Below, piece by piece: positions 1-49,794 of a stretch of 49,794 nt of DNA. Each line of letters begins with the position of its first letter. The first letter of the stretch is position 1. The notes below the pieces were generated by a model, which was not told where the DNA came from, made no database searches, and worked only from the letters and a program-made list of their open reading frames with translations. Location of the stretch: the IMG/VR virus record IMGVR_UViG_3300049200_000031, positions 1 to 49,794 of that record; one strand, written 5' to 3'. This DNA is from a virus. Lineage: Duplodnaviria; Caudoviricetes. A program made the position numbers and the translations under genes.

Positions 1-399
1 CTGCTTGCCGGCCAGGCCCGCCTTCTTCGCGTCTTCCATTGAATACGACACGACCACAGCCGAACGCCCACGGCGCTTGAGCGTGCATTTGCAGTAGAGG
101 TCTGTTTTCTCCTCATGCAGATCCTCGAATTCCGGGTGGCTGATCACGAGTGCTCGCATCGCATCGCCCCACACGCCCGGGTTGCCATTGATGACGGCGA
201 TGCCCTGCAGCGACTGCATCGGCTTCAGGCCCAGCTCGGCGCCGGTCTGCACCGCCACCAGCACGTTGCCCGGCTTGTTGAGGTAGGTTTTCGGCACCAT
301 GTCCGATGAGGCGATGATCTTGGCGAATTCCATCGCCTCGCCCAGGTTACGCGGGGTCAGCGAAAAGGTTTCGGCGCCTGCGGTGGTCAGTTCGTTCAT
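1..399 (-). CDS. recT: RecT-like single-strand annealing recombinase (3' end outside window)
   Basis: Hand translation MNELTTAGAETFSLTPRNLGEAMEFAKIIASSDMVPKTYLNKPGNVLVAVQTGAELGLKPMQSLQGIAVINGNPGVWGDAM, typical of phage RecT-family proteins; AAGGA RBS. Confidence 0.75.
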   Translation of the reverse strand, partial: MNELTTAGAETFSLTPRNLGEAMEFAKIIASSDMVPKTYLNKPGNVLVAVQTGAELGLKPMQSLQGIAVINGNPGVWGDAMRALVISHPEFEDLHEEKTDLYCKCTLKRRGRSAVVVSYSMEDAKKAGLAGKQ

Positions 400-420
400 T
401 GCGTTTCCTTGGTGGTTGGG

Positions 421-537
421 TTAAAACGGCGCATCCAGCGTGTTCACGATCAGCAGCAGCACGCCGGCGATGGTCAGCGGAAGCCACTGGTGGTCATCAC
501 AGGCCTGCCACAGGGCGTTGAGGGCGCGGCGGATCAT
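421..537 (-). CDS. Small hydrophobic protein (38 aa)
   Basis: MIRRALNALWQACDDHQWLPLTIAGVLLLIVNTLDAPF; homolog at 41395-41517. Confidence 0.7.
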   Translation of the reverse strand: MIRRALNALWQACDDHQWLPLTIAGVLLLIVNTLDAPF

Positions 538-806
538 TTGGCACCCTCCGCAAGCATGGCGTCGGCAGCGGCATAGGCATCGGCTGCGATCTCGCGCCAG
601 TAGACCGTGCCGTTTACATCCACCGTGGAAGCAATGCCGGCCAGAGCCTTTGCCGCGAAGTAGTCGCGCAGACTTCCATGTATGCGGCTGTTGATATACG
701 CCAGGAGCGCCTGGTACGCCAGTTCAGCGTTGTCTGGCCTGGCGCCGCGATAGTCCATGGCCAGTTCGTGGAACTCTTGGCAATGAATGGTGTTGTGGGC
801 GCTCAT
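534..806 (-). CDS. Conserved phage hypothetical protein (RDYFAAKA...AYxxADAML family)
   Basis: MSAHNT start coupled to upstream stop; motif common in phage early operons; absent from prophage 2. Confidence 0.7.
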   Translation of the reverse strand: MSAHNTIHCQEFHELAMDYRGARPDNAELAYQALLAYINSRIHGSLRDYFAAKALAGIASTVDVNGTVYWREIAADAYAAADAMLAEGAK

Positions 807-961
807 ACCGGCACCGCCACGGCCTTTTTTACCGGTGCGTCGAAGCCGCAACCGCGCGCGTAGGCGGTGGCCTGCTCGATGGCGTCTTCCTTGCGCGGCG
901 TGGTGACGTCCAGCGAAAAGCTGGGGCCGCGCTTGAAGTCGATGGTTACTTTGTAGGTCAT
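803..961 (-). CDS. Hypothetical protein (52 aa)
   Basis: MTYKVTIDFKRGPSFSLDVTTPRKEDAIEQATAYARGCGFDAPVKKAVAVPV; ATGA coupling; homolog at 41514-41675. Confidence 0.7.
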   Translation of the reverse strand: MTYKVTIDFKRGPSFSLDVTTPRKEDAIEQATAYARGCGFDAPVKKAVAVPV

Positions 962-1359
962 GCTGGCACCCGCAGTTCAGGCGCAGCGCGGCGAATAGCG
1001 GCCAAGTCCAGCCCGCCGGCGCGCTCTTCCCGGTCCAGCTCGACCAGGGCGGCGTTCTCGGCATCGGCTTCGACACACTTGTTGATCAGGTCCAGCAGCA
1101 GGTTGCCAGCCGTCAGCGGCCCGCCGATCAGCGATGCGCGCACGATCGTCTCGGTTACGCCACTGCGGCCCAAGCGATCGCACAGGCCCTCGGTGATGCT
1201 CTCGATCGTCTGCGCGTGGCCCGTCTGGATGTTCGTGCGGATCGCAGCGGCATGCACCTTCGTCTGCTCGGCCAGGCGCGCCTGGAATGCGTCGTCGGCT
1301 TCACCCTGCCGTTCGTACTCGCGGTCGATTGCGGTCCAATCCATGTCCTTGTGTCCCAT
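958..1359 (-). CDS. Hypothetical protein, first gene of PL operon
   Basis: 133 aa, GGAG RBS; near-identical copy at 41672-42073. Confidence 0.8.
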   Translation of the reverse strand: MGHKDMDWTAIDREYERQGEADDAFQARLAEQTKVHAAAIRTNIQTGHAQTIESITEGLCDRLGRSGVTETIVRASLIGGPLTAGNLLLDLINKCVEADAENAALVELDREERAGGLDLAAIRRAAPELRVPA

Positions 1360-1418
1360 GCTTTTCTCCAGTGGTTCGCCGTGCTTTGCGGCGGTTGTGG
1401 TGTGTTTGCTTGAGTAGA

Positions 1419-1459
1419 ACTTTAGCGCGTGCTAAATAAGATGTCAAGCGTTTACTAAA
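1419..1459 (-). promoter_or_regulatory. PL promoter and OL operators of prophage 1
   Basis: Minus-strand TTGACA(1447-1442)-17bp-TAAAGT; palindromic TTTAG-CGCGTG-CTAAA (1421-1436) and TCAAG-CGTTTA-CTAAA (1444-1459). Confidence 0.75.
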
Positions 1460-1510
1460 GCAATTCCCAAATATTTGCTACACTGAGGACGCGAACGAAT
1501 GTCTGGGCGT

Positions 1511-1533
1511 AAAAAAACCCGCCGAGGCGGGTT
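1511..1533 (-). terminator. Intrinsic terminator of the cI/lipoprotein transcript
   Basis: A-run followed by the hairpin AACCCGCC-GA-GGCGGGTT (U-tract on minus strand). Confidence 0.75.
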
Positions 1534-1551
1534 ATGGGGTATTGCCGCTTG

Positions 1552-2136
1552 CTACTTGGTGCTTTGCGGGCAAATTTGATGGGCTGCGATGGTGATGACA
1601 GCGCCGTTTGAATAGTTGCAGTACTTCAGCGTTCCGCTCTGAGACTGGTCGCGCAGGTAGCCTGTCACGTAGGCATTGCCTGGTATTGGGATCGGCTGCT
1701 GGTAATTTATGATTGGCGCCGGCTGCGGTTGACTGGCCTGCATCATCGCAATCCCGGCAGCCATTTGTGAAACGCCAAGTTGGGCGCGCCTGTCGGTCTC
1801 TATGCGAACCTGCGCCATTGCGGCATCATTTGCAGAGGCGCTTTCAGCCTTTATGGCTCGAATCTCATAGTCGAATTGGTCCTTTGAAATCTGCCCAGCT
1901 TCGTATCGGAGTGCAACGCCACTGGATTGATTCAGTGCAGAAAGTAGGTATCCAGGCGCAGACGCGGCCGATGCCTTGGCAAACAAGCCTTTGTAGTAGG
2001 TGGACCACTTGATTTCACCAGCTTCAGCTCGTGGCTTTTGCTGTGCAATGAACGAGTGATAATCCATCACTTCCTGGGTGGGACCAGTTGCACAGCCGGC
2101 CAGCACGAGTGCAGCAAGAATGATTGCCAATTTCAT
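1552..2136 (-). CDS. Immunity-region lipoprotein (possible superinfection exclusion/moron)
   Basis: Lipobox LAGC after a hydrophobic signal; C-terminal two-Cys module; located downstream of cI. Confidence 0.75.
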   Translation of the reverse strand: MKLAIILAALVLAGCATGPTQEVMDYHSFIAQQKPRAEAGEIKWSTYYKGLFAKASAASAPGYLLSALNQSSGVALRYEAGQISKDQFDYEIRAIKAESASANDAAMAQVRIETDRRAQLGVSQMAAGIAMMQASQPQPAPIINYQQPIPIPGNAYVTGYLRDQSQSGTLKYCNYSNGAVITIAAHQICPQSTK

Positions 2137-2297
2137 TTTTCACCTCTGTTCGGCATCCTGGCGTGCCGTTGCGCCATTGTGAATATTGCGTGACTTTTCA
2201 TTCTTAAATAGCGCGTAAAACACCCCGTCTTTTCATGACTTTCACGAGCACCTTTGCCGACTATAGTAAATATCCCGACAACAAAAGAAAGCAGTAA

Positions 2298-2522
2298 ATG
2301 GAGCAACTTCCGGACCTCACTGAGGCCTACAAAACGATGAATTCCTGGGCCCGCACCAAGTTGCTGTCGCAGGCCTTGCAATATGCGAAATCCTGGCCAG
2401 CCAATCTGCGCCAGCCAAAACTAAATCTGATGCTGAACCCTGCCATCGAGCTCGCGCCGCACCTCATCAACCGCAATGTCGATAAGCCTTCGCTGGTCCT
2501 CATTCGCAAGGCGATAAACTGA
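2298..2522 (+). CDS. 74-aa ORF convergent with and overlapping cI; candidate antirepressor
   Basis: Conserved at 43627-43851; only synonymous changes in the first 34 codons; purine-rich upstream sequence. Confidence 0.65.
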   Translation: MEQLPDLTEAYKTMNSWARTKLLSQALQYAKSWPANLRQPKLNLMLNPAIELAPHLINRNVDKPSLVLIRKAIN

Positions 2523-2786
2523 AAGCAGGCGCAATTCCTTTGCTGTCTCGCAGGTCAACTTCAACGAATCGGCCAAGCCCCCGCCGTTCACTGGTACCAC
2601 CTCAGCATTGCCTGCATCCAGGAACCCTACCCCCATTCGATAGTCAACCTCCAGCCGACGGGCGACCCGCTCACCGAACGAACCTGTCGATTTGAGCTGG
2701 GAAAAAAGGCTGCGCTCTTTCGCTGGCGTACCATTTTTGGCAATCCACCGTAATAAATTTTTTCTACGCGTTTCCACTATGTCCAT
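2421..2786 (-). CDS. cI: Prophage repressor CI-like, no S24 peptidase domain
   Basis: Divergent from cro across operators; RRxNL and SFGERVARRLE features of phage repressor N-domains; only 121 aa. Confidence 0.8.
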   Translation of the reverse strand: MDIVETRRKNLLRWIAKNGTPAKERSLFSQLKSTGSFGERVARRLEVDYRMGVGFLDAGNAEVVPVNGGGLADSLKLTCETAKELRLLSVYRLANEDQRRLIDIAVDEVRRELDGRVQHQI

Positions 2787-2792
2787 CGCACA

Positions 2793-2850
2793 AGTTTAGT
2801 CAAACCTAAATTAGTTTTCACTTGACGAGCGCTTTAGCAAGTACTAAAGT
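2793..2850. promoter_or_regulatory. OR operators with PR and PRM-like promoters of prophage 1
   Basis: TTTAG-TCAAAC-CTAAA (2795-2810), ATTAG-TTTTCA-CTTGA (2810-2825), TTTAG-CAAGTA-CTAAA (2833-2848); PR TTGACG-17-TAAAGT. Confidence 0.75.
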
Positions 2851-2856
2851 TGCGTC

Positions 2857-3090
2857 ATGGACCTTAAAACTTACATCACCGCCGAGCGCGGCCGAGCGAC
2901 CGCACTAGCTGCAAAGCTGGTCGTGTCCCCTTCCTACCTTTCGCAACTCGCCAACGGGCAAGCTCCGATTTCGCCAAAACGTGCGGTTGAGATCGAGCAG
3001 GAGACCGATGGTCTGGTCACGCGCAAGGAAATGTTCCCGGGTGATTGGCCCCAAATCTGGCCCGAACTCGCACAAGCATCCCCTACCTAA
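2857..3090 (+). CDS. cro: Cro/YdaS-like HTH regulator
   Basis: HTH LAAKLVVSPSYLSQL; AVEIEQETDGLVTRKEMFP..WPQIWPEL signature. Confidence 0.88.
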   Translation: MDLKTYITAERGRATALAAKLVVSPSYLSQLANGQAPISPKRAVEIEQETDGLVTRKEMFPGDWPQIWPELAQASPT

Positions 3091-3132
3091 AAATTTTGCC
3101 ACTTTTCCTACCGGAAAGTAGAGGAAACCATC

Positions 3133-3513
3133 GTGCCGCAGATTTCCAGTACCCAATTTACCCTCGACTTCGAAGCTGGCCTGACGGAAAAGTATCCGCA
3201 CCTGCTCGACTGCATCCGGGCCAGCGCCTACGGGCACCGCAACCCATTGAAGACCATCGCTGCCGACATGGACATGAGCCAGTCGGACCTGTCGCGCAAG
3301 CTACACGGCAACCCGGATGATCCGCGCCATTTCTCTGTCGATGATCTGGAGCGCTTCGTGCAAGCCACTGGCGACACCATGCCGATTTACTGGCTGGTGG
3401 AAAAGTTTCTGGAAGATGGAGAAGCGCGCAAGAACCGCGCCCTGGGTGAGCTGGCCAAGCAGCTGCCGAACATCATGGCGATGCTCAAGGCCGCGACTGG
3501 GGGTGAAGCATGA
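3133..3513 (+). CDS. CII-like phage regulator
   Basis: HTH LKTIAADMDMSQSDLSRKL, position after cro; homolog at 44536-44904. Confidence 0.7.
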   Translation: MPQISSTQFTLDFEAGLTEKYPHLLDCIRASAYGHRNPLKTIAADMDMSQSDLSRKLHGNPDDPRHFSVDDLERFVQATGDTMPIYWLVEKFLEDGEARKNRALGELAKQLPNIMAMLKAATGGEA

Positions 3514-3791
3514 GCGAAATCATCTCGAAGGACGCCATCCGCGCCAAAGCCCGGGCCGCGTTCTTTGCCGGCCGCTCACGCGATTCCCACGGCTTCAACT
3601 GGCATGCGCCAGCGCTGGCGACATGGCTGGAGGAATACGACCGGCTCGACCTGTCAGCAAATCTTTCTGCTGCCGTTGAGGCTCTTTCTGGCGATCAAAC
3701 ACCGTATGTGACATTGCAGGCACAGGCCTTCCCACAATCCCATGCTGCGCCGGCTACGTGTCGCCACATTGAGCGGGAGCAAACGGCGTGA
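3510..3791 (+). CDS. Hypothetical protein
   Basis: ATGA coupling; related to 44901-45104 (IxxRARAAF...WH). Confidence 0.7.
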   Translation: MSEIISKDAIRAKARAAFFAGRSRDSHGFNWHAPALATWLEEYDRLDLSANLSAAVEALSGDQTPYVTLQAQAFPQSHAAPATCRHIEREQTA

Positions 3792-3930
3792 CGGACCTGC
3801 TGCAACCTCTCACGCCGGCCGAGCGTTTGCACCTGCAACGGTTGACGCGGCTTGCGCTTCAACGTCAGCGTGTCGCTACGGCTGTTCTGCGCAATTTATA
3901 CCTGAAACACCTTAAACGCGGGCGCCGCGC

Positions 3931-3934
<4 letters not shown>
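3788..3934 (+). CDS. Small basic hypothetical protein (48 aa)
   Basis: GTGA and ATGA overlaps at both ends; MTDLLQPLTPAERLHLQRL... Confidence 0.5.
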
Positions 3935-4942
<1,008 letters not shown>

Positions 4943-4956
<14 letters not shown>

Positions 4957-5530
4957 AGCCTTGATCATGGCGATTGCCGCCACTGCCGAGCTGTGCGGGA
5001 AGGTCTACACCCCGGCCGCTGCAGCGCTGCTCGCATCCGACCTGGACGGCTTCGACGAACCGGCTGTGCTGGCCGCCCTCACGCGCTGCCGCAAGGAGTT
5101 GGACGGCAAGCCGTTCAACGTCGCTGCGGTTATCGCTCGTATCGACGACGGCAGGCCCGGTCCGCAAGAGGCGTGGGCCCTGATGCCGTTCGATGAAGCC
5201 ATGTCGGTGGTCTGGTCCGAGGAAATGCGCGAAGCCTGGTTCGTCGCTGAGCCGCTGCTCGATGGCCGGCAGAACGTTGCCGCCCGCATGGCCTTCCTGG
5301 AAGCCTACGCCAAGGCGATGACGACAGCGCGCGACCAGCGGTTGCCGGCCAAGTGGACGCCGTCCCTTGGACACGACCAGCACGGCCGCGTCGAGGCCCT
5401 GCGCATCGCCGTCGAAAAGGGCCGAATCGGTATCGAGCACGCCCGCACTATCGCGCCCCAGCTCGAAGCGCCAACACCGCGCGCGCTGCAGCTACTCGCC
5501 CAGGTCAACATCCGGAGGATCGAAGCGTGA
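4943..5530 (+). CDS. Putative helicase loader / P-like replication protein
   Basis: Overlaps initiator stop; DGRPGxxEAW motif typical of this slot. Confidence 0.6.
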
Positions 5531-5928
5531 GCCACCCCGACCGCACCGCAGACCGCCCGAGCTACCTCTGCGCCGCATACGGCTGCCCGATGCTCGGGAC
5601 CATGAGCGACGACACTGGCGGCGGCAACTTCGTGTGCCACGTGCACAAGGGTTGTGAGCCGGGCCAGGTCCAAGCGATCACAGTCGAGATCAACCGCAAC
5701 GTGTGGCTGGCAAACACGATCCGCGACATCCGTTGCCGGTCTCGCAATCCGGCCTGGCGCCAGACCTTCGAGCGCATCAACCACGACCTGATGCAGTCGC
5801 AGCGCAAGGATTTGATGCAGAACGGCAACTCCTTGGACGAATGGATGATCCGGCTCGAAGTCGAGCTTCTGGCAGTCGTTAAGGCCGGTTTGCCGGAAGA
5901 GCACAAGCAGAAACCGATGGCGATGTAG
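5527..5928 (+). CDS. Hypothetical protein with Cys/His (Zn-binding?) motif
   Basis: GTGA coupling; CAAYGCP...CHVH. Confidence 0.65.
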   Translation: MSHPDRTADRPSYLCAAYGCPMLGTMSDDTGGGNFVCHVHKGCEPGQVQAITVEINRNVWLANTIRDIRCRSRNPAWRQTFERINHDLMQSQRKDLMQNGNSLDEWMIRLEVELLAVVKAGLPEEHKQKPMAM

Positions 5929-5988
5929 TGGGCTGGTAGCAGCGCAACAGCAGCAGAAAAAATATTCCATAAAAATCAAGGGGATACG

Positions 5989-6501
5989 ATGAACGAGAAG
6001 ATTATTGCGATGGTCGGGCGCTCGCCTGGCATCAAGACCGGCCAGATCGCCGACCAGCTGGACGTGGACTTTTCCGAAGCCCAGATGCTGCTGGCCAAGC
6101 TGGCGAACGAGGGGCGCATCAAGGGCGCGCTGTCGGCACTGTCCGGCGGCGGCAAGGTGATGTCCTGGGAACTGTGCGGGATTGTTCCGGCCAAACCCAT
6201 GCCTGCGGTCGAAAAACAGGAAGCTGTGCCCCTTCCCAAGGAACTGGTTGCCGAGCTTAGCAAGAAGGCCCAGGCCGAAATCGAGAAGTCGCCAGCAGAA
6301 GCTGCGGCTGCGATAGCCGCGAAACGCACCTACAAACGCCAGCCGGCCGGGCACAAGGGGTGCGTGCCAACACCTGACGTAGGCGAGATGCGCTGCTGCA
6401 TGTGGACCGATGGCGTGCTCGAGGTGCAGGTGGGCGGCCGTACCGTGATGACGCTCAACAAGGCCGGCCAGGACATGCTCAGGAAGGCGCTGAACGCATG
6501 A
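5989..6501 (+). CDS. Winged-HTH protein
   Basis: PGIKTGQIADQLDVDFSEAQMLLAKLANEGRI. Confidence 0.65.
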   Translation: MNEKIIAMVGRSPGIKTGQIADQLDVDFSEAQMLLAKLANEGRIKGALSALSGGGKVMSWELCGIVPAKPMPAVEKQEAVPLPKELVAELSKKAQAEIEKSPAEAAAAIAAKRTYKRQPAGHKGCVPTPDVGEMRCCMWTDGVLEVQVGGRTVMTLNKAGQDMLRKALNA

Positions 6502-7007
6502 ACTCGATTACCCTGACCCTGCCCTACCCGATCAGCGCGAACCGCTACTGGGCAACGCGCACCGTCGCGCCTAAGGGCAAGCGGCCGATGGCAATCACTT
6601 ACGTCACGCCCGAGGCGAAGGCGTTCAAGGAAGCCGTCGAGGCCATCGCGCGCGCCGCCGGCGTCACCAAGCCCATCCTTGGGCGCGTGCAGCTCGACAT
6701 TCGCCTGTACCCGCACCGCCCCCTGGACTGGCAGAAGCGCATGCGCCTGGCCGGCGCCGCGTGGGACGACACGGTGCAGTGCATCGACCTGGGCAACGCC
6801 GAGAAGGTGCTCTCCGACGCGCTCAAGGACGTGGTGATGGAAGACGACAAGTGGATTCGCCGCATCGTCAGCGAGCGCATGGAGCCCGACAGCGGCCCGG
6901 CGCGCGTGGTCGTCACCATCACAGCGCTGGCCACCGAGCAGCCGCAGCTGGGCCTGGCGCTGCCAGCCACGCCACAGCCACCAATCGAACAACCCCTACC
7001 CTTCTGA
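6498..7007 (+). CDS. rusA: RusA-family Holliday junction resolvase
   Basis: LTLPYPISANRYW N-terminus; DLGNAEKVLSDAL...EDDKWI catalytic region. Confidence 0.85.
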   Translation: MNSITLTLPYPISANRYWATRTVAPKGKRPMAITYVTPEAKAFKEAVEAIARAAGVTKPILGRVQLDIRLYPHRPLDWQKRMRLAGAAWDDTVQCIDLGNAEKVLSDALKDVVMEDDKWIRRIVSERMEPDSGPARVVVTITALATEQPQLGLALPATPQPPIEQPLPF

Positions 7008-7015
7008 GGATCGCC

Positions 7016-7147
7016 ATGGACCAAATTTTCATCGTTGCTGCGTTCGTCGTCGGCCTCGTGGCCGGCTCTGGCCTGACGCTGTGCCTGGCTGCGCTGGCCG
7101 GCATGCGTGATCCGGACGATGGCGACTCGGGATCGGAGTACCTGTGA
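7016..7147 (+). CDS. Small membrane protein (43 aa)
   Basis: One TM segment; homolog at 48036-48158. Confidence 0.65.
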   Translation: MDQIFIVAAFVVGLVAGSGLTLCLAALAGMRDPDDGDSGSEYL

Positions 7148-7341
7148 TGTGGGCGTGGATCAAGCGCTATTTCGCCCGCAAAGACTGCGCCACCTTGCGT
7201 CAGACGATTGATGATGCGAGAGCGCAGATGCTTGCGCTTGGCCCGCCTCGCAGCGCACAGGGCGTCATTCTGCGAGCACGCCTGACGGCTGCAATCGAGT
7301 TTGGCGAGCGTGCTTTGGCTGAGTCCGAGGGGCGCAAGTGA
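7144..7341 (+). CDS. Hypothetical protein
   Basis: Translationally coupled ORF. Confidence 0.6.
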   Translation: MMWAWIKRYFARKDCATLRQTIDDARAQMLALGPPRSAQGVILRARLTAAIEFGERALAESEGRK

Positions 7342-7523
7342 CCGCCCTTCCCCGCCGCATGTACCGCGATCCCCAGGAGCAATTGCTCGAAGCCGAAGCC
7401 GAGACGTGCAAGGGTTGCCGCTACCGCACGCTTGACCGCGACGGCACCGCGCGCTGCAAGAACCCGCGCCAGGTGCAAGTGCTGGCCGACCGGCGCTGCG
7501 ATGAGTACGAGGAGAACGCGTGA
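7338..7523 (+). CDS. Small Cys-rich protein
   Basis: CKGC..C..C; near-identical copy at 48502-48687. Confidence 0.7.
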   Translation: MTALPRRMYRDPQEQLLEAEAETCKGCRYRTLDRDGTARCKNPRQVQVLADRRCDEYEENA

Positions 7524-7897
7524 CCGAACGCAAGGACATCGGTTTGCGCTTGGAGAACTGGGCGCGATGGTGCTTCCTGACCGGTGGCCGAGGCGCCGAC
7601 TGCATGACTGGCGCGATCTGCGAAAGCTTGCGCAAGGCCGCGTTGGGCAACGTCTGGTCCGGCCACGACGTTCGCGACGAGACGAACGATGCCGACGCCA
7701 TCGCCATCGAGCGCGGAATGCGCTTGCTGCCCACGTTCGACCGGCTGCTGCTGTACTGGTGCTACATCGAGCAGGCCCGGCCCGAGGTGGTCTGCCGGAA
7801 GCTGTCGATACCGACGCGCCCGGCCAGTGAGTTTGTGGACCGCTTTCGCGCTGCACAGGAAGCGATTGAGGACATTGTTGACGGGGGAAACCGATGA
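7520..7897 (+). CDS. Late antiterminator Q-like protein
   Basis: RLENWARW N-terminus, DAxxIE and C-terminal HTH; lies before the late promoter. Confidence 0.7.
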   Translation: MTERKDIGLRLENWARWCFLTGGRGADCMTGAICESLRKAALGNVWSGHDVRDETNDADAIAIERGMRLLPTFDRLLLYWCYIEQARPEVVCRKLSIPTRPASEFVDRFRAAQEAIEDIVDGGNR

Positions 7898-8334
7898 CTG
7901 CTATTTGCTCGCGCGTGTATCCGCCGCTGCGCCACCTGATCGAGACCAGGATGCCAAAGCTCGACCGCGCTCTTGGGCCGCTTGGCCTAAACCATGTGCG
8001 CGAGGTGTTCAACGCCATGACTGGCCTCGACATCATGCCGAGTGAACTGGTCGGCCAAACAACGGAGCATGTGTACGCCGATCTGCTGGAGCAGGACGCC
8101 GCCGGCACGCTCATGACCGAGGCGCTGCCAAATGGCCTGTGGGCGATCCGCAAGCTCAAGGCGCCGCCGGCTGGTGCGAACGCCCGGGTGCTGGTGTCGC
8201 GCAACCGGCGCGAGGGCTGGTATGCGGGACGGTGGAATGGCCAACATGTGCGCGGCGCGCCGCCGCCACCGCACAAGCTCGGCCAGATGATCGCAGCGCT
8301 CCGCGAAGTGTTCGCGGCTGCGAGAACGAAGTAA
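7894..8334 (+). CDS. Hypothetical protein
   Basis: Coupled 146-aa ORF. Confidence 0.6.
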   Translation: MTAICSRVYPPLRHLIETRMPKLDRALGPLGLNHVREVFNAMTGLDIMPSELVGQTTEHVYADLLEQDAAGTLMTEALPNGLWAIRKLKAPPAGANARVLVSRNRREGWYAGRWNGQHVRGAPPPPHKLGQMIAALREVFAAARTK

Positions 8335-8384
8335 CGCGACCGCCGCCCCGCGATCCGGGCGGTAACCTTGAAGGAGCTTTACCT

Positions 8385-8843
8385 ATGAAAACGATGTTGC
8401 ATAAACCCTTGGCCAGCTTCATGCTGGTTGTTGCCATGGTTGCCTTAGCCCTGGCATGGAACAGTCCGGCGCAGGCCGGCCCGCTGACCGTCGTCAACGC
8501 AACCGGAACCGCCGTCTACAGCGCCAGCCCTGCGGTCGTCATGGGCTTCCAGAAAAACACGGACTCGGGCAATCGCACGGCAGTGCTGTACTCGTCCGGC
8601 TGGCAATACGTGGCCGACACTGCGACCTGGTCGAAACACGCTGAATTCGTGACCAAGTGCGGCAGTGCTTGCGTGGCTGTCGATGGCTCTGCGACCGGTC
8701 TGCACTACAACCCGACGCTGTCGAATGGCACCGTTTGCTGGTCTACCGGAACGGTGATCCCATTTCCGGAGCGCGGTGCGGCCGAACAAGTCCTTGGCGA
8801 CAGTTGCGCATACTGGACCAAGCTCAAGGCGCAGCCGAACTGA
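8385..8843 (+). CDS. Secreted protein (Sec signal, 4 Cys), unknown function
   Basis: AAGGAG RBS; hydrophobic signal ending AQA; copy from 49362 differs only synonymously. Confidence 0.85.
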   Translation: MKTMLHKPLASFMLVVAMVALALAWNSPAQAGPLTVVNATGTAVYSASPAVVMGFQKNTDSGNRTAVLYSSGWQYVADTATWSKHAEFVTKCGSACVAVDGSATGLHYNPTLSNGTVCWSTGTVIPFPERGAAEQVLGDSCAYWTKLKAQPN

Positions 8844-8870
8844 CCTGGCGCCCATGATTTCCACAGGCCA

Positions 8871-8899
8871 TTGACAGGTGGCAATCATTGGTATATCTT
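8871..8899 (+). promoter_or_regulatory. Late promoter PR'
   Basis: TTGACA-17-TATCTT upstream of a terminator and the packaging genes. Confidence 0.7.
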
Positions 8900-8979
8900 C
8901 CGCATCTACAACTTAATTCCGTCAAGATGCACGACGCGGCCGGTTCCCCAGGGGAGCCAGCGGCGTCCCCGGAAGGATC

Positions 8980-9018
8980 GAAGCCCCGCCCCGAAAGGTC
9001 GCGGGGCTTCGTCGTTTA
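8980..9018 (+). terminator. tR'-like terminator
   Basis: CGAAGCCCCG...CGGGGCTTCG stem followed by TCGTTT. Confidence 0.65.
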
Positions 9019-9043
9019 CGCACCACACATCGTGAGGCCAGCC

Positions 9044-9202
9044 ATGACGCAGACGACCAAGCCGACCAAGGAACAGGTCCGCGAGCTCATGGAGCGCCGC
9101 ACGCACGAGGAGAGCCCACCGCCCACGCCGGACGAGATCCGACGTGAGCTGGGCTGGCACCTGATCCCGAGCAACGGGCCGGTGCAGGAGGTGCCCGAGT
9201 AA
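9044..9202 (+). CDS. Small hypothetical protein (52 aa)
   Basis: GAGG RBS; MTQTTKPTKEQVRELM...PPPTPDEIRRELGW. Confidence 0.7.
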   Translation: MTQTTKPTKEQVRELMERRTHEESPPPTPDEIRRELGWHLIPSNGPVQEVPE

Positions 9203-9245
9203 CCAATTTCTCCTTGCTGTTCCCGGATCCTTGGAGAGGATCTTC

Positions 9246-9281
9246 GCCCCGCCCTGCGCAAGCTCGGTGGGGCATTTTTTT
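9246..9281 (+). terminator. Intrinsic terminator
   Basis: GCCCCGCC...GGTGGGGC followed by a T-run. Confidence 0.6.
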
Positions 9282-9322
9282 ACACCAACGAGGGCACCTA
9301 CCCGCAAGGGCGCTGCTACGAC

Positions 9323-9643
9323 ATGGAAACCGAAACACCTAAACCGAAGTTCGGCGGCGCGCAGAAGAATGCCGGCCGCCCCAAGGGCGTCAAGAACAAG
9401 CGAACGCTAGAGCTGCAGGAGGCCGTGGCCACCTCGGGAATCACGCCGCTGGAATTCATGCTCAAGCGGATGCGCGAACCTTGCCCGCCCGGGTATGACC
9501 TGGCCAGGCAGGCGGCGCACGAGGAGAGGCAATTTGCGGCCGCAGTTGCCGCAGCGCCCTATGTGCACGCGAAGCTGTCGGCTGTGCAGGTCAGTGGAGG
9601 CCTGAAGCTGAACCATGAGTCCGCGCTCGATGAGCTTGAGTGA
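9323..9643 (+). CDS. terS: Terminase small subunit
   Basis: GRPKGVKNKRT and AAPYVHAKL motifs; directly upstream of TerL. Confidence 0.8.
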   Translation: METETPKPKFGGAQKNAGRPKGVKNKRTLELQEAVATSGITPLEFMLKRMREPCPPGYDLARQAAHEERQFAAAVAAAPYVHAKLSAVQVSGGLKLNHESALDELE

Positions 9644-11150
9644 GAGAGAAAAGTCAATACGGCGGCGCCTGCGGGACGACTTCCTGCACTACGCGCCCCG
9701 CTGCCTGAAGATCAGGACCAAATCCGGCAAAGTCGTGCCCTTGGCGCTGAACGTGGCGCAGCGGTACATCCACGAGAAGGTCGAAGAGCAGCGCGCAGCC
9801 ACAGGCCGCGTGCGCGCGATCATCCTCAAGGGTCGACAGCAAGGATGCTCCACCTACGTTGAGGGCCGGTTTTACTGGCGCGTGTCGCACAGCAAGGGCG
9901 TGCGCGCCTTCATCCTGACGCACGAGGAAGAGGCCAGCAACAACCTGTTTGAGCTGGCCGACCGGTATCACGAGCACTGCCCCACCCTGGTCAAGCCGAG
10001 CACCAGCGCGTCGAACGCGAAAGAGCTGTTCTTCGATCGCTTGGACTCGGGCTACAAGGTCGGCACCGCCGGCAACAAGGCCGTTGGCCGCAGCTCGACG
10101 GTGCAGCTGTTCCACGGATCGGAGGTCGGGTTCTGGCCGAATGCGCAGATGCACGCCGCCGGCGTGATGCAGGCGATCCCAGACGAGCCAGGTACCGAAG
10201 CGTTCTTGGAATCGACGGCGAACGGCTTGGGCAACTACTTCCACAAGCAGTGGCAGGCAGCCGAGGCAGGCCAGTCAGCGTATATCGCGATTTTCGTTCC
10301 GTGGTACTGGCAGCCGGAATACCAGAAAACGGTGCCGGCCGACTTCGAACTGGACGAGGAAGAGCGCGAGTACCTGGCCGCCTACGGGCTGACGATGGAG
10401 CAGATGGCTTGGCGCCGCGCCAAAATTATCGAGCTGGAGGATCCAATCTTGTTCAAGCAGGAATACCCGGCCACCGCAGCGGAAGCCTTCCAGGTCGCAG
10501 GCCTCGATCCATACGTGAAGCCGGCCACGATCATGGTGGCGCGCAAGGCCACAGCTGAGGGCGTAGGGCCCCGGCATTTGGGCATTGACCCGGCGCGCTT
10601 TGGTGATGACCGCACATCTCTGTGTCTTCGCCAGGGTCGCCGCGTGCACTGGATCCGCAGCTTTTCGAAGAAGGACACGATGCAGGTGGTCGGCATCGTG
10701 AAGATGGCGATCGAAGAGCTGGGGCTGACCACGGAAAAGGATGACCGCGTGTTCATCGACGTGGGCGGCCTGGGCGCCGGTGTGTACGACCGACTGCTTG
10801 AACTGGTCGACCGTCGGTTGCTGGTGGCTGTGAACAGCGGCGAAGCGCCACTTGACGCGAAGAAGTACAAAAACAAGCGCGCTGAAATGTGGGGGCTGAC
10901 AAACGAGTGGCTGAAGAATCAGCCGGCGCAGGTGCCAGACAGCGACGAACTGCACGCCGATCTCACTCAGATCCGCTACAGCTACGACAGCAACAGCGCC
11001 TTGGTCATGGAAAGCAAGAAGGAAATGAAAAAACGCGGCCTTCGGTCGCCAGACACCGCCGACGCCCTGGGCCTGACGTTCGCGCGGCCACCGGCGCCAA
11101 AATCCGACTGGGACAAACCGTTGGAAATCAACAGGAGCTACGTGAAATGA
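9630..11150 (+). CDS. terL: Terminase large subunit
   Basis: KGRQQGCST Walker A, FHGSE Walker B, ESTANG coupling motif, GIDPARFGDD and SPDTADAL nuclease motifs (start could be 9615). Confidence 0.95.
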   Translation: MSLSEREKSIRRRLRDDFLHYAPRCLKIRTKSGKVVPLALNVAQRYIHEKVEEQRAATGRVRAIILKGRQQGCSTYVEGRFYWRVSHSKGVRAFILTHEEEASNNLFELADRYHEHCPTLVKPSTSASNAKELFFDRLDSGYKVGTAGNKAVGRSSTVQLFHGSEVGFWPNAQMHAAGVMQAIPDEPGTEAFLESTANGLGNYFHKQWQAAEAGQSAYIAIFVPWYWQPEYQKTVPADFELDEEEREYLAAYGLTMEQMAWRRAKIIELEDPILFKQEYPATAAEAFQVAGLDPYVKPATIMVARKATAEGVGPRHLGIDPARFGDDRTSLCLRQGRRVHWIRSFSKKDTMQVVGIVKMAIEELGLTTEKDDRVFIDVGGLGAGVYDRLLELVDRRLLVAVNSGEAPLDAKKYKNKRAEMWGLTNEWLKNQPAQVPDSDELHADLTQIRYSYDSNSALVMESKKEMKKRGLRSPDTADALGLTFARPPAPKSDWDKPLEINRSYVK

Positions 11151-11338
11151 AGAAGCAAAAAGCAGAAGCGCCGGCGCAAGTCGAGACAGTCGATAGCCCG
11201 ATGCAGGCCTATGCCATGCGTATCTGGGAGGGGCAATCGGTCAGCCTGTCGCACGGCGAGCGCGTTGCTCGCGTCAAGGCTGCGCTCATCGAGCAGGCCT
11301 TCGACATCACTGACCTGCAACTGCCAGCGAGCGACTAG
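11147..11338 (+). CDS. Hypothetical protein (63 aa)
   Basis: ATGA coupling to terL; abuts portal start. Confidence 0.6.
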   Translation: MKKQKAEAPAQVETVDSPMQAYAMRIWEGQSVSLSHGERVARVKAALIEQAFDITDLQLPASD

Positions 11339-13734
11339 TGGCCAAACCAACGAAGCTCACCGGCACCGACCTGCTCGCGATCATCCGCGCGCACCGCGAG
11401 GATTCGCTGGGCGTCGAGGATGGCGACCTGTCGGACGACCGCGCCAAGGCGATGGACCACTACCATGGCCGCCCCTATGGCAATGAGCAGGAGGGCCGTA
11501 GCGCCATCGTCAGCCGCGACCTGGCCGAAGCCATCGACTGGGCCATGCCGGCAATCATGCGCGTGTTCACGCAGTCCGGTAGCCTTGGTGAGTTCGACCC
11601 TGTTGGCCCGGACGACGAAGACGCCGCCACGCAGGAAAGCGACTACGTCAACCAGGTGATCATGAAGGACAACCCTGGCTTCATCCTGTTGCACGACGCG
11701 ATCAAAGACACGCTGCTGCTGAAAAATGGCTACGTGAAGCACAACTGGGATGTGGCAACTAAGATCACCGAGGACGAATACTCAGGGCTGACCATGGACG
11801 AAATCGCCCAGATGGTCACGAAGCTTGAGCAGTCCGGCGCCAAGGTCGAGGTCAGCGCCGCCGAGGCCACGCAGGTGACCATGCAAACGCCTGGCGGCCC
11901 GATGCCGATCGAGCTATGGTCCCTGCGCCTGAAGGTGACGCGCAAGAAGGGAAAAGTCTGCATCGAGGCTGTTCCGACCGAGGAAGTGCGCGTATCGAAA
12001 CGCTGCCGTGGCACCCTGCAAGAATCCCCATTCACCGAGCACGTTACCCGAAAGACGCGCTCCGACCTGATCGAAATGGGCATGCCGCACGACTTTGTCG
12101 ACAGCCTGGCCGCGTTCAACGAGCGCGACAACAGCACGCAGTCCTTCGCGCGCGACTCCGTTGCGGACGAGAGCGATACCACCGACGGCGGCGCGACCGG
12201 CGATCGCTCGATGGATGAAATCGAGTACTGCGAGGCCTATTTGAAGGTGGATTGGGACGGCGACGGCATCGCCGAGCTGCGCAAGGTCGTTACCGTTTCC
12301 GAGAAGCTGCCGCCAGGCGATGAATGGAACGAGCCGATCAGTGCCGTGCCGATGACATCATTCATGGCCAAGCGCATGCCGCACCGCCACGTTGGCGAAT
12401 CGCTGGACGATGAGCTGGCCGACCTGCAGGAAATTAAAACCGTTCTGCTTCGCCAGCTGCTCGACAACATTTACCTGACCAATAACAACCAGTGGTTGGT
12501 CAACGAGCGCGTCAACATCAAGGACTTCATGACATCGCTGCCTGGCGGCGTGAAGCGCGTCTCAGGCAATGAGCCGGTGCTTGGCGCCGCAGAGCCGATC
12601 ATGTCCACGCCGATTGTCGGGCAGATCTTGCCAGTGGTCGACTACATGGACAACATCAAGGAGGGGCGCACCGGCATATCGCGCTCCATGACGGGCCTCG
12701 ATCCTGACACGCTCAAGCAGAGCACCAAGGGCGCCTTTCTTGAGAACCTGAACCGCGCCAGCCAGAAGATGGAGATGATCACCCGCATGCTGGCCGAAAC
12801 CGGCGTTAAGGAGCTGGTGCTGCAGGTGCACGCGCTGCTGATGCGCCACCAGGACAAGCCGCGCGTGGTCCAAATGCGCGGCAAGTGGGTGCAGATCAAC
12901 CCGCAGGAATGGCAGGATCGCACGGACATGACGGCTAAGGTCGGCTTAGGCACCGGCAACGAAGAGGAGCGGCGCCAGAAGTTGCTCCTGGTGTCGTCGC
13001 TGCAAGACAAGCTCGCCGCCGCCGGCCTGGTCGATCCGAAGCACGCCTATGCGATGTTCGCGGAACTGGCCGAGACGCTGGGCTTTGACCAGCCTGACCG
13101 CTTCGCCCTGTCGCCTGACAGTCCAGAATTCCAGCAGAAGATGGCAAATCAGAAGCCGCCGCCGAATCCGATGGTCGAGGTTGAGCAGGTCAAGGGGCAA
13201 ATCCACCTGCAAGGCAAACAGATGGACGCTCAGACGCAGCAGCAGGAAACAGCCGCCAAGCTGCAATACGAGCGCGAGAAGTGTGAGATTGAGGCTCAGG
13301 CAGCGGCTCAAATCGAGCAGATTAGGCACCACTACGAGTCAATCGAGGCCGCGCGAAAAGATGATCTGGAGCGCTGGAAGGTCGAGACACAGGAGCAGAC
13401 AAAGATTGTGCTTTCCGAGATGTCAGGCGCGCAGGCCGTCAAGACAGCATCCATGTCAGCCAATGCATCCGACCAGGACAACCCAATGGAGCTGGACGAG
13501 CATGGCCAGCAGCGCCCGCGCGCATCGCTCGCCGCACTGGTCGAGACCGTGAATCAGTCGCTCGAGCAGGTGTTCGCCACGCAAAGCGACCTGGCGCAGC
13601 GTCACGAAATGCTGGCCGCCGAAATGCGCGAGCCCAAGCCGGTGCAGGTCGATTACGGGCCGGACGGCAAGATCGCTGCAGTGAACGGGCGAGCAATTGT
13701 TCGCAATAGACCAATGCCACAGGAGGGCATGTAA
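11338..13734 (+). CDS. Portal protein, P22-like with long Gln-rich C-terminal extension
   Basis: 798 aa after TerL; GRSAIVSRD, HDAIKDTLLLKNG, PHRHVGES and VGLGTG motifs of podovirus portals. Confidence 0.9.
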   Translation: MAKPTKLTGTDLLAIIRAHREDSLGVEDGDLSDDRAKAMDHYHGRPYGNEQEGRSAIVSRDLAEAIDWAMPAIMRVFTQSGSLGEFDPVGPDDEDAATQESDYVNQVIMKDNPGFILLHDAIKDTLLLKNGYVKHNWDVATKITEDEYSGLTMDEIAQMVTKLEQSGAKVEVSAAEATQVTMQTPGGPMPIELWSLRLKVTRKKGKVCIEAVPTEEVRVSKRCRGTLQESPFTEHVTRKTRSDLIEMGMPHDFVDSLAAFNERDNSTQSFARDSVADESDTTDGGATGDRSMDEIEYCEAYLKVDWDGDGIAELRKVVTVSEKLPPGDEWNEPISAVPMTSFMAKRMPHRHVGESLDDELADLQEIKTVLLRQLLDNIYLTNNNQWLVNERVNIKDFMTSLPGGVKRVSGNEPVLGAAEPIMSTPIVGQILPVVDYMDNIKEGRTGISRSMTGLDPDTLKQSTKGAFLENLNRASQKMEMITRMLAETGVKELVLQVHALLMRHQDKPRVVQMRGKWVQINPQEWQDRTDMTAKVGLGTGNEEERRQKLLLVSSLQDKLAAAGLVDPKHAYAMFAELAETLGFDQPDRFALSPDSPEFQQKMANQKPPPNPMVEVEQVKGQIHLQGKQMDAQTQQQETAAKLQYEREKCEIEAQAAAQIEQIRHHYESIEAARKDDLERWKVETQEQTKIVLSEMSGAQAVKTASMSANASDQDNPMELDEHGQQRPRASLAALVETVNQSLEQVFATQSDLAQRHEMLAAEMREPKPVQVDYGPDGKIAAVNGRAIVRNRPMPQEGM

Positions 13735-14045
13735 TGACGCGCACCCTTCGAGTTGACAACGTAACTAACGGCGGTGGCGCGGTCAACATTGGCATAACCG
13801 CGTCGAATACCACACTTCCTGGCACGCCAAGTAAGCAGGGTTTTCGCTTCAGTTCGAAAGCCGAGATGACCGCGGCGATTCAAGCGTTTGAGAACGGCCT
13901 GACCGATGAGCAATTGCTGTTCTTCCTGATCTCGCTCGCGTACAAGCAAGACAACACGCTCACTCTCGCAACGCTGCAATCGATGATCGGCAAGACGGTG
14001 GCTCTGTCGCTCACGAGCGGCGCCCAACTTATCAAGGTGACCTGA
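13734..14045 (+). CDS. Hypothetical virion-operon protein
   Basis: TAATG coupling to portal. Confidence 0.7.
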   Translation: MTRTLRVDNVTNGGGAVNIGITASNTTLPGTPSKQGFRFSSKAEMTAAIQAFENGLTDEQLLFFLISLAYKQDNTLTLATLQSMIGKTVALSLTSGAQLIKVT

Positions 14046-15163
14046 TGACTGCCGCCGCTCTCAATGCCCCAGTCCCTTGGATGCCGTTCTTGCCTGGCAT
14101 GTCGGTGGTTGCCGCAACGCTTGGCTCAGACTCTACGTTCACGTTTAACGGCGCTGCCGACAAGATGGCTTTTGTGTTTCAAGCCTCCAGCACGACGCCG
14201 CCGGATACGGTTAAATTCCGGTGCACTTCATATACGAGCACCGGGACGATTGACGCAACGCTTGAAACGCTGGACAACACGACCGGCTTCCCGAGTGGAA
14301 CGCCAGTCACGAACAGCGCAACGGGCAGTGTGTCGGTTGCATCGACCGGGACAAAGACCTGTACAGGGCTGGCTGGCACCGCAGCGCTAGTGGTCGGTAC
14401 GAAATACGCGCTTGTTCTTACTGCGACAGGTGGATTCGCCGGCAATTTTGCAGTCTTGCGCACGACGGGAACAAATGGCGGCATCGGATCGCCATACTCC
14501 TTGACCAAGGATTCGGCAGGCGCGTGGACGAAGGCGGGAACGACAAATTGCGGATTTGCCGTTGGTTTCTTTACGGCAGGCGGAGCGAGCATTCACATGC
14601 CAGGATTCGCAGGCGCGTACACGGCAACGCTTCAGACCTATTCCGACTCTACGAATCCGGACGAGCGCGGCAACCGCTTTACTCTTTCAGTTCCAGCTAC
14701 ATGCTACGGAGTCGTAACGTACTGCAATGCCGGATCAACGCCAGCGGACATCAATAGCTACACCGCTGCGCTGTATTCGAGCCACACATCAGGCTCGCCA
14801 TCGTCCCTCGCATCGCAGGCATTCGATGGGGATAATGATTCGGCAAACGCGATGCATGTTCTGTTGTTCGACACGCCGGTGGACCTGAGCGCAAACACCG
14901 TGTACGCAATCGCGATCAAAGCAACATCGACAGGTGGCGTCAATTGCCTGAAGCACACGTATGCCACCGCTGCAGAGCTCGGGTGCTATTTGGATGACAA
15001 CGTCTATTCGACCGCCAGAAATAACGGCAGTGGCGCTTTTACGGACACCAACACCGATGTTTATGGCGTCTATCCGCTGCTGAGCAAGCTTGACGACGGC
15101 GCAGGTGGTGCGGGTGGTGGGCTTATTCGGCACCCTGGAATGAATGGAGGCCTGAATGGCTAA
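14045..15163 (+). CDS. Thr/Ser/Gly-rich beta-strand protein, putative head fibre/decoration
   Basis: Composition; two repeated beta-sandwich-like halves; coupled in late operon. Confidence 0.6.
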   Translation: MTAAALNAPVPWMPFLPGMSVVAATLGSDSTFTFNGAADKMAFVFQASSTTPPDTVKFRCTSYTSTGTIDATLETLDNTTGFPSGTPVTNSATGSVSVASTGTKTCTGLAGTAALVVGTKYALVLTATGGFAGNFAVLRTTGTNGGIGSPYSLTKDSAGAWTKAGTTNCGFAVGFFTAGGASIHMPGFAGAYTATLQTYSDSTNPDERGNRFTLSVPATCYGVVTYCNAGSTPADINSYTAALYSSHTSGSPSSLASQAFDGDNDSANAMHVLLFDTPVDLSANTVYAIAIKATSTGGVNCLKHTYATAAELGCYLDDNVYSTARNNGSGAFTDTNTDVYGVYPLLSKLDDGAGGAGGGLIRHPGMNGGLNG

Positions 15164-16352
15164 GCAGCAAATCAAGGCGGGCTTCACCGATTACACGACA
15201 CTGGTATTCATCCCTGACCCAGCCAGCACGGACGGAAGCGGGAAGACCGGTCTTGTTGCTGCAAACCTTACGGTATCCGGCGTGCGCGTCGAAACTGACA
15301 ACGATGTGACTGTGACCGATTACACGTCCTCGCTCAACAACCTGGCCGCGTTGACTACGGCACACACGGATTGGGGCTTGCTTGAGGTTAGCAGCACGCT
15401 CGCGCCTGGTCTGTATCGGCTTGACATCGCGGACGCGATCTTTGCCGCTGGCGCATGGTCCGCTGTCGTCTACGTGATGATCACAACCAGCGCCGCAGCG
15501 GCCTCCCCAATGGAATTTACTCTGGTGGCCCACGACATCAACGACGGCGTGCGCATGGGTCTGACCGCGTTGCCGAACGCCGCTGCCGACGCTGCCGGCG
15601 GCCTGGTCATTAGCGATGCGGGCGGCCTGGACGCGGATGCCCAGCGCGCCGATGTGGCCGCGATCTTGGTAGACACCGGGACGACGCTTGACGCTCGCAT
15701 CCCCGCCGCCCTGGTCGGTGGCCGTATGGATGCCAGCGTGGGCGCCATGGCTGCAAACGTACAGACTGCCGCCTCCACGGCTGCGGATTATGTGACCGAG
15801 TTGCAGGCTGGGCTGTCAACGCTTGACGCGGCTGGCGTGCGTACCGCCGTGGGCTTGGCAAGCGCGAACCTCGACACGCAACTGGCGGCCATCGCCGGGT
15901 ATATCGACACGGAGGTAGGGACGCTACAGACGACGGCGACAGCGATCAAGGCAGTAACCGACGTGCTGCCGAACGCTGGCGCCCTGACCACGATTCAGTC
16001 TGACCTGGACAACATCCAGACCAGAATCCCGGCAGCGCTGACGGCGGGCGGCAACATGAAATCCGACATGCTGGCGATCAGCGGAAGCACGACGGCAGCC
16101 GACAATCTGGAAGGTGGCGGGCTCGGCCTGGTCGTCAGCACGTGCGCGGCAGGCGGCACGACGACCTCGATTGTCACGAATCTGACCGAGGCGACGGACG
16201 ACCACTACAACGGGCGCGTGATCACTTTCACGAGCGGCGCTTTGGCCGGCCAGACGACAAGCATCAGCGATTACGTTGGTGCGACCAAGACGCTGACGGT
16301 CGTCGCGTTGACTGAGGCACCGGCTGACACCGACGGGTTTGTGATTTCATGA
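15156..16352 (+). CDS. Ala/Thr-rich putative fibre/minor virion protein
   Basis: Beta N-domain, helical repeats (RIPAALxxG twice), C-terminal DDHYNGRVITFTSG domain. Confidence 0.6.
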   Translation: MAKQQIKAGFTDYTTLVFIPDPASTDGSGKTGLVAANLTVSGVRVETDNDVTVTDYTSSLNNLAALTTAHTDWGLLEVSSTLAPGLYRLDIADAIFAAGAWSAVVYVMITTSAAAASPMEFTLVAHDINDGVRMGLTALPNAAADAAGGLVISDAGGLDADAQRADVAAILVDTGTTLDARIPAALVGGRMDASVGAMAANVQTAASTAADYVTELQAGLSTLDAAGVRTAVGLASANLDTQLAAIAGYIDTEVGTLQTTATAIKAVTDVLPNAGALTTIQSDLDNIQTRIPAALTAGGNMKSDMLAISGSTTAADNLEGGGLGLVVSTCAAGGTTTSIVTNLTEATDDHYNGRVITFTSGALAGQTTSISDYVGATKTLTVVALTEAPADTDGFVIS

Positions 16353-16765
16353 GCACGACACGCCTTGGCCAGGCCGGCATAGGCGTCAAGGCGTACGGCA
16401 CATTTCTCCCAAAGGGCGCCAGCGAAGAAGAGGAAGTAGTTGACCACCGCCGCTACCGCCGCAAATACATCGTGCGGCGCAAGGATGAGCTGTTCGTCTT
16501 TGACGACCCGTTCGAGGCGCAGGCTTTCGAAGCGCAGGGCAAGCCACAGCTGGTAGCCCCGATCGGAAAAGGACCGCGCCGAACGCCTAAGTTGGTGAAG
16601 TCGCCGGCGCCCATCTCTATTCCAGCTGTCGTTCGAGCGGCGCCGGATGGTGCGCGGGCCCAGATGGAAAAGCTGATTGCAGAGGCCCAGTACGCGCGCC
16701 TGTTGGATATGGTCGCGGAACTGGAAGAAGAAGACGAACTTGAATTGATCCTCCTGAACCTATGA
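16349..16765 (+). CDS. Hypothetical protein with acidic EEEDELELILL tail
   Basis: Coupled ORF. Confidence 0.7.
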   Translation: MSTTRLGQAGIGVKAYGTFLPKGASEEEEVVDHRRYRRKYIVRRKDELFVFDDPFEAQAFEAQGKPQLVAPIGKGPRRTPKLVKSPAPISIPAVVRAAPDGARAQMEKLIAEAQYARLLDMVAELEEEDELELILLNL

Positions 16766-17049
16766 GCACACCTGAAGACCGTCGCATTCGCGGCAATGAC
16801 GCGCGCCACCTGTTGGACAACGCCCTGCTGAAGGAGGCGTTTGCTGCAGTGGGCGAATACATCGACAACCAGGCGCTTTCCTGCCCGCCGGACGACGCCG
16901 CGCGCGCCCAGCGCATCGTGATCTCAAAGCAGCTGATGGCGGCCATCAAGCGCGAGATTGTGCGCGTGGTCGAGGATGGCGACGTGGCCGAGGTCCAGAT
17001 CGACATGCTCGAGAAGGCGCGCGGCCTGCGCGGCCTAATCCGACGATAG
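16762..17049 (+). CDS. Conserved small head-module protein
   Basis: RGxxAxxLLDNxLLKEAF motif usually found between portal and scaffold. Confidence 0.75.
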   Translation: MSTPEDRRIRGNDARHLLDNALLKEAFAAVGEYIDNQALSCPPDDAARAQRIVISKQLMAAIKREIVRVVEDGDVAEVQIDMLEKARGLRGLIRR

Positions 17050-17069
17050 CAGCACCAATTTTCTAACCG

Positions 17070-17101
17070 AAGCCCGCCACTGAGCGGGCTTCTTCTTTTT
17101 T
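17070..17101 (+). terminator. Intrinsic terminator
   Basis: AAGCCCGC-CACTGA-GCGGGCTT followed by a T-rich tail. Confidence 0.65.
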
Positions 17102-17111
17102 GGAGTGGTAA

Positions 17112-18167
17112 ATGAGCGTTGAGAACCCTACCGGTGGCGACACTGGCGCAAGTATCACCGACCGACTGGAGAGTTTCCTGTCTGCTGGCGATTCCCCAGA
17201 ACCGAAGCAAAAGGCGCAGCAAGCCGACACCGGCAGCGATGCCGACGACGAAGCCGCTCCTGAAACGAATGCAGACGCAACCGCCGATCAACCTGACAGC
17301 GATGGCCAGGGCGATGACGGCGAGCCGCAGCTCTCTACTGCCGACCTGGCCAAGTATCTCGGTGTTGATGAATCCGCGCTCGACGTGGATGCCGACGGCA
17401 ACGCCGTCATCAAGACCAAGATCGACGGCAAGGACGGTGCTGCCAAGCTCGCCGACATGCTCAAGTCCTACCAATTGCAGGGGCACGTCGACAACAAAGC
17501 CCGCGAAGTTGCGGCACAGCAGCAAGCCATTCAGCAGCAGGCCGCAGAGGCAAGCCAGGCGGTAACCGCAAGGTTGAACAAGCTGGACCAGGTCGTAGAG
17601 ATCGCCAACAGGGAACTGATGCGCGATTTTGAAAGCGTGGACTGGCAATACTTGCGCACGAACGACCCGGGCGAGTACTCGGCGCGGCTGGCCGATTTCC
17701 AGTCGCGCAAGCAGCAGCTTGATTATGCCGTCCAGCAGGGCCAGAACGAGCGCCACGCGCTGCAATCGCAGAGCAGCGAGAAGGCGCAAGCGTTCTTGAA
17801 TCAGGAGCGCCAGCGCCTTCCTGAGCTGATTCCTGAGTGGCAGGACGAGGCCGTGGCCAACAAGGAGCGGCTGGACATCAAGTCATGGGCCATGAAAAAC
17901 GGCTTCTCCGAGGCCGAATTGAATGGCATATCGAGCAGCACGACTGTGGTCGCATTGCGCAAGGCAATGTTCTACGACCAGCTGCAGGGGTCGAAAGCAG
18001 CCATCGAAAACAAGGTACGCACGGCGCCGAAGCTGGTCAAGGCCGGCCAGGCGCAGCAAGTTTCCCGCGAGCAGCACAACGTTCGCACCCTCAAAAACAA
18101 CGTTCGCAGTTCCGGTGGCAAGACAGGCGATGTCGTCGCTCTGCTCCTCGCTTCCGGAAAAGTCTAA
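17112..18167 (+). CDS. Scaffolding protein
   Basis: Acidic N-terminus, coiled coil, VDWxxLRxxDPxEY motif, basic C-terminus; precedes capsid gene. Confidence 0.85.
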   Translation: MSVENPTGGDTGASITDRLESFLSAGDSPEPKQKAQQADTGSDADDEAAPETNADATADQPDSDGQGDDGEPQLSTADLAKYLGVDESALDVDADGNAVIKTKIDGKDGAAKLADMLKSYQLQGHVDNKAREVAAQQQAIQQQAAEASQAVTARLNKLDQVVEIANRELMRDFESVDWQYLRTNDPGEYSARLADFQSRKQQLDYAVQQGQNERHALQSQSSEKAQAFLNQERQRLPELIPEWQDEAVANKERLDIKSWAMKNGFSEAELNGISSSTTVVALRKAMFYDQLQGSKAAIENKVRTAPKLVKAGQAQQVSREQHNVRTLKNNVRSSGGKTGDVVALLLASGKV

Positions 18168-18182
18168 CTTTAGGAGTTCGCC

Positions 18183-19130
18183 ATGACACAGCCAACCAAT
18201 ACTTTCTCGTCCTACGATGCAGTGGGCAACCGCGAAGACCTGTCCGACATCATTTACGACATTTCGCCAACCGAAACCCCATTCCTGAGCGCGCTGGAAC
18301 GGGTCAAATCGACCAGCACCAAGCACGAATGGCAAAAGGATGCGCTCGCTGCCGCCTCGGCCACTAACTTCGTGATCGAGGGCGACGACGCCACCACCGA
18401 CGCATCGACCGCCACCAGCCGCATCTACAACTACTGCGCGATCTCCGACAAGGTGGCCCGCGTCACCGGCACCCAGGAAGGTGTATCGAAGGCCGGCCGT
18501 CGCTCCGAAATGGCGTACCAGATGCAGAAACGCATGAAGGAACTGAAGCGCGACGTTGAAGCGGCTCTGCTGGAAAACAATGCCTACGTCGCCGGCAATG
18601 ACACGCTGGCGCGGGAATGTGCCGGTGTCCAGGCCTACATCAAGACCAACATCAGCAAAGCGGCTGACGCGACGGCGCCGACCGGCGACGGCTCGGACGG
18701 CCACACCGACGGCACCGCGCGCGCGCTGCAGGAATCGTTTGTGGAAGCAGCCCTGGCGCTGGCTTGGTCGAGCGGCGGCAACCCGACCATGGGCATTCTG
18801 AACGCTTTCCAGAAGCGCAAGGCGGCCCAGTTCTCTGGTTCGTCGTCCAAGACCTCGGATGGCGACAAGAAGAAGGTCGTCAACTCGGTCGACATCTACA
18901 TCGACCCACTGGGCAACGAAATCCGCTTCGTTCCTTGCCGCCAGGTGCCGGCCGACGTCATCCACATGTTCGACATGGAATACGTGAAGTTTGCCCCGCT
19001 GCGCGACTTCAAGACCATCGACCTGGCCAAGACGGGCGACAGCGAGCGCAAGCAGATCCTCGTGGAATACACGCTGGAAATGTGCAACGAGGCTGCTCAC
19101 GCCTCCGTCTACGACCTCGCAACGTCGTAA
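18183..19130 (+). CDS. Major capsid protein (DUF5309/SU10-like)
   Basis: GNREDLSDIIYDISPTETPF, HEWQKDAL, ELKRDVE, LAKTGDSE motifs. Confidence 0.92.
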   Translation: MTQPTNTFSSYDAVGNREDLSDIIYDISPTETPFLSALERVKSTSTKHEWQKDALAAASATNFVIEGDDATTDASTATSRIYNYCAISDKVARVTGTQEGVSKAGRRSEMAYQMQKRMKELKRDVEAALLENNAYVAGNDTLARECAGVQAYIKTNISKAADATAPTGDGSDGHTDGTARALQESFVEAALALAWSSGGNPTMGILNAFQKRKAAQFSGSSSKTSDGDKKKVVNSVDIYIDPLGNEIRFVPCRQVPADVIHMFDMEYVKFAPLRDFKTIDLAKTGDSERKQILVEYTLEMCNEAAHASVYDLATS

Positions 19131-19148
19131 TCTACCCTGCGCAGCACG

Positions 19149-19178
19149 GGGCCGCTCTCGAGCGGCCCTTTCCTTTTG
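19149..19178 (+). terminator. Terminator after capsid gene
   Basis: GGGCCGCTC-TC-GAGCGGCCC followed by TTTCCTTTT. Confidence 0.65.
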
Positions 19179-19187
19179 GAGAAAGAA

Positions 19188-19994
19188 ATGAGCTACAAAC
19201 TCACGCAGAACAACGACGGCAGCGCGTCCCTGGTCAACAACATCACCGCCCGAAACGTCCTCACCATGGCCGCTGACGACGATGTGACCATGTACAAGCC
19301 TTCCACTGGCAAGTTCACCCTGTTCGACGATTTTTTCGGGACCTGGGCAATCGGCGACGCGGGCCCCGCCGACACCTGGTCGAGCACCGCTGGCAGCGGC
19401 ACCGCGACGGAGGTGGCCACTACGGTCGCAAACTCCCTGAACGGCGCGGTAACCATGAAGTCATCCACCGACGACGGGGCCAATTCCGCCAACAGCACGC
19501 TGATCACGGGTGTCAACCTCGGCTGGAAGGCCAACCAGGGCGGCCTGATGATGGAGGCGCGGCTGAAGGTGAGCGCCATCAGCGTGGTCGCAATCTTCGT
19601 CGGCTTCACCGATACGATCAGTACCACGGTCGAGCTGCCAATATTCCTGGCCGCCGGCAACCTGGATTCTGACGCGGCGGACGCATGCGGAGTGGTGTTC
19701 GATACGGACGCCACGACCGACCAATGGTGCCACGGCGGTGTCAAGGCTGGCACCGACACCACGCCAGCATTTTCCGGCAGCGCGCCGGCGGCGGATACCT
19801 ACGTTGTAGTGCGGGTTGAGGTCTCGGCGGACGGCGCAGTGCAGGGCTTCATTAACGGGAAGGCCATCGGTGACCCAGTTGCCAACGCCGTCACCGCAAC
19901 CGTCGCCCTCACGCCATGTATTGCCGTGTCGAGCCGCTCGGCAGCCGCGCGCACGATGACCATCGACTACATCTGGGTTCAGCAGAACCGTTAA
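19188..19994 (+). CDS. Putative head decoration protein (lectin-like beta sandwich)
   Basis: FDDF motif, beta-rich, ends IDYIWVQQNR; follows capsid gene. Confidence 0.6.
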   Translation: MSYKLTQNNDGSASLVNNITARNVLTMAADDDVTMYKPSTGKFTLFDDFFGTWAIGDAGPADTWSSTAGSGTATEVATTVANSLNGAVTMKSSTDDGANSANSTLITGVNLGWKANQGGLMMEARLKVSAISVVAIFVGFTDTISTTVELPIFLAAGNLDSDAADACGVVFDTDATTDQWCHGGVKAGTDTTPAFSGSAPAADTYVVVRVEVSADGAVQGFINGKAIGDPVANAVTATVALTPCIAVSSRSAAARTMTIDYIWVQQNR

Positions 19995-19999
19995 ACCAC

Positions 20000-20020
20000 G
20001 GAGGCTTCGGCCTCCTTTTT
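20000..20020 (+). terminator. Intrinsic terminator
   Basis: GGAGGC-TTCG-GCCTCC-TTTTT. Confidence 0.75.
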
Positions 20021-20035
20021 CATTGGGTGGAGAAG

Positions 20036-20392
20036 ATGAAAGATTATGAAGAAGTATTCCCCTCGCTGGCGCGCACGGCGACCTCGACAAAGACATTCCA
20101 CACGAAGCGCCGGGCGGGCTTCTGGTTCATCAATGTGACCGCCGTGACCGCAACGCCATCGGTCGTCTTCACGATCAAGGGGCACGACCCTATCTCGAAT
20201 ACCAGTTACGACATCTTGGTATCGGCGGCCATCACCGGCACCGGAATGACGGTCTTGCGTGTGTCGGAACACCTGACAGCTGCAGCGAACACCATCGCAA
20301 AGGACATGCTGCCTGAAGCAATGTCGCTCTTGGCCACGCACGCCGACGCCGACTCGATTACCTACAGCGTTGGATTCCTCGGGGTCGACTGA
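20036..20392 (+). CDS. Putative virion structural protein
   Basis: Thr-rich beta protein, GGAG RBS. Confidence 0.65.
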   Translation: MKDYEEVFPSLARTATSTKTFHTKRRAGFWFINVTAVTATPSVVFTIKGHDPISNTSYDILVSAAITGTGMTVLRVSEHLTAAANTIAKDMLPEAMSLLATHADADSITYSVGFLGVD

Positions 20393-20718
20393 TGAGCGAC
20401 CTGATCGAAACCACGCTCTACGACGAGCGCGACGACAAGATGATCGTCAAGACGACGTACGACAACAGCGCGCTGCTTGAGCAGAACAAGGCTGAGCGCA
20501 ACGCGGCGCCGGAATTTGGTCGCTACAAGGGCAACCTGGTCAAGGTCGGCAGCATCCACATGGGCGACATCGCCCGCCTGAAGACCATGGGCTACGACGT
20601 GCTGGCGGCCGATCCTGCCGAGGCGCGCCGCGCGCTGCTCTACATCCAGTCGAACGAGCCGCATTTGATGACGGTGCCTGGCACGCCGATCGCACGGGCG
20701 AAAACGTCATGGCAGTGA
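20392..20718 (+). CDS. Hypothetical head-module protein
   Basis: Coupled ORF with LVKVGSI motif. Confidence 0.7.
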   Translation: MSDLIETTLYDERDDKMIVKTTYDNSALLEQNKAERNAAPEFGRYKGNLVKVGSIHMGDIARLKTMGYDVLAADPAEARRALLYIQSNEPHLMTVPGTPIARAKTSWQ

Positions 20719-21272
20719 AGATCGCGATCATCGGCCTGTCGCCAGCTACGCACGACCTGGCGCCGTGGAATGATAGCAGCTGGGAACTGTGGGGCCTGCC
20801 GTGGGATGAGGGCTACTGGGCACGCATGCACCGCCTGTTCGAAATGCACGACATCCGCCTACTCACGTCCGAGCACTCGAAGCGCAAGCCGGGCTACTTC
20901 GACCGCCTGCGCGACTGCGCGCCACTGTACATGCAGGAGGCGTACGAGGACATTCCATGTGCGATCGCGTATCCGTTCGACAAGGTGGCCAAGACCACCG
21001 GCTATTACTGGAACTCATCAATCGCCTATGCCCTGGCGCTGGCCATTCATGAGGGCGCCGACGAGATCGCGCTGTATGGCGTCGACATGAAGGGCGACGA
21101 CGAATACGGCTACCAAAAGCCGAACATCGAATACCTGATCGGTCTGGCCCGCGGGCATGGCATCAAGGTCACGGTGCCCGCTGCGAGCCCACTCCTGAAG
21201 TTCAACCCTGCCGGCGTGAAGTTCTTCGATCACGCGCCGGTGTACGTCCAACGATACGGGTGGCTGGGATGA
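20709..21272 (+). CDS. Putative glycosyltransferase of sialyltransferase/Maf-like fold
   Basis: KIAIIGLSP N-terminal strand and SSIAYALALAIHEGADEIALYGVDM resemble the GT42/Maf motifs IxGxGPS and (T/S)SxxxAxxxAxxxGxxEIxLxGxD. Confidence 0.55.
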   Translation: MAVKIAIIGLSPATHDLAPWNDSSWELWGLPWDEGYWARMHRLFEMHDIRLLTSEHSKRKPGYFDRLRDCAPLYMQEAYEDIPCAIAYPFDKVAKTTGYYWNSSIAYALALAIHEGADEIALYGVDMKGDDEYGYQKPNIEYLIGLARGHGIKVTVPAASPLLKFNPAGVKFFDHAPVYVQRYGWLG

Positions 21273-21880
21273 CCATTTCTACCTACAGCGAACTGGAAAC
21301 GTCGATCGGGCGCTGGCTACATCGAACGAATCTTGAAGCGATCATTCCCGACCTCATCGCCCTGGCCGAAGCGCGAATCTACCGCGAGCTGCGCATCCGC
21401 TGCATGGAGACGCAACTGAGCGCCGCAATTGCATCGGGCGTTCTGGCCGTGCCAACGGGCTATATCGAAATGAAGCACGCGCGCATCGACGGCAACAGTC
21501 CCATGGCGCTCACTCGCAAGGACGACGAGTGGATTTACAAGAACTACCCGACCAGGACATCGGATGGCCTGCCGAAGTTCTTTGCGCGCGAGGCTGACAG
21601 CTTCATCTTCGGGCCGTACCCGGACAGTGCCTACACCGTCAAGGGCGTGTATTACAAGCGCCTTACCGCTTTGTCGGACGCGAATCCGACGAATTGGTTC
21701 ACGACTGATGCGCCTGATCTGCTGCTGTATGGAGCCTTGTGCGAAGCGGCGCCGTACCTGGCCAACGACATGCGAATTCAGGTCTGGGAAAGCAAGTTCA
21801 ACTACGTGCTCGAGCAGGTCAAGCGCGAGGATAAGAACGAGACTTTCAGCGGCTCACCACCTTTCATGACTGCGAGATAA
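21269..21880 (+). CDS. Head-tail adaptor protein
   Basis: TYSELxxxIxxWLxR, IALAEARIxRELR, GPxPD, NWxxxxAPDLLLYGAL motifs. Confidence 0.85.
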   Translation: MTISTYSELETSIGRWLHRTNLEAIIPDLIALAEARIYRELRIRCMETQLSAAIASGVLAVPTGYIEMKHARIDGNSPMALTRKDDEWIYKNYPTRTSDGLPKFFAREADSFIFGPYPDSAYTVKGVYYKRLTALSDANPTNWFTTDAPDLLLYGALCEAAPYLANDMRIQVWESKFNYVLEQVKREDKNETFSGSPPFMTAR

Positions 21881-21883
21881 GCG

Positions 21884-23179
21884 ATGGCACTTGAAACAGG
21901 AACCAACGTCGGCGACCTGACCGCCACTAATCCGACAGCGAGCGATCCGAAGTCGCAAGGCGACGACCACCTGCGCTTGCTAAAAACGGTGCTTCGCCAG
22001 TCGTTCGCTGGCTTCACTGGCGCGATTCTCGTAACTGGCACGGATGGCGGCGCGGCTGACGTTTATACGCTGACGCCGACGACTGCGCTACTGGCATACG
22101 CGACGAAGCAGCTTGTCGAATTCACGCCGAACGCGACCAGCGCGACGACGACGCCGACGCTGAACATTTCCGCTCTTGGCGCGAAGACGATCATCAGCCA
22201 GGCTGGCGCGGCTTTGCTGGCGGCTGATCTTGTATCGGGCCGCACGTACCTTGCAGCCTATGACGGAACTTACTTCCGCTTGATTTCGGTGACGACTGCC
22301 TATGTCGATGCTGTGCGCGACTATGCAACGCAACTGGCGTTTGCTACTGCCCTTCCTGCTCAGTCTCTTGGCTTCCTGATTTCAGATGGTGCGACCGCAT
22401 CATTCAGCAAGACCCACACAGGCTATGCTCAGAACGAAGTCAAGGGCGCCGACATCGCAAGCGCGGCGACGATCAACCTGACGACGGCAACCGGAAACCT
22501 CGTGCATGTCACTGGCACGACGACGATAACGGCGATTACGATTCCATCCGGCGCAGACCGAACTGTGGTGTTTGATGACGCGCTGACGCTCACGCACCAC
22601 TCAACAACGCTAATTCTGCCGACCGGCGCGAGTATCACCACGGCGGCTGGAGACAGCATGGTTGTTCGTGGCGACGGTTCAGGAAATGCCCGCGTCATCA
22701 CCTACACGCGGGCGACAGGCGGGCCGGTTGGACCATACCCTTACCTGAAAGTTAGCGATCAGAAGGCAAACAACACAGCGGGTGGGTCGTCTTTGGCTGC
22801 GGATATTACCCAAACACGCGTATTGAATACAGTCGATGTGAATACCATAACTGGTGCTTCGCTGGCATCAAATACCGTCACCCTTCCAATAGGTACATAT
22901 CGAGCTTTTGCAACGGCCCCAACCGCTGGCGCTGGCAGAACAAAATTGTTTCTTTACAACTCTAGCGATGCTACCTATATCGGAATAGGTTCAAGCGCCG
23001 GGGGTACTAACGGAATGGGCGGAAGCATTGTGAACACTCAGTTCTCGATTACTGCGTCAAAAAATTTCACGCTTCGTCATTACACAGATAGCGCTACAGC
23101 AACTATCGGACTTGGCGAGGCAATCAATACAGGCCAAGTCGAAGTGTACGCGCAACTCGAAATTATCAAGGTGGCCTAA
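21884..23179 (+). CDS. Tail fibre / receptor-binding protein
   Basis: LxxxNPxxxDxxSQGDDHLRLLK anchor domain, then Thr-rich fibre domains; lower-GC C-terminal part. Confidence 0.85.
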   Translation: MALETGTNVGDLTATNPTASDPKSQGDDHLRLLKTVLRQSFAGFTGAILVTGTDGGAADVYTLTPTTALLAYATKQLVEFTPNATSATTTPTLNISALGAKTIISQAGAALLAADLVSGRTYLAAYDGTYFRLISVTTAYVDAVRDYATQLAFATALPAQSLGFLISDGATASFSKTHTGYAQNEVKGADIASAATINLTTATGNLVHVTGTTTITAITIPSGADRTVVFDDALTLTHHSTTLILPTGASITTAAGDSMVVRGDGSGNARVITYTRATGGPVGPYPYLKVSDQKANNTAGGSSLAADITQTRVLNTVDVNTITGASLASNTVTLPIGTYRAFATAPTAGAGRTKLFLYNSSDATYIGIGSSAGGTNGMGGSIVNTQFSITASKNFTLRHYTDSATATIGLGEAINTGQVEVYAQLEIIKVA

Positions 23180-23611
23180 ATGATCTATGTCACGTACGAC
23201 CAAAGCGGAAGCCTGACAGGCTACTTTGTGCAAGAACTGCACGATGAACACGCCGCAAACCACATTGAATTGAGCGGCGAGCCAGTTCCGCACTGGACGA
23301 GTTATATCGCAAACGCAGCACGTGACGGTCTGGACATCGCGCCGCCCGCCGTCCATGAGCCTGTTGTGCCTTCGTCAATCCCCATGCTCAACGCCGCACT
23401 TGTCCTAATCAACGCTGGCTATTGGGATGACGTGGAGGCCTTCGTGGCAGCGCAGGGGCCTGTTGCCTTAGCCTTCCTGCGTCACGCGCAGACCATGCGC
23501 CGCGACAATGCGCTTGTGAACGCCTGGGCGGCTGCACGTGGCAAGACCGACGAACTGGACGGCCTTTTCATCGCTGCTGCTGCACTGAACCCGGACGCCT
23601 TCAATGGCTAA
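23180..23611 (+). CDS. Putative tail fibre assembly/chaperone protein
   Basis: Directly after the fibre gene; LDxLFIAAA C-terminus. Confidence 0.6.
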   Translation: MIYVTYDQSGSLTGYFVQELHDEHAANHIELSGEPVPHWTSYIANAARDGLDIAPPAVHEPVVPSSIPMLNAALVLINAGYWDDVEAFVAAQGPVALAFLRHAQTMRRDNALVNAWAAARGKTDELDGLFIAAAALNPDAFNG

Positions 23612-25154
23612 GTTTCCGGTCACGGCTTGCGGTGTCGCTGGCGTCATCAAGGATATCGGCCTGCCAAACCTGCCGATGGAGGCATGGACTGACGCGAGCA
23701 ATATCCGCTTCCTCGATGGATCGGCGCTGCAATTCCTCGGGCACGGCCAGGTGTACAACACGCCAGCCTACGCGCCGCAGTTCGTCATGCCGGTGTATGT
23801 CGCGCAGGTTCGGTACTGGATGTACCACACGGCCACTAAATCGTTCGTGGTGACCAATACGGGCGGCGTGGCTGTGCATACCGACATCACGCACGCCACG
23901 CCGCGCACGGGCGTGGTGAACCGCTGGAGCGGCACTGTTATCGGCGGCATCCCGGTATTCACCGACGGTGGCGTGGCCAATGTGCCGATGTATTGGGATC
24001 AGGACTTGACTCACAAGTTCGTGAACCTGACGGCGTGGCCAGGATCGACCTATTGCAAGGTCATCAAGCAGTTCAAGAACCTGCTTGTTGCCGGGTTCAT
24101 CACGAAGGCATCTGGTACGTTCCCGTTTATGATCAAGTGGTCCAACTTGGCCGTTCCTGGCTCGCTGCCCTCTTCGTGGGACGAAACCGACGCCACCAAG
24201 GAGGCGGGCGAATTTGATGTTGGCGACGGTCAGGACCCGATCATCGACCTGCTCGGCCTAAAGGATTCGCTGATCATCTACAAGGAATCGAGTACTCACG
24301 CCCTGGACTACATCGGCGGCGCCTTCGTGCTGAAGTCGCGCAGGGTCTTCAAGATGTCCGGAATTATGAACAAGAATTGCGCGGTCGACGTTGACTCGTT
24401 CCACTTCGCCGTGACCGGCTCCGACATCGTGGTCCATGACGGCTACAGCGCGACCTCGATCCTCAAGAAGAAAACGCGCCGCAGCTTCTTCCAGAGCATC
24501 GACGTTGCCAATCGCGGACTGGTCTTCTGCTTCGTCAACCCGTTCCTGAGCGAAATCTTCGTCGCCTACCCGAGCATCGGCGCCACCAGCTGCGACACGG
24601 CGCTTGTCTACAACTACGAGGACAAAACGGTCAGTTTCCGGTCTCTGCCCAACGTGAACCACGCGGATTACGGCCCGATCGACAACGACCTGGGCGGCGC
24701 GTGGAGCCAAGACAGCGACTCGTGGGACAGCGACCTGACAGCCTGGAATGGCCCGGACTTCACGCCAGACACCGTGCGCGTGATGATGGGCAGCGCTGAC
24801 ACCAAGCTTTTTATGATGGACGCCTCGGCCAGCTTCGATGGCGTCATTCCAAGCGCCTACCTTGAGCGGCGCGGCATTGACTTCGGCGACCCGGAGCATT
24901 ACAAGCTGATCACCAGCATTCGCCCGCGCATCGTCGGCAACACGGGCGAAACAGTCATTATCAAGGTTGGATTCTCGGACGACCAATACGGCGACCCGAC
25001 CTATACGAGTTTCACATTTACGATCGGCGTCGACCTGAAAGCCGACTTCCTCGTGTCTGGCCGCTACATCTCCATTCGCTTCGAGACCGGCACCGCGTAT
25101 CAGTGGCGCCTGGATTCCTTCGACTGGCTGCTCGAGCAAGAAGGGGAATTCTGA
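23604..25154 (+). CDS. Tail nozzle / DNA-stabilisation (P22 gp10-like) protein
   Basis: 516-aa beta-propeller-like protein; AWTDAxNIRF and IKWS...PxSW motifs; podovirus synteny. Confidence 0.75.
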   Translation: MAKFPVTACGVAGVIKDIGLPNLPMEAWTDASNIRFLDGSALQFLGHGQVYNTPAYAPQFVMPVYVAQVRYWMYHTATKSFVVTNTGGVAVHTDITHATPRTGVVNRWSGTVIGGIPVFTDGGVANVPMYWDQDLTHKFVNLTAWPGSTYCKVIKQFKNLLVAGFITKASGTFPFMIKWSNLAVPGSLPSSWDETDATKEAGEFDVGDGQDPIIDLLGLKDSLIIYKESSTHALDYIGGAFVLKSRRVFKMSGIMNKNCAVDVDSFHFAVTGSDIVVHDGYSATSILKKKTRRSFFQSIDVANRGLVFCFVNPFLSEIFVAYPSIGATSCDTALVYNYEDKTVSFRSLPNVNHADYGPIDNDLGGAWSQDSDSWDSDLTAWNGPDFTPDTVRVMMGSADTKLFMMDASASFDGVIPSAYLERRGIDFGDPEHYKLITSIRPRIVGNTGETVIIKVGFSDDQYGDPTYTSFTFTIGVDLKADFLVSGRYISIRFETGTAYQWRLDSFDWLLEQEGEF

Positions 25155-25426
25155 TGCGAACCCCAAACCTCGGAACGATCAGTTTCAACCCAGCCGATCC
25201 GCCAGCCGACCCGAAGGATTTGCAAAGGTACTTGCGCGAGCAAAACGCCCTGCTGTCGGCGGTTATCGCCGCTCTGGCCGCTGGTCACCTCGACAAGACC
25301 TATGTGGCTCCGGCCAAGCCGCGCGACGGCGACATTCGGTATGCAGACGGCACCAGCTGGGCGCCAGGCGTCAAGGGCCTCTACATGCACAACGGCACCA
25401 CTTGGGTGCTCATCAAAGCCTTATAA
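25154..25426 (+). CDS. Small tail protein
   Basis: PAKPRDGDIRYADGTSWxPG motif; TGATG coupling. Confidence 0.65.
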   Translation: MRTPNLGTISFNPADPPADPKDLQRYLREQNALLSAVIAALAAGHLDKTYVAPAKPRDGDIRYADGTSWAPGVKGLYMHNGTTWVLIKAL

Positions 25427-25438
25427 CCGGAGAGCAAC

Positions 25439-25753
25439 ATGGGACTTTTGGACAGCTTACAGCAGCCACAGCAACAGCAACAGGGCGGCTTGCTTGGCGG
25501 GATGATGGGCGGCGCTCCACAAATGGCGCAGGGCGGCGGGAAACAGGCTGGCGGTGGCCAGGGCTTGCAAATGGCGCAGCAGCTTGCGCAGAACCCAACG
25601 CCACAGATGGCCCAGCAGATCATCCAGCAAATGAGGCAATCGGGCATGGAGGGCGCCGAGGAAATAGCTCAAGCCTTGACGCAGGCCGGGAACAACCCTG
25701 AAGCGCTGAAGCAAATCGCTGAAGCAGCAATTCAAGCGCTGAGCGGGAAGTGA
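25439..25753 (+). CDS. Gln/Gly-rich hypothetical protein
   Basis: MGLLD start like ejection proteins; GGAG RBS. Confidence 0.65.
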   Translation: MGLLDSLQQPQQQQQGGLLGGMMGGAPQMAQGGGKQAGGGQGLQMAQQLAQNPTPQMAQQIIQQMRQSGMEGAEEIAQALTQAGNNPEALKQIAEAAIQALSGK

Positions 25754-26214
25754 GAATCGAACGCACGAGGGACATGGTGATCGTCAAAGAGATCCTGTCT
25801 CACCCTGCAATTTTCCCCCACATTCACGAAGACGGTACGGACGCGGCCGATCCGCAGGACCACGACGGTTTCCACTGGATGCTTGTTTCAGACGACGCCC
25901 CGGCTGGCGTCTTCCTGTTGCATGCGGTGCGCGCCTACTGCTACGAGGTTCACACGTGCCTGCTTCCGAGAATATGGGGTGCGGGCGCGGCAAAGGCGGC
26001 CCGCCTACTCATCGCACACGTCTTCACGGAAATTGGCGCTAAGAAGTTGGTCACGAACGTGCCAAACAATAATCGGCTGGCACTGCGCTTTGCCAAGGCT
26101 AGCGGCCTAAAAGTTGAGGGCGTCAATCGCCAGAGTTTTCTCCGCAACGGGGAAATGGAAGACCAAATCATGCTCGGAATAACAATCAGGGAGTGGACAT
26201 CATGCCAGCAGTAA
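25750..26214 (+). CDS. GNAT-fold protein (P22 gp14/DUF2824-like)
   Basis: EVHTCLLP, NNRLALRFAKASGLKVEG motif; precedes ejection genes. Confidence 0.8.
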   Translation: MRIERTRDMVIVKEILSHPAIFPHIHEDGTDAADPQDHDGFHWMLVSDDAPAGVFLLHAVRAYCYEVHTCLLPRIWGAGAAKAARLLIAHVFTEIGAKKLVTNVPNNNRLALRFAKASGLKVEGVNRQSFLRNGEMEDQIMLGITIREWTSCQQ

Positions 26215-27314
26215 TTCCAATCGTGGCAGCAGTGGGCGGCGGTCTAATCGCAGCCAATGGCGCAAAGAGCGCAGCAAATACGGCGGCAGCAGCGAACCAG
26301 GCGCAGATCGAAGCCAACAAGCTCGATCCGCGCGTAACAGGCATGCTGTACGGTCCTGACGGCACGACCGGCGGCGGCCTGATCGACCGCTACAAGGGCC
26401 TGCTCGATCAGCCTCAGATGGCCGGTCAAGCCATCTACGGGCAGGCGGGCGACAACTACATCGGCAAGTTCGGCGCCTACGACATGGAGCAGCAGCGGGA
26501 CGCGTCAAACAAGCTCATGGGAGGCGGAATGCTGGCCCCGCTTGTCAAGGCCCCATCGCAGAACGAAATCGACCTGAAGCCAGCATACGAACGTTTCATC
26601 AACGGCGATCCGGGCGCGAACCCATTCCTGACCAAGGCGATCGGCAGCGGCATCGACATGTCGAAGGCTGCATTCCAGCAGCAGCAGGACGACTCCACGG
26701 AAAACCTGATGGAGCGGATCATGCCGTCTATCCGCAGCGATGCGGTGATTGCTGGCCAGTACGGCGGCTCGCGCCAGGGCGTGGCTGAAGGTAACGCCAT
26801 TGGCGACTTCCAGAAAGAACAGCAGCGCTCCCTGACGAACTTCGGCCTGGGCAACACGAATGCCGCAGTCGGCGCGCAGGCACAGGCTTACGACACGGAC
26901 CAGAATCGTGCCTTGTCGGCAACGCAAGGCTTGAGCGCGCAGCAGTACGGTACGGCGCAGGCGAACAATGCCGCAATTATGGACACGAATCGCCTGAACA
27001 GCGCGAACATGGCTGTCGGCATCGGGGCCAATCAAGGCATCCTTGGCAATGCATACCAGGTGGCCGGCAATCAGGATCAGTACAACCTGAACAGGGCCGG
27101 GCAAGTGAATGGCCTGCTGCAGCCGTACCTGTCCAAGAACCCGGTCCCGACAAACTTGCAGCCCGTGTACAACAACACCGGGGCGAGCGCCCTGGGCGGT
27201 GCAATGGCTGGCCTTGGCATCTACAATCAGTTCAACCAATTGCAGTCGCCCAAACCTACAGCGGGCGACTGGGGCGCGAGAACCTCCGGCTATCAAAACG
27301 GCACCGGATACTAA
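26202..27314 (+). CDS. DNA ejection/internal virion protein (gp7-like)
   Basis: Hydrophobic Gly/Ala N-terminus, NPFL and GQYGGSRQG motifs. Confidence 0.75.
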   Translation: MPAVIPIVAAVGGGLIAANGAKSAANTAAAANQAQIEANKLDPRVTGMLYGPDGTTGGGLIDRYKGLLDQPQMAGQAIYGQAGDNYIGKFGAYDMEQQRDASNKLMGGGMLAPLVKAPSQNEIDLKPAYERFINGDPGANPFLTKAIGSGIDMSKAAFQQQQDDSTENLMERIMPSIRSDAVIAGQYGGSRQGVAEGNAIGDFQKEQQRSLTNFGLGNTNAAVGAQAQAYDTDQNRALSATQGLSAQQYGTAQANNAAIMDTNRLNSANMAVGIGANQGILGNAYQVAGNQDQYNLNRAGQVNGLLQPYLSKNPVPTNLQPVYNNTGASALGGAMAGLGIYNQFNQLQSPKPTAGDWGARTSGYQNGTGY

Positions 27315-27323
27315 GGAATAAAA

Positions 27324-28760
27324 ATGGGACTCCTTGATCAATTCGCAAATCTCAACCCTGAGCAGACGCAGGGGCTTCTGGCTGCTGCCTCGCAAATCTT
27401 GCAGCAGTCAGGCGACCCGCGCCGCCCGTTCGGCATTGGGCAGGCCATGGGCGCAGGAATCGAAGCCTACCAGGGCTCGACGCAGGCCGCGCAGCGCCGC
27501 AAGCAGGAAGAGGAACAATTGCGACAGGTGGCGCAGATGCGCGGCTTGCAGATGCAAAACATGCAAGGTGACATTGCCAACGAAGCGCTTACCCGCGAGC
27601 AGGCGCGCAAGAACATGGAACGCGAGCAACGCATCCGTGAGCGCATGCTTGCCGGCGCGCAGGCGCAGGCAATGCCACAGGCAGCACCCGCGGCGCTGGG
27701 CTCGATGGCACCAGGCGGCCCAGGCTCGCCAAAAACTGACGCTCCTGACTGGATGCAGGCCTACCAGGCGCAGCAGGGCCAGCCAGGAGCGGCGCCAGTG
27801 CAGGCTATGGCCGCACCTGCAGCGGAACAAGATATCGAGCAGCAAGCCGTGCAGAGCTTGCTCATGGAGGCCGAAATACGCAAGAGTGAAGGCGACCTTG
27901 CCGGCGCTGCCAGGTTGCGCGCAGAGGCAATAAAAATGCTGCCGGAATTCGGCCAGACGCCACAGGTAGGACGCGGCCAGGATAACGTCCCGTACAACTA
28001 TGTGCTGGACAAGCGCGGGAACGAGAAGCGCCTTTCAGCCCTTCCGCGCCGCGATATCAAGCTGATGGATCGCGGCGGGCAATTTGACGCCTACGACGCC
28101 GACGCCCTAACGCCTGGCCAGAACTTCGCCAAAACGTTCACAACTGGCGATCGCGTGGCGCTGGCCGGTCAGGGTAAGGTTGATGCGCGATCAGCGGAAG
28201 CGAACCGGATTGCTGCTGGTGGCAAGGTGGTCGACATCTCGACCGGTCTGCGCAAGGAGTTCGAGGACTTGCCAGAGGTCAAGGGCTACAAGGTGGCCGT
28301 GCCGGCCTACAAGGCCATTGTGGACGCCGCGAAGCGCAACACGCCGATGTCCGACATCAACCTCGTCTATGGCATTGCCAAGCTGTACGACCCAACCAGC
28401 GTTGTGCGCGAGGGCGAATACAACACGGTGGCAAACAGCCCGAACATCCCAGAGAAGATCAAGGGCTTGGCCCAGTATCTCGCTGGTGGCGGCCGCCTGA
28501 CGTCGGAAGTAAAGGCGCAGATCCAGCGCGAGGCGCAGGGCCGCATGCAGTCATACGAAGGCCAGTTCACCGCCGCGCGCACGAACTACGAGGACATCGC
28601 AAAGCGCGCCGGCGGCGACCCTTCGCTTGTATTTCCGTCACCGTACAAATCGCCCGTGACTCCAAAGAAAGATAATGCGCGGACCGTGAAGCGCACAGGC
28701 ACTATCAATGGGCGCAAGGTCATCGAATACAGCGACGGGAGCGTCGAATATGGCAATTGA
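27324..28760 (+). CDS. DNA ejection/internal virion protein (gp20-like)
   Basis: Gln/Ala-rich; KLYDPTSVVREGE motif. Confidence 0.7.
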   Translation: MGLLDQFANLNPEQTQGLLAAASQILQQSGDPRRPFGIGQAMGAGIEAYQGSTQAAQRRKQEEEQLRQVAQMRGLQMQNMQGDIANEALTREQARKNMEREQRIRERMLAGAQAQAMPQAAPAALGSMAPGGPGSPKTDAPDWMQAYQAQQGQPGAAPVQAMAAPAAEQDIEQQAVQSLLMEAEIRKSEGDLAGAARLRAEAIKMLPEFGQTPQVGRGQDNVPYNYVLDKRGNEKRLSALPRRDIKLMDRGGQFDAYDADALTPGQNFAKTFTTGDRVALAGQGKVDARSAEANRIAAGGKVVDISTGLRKEFEDLPEVKGYKVAVPAYKAIVDAAKRNTPMSDINLVYGIAKLYDPTSVVREGEYNTVANSPNIPEKIKGLAQYLAGGGRLTSEVKAQIQREAQGRMQSYEGQFTAARTNYEDIAKRAGGDPSLVFPSPYKSPVTPKKDNARTVKRTGTINGRKVIEYSDGSVEYGN

Positions 28761-30798
28761 TAAAAGCAAGGTGCAGTGGGATGATTCTCCGCAAATCGAT
28801 CCATCGCAGGTGCAATGGGACGACGAGCCGCCGAAGCGGCCCGCCGCTGGCGCCCTGTCACGCACGCGTGCCGCCGTCGCAGGCATCAACAAGGGCTTCT
28901 GGTCCGACCTGCTGGGCCTCCCTGTCGACACGGCCGCCAACGTGCTCGACCTGGGCAAGGCCGCTATCGGCACCGGCTACCAGGCCGTCACCGGCAAGAC
29001 GGCGCCGGACGCCCTGCTGCCCTACGATCGTTCGAAGGTGCCGGGTACGGCCGAGTGGATCGCTGAGCGCTTTCGCAAGAACGGCATGGCCGGCGCGATC
29101 GACAACCCGAACCCGGAAGACCAGGCTTCGCGCATCCTGCACATGGGCGGGCGCGCCGCCGGGGCGTCTGTGGTTCCGAACCCGCGCGCCGCCGTATCGC
29201 TGACGACCAACGCCGCGAACATGGCCAAAGGTGCAGTGGGCGGCTTGGCTGCCGGTTCTGTGGGCGAGGTGGCGCCAGAATGGGCTGGCCTGGCCGGCAT
29301 GGTGCCCCAGCTGGCCGGCATGGCTGGCGCGGCCGGCGTCAAGCGCTTCGTTCGCGGCGGCGAGCAGGGGCGTCAGTCGATGGCCCAGCGCATGCAGGAC
29401 CTGTACGAGGGTGGCATTGCCGAGCCGTCGGCCGGCCTCGCCGCCGGCAACCGCACGCTGATGGGCGTCGAGAATATTCTGTCGCAAACCCCCGGCTCGG
29501 TCGGTGTGTTCGAGAAGGCGCGCACCAAGAACCTCGAAGGTATGCAGGCGCGCGCGCAGCGGGTGCGTGACAGCGCGTCGAAGGAATTTGGCCCAGCTGT
29601 GGCTGGCGGCGCCATGCAGGCCGACCTCAAGGGGAAGTTTAAGGACCGCATCAATGAGACATACGGGCGCCTGAGCGACCGCTTTGCCGGCGCCGTGCCG
29701 CCTGACCAGCGCTTTCCTATCAGCGGCACCATGGGCGCCCTGGATGCCGCCACGGCCGTCAACCCGCTGGCGCCGCAGACAACCAGCAGCTTCGTGCAGC
29801 CGCGCATCGCTGGGATGCGCGAGAACATACTGGCCGACACGACTGTCCCAGTGCCCGGTATGTACCAGAACACCACGCGGAACCAGGGTCTACCTCTGAG
29901 CGCCATCAAGGAAATTCGCACCGACATCGGCAAGGAGGCGGCAAGCCGTGCGATCTTCGGAACCCCTGAGCAGGCCGATTTCAAGCAATTGTACGGCGGC
30001 TTGAGTCAGGATATGAAGAACGCCGCGCGCGTCACCGACTTGGCCGCCGGCCCGCAGCCGAACGGTATCGGACCAGCTCAGACGGCGCTGAACCGGGCGA
30101 ATACATACTATAGCAAGGGCATGACGCGCGCGGACGACCTGGCTGCCTTGGCCAACAACGCCACGCCGGAAGGCGCCTACAACTCGATTGCCAACTCGCT
30201 CAACAGCGGTGGCACCATGTATTCCAAGCTGCGCAATGCGGTTTCCCCGGAAACGCGCGGAAAGATATTGGCCACGGTGATAGACGACATGGGCATGGCC
30301 ACGCCTGGCCAGCAGGGCGCCGACGGCAATACCTGGTCGCCGCGCACCTTCCTGACGAACTACAACCGAATCGACGCAGGCGGGCGCGCTGAGCTTTTCA
30401 AGCGCATCCAAGGAGGGCCGCAGATGGCGCGCGACCTGACATCAATTGCGAAGACGGCCGACATGCTGGGCGACTCTTCGAAGATCTGGTCGAACCCTTC
30501 CGGCACGGCCCCGGCGCTTAGCGCGCGCGCCACGCTCGGTGGCCTGACAGCTGGTGCAATCTTCAGTCCAATGCTGGCAGCTGGCACAGCCGGTAGCTTG
30601 CTGGCGGCCAATCAGGCATCGCGCCTGTTGCTCAATCCGAAGTTTGTGAACTGGCTGGCAAAGGCGCCGAAGCAGGCCACTCCGGCGCAGGTGCAGGCCT
30701 ACAGCCAGCGCCTCATTGCCAATGCGAACATGGCGAACGACCCGCAGTTCAAGCAGGACGTTGTCGACTACCTTGAATCAGTTGAACAGGGCGAGTAG
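28750..30798 (+). CDS. Large DNA ejection protein (gp16-like)
   Basis: 682-aa Ala/Gly-rich; NPSGTA and LLxNPKFVNWL C-terminal motifs. Confidence 0.75.
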   Translation: MAIDKSKVQWDDSPQIDPSQVQWDDEPPKRPAAGALSRTRAAVAGINKGFWSDLLGLPVDTAANVLDLGKAAIGTGYQAVTGKTAPDALLPYDRSKVPGTAEWIAERFRKNGMAGAIDNPNPEDQASRILHMGGRAAGASVVPNPRAAVSLTTNAANMAKGAVGGLAAGSVGEVAPEWAGLAGMVPQLAGMAGAAGVKRFVRGGEQGRQSMAQRMQDLYEGGIAEPSAGLAAGNRTLMGVENILSQTPGSVGVFEKARTKNLEGMQARAQRVRDSASKEFGPAVAGGAMQADLKGKFKDRINETYGRLSDRFAGAVPPDQRFPISGTMGALDAATAVNPLAPQTTSSFVQPRIAGMRENILADTTVPVPGMYQNTTRNQGLPLSAIKEIRTDIGKEAASRAIFGTPEQADFKQLYGGLSQDMKNAARVTDLAAGPQPNGIGPAQTALNRANTYYSKGMTRADDLAALANNATPEGAYNSIANSLNSGGTMYSKLRNAVSPETRGKILATVIDDMGMATPGQQGADGNTWSPRTFLTNYNRIDAGGRAELFKRIQGGPQMARDLTSIAKTADMLGDSSKIWSNPSGTAPALSARATLGGLTAGAIFSPMLAAGTAGSLLAANQASRLLLNPKFVNWLAKAPKQATPAQVQAYSQRLIANANMANDPQFKQDVVDYLESVEQGE

Positions 30799-30927
30799 CA
30801 CGATGGCGATGCCGACGGCGAAGGCCAGGGGATAGCCGAAAAACATGGCTGTGAACCAGTTCGACTCGAACGGCGGCTCGTCGGGCTCGCTGTAAAGCGG
30901 CGCATCGTTTTTGTATTCTGGCAACAT
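30778..30927 (-). CDS. 49-aa membrane microprotein (moron)
   Basis: AGGAGG RBS, TATAAT at 30957-30952; MLPEYKNDAPLYSEPDEPPFESNWFTAMFFGYPLAFAVGIAIVLLALFN. Confidence 0.65.
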   Translation of the reverse strand: MLPEYKNDAPLYSEPDEPPFESNWFTAMFFGYPLAFAVGIAIVLLALFN

Positions 30928-30969
30928 CGCTTCGCCTCCTGGTGAGCGCCAATTATATACCCCAATCTG

Positions 30970-30991
30970 GCCCGCCTCGCGCGGGCTTTTT
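30970..30991 (+). terminator. Intrinsic terminator
   Basis: GCCCGC-CTCGC-GCGGGC-TTTTT. Confidence 0.65.
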
Positions 30992-31009
30992 CATATCTAA
31001 GGAGCAAGA

Positions 31010-31210
31010 ATGCGCGAACCGACAAACCAAGTTGCCGACGCTGTTGTAAGGGCTGCGCCGCCGGCGGCCGTGACCTTTTCCGACTTGGTGCTGGGCATGC
31101 CGGTCGAGAAGTGGTTGACGGTCACCCTGATCATCTACACGGTGCTGCAGATCGTGCTCCTGGTGCGCGACCGGGTGGTGCGCCGCAAGCGCGCCGAGGA
31201 CAAGACATGA
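31010..31210 (+). CDS. Holin
   Basis: Small TM protein with basic C-tail directly before the endolysin. Confidence 0.7.
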   Translation: MREPTNQVADAVVRAAPPAAVTFSDLVLGMPVEKWLTVTLIIYTVLQIVLLVRDRVVRRKRAEDKT

Positions 31211-31629
31211 ACCGCGACCGGCTCAAGGCCCAGCTCGTTGTCGACGAGGGCCGCAAGAAGCGCATCTACACCGACACTGCGGGAAAGATCACCGGTGGCG
31301 TCGGGCGCAACCTGACCGACCGGGATTTCTCCGACGACGAAATCGACCTGATGCTCGACAACGACATCAACCTGGTCGTGGGCCAGCTGGACAAGCATTT
31401 GCCGTGGTGGCGAACCATGACCGATGCCCGGCAGGGGGTGCTGGCGAACATGGCATTCAACCTGGGGATCGGCGGCCTGATGGGCTTCAAGAACACGCTC
31501 ACCTTCATGCAAGCCGGGAAGTACGAGGCGGCCGCGCAGGGAATGATGGCCAGCAAGTGGGCAACCCAAGTCGGAAAGCGCGCCGCCCGCCTGGCGGCAA
31601 TGATGCGAAGCGGGGAGTACCTGAAATGA
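31207..31629 (+). CDS. Endolysin, GH24 (T4-type) lysozyme
   Basis: E-x8-D-x5-T triad (DEGRKKRIYTDTAGKIT), NMAFNLG, SKWATQVGKRA. Confidence 0.93.
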   Translation: MNRDRLKAQLVVDEGRKKRIYTDTAGKITGGVGRNLTDRDFSDDEIDLMLDNDINLVVGQLDKHLPWWRTMTDARQGVLANMAFNLGIGGLMGFKNTLTFMQAGKYEAAAQGMMASKWATQVGKRAARLAAMMRSGEYLK

Positions 31630-31763
31630 AAAAAGCAATCTTGATGCTGGCCCTAGCCGGCACCCTGGCCGGCTGCGCGAACCTGAAATTCCAGTGGGCA
31701 GCGTCCTACCAGACCGACAACCTTGCAGCCGACATCGAGGCCGCGCGCGCGGAACGGAAATGA
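31626..31763 (+). CDS. Small lipoprotein in lysis cassette (45 aa)
   Basis: MKK + hydrophobic stretch + LAGC lipobox. Confidence 0.75.
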   Translation: MKKAILMLALAGTLAGCANLKFQWAASYQTDNLAADIEAARAERK

Positions 31764-32131
31764 GCGGCTTCCTTTCCAAGTTGGCCATGGAAGCGGTCGG
31801 GGACGACGACAGCGGGACCTGGCTGCTCACTGAGCCCCTGATGTACTACTCCGATGTCGCCGAGCGCCTGATCATCGTGCCGCGTGGCTTCCAGACGGAC
31901 TTGGCCAGTACGCCGCGCCTGCCAGTCATCTACCTGCTTGCCGGGAACGTGGCCACGAAAGCGGCCGTCGTCCATGACTGGCTGTATTCGTCGGGCGAGG
32001 TGTCGCGCAAGGTGGCTGACGCGGTACTGCGCGAGGCGTCGGAGGCGTCCGGGGTGTCCTGGTTCCAGCGCTGGATGATGTGGGCGGGGGTGCGAATTGG
32101 CGGATCGTCGCACTACACCGAAACCAGATAG
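31760..32131 (+). CDS. DUF1353 family protein
   Basis: VPRGFQTDLASTPR, AAVVHDWLY, ADAVLREA, VRIGG motifs. Confidence 0.85.
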   Translation: MSGFLSKLAMEAVGDDDSGTWLLTEPLMYYSDVAERLIIVPRGFQTDLASTPRLPVIYLLAGNVATKAAVVHDWLYSSGEVSRKVADAVLREASEASGVSWFQRWMMWAGVRIGGSSHYTETR

Positions 32132-32168
32132 AAGTCGGCGTACAATATACACTTCCGACGGAGGGTAT

Positions 32169-32651
32169 ATGCCGACACTACAGGCAGTCGAAGGACTGCA
32201 ATTCAACCATCTCATCATCATCCGGCGCCTGCCCAAGGACCCAGAGTTCAAGAGCCGGGCAACCCGAGTGCTTGCGCGGTGCAAGTGCGGGTCCGAGAAA
32301 CCATACTTTCTCGCACTGCTCAAGGCTGGGAATACGAAATCATGCGGGTGTCCTGGTCTCGATCCACGGCGCAGCGGCCTCGACGTTCATGTTCGAGAAA
32401 ACGGGATCTGGCGGAATTTGAAACAACGGTGCCTCAACCCAAATAGTCCGCATTACGCAAACTTCGGTGGCAGTGGACTGACCATGTGCGCCCGGTGGAC
32501 CGTGTTCAAACATTTCTTCGAAGATATGGGCGAATGCCCTGTAGGGATGGGGCTCGGCCGTCGCGACCCAAGCAGTGGGTACGATAAGGAAAACTGCATC
32601 TGGAAGACCAGGAAAGATTTAGCACGAGAACGTCGCGCCAAATTCTGTTAG
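32169..32651 (+). CDS. HNH homing-endonuclease-like protein, possibly degenerate
   Basis: CKCG...SCGC, W..LKQRC.NP, C.RW..F..F..DMG, GY.KENC.W pattern. Confidence 0.75.
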   Translation: MPTLQAVEGLQFNHLIIIRRLPKDPEFKSRATRVLARCKCGSEKPYFLALLKAGNTKSCGCPGLDPRRSGLDVHVRENGIWRNLKQRCLNPNSPHYANFGGSGLTMCARWTVFKHFFEDMGECPVGMGLGRRDPSSGYDKENCIWKTRKDLARERRAKFC

Positions 32652-32697
32652 ACGATCGTCTTATATACAGTATTGGGTATACGTACAGTTTCGCACG

Positions 32698-32710
32698 TAA
32701 CCCATTGATT
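32698..32710 (-). promoter_or_regulatory. IHF binding site in att region
   Basis: Reverse complement AATCAATGGGTTA matches WATCAANNNNTTR. Confidence 0.7.
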
Positions 32711-32714
32711 TCAT

Positions 32715-32759
32715 TGGTCGGGACGGAGTGATTCGAACACTCGACCCCTTGCACCCCAT
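32715..32759 (-). other. att core: 3' half of tRNA-Pro(GGG)
   Basis: Reverse complement ATGGGGTGCAAGGGGTCGAGTGTTCGAATCACTCCGTCCCGACCA = anticodon loop, T arm and acceptor CCA; 5' half absent; adjacent to integrase. Confidence 0.9.
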
Positions 32760-32877
32760 TGAGGGTTGCGCTAAGAATGCGCCTAGCGGTTATTGACTGG
32801 CGCCGTATTTCGTCAAATATACAGTGCTTTTGCCATGTCGGTGCTAGCCAGTGCTGGCAGCGCCATTTCTGCCGATA

Positions 32878-34026
32878 TTAGACGCCTTTGGACGTCTTTT
32901 GGACGTCAATCCAAGGCAGCGGCAGGTCGATATGCGACACGTCCGCGACAGCTTCCTTCAAGTATATCTCGGTCGTCTCCTCGTTCATGTGCGCCAGTCG
33001 CTCTTGAATCTCTTTCCTCCCCTTCCCTGCCTTCAGCGCATCCGTGGCGCCCAGCGCGCGCAAGTCTTTGAACCAGACCGATTCCTTGATGCCAGCGCGC
33101 TCCCTGGCTCTGTCCCACATCGAGAACAAGCCGCTTTTCGTGTACGGCGTACCCTTCTGCGACGGGAACAGGTAGCCGGCGTCCTTCCTCAGCTTGTAGC
33201 CTGCCTTGATCGCTCTGGCCCGGTCAAGTACACCCTGAATCTCGCTGGTGATCGCAAACTCGACAATCTTGCCGCTCGACTTCTTGGTCTTGGACGCCTG
33301 AATACGAATCTTGCCGTCCTCAATCTGCCCCTCGGTGAGCATACGAATGTCGATTGCGCGCGCCCACAGCAGATAGGTCATGTCGATAATGCAGGCGAAC
33401 ATAGGCCCGCTGGCGGTCGGGATCTGCTTGCCCGTACTCTTGCGCGGCTTGCTGGTCATGCCGTGTGTCCGGATCAGTGCCACCTGGTCGTGTGTCGGCA
33501 GCACCTCGCGGCGCGCCGTTTCGAAGTCGGCCATGTCCAGCTGGTCGATGGGGTTGTCCTGGCGCAGGCCATGGCGCGAGATCGCATGCTTGAACAGCTT
33601 GCGGGCCAGGCCGGCATACTTCTGGGCCGTGTTGGGCATGGCGCCGAAGCGCTCATAGAGGAAGTCCGCGAAATCCTTGGTGGTGACTTCGGACGAATGA
33701 AATTCTTCGAACTCGTCGGCTATCACGTCGAGGTACTGGGAATACTGCTCTTGCACTGCCTTGCTGAACGGTTTCAACTTGTTGGCCTTGAAGTCGGCGC
33801 ACAGAAATGGCATGCTCCCGGCGCGCAGCGTGGGCCCGCCGATCAGGCCAGCCAGGGCGGTGAGCATAGCGCTCTTGCCCTGGTCGACGCGGGACAACTG
33901 GATCCAGGCCTGCACCTTGTCGTTCTTCGGGTTGAGCATCGGCTCGACCGGAACAAAGAAATACGCCCCAGACTTCACATAGACGCGCTGGGGAAGGTCC
34001 TTATCCTTGGTGCGGCGTCGGTTCAT
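32878..34026 (-). CDS. int: Tyrosine integrase
   Basis: DLPQRVYVKSGAYFF arm domain; WARAIDI, KTKK, FKDLRA and LAH...TEIY catalytic motifs. Confidence 0.95.
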   Translation of the reverse strand: MNRRRTKDKDLPQRVYVKSGAYFFVPVEPMLNPKNDKVQAWIQLSRVDQGKSAMLTALAGLIGGPTLRAGSMPFLCADFKANKLKPFSKAVQEQYSQYLDVIADEFEEFHSSEVTTKDFADFLYERFGAMPNTAQKYAGLARKLFKHAISRHGLRQDNPIDQLDMADFETARREVLPTHDQVALIRTHGMTSKPRKSTGKQIPTASGPMFACIIDMTYLLWARAIDIRMLTEGQIEDGKIRIQASKTKKSSGKIVEFAITSEIQGVLDRARAIKAGYKLRKDAGYLFPSQKGTPYTKSGLFSMWDRARERAGIKESVWFKDLRALGATDALKAGKGRKEIQERLAHMNEETTEIYLKEAVADVSHIDLPLPWIDVQKTSKGV

Positions 34027-34235
34027 TGACGAGCTGATTTGCGCTGTGGGCGCTCTTCTGGCGCGTTTGCAGCCTGTTGGCGGGCGACCAGATCGACGCG
34101 CAGCACACAGATCGTGTTGTCGTGCCGGCGTGTGGCCGGAATTCCCAGGGCCAGCAGGTCGCGCAGCTGCTCCACGGGGCGCTTGCGGTGCGTGATGGCG
34201 ACGATCTCTTCCGCCGAAAGTACCAAATCGGACAT
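34023..34235 (-). CDS. DUF4224 excisionase-like protein
   Basis: LSAEEIVAITHRKRPVEQ...LGIP; coupled to int. Confidence 0.8.
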   Translation of the reverse strand: MSDLVLSAEEIVAITHRKRPVEQLRDLLALGIPATRRHDNTICVLRVDLVARQQAANAPEERPQRKSARQ

Positions 34236-34246
34236 TGCGTTTTCCA

Positions 34247-34579
34247 TCATTCCCCCTGTGGTTTTGGTGCAGCAGCAATTAGGTCTTTATAGACCGGGTA
34301 GCAATTCCAAAATCCATGTTTTCTCTGCGCAGCGTAATACGCTTGCTCTATTTCCTTTGTTGGCTCCATCGGCATCAGCATCCAGCCATCAGGCACCGCT
34401 GCTACTGGCGGCAGTGCTGCGCGGACATGTTCGGCGCTGGCTTTCCAGACGCGCCACCATGCGTCCTGCCAAGGCCATTCGTAGCTCTCGCCACGGCGCG
34501 CGACTTTGAAGTTGTGTCCGGCCTCAAGGCATTTCGCTTCAAACGCATCGCGCTCGGCTTGGCTCTCTGTATGGGTCAT
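34247..34579 (-). CDS. Hypothetical protein
   Basis: ERDAFEA and VPDGWxLxPxEPT...AAAPK modules of phage early genes. Confidence 0.7.
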   Translation of the reverse strand: MTHTESQAERDAFEAKCLEAGHNFKVARRGESYEWPWQDAWWRVWKASAEHVRAALPPVAAVPDGWMLMPMEPTKEIEQAYYAAQRKHGFWNCYPVYKDLIAAAPKPQGE

Positions 34580-34582
34580 GGT

Positions 34583-34735
34583 TTAGCTTTCAAGAATGAC
34601 AATATTGGTGTCGTAGCCGTTCCTGATCCGCGACAGTTCTTCGTGCCCGCATTCTTCGATCCAGTCTTCAGCCTCGTCCACGGTGTCGAAGGTTTCGAGA
34701 ATATCGCCCATGGTGTTCCAGACGACGGCGCGCAT
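34583..34735 (-). CDS. Small acidic protein (50 aa)
   Basis: MRAVVWNTMGDILETFDTVDEAEDWIEE...; TGATG coupling. Confidence 0.6.
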   Translation of the reverse strand: MRAVVWNTMGDILETFDTVDEAEDWIEECGHEELSRIRNGYDTNIVILES

Positions 34736-35460
34736 CACTTCCCCTCCAACTGTGCGCGAGCCAGATTGGCGGCAGCGGTGCGGAATCCCGATACGGTCGT
34801 GCGGACCTGCAATTCATCGAAGCCGAACTTGCTTTTCTCGGCGTCGATACCTTGCGATGCCAGAGCGTCCACCACTTGCTGATATGACGCGGCCTCAATC
34901 GCCGCCACCAGGTCCACCGCTGGCTTGTTCGCCTTCTCGCGCAAGTGATCGAGCATTGCAGCAAGGTCAAAAGGCACGCCGCCCTCGTCGTAAAGTTGGT
35001 AGGTTGGGATATTGGCACATGCCGCAACGCACGCTTGTGCGCGCTCATCCACCGCTGGCTGTGCTGGGGCGGTTTTGAGGGCGCGGATGTTGTCCGCAAT
35101 CTGCGCTCCGTCAGGGTTCCCGGTATCCCAATTGTCAGCAATTTCGGCTGCATCTTCCAGTGCTTCATTTCGGGCTTCAGCCTCTTGCGCATTCGTCGCC
35201 CTACTCTCTGCCGCCATGCGGATTGCGTCCTCGCGGCTCTCGCCTGCGCGCATCAGCGTTGCGGCAACAGGATCGCCAGCCTCTTGCGCGGGTACTTGTG
35301 CTTGGGTTTGTAGGGTAACTGCGACCGAGTAAGACCCGACGAAGGGGTAATTCTTGTGCAGTTCGCACCCGTCCCAGCAGCCGGTGGTGGGCTTTGCGCA
35401 CTTACCCTGCTTGCAGAGTGCGTCCGGGACGAGTTTGCATAACTTTGGTGCCATGCTCAC
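34735..35460 (-). CDS. Hypothetical protein
   Basis: 241-aa ORF with Cys-rich N-terminus and RNEALEDAA module. Confidence 0.65.
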   Translation of the reverse strand: MSMAPKLCKLVPDALCKQGKCAKPTTGCWDGCELHKNYPFVGSYSVAVTLQTQAQVPAQEAGDPVAATLMRAGESREDAIRMAAESRATNAQEAEARNEALEDAAEIADNWDTGNPDGAQIADNIRALKTAPAQPAVDERAQACVAACANIPTYQLYDEGGVPFDLAAMLDHLREKANKPAVDLVAAIEAASYQQVVDALASQGIDAEKSKFGFDELQVRTTVSGFRTAAANLARAQLEGK

Positions 35461-36458
35461 GATGCGTCTCCTTGTGGCTGTTCTTGGGCGGCACGGTACC
35501 CGCGTTCAAATGCTTCCCGGTTGCTGTACGCGCGGCTCATCACCGAATCGTGCGGGCTATCTGGAATTGGAAATTCCTTATCCAACGCTTTTTCTAATGC
35601 TGCATCCCTGCCCGCCTCTTGCGCCGGGTCGGCTTTGGCTGCGTGCTCCACGATGCAGCTTGCGGTCCCGCGTTCACACATTCGGCTGGAAAACACATCG
35701 CGGGCGCATTCATCCCCCGCTCTGGCGCTCTGCTGGTCTTGCCGTGCGTCGTATCCGACCTCCCAGCCATTCTGCCAAGCCACAGAACTAGGGTACTCGT
35801 ATATTTCAGGAGCATCCGGCGTGGCGCTCTGCTGGCCTTGGGGCGCAGAAATTTCCTCAGCGATGGCTCGCAAAAGTTCAGGCTCACGCGGCTTCCAATC
35901 TGGTGCTTGCCGTGGCCTTGCCGATATTTCAAGGGCATCCAGCAGCGGCATCACATCGTCATGAAAGACAAGCCACACCTCCTCCGCAGGGCCGTCAGCG
36001 CCAAGCTCGTGAATCTTGTCAATGGTGACGGTGCCCATAATGAGGATGTTCTGAATCTCGCGCAATGCTGGCAACAAGCGCTTAAACTCTGGCGCCAACT
36101 CCGCCGCCACCGGCGTGCTGGCTGGTTCCGGGCGTGCGAGGGCGGCGCGTGCCACGCATTCGTACAATTCACGTTGTGCGCTGGTCAGGTCGTCCCAGCT
36201 TTCTACGTGATCCGGCGCGAGCACATGGAAGACGGCTTTGGCGGCATCTTGCACGTTCGGCTCGCCCGGCTGGTCTGCGTTTAATTTTGCCAGCAAGGCG
36301 TCCGCGATTTCTTGCGAGGCGCCTTTGAGGACTACGATTTGAGCGCAGTTTCCAAGCTTCTCGATGAAGCTTTGCGGCAGTACCAGTGCTGGGCAGTCGT
36401 GGATAATTGAGCGCGTCAACTTGTACAGCGCTGGCAGGTCTTTGTGTGCGGTGGTCAT
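35457..36458 (-). CDS. Hypothetical modular early protein
   Basis: AAGGA RBS before MTTAHKD. Confidence 0.65.
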   Translation of the reverse strand: MTTAHKDLPALYKLTRSIIHDCPALVLPQSFIEKLGNCAQIVVLKGASQEIADALLAKLNADQPGEPNVQDAAKAVFHVLAPDHVESWDDLTSAQRELYECVARAALARPEPASTPVAAELAPEFKRLLPALREIQNILIMGTVTIDKIHELGADGPAEEVWLVFHDDVMPLLDALEISARPRQAPDWKPREPELLRAIAEEISAPQGQQSATPDAPEIYEYPSSVAWQNGWEVGYDARQDQQSARAGDECARDVFSSRMCERGTASCIVEHAAKADPAQEAGRDAALEKALDKEFPIPDSPHDSVMSRAYSNREAFERGYRAAQEQPQGDAS

Positions 36459-36586
36459 GGTGCGGTCCTTTTGTAGTTGTGCTGCCATGCTGTCGTTGCG
36501 CGCCAGAGCGCTGCGAACTGGCTTGCCATGTTCTGCTCTCGCATCGCTTGGTGCAGGGCTTTGTGGAAGGTGGTCATGGTGATTCC

Positions 36587-36901
36587 TTAGTCTTTGTTGC
36601 AATCGTGCTCTTCGTTGCTGAAGAGATGGGCGTCCGAAAACTCGCGCGGTTCGTTGTCGTCACGCTGCATATTCCGGTATTGGCCGGTGCGCTTTTCCTG
36701 CTTTGATGCCTTGCAGGACTTTGAGCAGTACAAGCCCCAGCCGCGTTTCACGTCAGCGCTCCGGGCCAGGAACAGGCCCTTGCACCACTTGCATTTGCGC
36801 TCGACCATCTTTGGCTGGGGCACGCGGACAGAAGTGGTTGCTGGAACAGTTTGTTGTGGCTTCACAGGCGCGTATTCGACGCCATTGATGATGACGCTCA
36901 T
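36587..36901 (-). CDS. Zn-finger protein
   Basis: CKWC...RGWGLYCSKSC. Confidence 0.75.
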   Translation of the reverse strand: MSVIINGVEYAPVKPQQTVPATTSVRVPQPKMVERKCKWCKGLFLARSADVKRGWGLYCSKSCKASKQEKRTGQYRNMQRDDNEPREFSDAHLFSNEEHDCNKD

Positions 36902-37497
36902 GTGCGCTCCCTATCGGCAGCAAGGGCGGCGCGAACGACAGCGGCGTATTCTTCGCCCTTCTCCCTGTCGATCAACGCTAGCTCGCCAATGCCAAGCATT
37001 AGTGCGTCGTAGATCGGATTCCCCTTGGCCATCACATCCGGCACGCTCACCACCTTGGTGGCATCCGGCTCGGGCGCGGGGTGGGGATAAAGCGCTCGTA
37101 CTTCGCTGTCGGCGGTCGTTGCATACACCCGCGAATTGAAAGTGTTGGCGAGCGTCCACGCTTCGCCCTTCTTGCGCCACTGCCACGCGAACGGTTCCAC
37201 CCCCGCTACTTGGGCGGCTGGCTTGCGGGTCCAGGCGGCTTCTGCTTCCTTGAGTACGAGTTCAAGGTGGTGCATGAACCATGCTGACCTGTAGTTGTCT
37301 GCATCGTCGTACTCGTAGATAAATCGGTGCAGCGCGGACGCCAGCTTACTATCTGACTCAGCGCTGTACCCGCCTTCAGCAACGCGCTTGGCGATAAAGT
37401 TCGAGTTCTCGACGCGCAATTCACACTCGCTCCAATCAGGCAGACTGTTTGGCGGTGCTGGTTCGCGGTCGTCGAGCATGGTTTTGGTGTCGGTCAT
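36898..37497 (-). CDS. Hypothetical early protein
   Basis: MTDTKT start after GAGGA; EPxAW...VRALY module. Confidence 0.65.
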   Translation of the reverse strand: MTDTKTMLDDREPAPPNSLPDWSECELRVENSNFIAKRVAEGGYSAESDSKLASALHRFIYEYDDADNYRSAWFMHHLELVLKEAEAAWTRKPAAQVAGVEPFAWQWRKKGEAWTLANTFNSRVYATTADSEVRALYPHPAPEPDATKVVSVPDVMAKGNPIYDALMLGIGELALIDREKGEEYAAVVRAALAADRERT

Positions 37498-37501
37498 GGT
37501 G

Positions 37502-37657
37502 TTAGTCCTCGTCGGAGTAGAGTTGCACGACGTTGTTACCGCCATCGTGCACAAGGCCGGATACAGCTTCCCAATCCTGCGACTCCGGGTCATAAATATG
37601 GACAACGTCGGTCGGGTTGCACGCCTTTAACGTGTCGATCAGTTCTTGAACGGTCAT
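37502..37657 (-). CDS. Small hypothetical protein (51 aa)
   Basis: MTVQELIDTLK family start; coupled. Confidence 0.65.
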   Translation of the reverse strand: MTVQELIDTLKACNPTDVVHIYDPESQDWEAVSGLVHDGGNNVVQLYSDED

Positions 37658-38532
37658 TTCTCCCCCTTTGCTGGCGATGCCGTGGTAGATGGGATTGGCA
37701 ACCAGCCGATAGGCTTGTTCTCGATAGAGAAGCCAGCCGTCCACCAAGTGTTGCTGTACGCGACTTGCGGCCAGCAACTTGGAGTCAGCAATAAGATCAG
37801 TTCGCGGCCTGACATCGGCGCTGTCTCGATAGGCAACCACTCCACCTTCGCGGCTTCGTCGGCGTGCGGGTGGGGAGTGGCGATAGCTTGGGTTGCCGTA
37901 GCCAGTGCTTCGTCTAGCCATGTTTCGCACCAGTTATAGCCGCGCGGGTGAATCGCAGTGTCTACCACGAACTTCGCTTTCACGAAGTGGTTCAACGCCG
38001 CTTCCAGCACCGCCACGCGCTTGGCCAATTGGACGTTGCGGTCGAGGATGGAGAGGATTGCGGCAGGGTTGGCAGCTGCGATGAAATTTGCATTATCTTG
38101 CTGGCGTTCCGGCTCATCCTCTGGCGCTTGAGAGTGAAACGTTATGCTACAGGCGACGATCTGCGACTGCGCAGTACCATTTGCATATTCGCGGAACGGG
38201 CCTGCAACAATGGCCCCGAAGCGCTTTGCATTCCACGGTCCCGGCGTAGCCTTCTCAGCCAGCGCCCGCAATTCCCCATACTCTGCATCCAGGCTTGCTG
38301 GCTGCGAGGTGTAAAGCTTTGCGCCAACACGAAGCGCTTCGCCAGTCCACGAAATGCGCGGCATGCCATCGACGTAGCCATCGAAGATTGCGACGGGCGC
38401 GGCGGGTGTTGGGGGCTGCGAGGTGGTGGCGTTCGGCAGGCACGGGCCGCTGGTCCTGTGCAGCACGTTCTCAGCGCGCGGCTGGCCGCACGTGCAGCCA
38501 GTGGGCACTTGGCTTCCCTGTGGCGTATTCAT
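37654..38532 (-). CDS. Ead/Ea22-like protein
   Basis: LRALAEKATPGPW and NANFIAAANPAAILSILD motifs; C-terminal WLPIETAP module. Confidence 0.8.
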   Translation of the reverse strand: MNTPQGSQVPTGCTCGQPRAENVLHRTSGPCLPNATTSQPPTPAAPVAIFDGYVDGMPRISWTGEALRVGAKLYTSQPASLDAEYGELRALAEKATPGPWNAKRFGAIVAGPFREYANGTAQSQIVACSITFHSQAPEDEPERQQDNANFIAAANPAAILSILDRNVQLAKRVAVLEAALNHFVKAKFVVDTAIHPRGYNWCETWLDEALATATQAIATPHPHADEAAKVEWLPIETAPMSGRELILLLTPSCWPQVAYSNTWWTAGFSIENKPIGWLPIPSTTASPAKGEK

Positions 38533-38535
38533 GGC

Positions 38536-39141
38536 TCAGGCCTCGCTCGTGGCTTCGAGCGCCTTTTGCGCTTGGGCCAGGTTCGCCGCCTTCTTCTCAG
38601 CCTTGGTCTGCATTGGCATCGCTTCGGCCTTCTCGAAGTTGTCGACGGCTTCTTCGACGCTGGCCTGGTTGATGCTGACCAGAAGCTTGCGGTGGCTGGT
38701 GCGCAGCAGCTTGAGCAGGACATCTTCGTCTTCGATTTCACCGATCTTGACGCGCAGGCCGAGATTGACGGTGCCGCCCGGCAGCAGATCGAAGTGGAAG
38801 TTGTCGGCCTCGCGATTCGTCAGCGTCAGGCTTTCCGCCTCGTCCTCTTCGTCGTGGATGGTCAGCGTCATGCGGCCCATGCTCAAGGACCAGTCCAGGC
38901 GCCCCAGTTCGGGGAAGCGCAGTGTATTGAACGTCTGGCCGTCGAGCATGTCCGACTGTTCCTGGGTGTAGAGCGCAGGCCGCAGATCAGGGCACAGCTT
39001 GAGCAGCACGGCATTGGCGAAGGCACCATGCAGCATGACATCGTATGCATTCACATCTTCATCGCCGTGCTTCTCTGTGCGCAGCTTGACCTTGACAAGC
39101 ATGCGGTCACGGACGAGGTAAAACGGTTCCTGGTTGCTCAT
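38536..39141 (-). CDS. Conserved phage hypothetical protein
   Basis: RTEKHGDEDVxAxD motif. Confidence 0.7.
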   Translation of the reverse strand: MSNQEPFYLVRDRMLVKVKLRTEKHGDEDVNAYDVMLHGAFANAVLLKLCPDLRPALYTQEQSDMLDGQTFNTLRFPELGRLDWSLSMGRMTLTIHDEEDEAESLTLTNREADNFHFDLLPGGTVNLGLRVKIGEIEDEDVLLKLLRTSHRKLLVSINQASVEEAVDNFEKAEAMPMQTKAEKKAANLAQAQKALEATSEA

Positions 39142-39164
39142 GGTGGTGCCTTTCTTGGGATGGG

Positions 39165-39542
39165 TTACCGCTGGTTGAAATCGACGCCGTGCTGCGCGCC
39201 GAAGGAGTACGTGAGTTCGATCAACTCGCTGAACATGGATTTTGTGTAAGTACTCGTTCTCTCGCCAAAAACGACGAAGCCATTGCCGTCGATGGCTGGG
39301 GCAGAGCGCTGCCTGGTCAGGGATGCCGTCAACATCGCCTTCCAGTCGTCCGGCGACAGCTTGGCGCCGTGCCATGTGACCTGCTTCGACAGGCGGGTCA
39401 GCAGCGGCCACAGGAGCGCGTTTTGTTCAAGTGTGCGGGTTGGCTCGCTGATGGTCACGCAATAGCCATGTGGGGCCGCCTGGACAGCCTGAGCGGCATT
39501 GCGGCGCGCTTCGTCGTGCGCGAGAATGAATATGCGCTTCAT
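39165..39542 (-). CDS. ninB: NinB/Orf recombination protein
   Basis: RTLEQNALLW...QVTWHG.KLS.DDWK...G.RTS...FSELIE...FGA. Confidence 0.9.
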   Translation of the reverse strand: MKRIFILAHDEARRNAAQAVQAAPHGYCVTISEPTRTLEQNALLWPLLTRLSKQVTWHGAKLSPDDWKAMLTASLTRQRSAPAIDGNGFVVFGERTSTYTKSMFSELIELTYSFGAQHGVDFNQR

Positions 39543-39841
39543 TTGCGCCCCCATGCCTGTTGCTTGATGTTGGCCTTCTGCTGCGCCAGGCCTTCGATCT
39601 GCTTCACGCACAGTTCGATGGCGTCGAGTGATGCGCGCCCATCGGCCAACAGTTCATCCGCGCTGTCGGGCACCGCTTCGTTATCCGGCTGCATACGGCG
39701 CAGCACCTTGGAGGCCGTCGAAGAAAGCTCGCCACATAGCATCTGTAGGCTCTTTTTGGCGTCCTCGTGTGCCGCACGCACAGTGGCATACTCGCCTCGT
39801 GCAAGCAGCACATCAGCCGGAATGGTGGACAGGTCGAGCAT
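39539..39841 (-). CDS. Hypothetical protein
   Basis: Coupled 100-aa ORF. Confidence 0.7.
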   Translation of the reverse strand: MLDLSTIPADVLLARGEYATVRAAHEDAKKSLQMLCGELSSTASKVLRRMQPDNEAVPDSADELLADGRASLDAIELCVKQIEGLAQQKANIKQQAWGRK

Positions 39842-39844
39842 GAT

Positions 39845-40480
39845 TTAGAATGGAATATCGTCGAAGTCGGCCGGCACGTCGCCGTGGCTCGGTCCGGCGT
39901 CATGCGCGGCCGATTGAGCGTGCTTCTTCACCGGCTTATCGGCCAGCTGGGCCAAGACTTTCTCGAGCTGCTCAGGCTTGGTCTTGCGGTTCAGGATCTC
40001 CGACGCCATAAGCTCGGTGCCAGCCTGGAACACGGCGAACAGGCCCATGCGCCACGCTGTTCCACCGACTTTCTTACCGTCCTTCATCTTCTCGTACTCT
40101 TCGGCGCGCAGCAGCAGGCCGATCTTCTTGCCCATGAGATCAGCGAAGCAATCGGCTGCGGCCATCATTTCCTTGCTATCGACCCACTTCTTCACGTTCT
40201 GGATTGTCGTCGATATACCGCGCACTTGGAGGCAGGCCATCATTGCATTGACCTGATTGAGGCCCGACAGCGGCTCGCCGGTTTGCTTTTGGGTCCATAC
40301 GTCGAAGCGGCATTCGCGGCTCGCCTCGTCCTTGAACGTGAAGCCGATACCGTCGGTGCCCTTGCTGGAACTGACCAGCTTTTCAGCACGGATAAAGGTG
40401 CCGACATACTTGCCGGTTTCGGAAATATAGGCGCCTACGACATCGGCCTTTTTTGCTGATTCTGCGTTGAGTGTGTACAT
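39845..40480 (-). CDS. Phage ssDNA-binding-like protein (Sak4 partner)
   Basis: Acidic DFDDIPF tail; directly downstream of Sak4-like ATPase. Confidence 0.7.
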   Translation of the reverse strand: MYTLNAESAKKADVVGAYISETGKYVGTFIRAEKLVSSSKGTDGIGFTFKDEASRECRFDVWTQKQTGEPLSGLNQVNAMMACLQVRGISTTIQNVKKWVDSKEMMAAADCFADLMGKKIGLLLRAEEYEKMKDGKKVGGTAWRMGLFAVFQAGTELMASEILNRKTKPEQLEKVLAQLADKPVKKHAQSAAHDAGPSHGDVPADFDDIPF

Positions 40481-40520
40481 GGTTTTTCCTGTGGTGGTTG
40501 GGGTTGGTGGTGCTCTGGTA

Positions 40521-41171
40521 TCAAGCGGCTACGCCGATCTGGTAGTAGTCACAAATTGCCGCGTCGACGGCGGCGAGATCGTTCTCGATCACTTCATCGT
40601 GGAAGAGGCCAATCGGGGATTTGCAGGTGTCTTGCCCGCTGCTTTGCGTGTTGAAGACGTGATTCGAATTGACGACTGCAGCACGCAATACGATGGTGAA
40701 CATCGACTCGACGGGGCATTTTTCATCGATCATCTTTCCGATGGTCTTGGCCTTGATATGGCCGCCGTCGATCTGTTCGCTGTGGCCAAGCATGTACACA
40801 CGCACATCATCAGGAAGCGATGAGGCGGCGGTCATCAAGTCCCATGCGCTGCGGCCGATGTCGCTGAATTTTTGAAAGCCTGTTTCGGCAGACCGGCGCA
40901 TGAACTCGTTCGTCATGGTCAGGTTCCAGTCGTCGATGACGATGATCTTGCGCTTGGTGCGCTGCATCGCCTTGATGATGGTGGGCGTGTGGTCGGTGAC
41001 GAAGACCGAGCCATTCGGATTGTCCTGCGTGGCGGATTTCCAACCGGCCGAGCGAAACGGCAGAGGCTTCTTAATGGCTTGGATCAACAGTGTTTCGGAC
41101 GGGTGCATGTTCTGCATGCTGGTCGACTTGCCGGATCCGCTTTCGCCGATAATGAGGGTTGCGATGGACAT
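40521..41171 (-). CDS. Sak4-like (AAA_24) recombinase ATPase
   Basis: GESGSGKST, KPLPF, IVIDD, KTIGKMID, CKSPIGLF motifs. Confidence 0.85.
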   Translation of the reverse strand: MSIATLIIGESGSGKSTSMQNMHPSETLLIQAIKKPLPFRSAGWKSATQDNPNGSVFVTDHTPTIIKAMQRTKRKIIVIDDWNLTMTNEFMRRSAETGFQKFSDIGRSAWDLMTAASSLPDDVRVYMLGHSEQIDGGHIKAKTIGKMIDEKCPVESMFTIVLRAAVVNSNHVFNTQSSGQDTCKSPIGLFHDEVIENDLAAVDAAICDYYQIGVAA

Positions 41172-41196
41172 GGTTTTTCCTGGTTGGTGCGATGGT

Positions 41197-41385
41197 TTAG
41201 AAAGGCAAATTATTCTCTTCGATGTAGCGGTCCTGCTCTTGCTTCTGTTGCTCGGTCAGCACTGGTTTCCATGTGCCGATGATCTTTCCGGCCTTGCTGC
41301 GCGCCACGTCAGCTAAGACACGTTCACGCCATGCTGCCCGCTGCTTGTCGGTGAATTGCGATTTGTGCTCGATAGCGTTACTCAT
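41197..41385 (-). CDS. Hypothetical protein
   Basis: 62 aa, AAGGA RBS. Confidence 0.65.
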   Translation of the reverse strand: MSNAIEHKSQFTDKQRAAWRERVLADVARSKAGKIIGTWKPVLTEQQKQEQDRYIEENNLPF

Positions 41386-41394
41386 GACAGTTCC

Positions 41395-41517
41395 TTAAAA
41401 CGGTGCATCCAGCGTGTTCACGATCAGCAGCAGCACGCCGGCAATCGTCAGCGGAAGCCACTGGTGGTCCTCGCAGGCCTGCCACAGGGCAGCCAAGGCG
41501 CGGTGGACGCGGGTCAT
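41395..41517 (-). CDS. Small hydrophobic protein (homolog of 421-537)
   Basis: MTRVHRALAALWQACEDHQWLPLTIAGVLLLIVNTLDAPF. Confidence 0.7.
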   Translation of the reverse strand: MTRVHRALAALWQACEDHQWLPLTIAGVLLLIVNTLDAPF

Positions 41518-41675
41518 ACCGGCACCGCCACGGCCTTCTTGACCGGTGCGTCGAAGCCGCAGCCGCGCGCGTAGGCGGTGGCCTGCTCGATAGCGTCTTC
41601 CTTGCGCGACGTGGTCACAGCCAGCGGGCCGAAGCTGGGCCCGCGCTTGAAATCGATGGTCACGTTATAGGTCAT
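41514..41675 (-). CDS. Hypothetical protein (homolog of 803-961)
   Basis: Direct sequence similarity. Confidence 0.7.
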   Translation of the reverse strand: MTYNVTIDFKRGPSFGPLAVTTSRKEDAIEQATAYARGCGFDAPVKKAVAVPV

Positions 41676-42073
41676 GACGGCACCCGCAGTTCAGGCGCCG
41701 CGCGGCGAATAGCGGCCAAGTCCAGCCCGCCGGCGCGCTCTTCGCGATCCAACTCGACCAGCGCGGCGTTGTCGGCATCGGCTTCGATGCATTTGTTGAT
41801 CAGGTCCAGCAGCAGTTGGCCGGCCGTCAGCGGACCTCCGATCAGCGAGGCGCGCACGATTTTCTCGGTCACGCCGCTGCGGCCCAAGCGATCGCACAGG
41901 CCCTCGGTGATGCTCTCGATCGTCTGCGCGTGGCCCGTCTGGATGTTCGTGCGAATCGCGGCGGCATGCACCTTCGTCTGCTCGGCCAGACGCGCCCGGA
42001 ATGCGTCGTCGGCTTCACCCTGCCGTTCGTACTCGCGGTCGATTGCCGTCCAGTCCATTTCCTTGTGTCCCAT
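41672..42073 (-). CDS. Hypothetical protein (homolog of 958-1359)
   Basis: 133 aa, near-identical. Confidence 0.8.
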   Translation of the reverse strand: MGHKEMDWTAIDREYERQGEADDAFRARLAEQTKVHAAAIRTNIQTGHAQTIESITEGLCDRLGRSGVTEKIVRASLIGGPLTAGQLLLDLINKCIEADADNAALVELDREERAGGLDLAAIRRAAPELRVPS

Positions 42074-42136
42074 GCTTTTCTCCAGTGGTTCGCCGTGCTT
42101 TGCGGCGGTTGTGGTGTGTTTGCTTAGGATTCAATT

Positions 42137-42185
42137 ATTAGGCATACCTCAAACAATTGCAAGAACTATTTTAGGTACACCTAAA
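42137..42185 (-). promoter_or_regulatory. OL operators/PL region of prophage 2
   Basis: ATTAG-GCATAC-CTCAA (42137-42152) and TTTAG-GTACAC-CTAAA (42170-42185) flank TTGCAA. Confidence 0.7.
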
Positions 42186-42225
42186 ATATTTGCTACACTG
42201 AGCACACGCACGAATGCCCGGGCGT

Positions 42226-42248
42226 AAAAAAACCCGCACTGGGCGGGT
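42226..42248 (-). terminator. Intrinsic terminator of immunity transcript
   Basis: A-run plus ACCCGC-ACTGG-GCGGGT, homologous position to 1511-1533. Confidence 0.7.
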
Positions 42249-42263
42249 CATGGGGGGGGTGGG

Positions 42264-42572
42264 ATGGACAAGTTAGCGCATGAAGCGGCAATGACGATCT
42301 ATAAGCGGGTGGATGGCAAATATGATGTGGGTGTGCAGCATGAACTCACCAGCAACCACTACCCTGACCTGACCTGGGATGAAGTGCTAGTTCGTGTCGA
42401 TGGAATCAGGCCTAGCGCCTGGAAAGTGCTGGGACAGTACTACATTGGTCAGTCATCCTTGTCCGAGCAGGCACTGGGGACGGGAGTTACCATGGCCGAT
42501 GCGGCGCACCGTCAAGCCATTGCCAAGCTGGCCGACGACTTGGAGCGCATCAAGCGTGCGAGGCAGTCGTAG
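42264..42572 (+). CDS. Hypothetical moron protein
   Basis: 102-aa ORF opposite to flanking genes. Confidence 0.55.
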   Translation: MDKLAHEAAMTIYKRVDGKYDVGVQHELTSNHYPDLTWDEVLVRVDGIRPSAWKVLGQYYIGQSSLSEQALGTGVTMADAAHRQAIAKLADDLERIKRARQS

Positions 42573-42587
42573 ATGAATAAGTTCAAC

Positions 42588-43064
42588 TTACGGCGCGTAC
42601 TTGGCTTGTACCGGCCCCATCATGCCAGTCGCAATCTTCGTGTTACACCGGCCGCAGTGGAAGTGCGTCCACTGCTCGTCATCCTGCACACAATTCAGTA
42701 TTACTTTTACGGTTTGGTGAGCACAATTTGCGCAAATATAATGCGGTGGTTCGGACAAGCCTTGCTCTTCCTTTACCGCAAGAGCGAATCCGGACTCTCC
42801 GACCTGGGCAAGTACATATCGCTCTTTCTCGCCATTCCATGTGGTAAGGCGAGTTATTTCTTCTTCAAGCTCGCGTTTTTCTTTGGTGAGCTGAAGCGCC
42901 GCGCTCTCCGCGCTCGTTATCGCTCGCTGGGCATCCAATAGATGCCTGGTCAATTCGAAAGCTTGAGTCATCAGTTTCACGTCGGTGTTCATCTGAGACG
43001 CGCCACGAATCATGCCAATAGCCGTTGTCAGCCCAGTGTAGGCCGTTTGTAATTCGGTTATCAC
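42588..43064 (-). CDS. Coiled-coil plus Zn-ribbon moron protein
   Basis: GGAGG RBS before GTG; ERYxL, PPHYICANC and CGRC motifs. Confidence 0.75.
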   Translation of the reverse strand: MITELQTAYTGLTTAIGMIRGASQMNTDVKLMTQAFELTRHLLDAQRAITSAESAALQLTKEKRELEEEITRLTTWNGEKERYVLAQVGESGFALAVKEEQGLSEPPHYICANCAHQTVKVILNCVQDDEQWTHFHCGRCNTKIATGMMGPVQAKYAP

Positions 43065-43104
43065 AACTCCATCCTCCTTCACGCGCCACCATAGGCGGGG
43101 ATGC

Positions 43105-43494
43105 TCAGTTGTACATCATGTCGTAGACTCGGGATGAACTGTCCACACAGACGCCACCGCCACTAGTTGATCCGGAAGCATCGCAGCGAAGGCCAGTTCC
43201 ATCCGTGCAGGTAAGGAGTGCCTTGTACGTTTCGCTGCCACTGCTCGTCTGAATTAAGGTAGTCGATGGACGACGGCCATAGGTTTGCGCGAAACCAAAG
43301 CTGTCACCACTTCCAACCTGAACAAAGTTACCTGAGCAGGTGCGTCCATCAATTTGCACGGACAACTTACCGGAGCCGAAACCATTGCTGCTAATGGTTC
43401 CAGCGTAGACCTGGCCACTATCGCGCGGCATCATCTGCATGTTGTACGCGCACCCGGTTAGCGTAAGCAAGGCCAAAACAGCGCAGAATTTCAT
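43105..43494 (-). CDS. Immunity-region lipoprotein
   Basis: MKF...LTGC lipobox; same slot as 1552-2136 but unrelated sequence. Confidence 0.75.
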   Translation of the reverse strand: MKFCAVLALLTLTGCAYNMQMMPRDSGQVYAGTISSNGFGSGKLSVQIDGRTCSGNFVQVGSGDSFGFAQTYGRRPSTTLIQTSSGSETYKALLTCTDGTGLRCDASGSTSGGGVCVDSSSRVYDMMYN

Positions 43495-43626
43495 GTTATC
43501 TCCATTTGTGAATATTGCGTGACTTTTCATTCTTAAATAGCGCGTAAAACACCCCGTCTTTTCATGACTTTCACGCGCCCCTTTGCGGCCTATAGTAAAT
43601 ATCCCGACAACAAAAGAAAGTGGTAA

Positions 43627-43851
43627 ATGGAGCAACTTCCAGACCTCACTGAGGCCTACAAAACGATGAATTCCTGGGCCCGCACCAAATTGCTGTCGCA
43701 GGCCTTGCAATATGCGAAATCCTGGCCAGACAAGCTGCGCCAACCAAAACTAAATCTGATGCTGAACCCTGCCATCGAGCTCGCGCCGCACCTCATCAAC
43801 CGCAATGTCGATAAGCCTCCGCTGGTCCTCATTTGCAAGGCGATAAACTGA
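43627..43851 (+). CDS. 74-aa ORF overlapping cI antisense (homolog of 2298-2522)
   Basis: 70/74 residues identical to copy 1. Confidence 0.65.
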   Translation: MEQLPDLTEAYKTMNSWARTKLLSQALQYAKSWPDKLRQPKLNLMLNPAIELAPHLINRNVDKPPLVLICKAIN

Positions 43852-44151
43852 AAGCAGGAGCAACTCCTTCGCCGTCTCGCAGGTCAACTTCATCGAGCCA
43901 GCCAAGCCCCCGCTGCTCACTTCCGCAGGAATCCTCTTCCGGCCATTGAGTAGCCACTCCGGATCAATCTTCAGCACCTCGCACACACGCATCAGTTTCG
44001 GCCCAGTAATCTCCCGGATGCCTCCATCAAGCACGTCCTTTTCCCAGTCGGTCACAGTTGGGTTCGACACTTTTACCAATTTCGCAAATTCCGTCTTGTT
44101 GAGCCCCTGAGATTCGCGAGCCTGGCGCAATCTTGTTTTCCATTCATCCAT
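43750..44151 (-). CDS. cI: Prophage repressor CI-like (XRE HTH), no S24 peptidase domain
   Basis: RLRQARESQGLNKTEFAKLVKVSNPTVTDWE...WLLNG; C-terminal ~50 aa nearly identical to prophage 1 CI. Confidence 0.88.
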   Translation of the reverse strand: MDEWKTRLRQARESQGLNKTEFAKLVKVSNPTVTDWEKDVLDGGIREITGPKLMRVCEVLKIDPEWLLNGRKRIPAEVSSGGLAGSMKLTCETAKELLLLSVYRLANEDQRRLIDIAVDEVRRELDGRVQHQI

Positions 44152-44225
44152 TAGGCAATCCTAATTCTTTTCAGCTAAGGCCAGCCTAAAAATAGCTTGC
44201 ATATTATTTTAGGCATGCCTAAAAT
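44150..44225. promoter_or_regulatory. OR operators and PR of prophage 2
   Basis: ATTAG-GCAATC-CTAAT (44150-44165), CTAAG-GCCAGC-CTAAA (44175-44190), TTTAG-GCATGC-CTAAA (44208-44223); TTGCAT-17-TAAAAT. Confidence 0.8.
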
Positions 44226-44233
44226 AAGATCCT

Positions 44234-44431
44234 ATGGACATCCAAGACCCCAACACCATCATCGACCGCCTCGGTGGCACATCGGAAACGGCCCGTATTT
44301 GCGACATCAAGCCCCCATCCGTTTCTCAATGGCGCACTGACGGCATCCCAAAGGCCCAGCTCAAGTTCTTGCGCTTGGCACGGCCCGACGTATTCGAAGA
44401 TCCGCCGCCCCCACCAGACCCGACCCAGTAA
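44234..44431 (+). CDS. cro: Cro-like regulator
   Basis: IIDRLGGTSETARICDIKPPSVSQWRTDGIP...RPDVF. Confidence 0.88.
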   Translation: MDIQDPNTIIDRLGGTSETARICDIKPPSVSQWRTDGIPKAQLKFLRLARPDVFEDPPPPPDPTQ

Positions 44432-44535
44432 CCAGCAGCGCCAACCCGGCGCCGCCTCGTCGCGCCTTTTTTGTTTCAAATTGGAAATAACACGTAGGAA
44501 GTCTCCTACCCATCATTGATAACCGGCGATAAAAG

Positions 44536-44904
44536 ATGAGCTCAGGAATTATCAACAGCACCCAACTGGTGCTTGACCTCGACCCCGGCCTAGTCGACCG
44601 CTACCCATGCTTGCGTGAATGCGTGGCCGCTGGCGTGTACCAGCGCGGCCTTGGCCGTGTCGCCATTGACCTCGACCAGGCCCCGGGAAACCTATCCGTG
44701 CAGCTGAGCGCCGACCCATCGCGCCATTTCAGCATTGACGAGCTGGAGCGTTACATGGAGAAGACGCGCGACTTCACGCCCATTCACTACCTGGCCGAGA
44801 AGTTCCTCTCAAATCAGGACGCAAAACAGGAAGCAGCCCAGGCTGAGCTGCTGACCGAGCTGGTCAAGCTTCAGGATTTGATCAAGCGGGCGGGGCTGAA
44901 ATGA
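44536..44904 (+). CDS. CII-like regulator
   Basis: Homologous to 3133-3513 (STQ.TLD, RHFS.D.LE, PI..L.EKFL). Confidence 0.7.
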   Translation: MSSGIINSTQLVLDLDPGLVDRYPCLRECVAAGVYQRGLGRVAIDLDQAPGNLSVQLSADPSRHFSIDELERYMEKTRDFTPIHYLAEKFLSNQDAKQEAAQAELLTELVKLQDLIKRAGLK

Positions 44905-45104
44905 TCGTCACCATCGCCGAAATCCAGCGCCGTGCGCGCGCCGCATTCGCCAAAGGCCTGCCGCTGGCCGACTGCCCGCTGCCGTGGCACAGCGCCGCGC
45001 ACTCGACCTGGGAAGCCGAGTACGCCATTTTGCAGGCGCAGTCCCAGCAATACCATGCTGCGCCGGCTGGGCGCCAGCGTGTTGAGCAAGCGCAGGAGGC
45101 ATAG
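44901..45104 (+). CDS. Hypothetical protein
   Basis: Coupled; related to 3510-3791. Confidence 0.65.
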   Translation: MIVTIAEIQRRARAAFAKGLPLADCPLPWHSAAHSTWEAEYAILQAQSQQYHAAPAGRQRVEQAQEA

Positions 45105-45800
45105 ATGGCCCGTATTCGCACGATCAAGCCAGAGTTTTTCACCAGCGAGGATGTTGTAAGCCTGTCACCACTTGCACGCCTCTTTTACGTGTCGCTTTGG
45201 TGTGAAGCAGACCGCGAGGGGCGCCTAAGTTGGAAGCCAAATACGTTGAAGATGCGTTACTTCCCTGGGGATAACTGCGATGTCAACGCAATGGCCGACG
45301 AGCTCACCGATAAAGGAATGCTCGTGATTTACGAGGTGGACGGCAAGCAATATGCCGAAATCCCGACCTTTTCCACGCACCAAGTTATTAACAATCGCGA
45401 GTCTCCGAGCGTAATTCCTCCACGCGTCGAGCACGCGTCGAGCACGCGTCAACCACGCGTGAAAGCGGAAGGGAAGGAAGGAAGGGAAGGGAAAGGAAAG
45501 GAAGACGCGAACGACGCGTCACCGGCTTCGCCTCCGTTCAACCCCAAAGTCGAGCTCAAGGCCAGGGGGGTAAGCGACCAGACCGCGAATGACTGGCTCG
45601 ACCTTCGGAAGGTCAAGAAGGCGAAGGTGTCCGATACCGCCCTCAAGGGCATCATCGTAGAAGCGAACAGGGCTGGGCTATCGCTCGAGCGTGCACTAGC
45701 CATTTCCTGTAGACGGGGTTGGGTTGGATTCGAAGCCGCCTGGCTGAAGGATTCCGACCTGGCCGCCCCAGCCGCGCCGCCGCCGAAGGACTGGGAATGA
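45105..45800 (+). CDS. Replication initiator (MARIRTIKPEF family)
   Basis: Characteristic N-terminus, ADxEGR motif; C-terminal RK.KKA...GW.GF.A.W. Confidence 0.85.
   Translation: MARIRTIKPEFFTSEDVVSLSPLARLFYVSLWCEADREGRLSWKPNTLKMRYFPGDNCDVNAMADELTDKGMLVIYEVDGKQYAEIPTFSTHQVINNRESPSVIPPRVEHASSTRQPRVKAEGKEGREGKGKEDANDASPASPPFNPKVELKARGVSDQTANDWLDLRKVKKAKVSDTALKGIIVEANRAGLSLERALAISCRRGWVGFEAAWLKDSDLAAPAAPPPKDWE
45421..45521 (+). repeat. Iteron-like repeats in initiator gene (probable origin)
   Basis: Four CACGCGT units about 11 bp apart, then a pure-purine GGAA tract (45467-45504). Confidence 0.7.
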
Positions 45801-46252
45801 CGCCCGCCCTTCCCCTGAACGCCGCTCAGATCGTCGCAACTCGCATGCGCGGCATGAAGCCCGAGGAAATGATTCGCGTGTCGCTGGTCGGTACGCTGGT
45901 GCACGGCAACCACGTCGTGCACGCTAAGGCCGGCATCCCGCATGACTGGCGCTGGGTGCGCGACTTGGACATTTGCCTGTGCATCGGAACTGCTGCCGAC
46001 TGGGCGCCGACGCTCAAGGAAATAGCCCTGCACCGTCCGAAGTACTTGAGCGTGTGGAACGCCTACGACCACTGGGGCGCCAAGGTCTTCCTGATCCCGA
46101 CCAAGGACGACATCGAGCAGTGCCGGCCGGTGTCGAAATGGGAATACGAGCTTGACCTGCTGGAATGGCTGGACTTCCAGAACGATGACTTCCTGACGGG
46201 CCGCACCTACGCCCGCAATGAGCAGGGGGTGCCGTATGCAGTGCATTCCTGA
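45797..46252 (+). CDS. Hypothetical protein between initiator and helicase
   Basis: ATGA coupling; DWRWVRDLDI motif. Confidence 0.7.
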   Translation: MTPALPLNAAQIVATRMRGMKPEEMIRVSLVGTLVHGNHVVHAKAGIPHDWRWVRDLDICLCIGTAADWAPTLKEIALHRPKYLSVWNAYDHWGAKVFLIPTKDDIEQCRPVSKWEYELDLLEWLDFQNDDFLTGRTYARNEQGVPYAVHS

Positions 46253-47168
46253 CACGATCGATTTTAGCGCCTACATGGAGGAAACCGAGCAGCATGGCGT
46301 GCGCCCGGCATCCGACTGGCTTGAGGACACGATCAGCGCCTTTTACGCGCCACCGAACTCAACCCCAATTGCCACGATGTTGTGGGATAAAACGCGCGCC
46401 AAGGTCAAGTTCCGGCCGGGCGAAGTCTCGCTGTGGGCTGGTGTGAACGGCCATGGCAAGTCCACCTTCCTTTCGCAAGTGGTGCTGGACCTGAGCTACC
46501 AGGGCGAGCGGGTCATGGTAGCCAGCTTCGAAATGAAGCCGGTCAAGCAGATGCAGCGCATGAGTCGCCAAGCCTGGGCGGGCCGCGAGCCCACCGTCCA
46601 GTTCCTGCGCCAGTTCCACACATGGACGGATGGCCGCTTGTGGATGTACGACCACGTAGGCGCTGTCGAATGGCGCAAGGTCATCGCCGTGATGCGCTAC
46701 GCCATCGATAAATTCGGGATTACCCAGTTCGTGGTCGACAGCCTCATGAAGTGCGTCAAGGGCGAGGACGACTACAACGCGCAGAAGGACTTCGTGGATC
46801 AGCTATGCGCATTCGCCGTCGCCAATAACGTGCATATCCACCTCGTGCACCACATGCGCAAGGGCGAATCAGAGCACAAGACACCTGGAAAGTTCGACAT
46901 CAAGGGCGCCGGCGCCATCACCGACCTGGTCGACAACGTATTCATCGTCTGGCGCAACAAGAAGGCCGAACAGGACAAGGACAGCGGCGATCCAACGGCG
47001 ATGGTTGCGTGCGAAAAGCAGCGCAATGGTGAGTTTGAAGGCAAGTTCGGGTTCTGGTTCGATGTTGATTCAAATCAATACCTTGAGGTGAGCGGCGACA
47101 TACCGGCCAGATACCAAATCACCGGGCAAAGCGGCGCTGTTCGGACGCAAGCGGCCATGTCGGCCTAG
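46236..47168 (+). CDS. DnaB-like (SF4) replicative helicase, no primase domain
   Basis: AGVNGHGKS Walker A, SFEM, VVDSL, IHLVHH, DIKGAGAI, KQRNG. Confidence 0.9.
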   Translation: MQCIPDTIDFSAYMEETEQHGVRPASDWLEDTISAFYAPPNSTPIATMLWDKTRAKVKFRPGEVSLWAGVNGHGKSTFLSQVVLDLSYQGERVMVASFEMKPVKQMQRMSRQAWAGREPTVQFLRQFHTWTDGRLWMYDHVGAVEWRKVIAVMRYAIDKFGITQFVVDSLMKCVKGEDDYNAQKDFVDQLCAFAVANNVHIHLVHHMRKGESEHKTPGKFDIKGAGAITDLVDNVFIVWRNKKAEQDKDSGDPTAMVACEKQRNGEFEGKFGFWFDVDSNQYLEVSGDIPARYQITGQSGAVRTQAAMSA

Positions 47169-47207
47169 TTGGATTTGAGCAAGAAAAAATATTCAGAAAA
47201 AATCAAT

Positions 47208-47804
47208 ATGACGCCATCACCGATCACTCGCACCACCATGCCGCGCGCGGTTCCGACTAAGGAGCCGAAGCGCCGCATGCGCAAATGTGCCGTCAAGACA
47301 TGCCGGGCTGTGTTTGAGCCAAGGTCGATGACGCACAAATGTTGCGGCCCTGAGTGCGCCCTACTCCATGCGCAGGCAGGGCGGGCGAGCAAAGACCGCA
47401 AGGAGCGGCAGGAAGGGCTCGCCAAGCTCAAGCGGCGCGCTGACTGGCTCAAGGATGCACAGACAGCCTTCAACGCGTTTGTGAGGGCGCGTGACGCTTC
47501 CGAGCCATGCATTAGCTGTGGCCGTCATCACAATGGGCAATATCACGCCGGTCACTTTCGCTCAGTCGGTGCGCAGCCTGCCTTGCGCTTCAACGAAAGC
47601 AATGTGCATAAACAATGCGCCCCCTGTAATAACCACTTGTCCGGAAATGTGATCGAGTACCGAATTCGCCTGATTGGCAAGATCGGCGCCGAAGCGGTGG
47701 CGTTTCTGGAAACCGAGCACGCCCCGCGCAAGTGGACCATCGAAGAACTGCAAGCAATCAAAGCGCTGTATCGACAGAAGTTAAAACAACTGAAAGGGGC
47801 ATGA
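47208..47804 (+). CDS. ninG: NinG/Rap endonuclease
   Basis: AQxAFNxFVRxRD, CISCG, HAGHFRS, LRFNExNVHKQCxPCN. Confidence 0.92.
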   Translation: MTPSPITRTTMPRAVPTKEPKRRMRKCAVKTCRAVFEPRSMTHKCCGPECALLHAQAGRASKDRKERQEGLAKLKRRADWLKDAQTAFNAFVRARDASEPCISCGRHHNGQYHAGHFRSVGAQPALRFNESNVHKQCAPCNNHLSGNVIEYRIRLIGKIGAEAVAFLETEHAPRKWTIEELQAIKALYRQKLKQLKGA

Positions 47805-47805
47805 C

Positions 47806-48015
47806 ATGAGCAATCAATCGAGCAGTTCCAGTAGTGGCGGGATCGGCGTCCTTGGCCTTCTAGGCATCGTCTTCGTAACGCTCAAATTGCTGGGTATCAC
47901 CGCAGTAGCGGAATGGTCGTGGTGGTGGGTAACGTTGCCGTTTTGGGGCGGCATTGCCTTATTCCTTGCGATAGCCGTGGTGATCATCGCTGTCATCGTC
48001 ATCAAAAGCAAATAG
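47806..48015 (+). CDS. Small two-TM membrane protein
   Basis: GLLGIVFVTLKL...WSWWWVTLPFW. Confidence 0.8.
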   Translation: MSNQSSSSSSGGIGVLGLLGIVFVTLKLLGITAVAEWSWWWVTLPFWGGIALFLAIAVVIIAVIVIKSK

Positions 48016-48035
48016 CCAGCCATAAAGGAGACAGC

Positions 48036-48158
48036 ATGACAACCGCTCTCGCTTTCATTCTCGGCGCCATCATCGGCATTGGCATCACCCTCTGCCTGGC
48101 TGCGCTGGCCGGCATGCGCGACCCCGACGATCACGATGCGGATCAGGAGTACCTGTGA
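48036..48158 (+). CDS. Small membrane protein (homolog of 7016-7147)
   Basis: Shared TLCLAALAGMRDPDD...EYL. Confidence 0.65.
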   Translation: MTTALAFILGAIIGIGITLCLAALAGMRDPDDHDADQEYL

Positions 48159-48505
48159 TGCTGATCAAGCCTTGGATCGCACCGAAGGACCAGATGTGCA
48201 ACCTCGGCAGGCATCACTGGGCCGTCTCACGCCTGTTCGAACTGGCTCGGACATTGCCGGTCATGGACGTGCCGCTGGACCACCTCAGCCTCTACTACAC
48301 CTACGAGAAGCTGACGCTGCGCGACATGGTCATGCACATGCGCGCTGTCGAAGATGCCGACCTGAGCATGCCGATCATCCTCGACGAAGACGGCGAGCTG
48401 ATGGACGGCCGGCACCGCCTCATGAAGGCCATGCTGCAAGGCGTGACGACCATCAAGGTTGTCCGCTTCGAGCAGAACCCATCACCGTGCCGGGAGGATG
48501 CATGA
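48155..48505 (+). CDS. ParB/Srx-like domain protein
   Basis: DLSMPIIL...MDGRHRLMKA. Confidence 0.75.
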   Translation: MMLIKPWIAPKDQMCNLGRHHWAVSRLFELARTLPVMDVPLDHLSLYYTYEKLTLRDMVMHMRAVEDADLSMPIILDEDGELMDGRHRLMKAMLQGVTTIKVVRFEQNPSPCREDA

Positions 48506-48687
48506 CCGCCCTGCCCCGCCGCATGTACCGCAACCCGGAAGAGCAACTGCTCGAAGCCGAGGCCGAGACCTGCAAGGGCTGCCGCTACCGCACGGTCGAC
48601 CGCGACGGCACCGCGCGCTGCAAGAACCCGCGCCAGGTGCAAGTGCTGGCTGACAGGCGCTGCGACGAGTACGAGGAAAACGCGTGA
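48502..48687 (+). CDS. Small Cys-rich protein (homolog of 7338-7523)
   Basis: Near-identical sequence. Confidence 0.7.
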   Translation: MTALPRRMYRNPEEQLLEAEAETCKGCRYRTVDRDGTARCKNPRQVQVLADRRCDEYEENA

Positions 48688-49121
48688 AGCCAAAAACCCC
48701 CATTTCCGAGAAAGGCATCGTCGCGCGCCTCATCAATTGGGGTCTGTGCTACTTCGGGCGCGGCGGCGGCGCGATGTCGACCAAGGAAACGCGCCGAGTC
48801 TCGCCATACGGTGGGCAGGGCTATGTCTGCATGACCGCCGTGGCGTGCAACAAGATGCGCGAGGCAGCCAACGGCCCCAAGGGTGGGCGCGTGCAGCAGT
48901 CGCGGCTGGACTTCCAAGACGCGGCCAAGATCGAGCGCGCATGGACGCAGATCGGCGTGAGGCATCAGCTGATCCTGCGCGACCTGTACGTGCTTGGCAA
49001 GAGCGTCAACACGATCTGCAGGCAGTTGAACATCCGGCACACGCCAGGCATCCACTGGAACACGGAGCTGGCGATGGCACTGGACGCGATTGAGGACATT
49101 GTGAATGGGGGGAATCGGTAA
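48684..49121 (+). CDS. Late antiterminator Q-like protein, divergent from prophage 1 Q
   Basis: RLINWG, DAAKIE, ICRQLNI; same slot. Confidence 0.7.
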   Translation: MKPKTPISEKGIVARLINWGLCYFGRGGGAMSTKETRRVSPYGGQGYVCMTAVACNKMREAANGPKGGRVQQSRLDFQDAAKIERAWTQIGVRHQLILRDLYVLGKSVNTICRQLNIRHTPGIHWNTELAMALDAIEDIVNGGNR

Positions 49122-49312
49122 TGGGCATCTTTTCGAATATGGCACGCAAGTATCTCGACCAACAGCGCCTGCGAAGCGTCGAGAAGTCGATTGCGTTTGC
49201 CGAGGATGTGCAGACCTTCGCACACCTGTCCACTGACGGCTTGCGCTTGCTCCAGGAGTTGAAGAAGGAGCAGATGGTGCTGCGCAACCGCCTGTACACG
49301 GGCTACATGTAG
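49121..49312 (+). CDS. Hypothetical protein
   Basis: TAATG coupling. Confidence 0.55.
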   Translation: MGIFSNMARKYLDQQRLRSVEKSIAFAEDVQTFAHLSTDGLRLLQELKKEQMVLRNRLYTGYM

Positions 49313-49361
49313 CGCGCAGCCGCCCCGCGATCCGGGCGGCAACCTTGAAGGAGCTTTACCT

Positions 49362-49794
49362 ATGAAAACGATGTTGCATAAACCCTTGGCCAGCTTCATG
49401 CTGGTTGTTGCCATGGTTGCCTTGGCCCTGGCATGGAACAGTCCGGCGCAGGCTGGCCCGCTGACCGTCGTCAACGCAACCGGAACCGCCGTCTACAGCG
49501 CCAGCCCTGCAGTCGTCATGGGCTTCCAGAAAAACACCGACTCGGGCAATCGCACGGCAGTGCTGTACTCGTCCGGCTGGCAATACGTGGCCGACACTGC
49601 AACCTGGTCGAAACACGCTGAATTCGTGACCAAGTGCGGCAGTGCTTGCGTGGCAGTCGATGGCTCGGCGACCGGTCTGCACTACAACCCGACGCTGTCG
49701 AATGGCACCGTTTGCTGGTCTACCGGAACGGTGATCCCATTTCCGGAGCGCGGTGCGGCCGAACAAGTCCTTGGCGACAGTTGCGCATACTGGA
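49362..49794 (+). CDS. Secreted protein (homolog of 8385-8843), truncated by window end
   Basis: Same protein sequence over the visible part. Confidence 0.85.
   Translation, partial: MKTMLHKPLASFMLVVAMVALALAWNSPAQAGPLTVVNATGTAVYSASPAVVMGFQKNTDSGNRTAVLYSSGWQYVADTATWSKHAEFVTKCGSACVAVDGSATGLHYNPTLSNGTVCWSTGTVIPFPERGAAEQVLGDSCAYW

Follow-up and report, generated by a model that had tools for sequence, protein, structure and literature searches.

A small open reading frame (ORF) of 74 aa was found to be a conserved gene, locked to the helical C-terminal domain (the tail) of a phage repressor that has no Peptidase_S24 (S24) domain, and it likely encodes an antirepressor that induces the phage; we put the probability of this reading at roughly two in three. 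The ORF is present twice in the window, the whole stretch of 49,794 nucleotides of viral DNA analysed here, convergent in each case with one of the repressor genes cI-A and cI-B (Table 1). As it sits where related repressors have a self-cutting domain, the ORF likely encodes a protein that switches the repressor off. We infer that it is translated, that its product binds the repressor tail and that derepression follows. In the proposed mechanism, the N-terminal hairpin of the ORF product would replace a second repressor tail, whereupon the repressor oligomer would be broken up and the cro promoter freed; in the relatives with a LexA box, DNA damage would switch the ORF on.

Table 1. Positions of the features discussed, in window coordinates.
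Feature	Position	Strand	Remarks
Small convergent ORF, copy A	2298..2522	+	74 aa; likely antirepressor
Small convergent ORF, copy B	43627..43851	+	74 aa
Conserved N-terminal helical hairpin, ORF codons 1-34	2298..2399	+	predicted helices 4-13, 16-32
In-register antisense overlap of ORF and cI, 102 nt	2421..2522	.	only the cI frame is constrained after the first few codons
QPKLNLML, degenerate copy of the family motif R-P-x-L-x-L-V	2412..2435	+	straddles the cI stop codon
Promoter-like site for the ORF	2240..2267	+	predicted; TATAGT -10, weak -35; no LexA box
cI-A, short repressor	2421..2786	-	121 aa; PaaR2-like N-terminal HTH, linker, two-helix C-terminal domain, no S24 peptidase
cI-B, short repressor	43750..44151	-	133 aa; HTH_3 domain and the same C-terminal domain as cI-A
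cro-like gene divergent from cI-A	2857..3090	+	
cII-like gene, copy A	3133..3513	+	
cro-like gene divergent from cI-B	44234..44431	+	
cII-like gene, copy B	44536..44904	+	
Two operator-like palindromes, TTTAG-N6-CTAAA, region A	2795..2848	.	third copy at 1421
Operator-like palindromes, TTAGG-N4-CCTAA, region B	44151..44222	.	further copy at 42171
Variable lipoprotein gene downstream of cI-A, divergent from the ORF	1552..2136	-	weak matches only
Different lipoprotein gene downstream of cI-B	43105..43497	-	weak matches only
Integrase	32878..34278	-	only one found in the window
Partial tRNA-Pro, attP-like	32710..32759	-	between the lysis genes and the integrase

A sequence-only reading of the window had described both repressors as short and devoid of an S24 autopeptidase, with almost identical C-termini behind unrelated DNA-binding domains, and each of these points held. 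Peptidase_S24 was unmatched in cI-A and cI-B, and no S24 gene was found in the entire record by a search whose control matched in 9 of 14 genomes. Of their final 53 residues, 50 are the same in the two repressors, and the N-terminal domains gave no significant blastp match to each other (best E 0.55). The N-terminal domain of cI-A matched that of PaaR2 (46% over 58 columns; structural Z of 7.0 for the model), and the C-terminal part of cI-A gave no match to this protein. PaaR2 of the E. coli O157 prophage CP-933P is a CI equivalent; the accessible part of the source mentions no convergent antirepressor for it, whereas cI-A has a convergent ORF (PMC8630535). Two of the region B operators, at about 42170 and at 44208, also fit the A consensus TTTAG-N6-CTAAA, so the A and B immunity regions may not be fully heteroimmune. 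A further palindrome, GTAGG-N6-CCTAC, lies at 44494-44509 ahead of cII in region B, and is also present 5′ of the small ORF in three relatives (L102, 1200; L022, 1301; L005, 2815).

In both copies, the opposite-strand ORF overlaps the last 102 nt of cI codon for codon, as had been proposed, and the ORF stop codon reads as a serine codon on the cI strand. ORF codons 1-34 differ between the copies at two synonymous sites only, and the two differences inside the overlap are both synonymous for cI, also in agreement with the earlier description; absent from that description were the effects of the latter on the ORF, in which they are non-synonymous (S65P and R70C), and the non-synonymous differences at ORF codons 35 and 36. 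The copies lie in a shared block (~2177 to 2592) that recurs 41,329 bases on at 94% identity, and that consists of 121 intergenic bases, the ORF and the last 53 repressor codons. As the intergenic DNA is also identical at 115 of 121 positions, by themselves the two copies say little about whether the ORF is coding. An antisense frame that stays open for 32 codons has a ~75% chance of occurring given the codon usage.

On the minus strand, a frame is open through the 5′ part of the ORF and the intergenic block in both copies (2133-2381(-) and 43105-43743(-)), and in copy B it continues in frame into the lipoprotein gene. This antisense frame shows no purifying selection in the relatives and is therefore likely a shadow. 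Three unrelated lipoprotein genes were observed behind the same 121-nt intergenic block (1552-2136, 43105-43497 and, in L001, about 2900-3262). The lipoprotein genes downstream of cI have a weak likeness to Cor exclusion proteins, and are possibly a variable exclusion cassette.

Relatives were collected with the repressor tail alone as the query, which gave 13 distinct loci (L008 was left out as a copy of L007). Co-occurrence of the ORF with this tail had been put forward as a check in the sequence-only reading, and the ORF was present in all 13 loci, with a length of 72-82 aa, in the same place and register and with the conserved N-terminal pattern. Selection was assessed in 10 disjoint pairs of close relatives, hand-chosen out of 27 loci. 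Across ORF codons 2-33, the ORF frame had a dN/dS of 0.09, and three other frames had values of 1.42, 2.45 and 1.74. Across the overlap, it was 0.87 in the ORF frame (1.04 past the first eight codons) and 0.15 in the cI frame (0.11 past the first eight ORF codons). From this pattern, the ORF is a real gene, under purifying selection at codons 2-33, and its working part is the first 35-45 residues; most of the overlapping ORF tail is a passive by-product of the cI codons. The alternative, a non-coding shadow of cI that recent DNA exchange has kept conserved, would suit the 95% identity of the intergenic DNA shared by the window copies, an overlap length that is expected by chance and the value of 1.04 deep in the overlap. 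However, it is largely refuted by the dN/dS of 0.09 outside the overlap and by the existence of 40 homologous called proteins, and we consider it extremely unlikely.

These 40 homologs were found by a profile search with the ORF, and one of them is named, from Massilia sp. PDC64; a single-sequence search returned nothing beyond the window's own cluster. The ORF had no significant match in Pfam, PHROGs or NCBIfam and no usable match in the ESM Atlas, a Foldseek search with the ORF model gave nothing significant, and Rfam had no match around the ORF/cI locus. No relatives of the tail were found in annotated phages, in genome contigs or among 399 genomes sampled from one betaproteobacterial family (17 candidates scored per genome); the 8 weak matches from the 399 genomes were all unrelated proteins. 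A degenerate pattern for the window-type ORF returned 17 stretches, of which only 3 were known loci.

The proposal that the ORF travels with the CI C-terminal domain while the HTH is exchanged was supported. Across 26 loci with 7 HTH classes, the similarity of the ORF followed that of the tail (rho 0.85; 0.84 once HTH similarity was removed) far more closely than that of the HTH (rho 0.32), and both window HTH classes were also paired with a different tail-ORF subfamily. Physical linkage alone yields co-variation of the ORF and the tail, so these correlations demonstrate a cassette and not binding.

A search with the two window HTH domains alone found 19 loci. Fourteen of these encode repressors of 218-244 aa with a Peptidase_S24 domain, and no LexA box was present within 330 nt in any of them. 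An ORF homolog was detected in 0/14, either nearby or in the whole record (five of these records are at least 90% complete and nine are under 90%), a count that covers closer homologs only, since the distant ORF of L139 escaped the search of whole records. The helical tail is carried by three of the 19 loci, and the ORF was found in all three, although in L139 the match was weak (score of 11). The other two have a third short tail, with neither an ORF homolog nor a LexA box nearby, which indicates that short repressors do not always need the ORF. The cI-A-type HTH joined to a third short C-terminal domain was observed in L138, L140 (cI at 1501) and many of P0044-P0089; repressors of the L138/L140 type have no S24, ORF homolog or LexA box nearby, and represent another non-cleaving type.

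Given that the same HTHs occur with S24 and without the ORF, the tail and the ORF appear to act as a swappable induction module that replaces self-cleavage. This alternation, with the ORF present where self-cleavage is missing, is the strongest functional clue. The ORF product could instead be a damage-induced phage protein with another target in the host or the phage, which came to lie beside cI through cassette exchange; linkage would then explain the co-variation without binding, in keeping with the weak sequence likeness between the ORF and the tail. Such a protein is harder to reconcile with the failure to detect the ORF in the 14 loci where the same HTHs carry S24, and no known antirepressor family was found among the 50 further ORFs of the window; we regard this explanation as distinctly unlikely.

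A perfect LexA box (CTGT-N8-ACAG) was present 27-162 nt 5′ of the ORF in 9 of the 13 tail-found loci. When the box alone was used as the query, 36 stretches were returned, 21 of which were the tail and ORF module (8 re-finds and 13 new, with one near-duplicate among the new dropped) and 15 of which were other things. In bacterial genomes, the same box context was mostly 5′ of genes read from their translations as dinB- or uvrA-like, as expected for LexA; a genome-wide scan for the box returned host genes, and the tail and ORF module was not among them. In L027 (1043-1159) and L030 (1234-1575), the same box lies 5′ of unrelated small ORFs that face other short HTH-type genes in convergent orientation, and these are possible analogous modules.

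No canonical LexA box was found anywhere in the window, including before both ORF copies, nor in G403, the complete relative of the window. The box was missing in 4 of the 13 tail-found loci and also in L139; upstream of the ORF it was not found in L004, L007, L102 and L139. The LexA-less loci had no common upstream motif beyond short words. The promoter-like site before the window ORF has four differences between the copies, all within the spacer. It was not called by a consensus scan, and no cI operator was found in this candidate promoter. The candidate promoter and the ORF point into cI in 27/27 tabulated loci, always with an overlap, an orientation that would equally suit convergent or antisense transcription into cI as the working part, the protein being secondary. 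The strong protein-level selection on codons 2-33 argues against this, as do the AimX/AimC phages, for which the accessible sections of the report state that start-codon mutants lost the effect and recoding of the overlap did not abolish it (10.1101/2025.11.23.689978); a working antisense transcript is thus very unlikely here.

To account for antagonism of the repressor, the sequence-only reading had proposed that the ORF product mimics the repressor tail, based on an ungapped alignment in which 4/16 residues are identical. In AlphaFold models, the ORF forms the two helices given in Table 1 (pLDDT 82) and the cI tail forms helices at 82-93 and 96-120, so that the predicted turns coincide in the proposed register. 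The best register from the family profiles was the same, and pairs ORF L7, Y/F11, R19 and L22 with L/M, Y, R and I of the tail. The ORF-tail profile score was 14.5 vs. 7.2 in shuffles, of which 2/2000 reached this score; pattern-preserving shuffles gave 7.9, and 12/2000 reached the observed score. However, an unrelated HTH domain scored 11.3 in the same profile comparison, and hhalign of the ORF against the tail gave a probability of 4% (E 0.01). The likeness in sequence, in the register first proposed, is weak, and we regard mimicry of the tail as a plausible hypothesis. The matches to the tail fold were at background level (TP901-1 CI dimerisation domain, Z 4.3; NblA, Z 5.1). The ORF product might also bind the tail as a co-repressor or stabiliser that tunes lysogeny and is not an inducer. 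A hairpin of like shape could, judging from the models, join the oligomer rather than break it, and the window copies, having no LexA box, might be constitutive; LexA control in most relatives and the replacement of S24 nevertheless fit induction better, which leaves a stabilising role with only a slim chance.

A short motif was noted where the ORF crosses the cI stop codon. L-x-L-[VILM] occurs 22-24 residues past a conserved arginine in 18/25 ORFs, and at 2/571 positions in the deep tail of the ORF. Its place in the ORF is kept although cI shifts by three codons between subfamilies. Opposite the first leucine of the motif, cI has a stop, Gln or Lys codon, each of which gives Leu on the ORF strand, with the limitation that the motif was selected on this leucine. 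The motif zone gave dN/dS values of 0.41 for the ORF frame (p 0.003) and 0.38 for the other frame. The XB peptide of SspB is a ClpX tether (PMC3983244, from which the sequence was taken) with the consensus LKxh (PMC7226468), according to the accessible parts of these sources. The best XB-like 8-mer was at position 38 in 15/25 ORFs, for example RPRLRLVK and RPSLSLVK, and the scores were reached by at most 6 in 10,000 background 8-mers, in a comparison that was made after the motif had been seen and among loci that are related. The motif differs from the SspB XB peptide in being internal, not C-terminal; it is absent in 7/25 ORFs, and the window copy QPKLNLML is degenerate, without the basic residue of L-[KR]-x-hydrophobic. 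It is possible, though unlikely, that the ORF protein is both a hairpin mimic and a ClpX adaptor, swapped for S24, with a non-LexA signal in the window lineage. The hairpin would then capture the repressor, and R-P-x-L-R-L-V across the cI stop would tether the complex to ClpXP. Induction would proceed through antirepressor-delivered proteolysis, by a two-gene cassette exchangeable behind any HTH.

The window had also been read as two co-resident prophages that could induce each other, which was not borne out. It is a single virus record with one terminase-portal-capsid set, and the two ends, some 41 kb from each other, are homologous in a mosaic pattern; G403 (40.6 kb, complete) has the replication region of the left part and the immunity region of the right part. 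Run X1 is possibly the source sample, and in it exact contigs over 30-47 kb were present at about 68-85x; the depth was uneven, with immunity region B at 73x and A- or G403-type alleles at two positions at 9.9x, and the run holds 86% of the words of region A. With one integrase and one virion gene set, the window is probably a chimeric join and not two co-resident prophages. The results favour a 41-kb phage B to which assembly attached the early region of A, a less abundant relative, over the alternative of a tandem lysogen with B induced. As the tails are 50/53 identical, action of either ORF product on the non-cognate repressor is plausible, and on sequence grounds cross-reaction would be expected between two phages whose tails and ORFs are nearly identical.

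The partial tRNA-Pro is flanked (window 32660-32830) by ATATACAGT half-sites that resemble decayed LexA boxes, and the L102 record has an intact LexA box near its end. At 34400-38300 of the window, many stretches of 28-60 nt that are common with G403 separate unrelated small genes, and contigs from other runs omit pieces of about 111 nt or of gene size; this segment appears to be an array of exchangeable cassettes.

Many prophage repressors are without a self-cleavage domain, and the small size of their inducers and the overlap with other genes make these inducers difficult to identify. In the present analysis, genomics alone sufficed to link a family that has no significant match in Pfam, PHROGs or NCBIfam with its likely target, and either induction module was seen behind the same DNA-binding domains. 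If binding is confirmed, the AimX/SinI design reaches beyond Bacillus into betaproteobacterial soil phages that are without arbitrium signalling. Lineages that have no LexA box allow direct tests for a trigger independent of SOS, and proteolytic delivery can be tested through the XB-like motif.

SinI is a small helical antagonist that resembles the oligomerisation helices of SinR. The predicted ORF product is likewise small and helical, but the sequence likeness between the ORF and the tail is weak. To our knowledge, the SinI/SinR pair is chromosomal and does not overlap in antisense. Neither the ORF copies nor the repressors matched Pfam SinI at E 0.1. SinI/SinR of Bacillus subtilis is described in the Discussion of the AimX paper, as far as that paper was accessible (10.1101/2025.11.23.689978). 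In the Salmonella Gifsy prophages and in 186 and N15, a short repressor that is not cleaved is inactivated by a small LexA-controlled protein, and one Gifsy-type antirepressor can act on repressors with different operators, as given in the accessible portion of PMC3121763. According to the same portion, the Gifsy antirepressor genes are outside the immunity region, whereas the window ORF overlaps cI; a LexA box precedes the antirepressor genes in these phages, whereas the window copies have none and 9/13 tail-found relatives have one. The smORFs of Vibrio are activator-driven and specific in the part of the source that was available (PMC10432266).

No earlier description of the present layout in Proteobacteria was found in the literature searched, which consisted mainly of papers outside subscription and in part of partial texts; within it, only Bacillus phages are described as having the antisense-antirepressor design. 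AimX/AimC of the Bacillus arbitrium phages is the closest known system, and the following rests on the accessible sections of its report (10.1101/2025.11.23.689978). AimX, of 29-80 aa, is convergent with, and sometimes overlaps, the 3′ end of a short repressor gene, and forms a heterodimer with the repressor, which the models place at the C-terminal domain; antisense RNA proved unimportant there, and a LexA site is present 5′ of AimX in some phages and missing in many. The window ORF is also convergent with the 3′ end of a gene for a short HTH repressor, and this repressor is also non-cleaving and divergent from a cro-like gene. The two systems differ in their upstream genes (aimR/aimP there, and a divergent variable lipoprotein gene in both copies here), in their host group (one ORF homolog being from Massilia sp. 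PDC64) and in the alternation of the window-type module with S24 behind the same HTH; binding was demonstrated for AimX, whereas for the ORF we infer it. Neither of the two profiles searched against PDB sequences matched AimX/AimC, and the entry 9iaq aligns only over the HTH (Z 4.4). With no neighbouring arbitrium genes and no detected sequence link, the locus is not a member of AimX/AimC, yet by analogy with that system it may work likewise.
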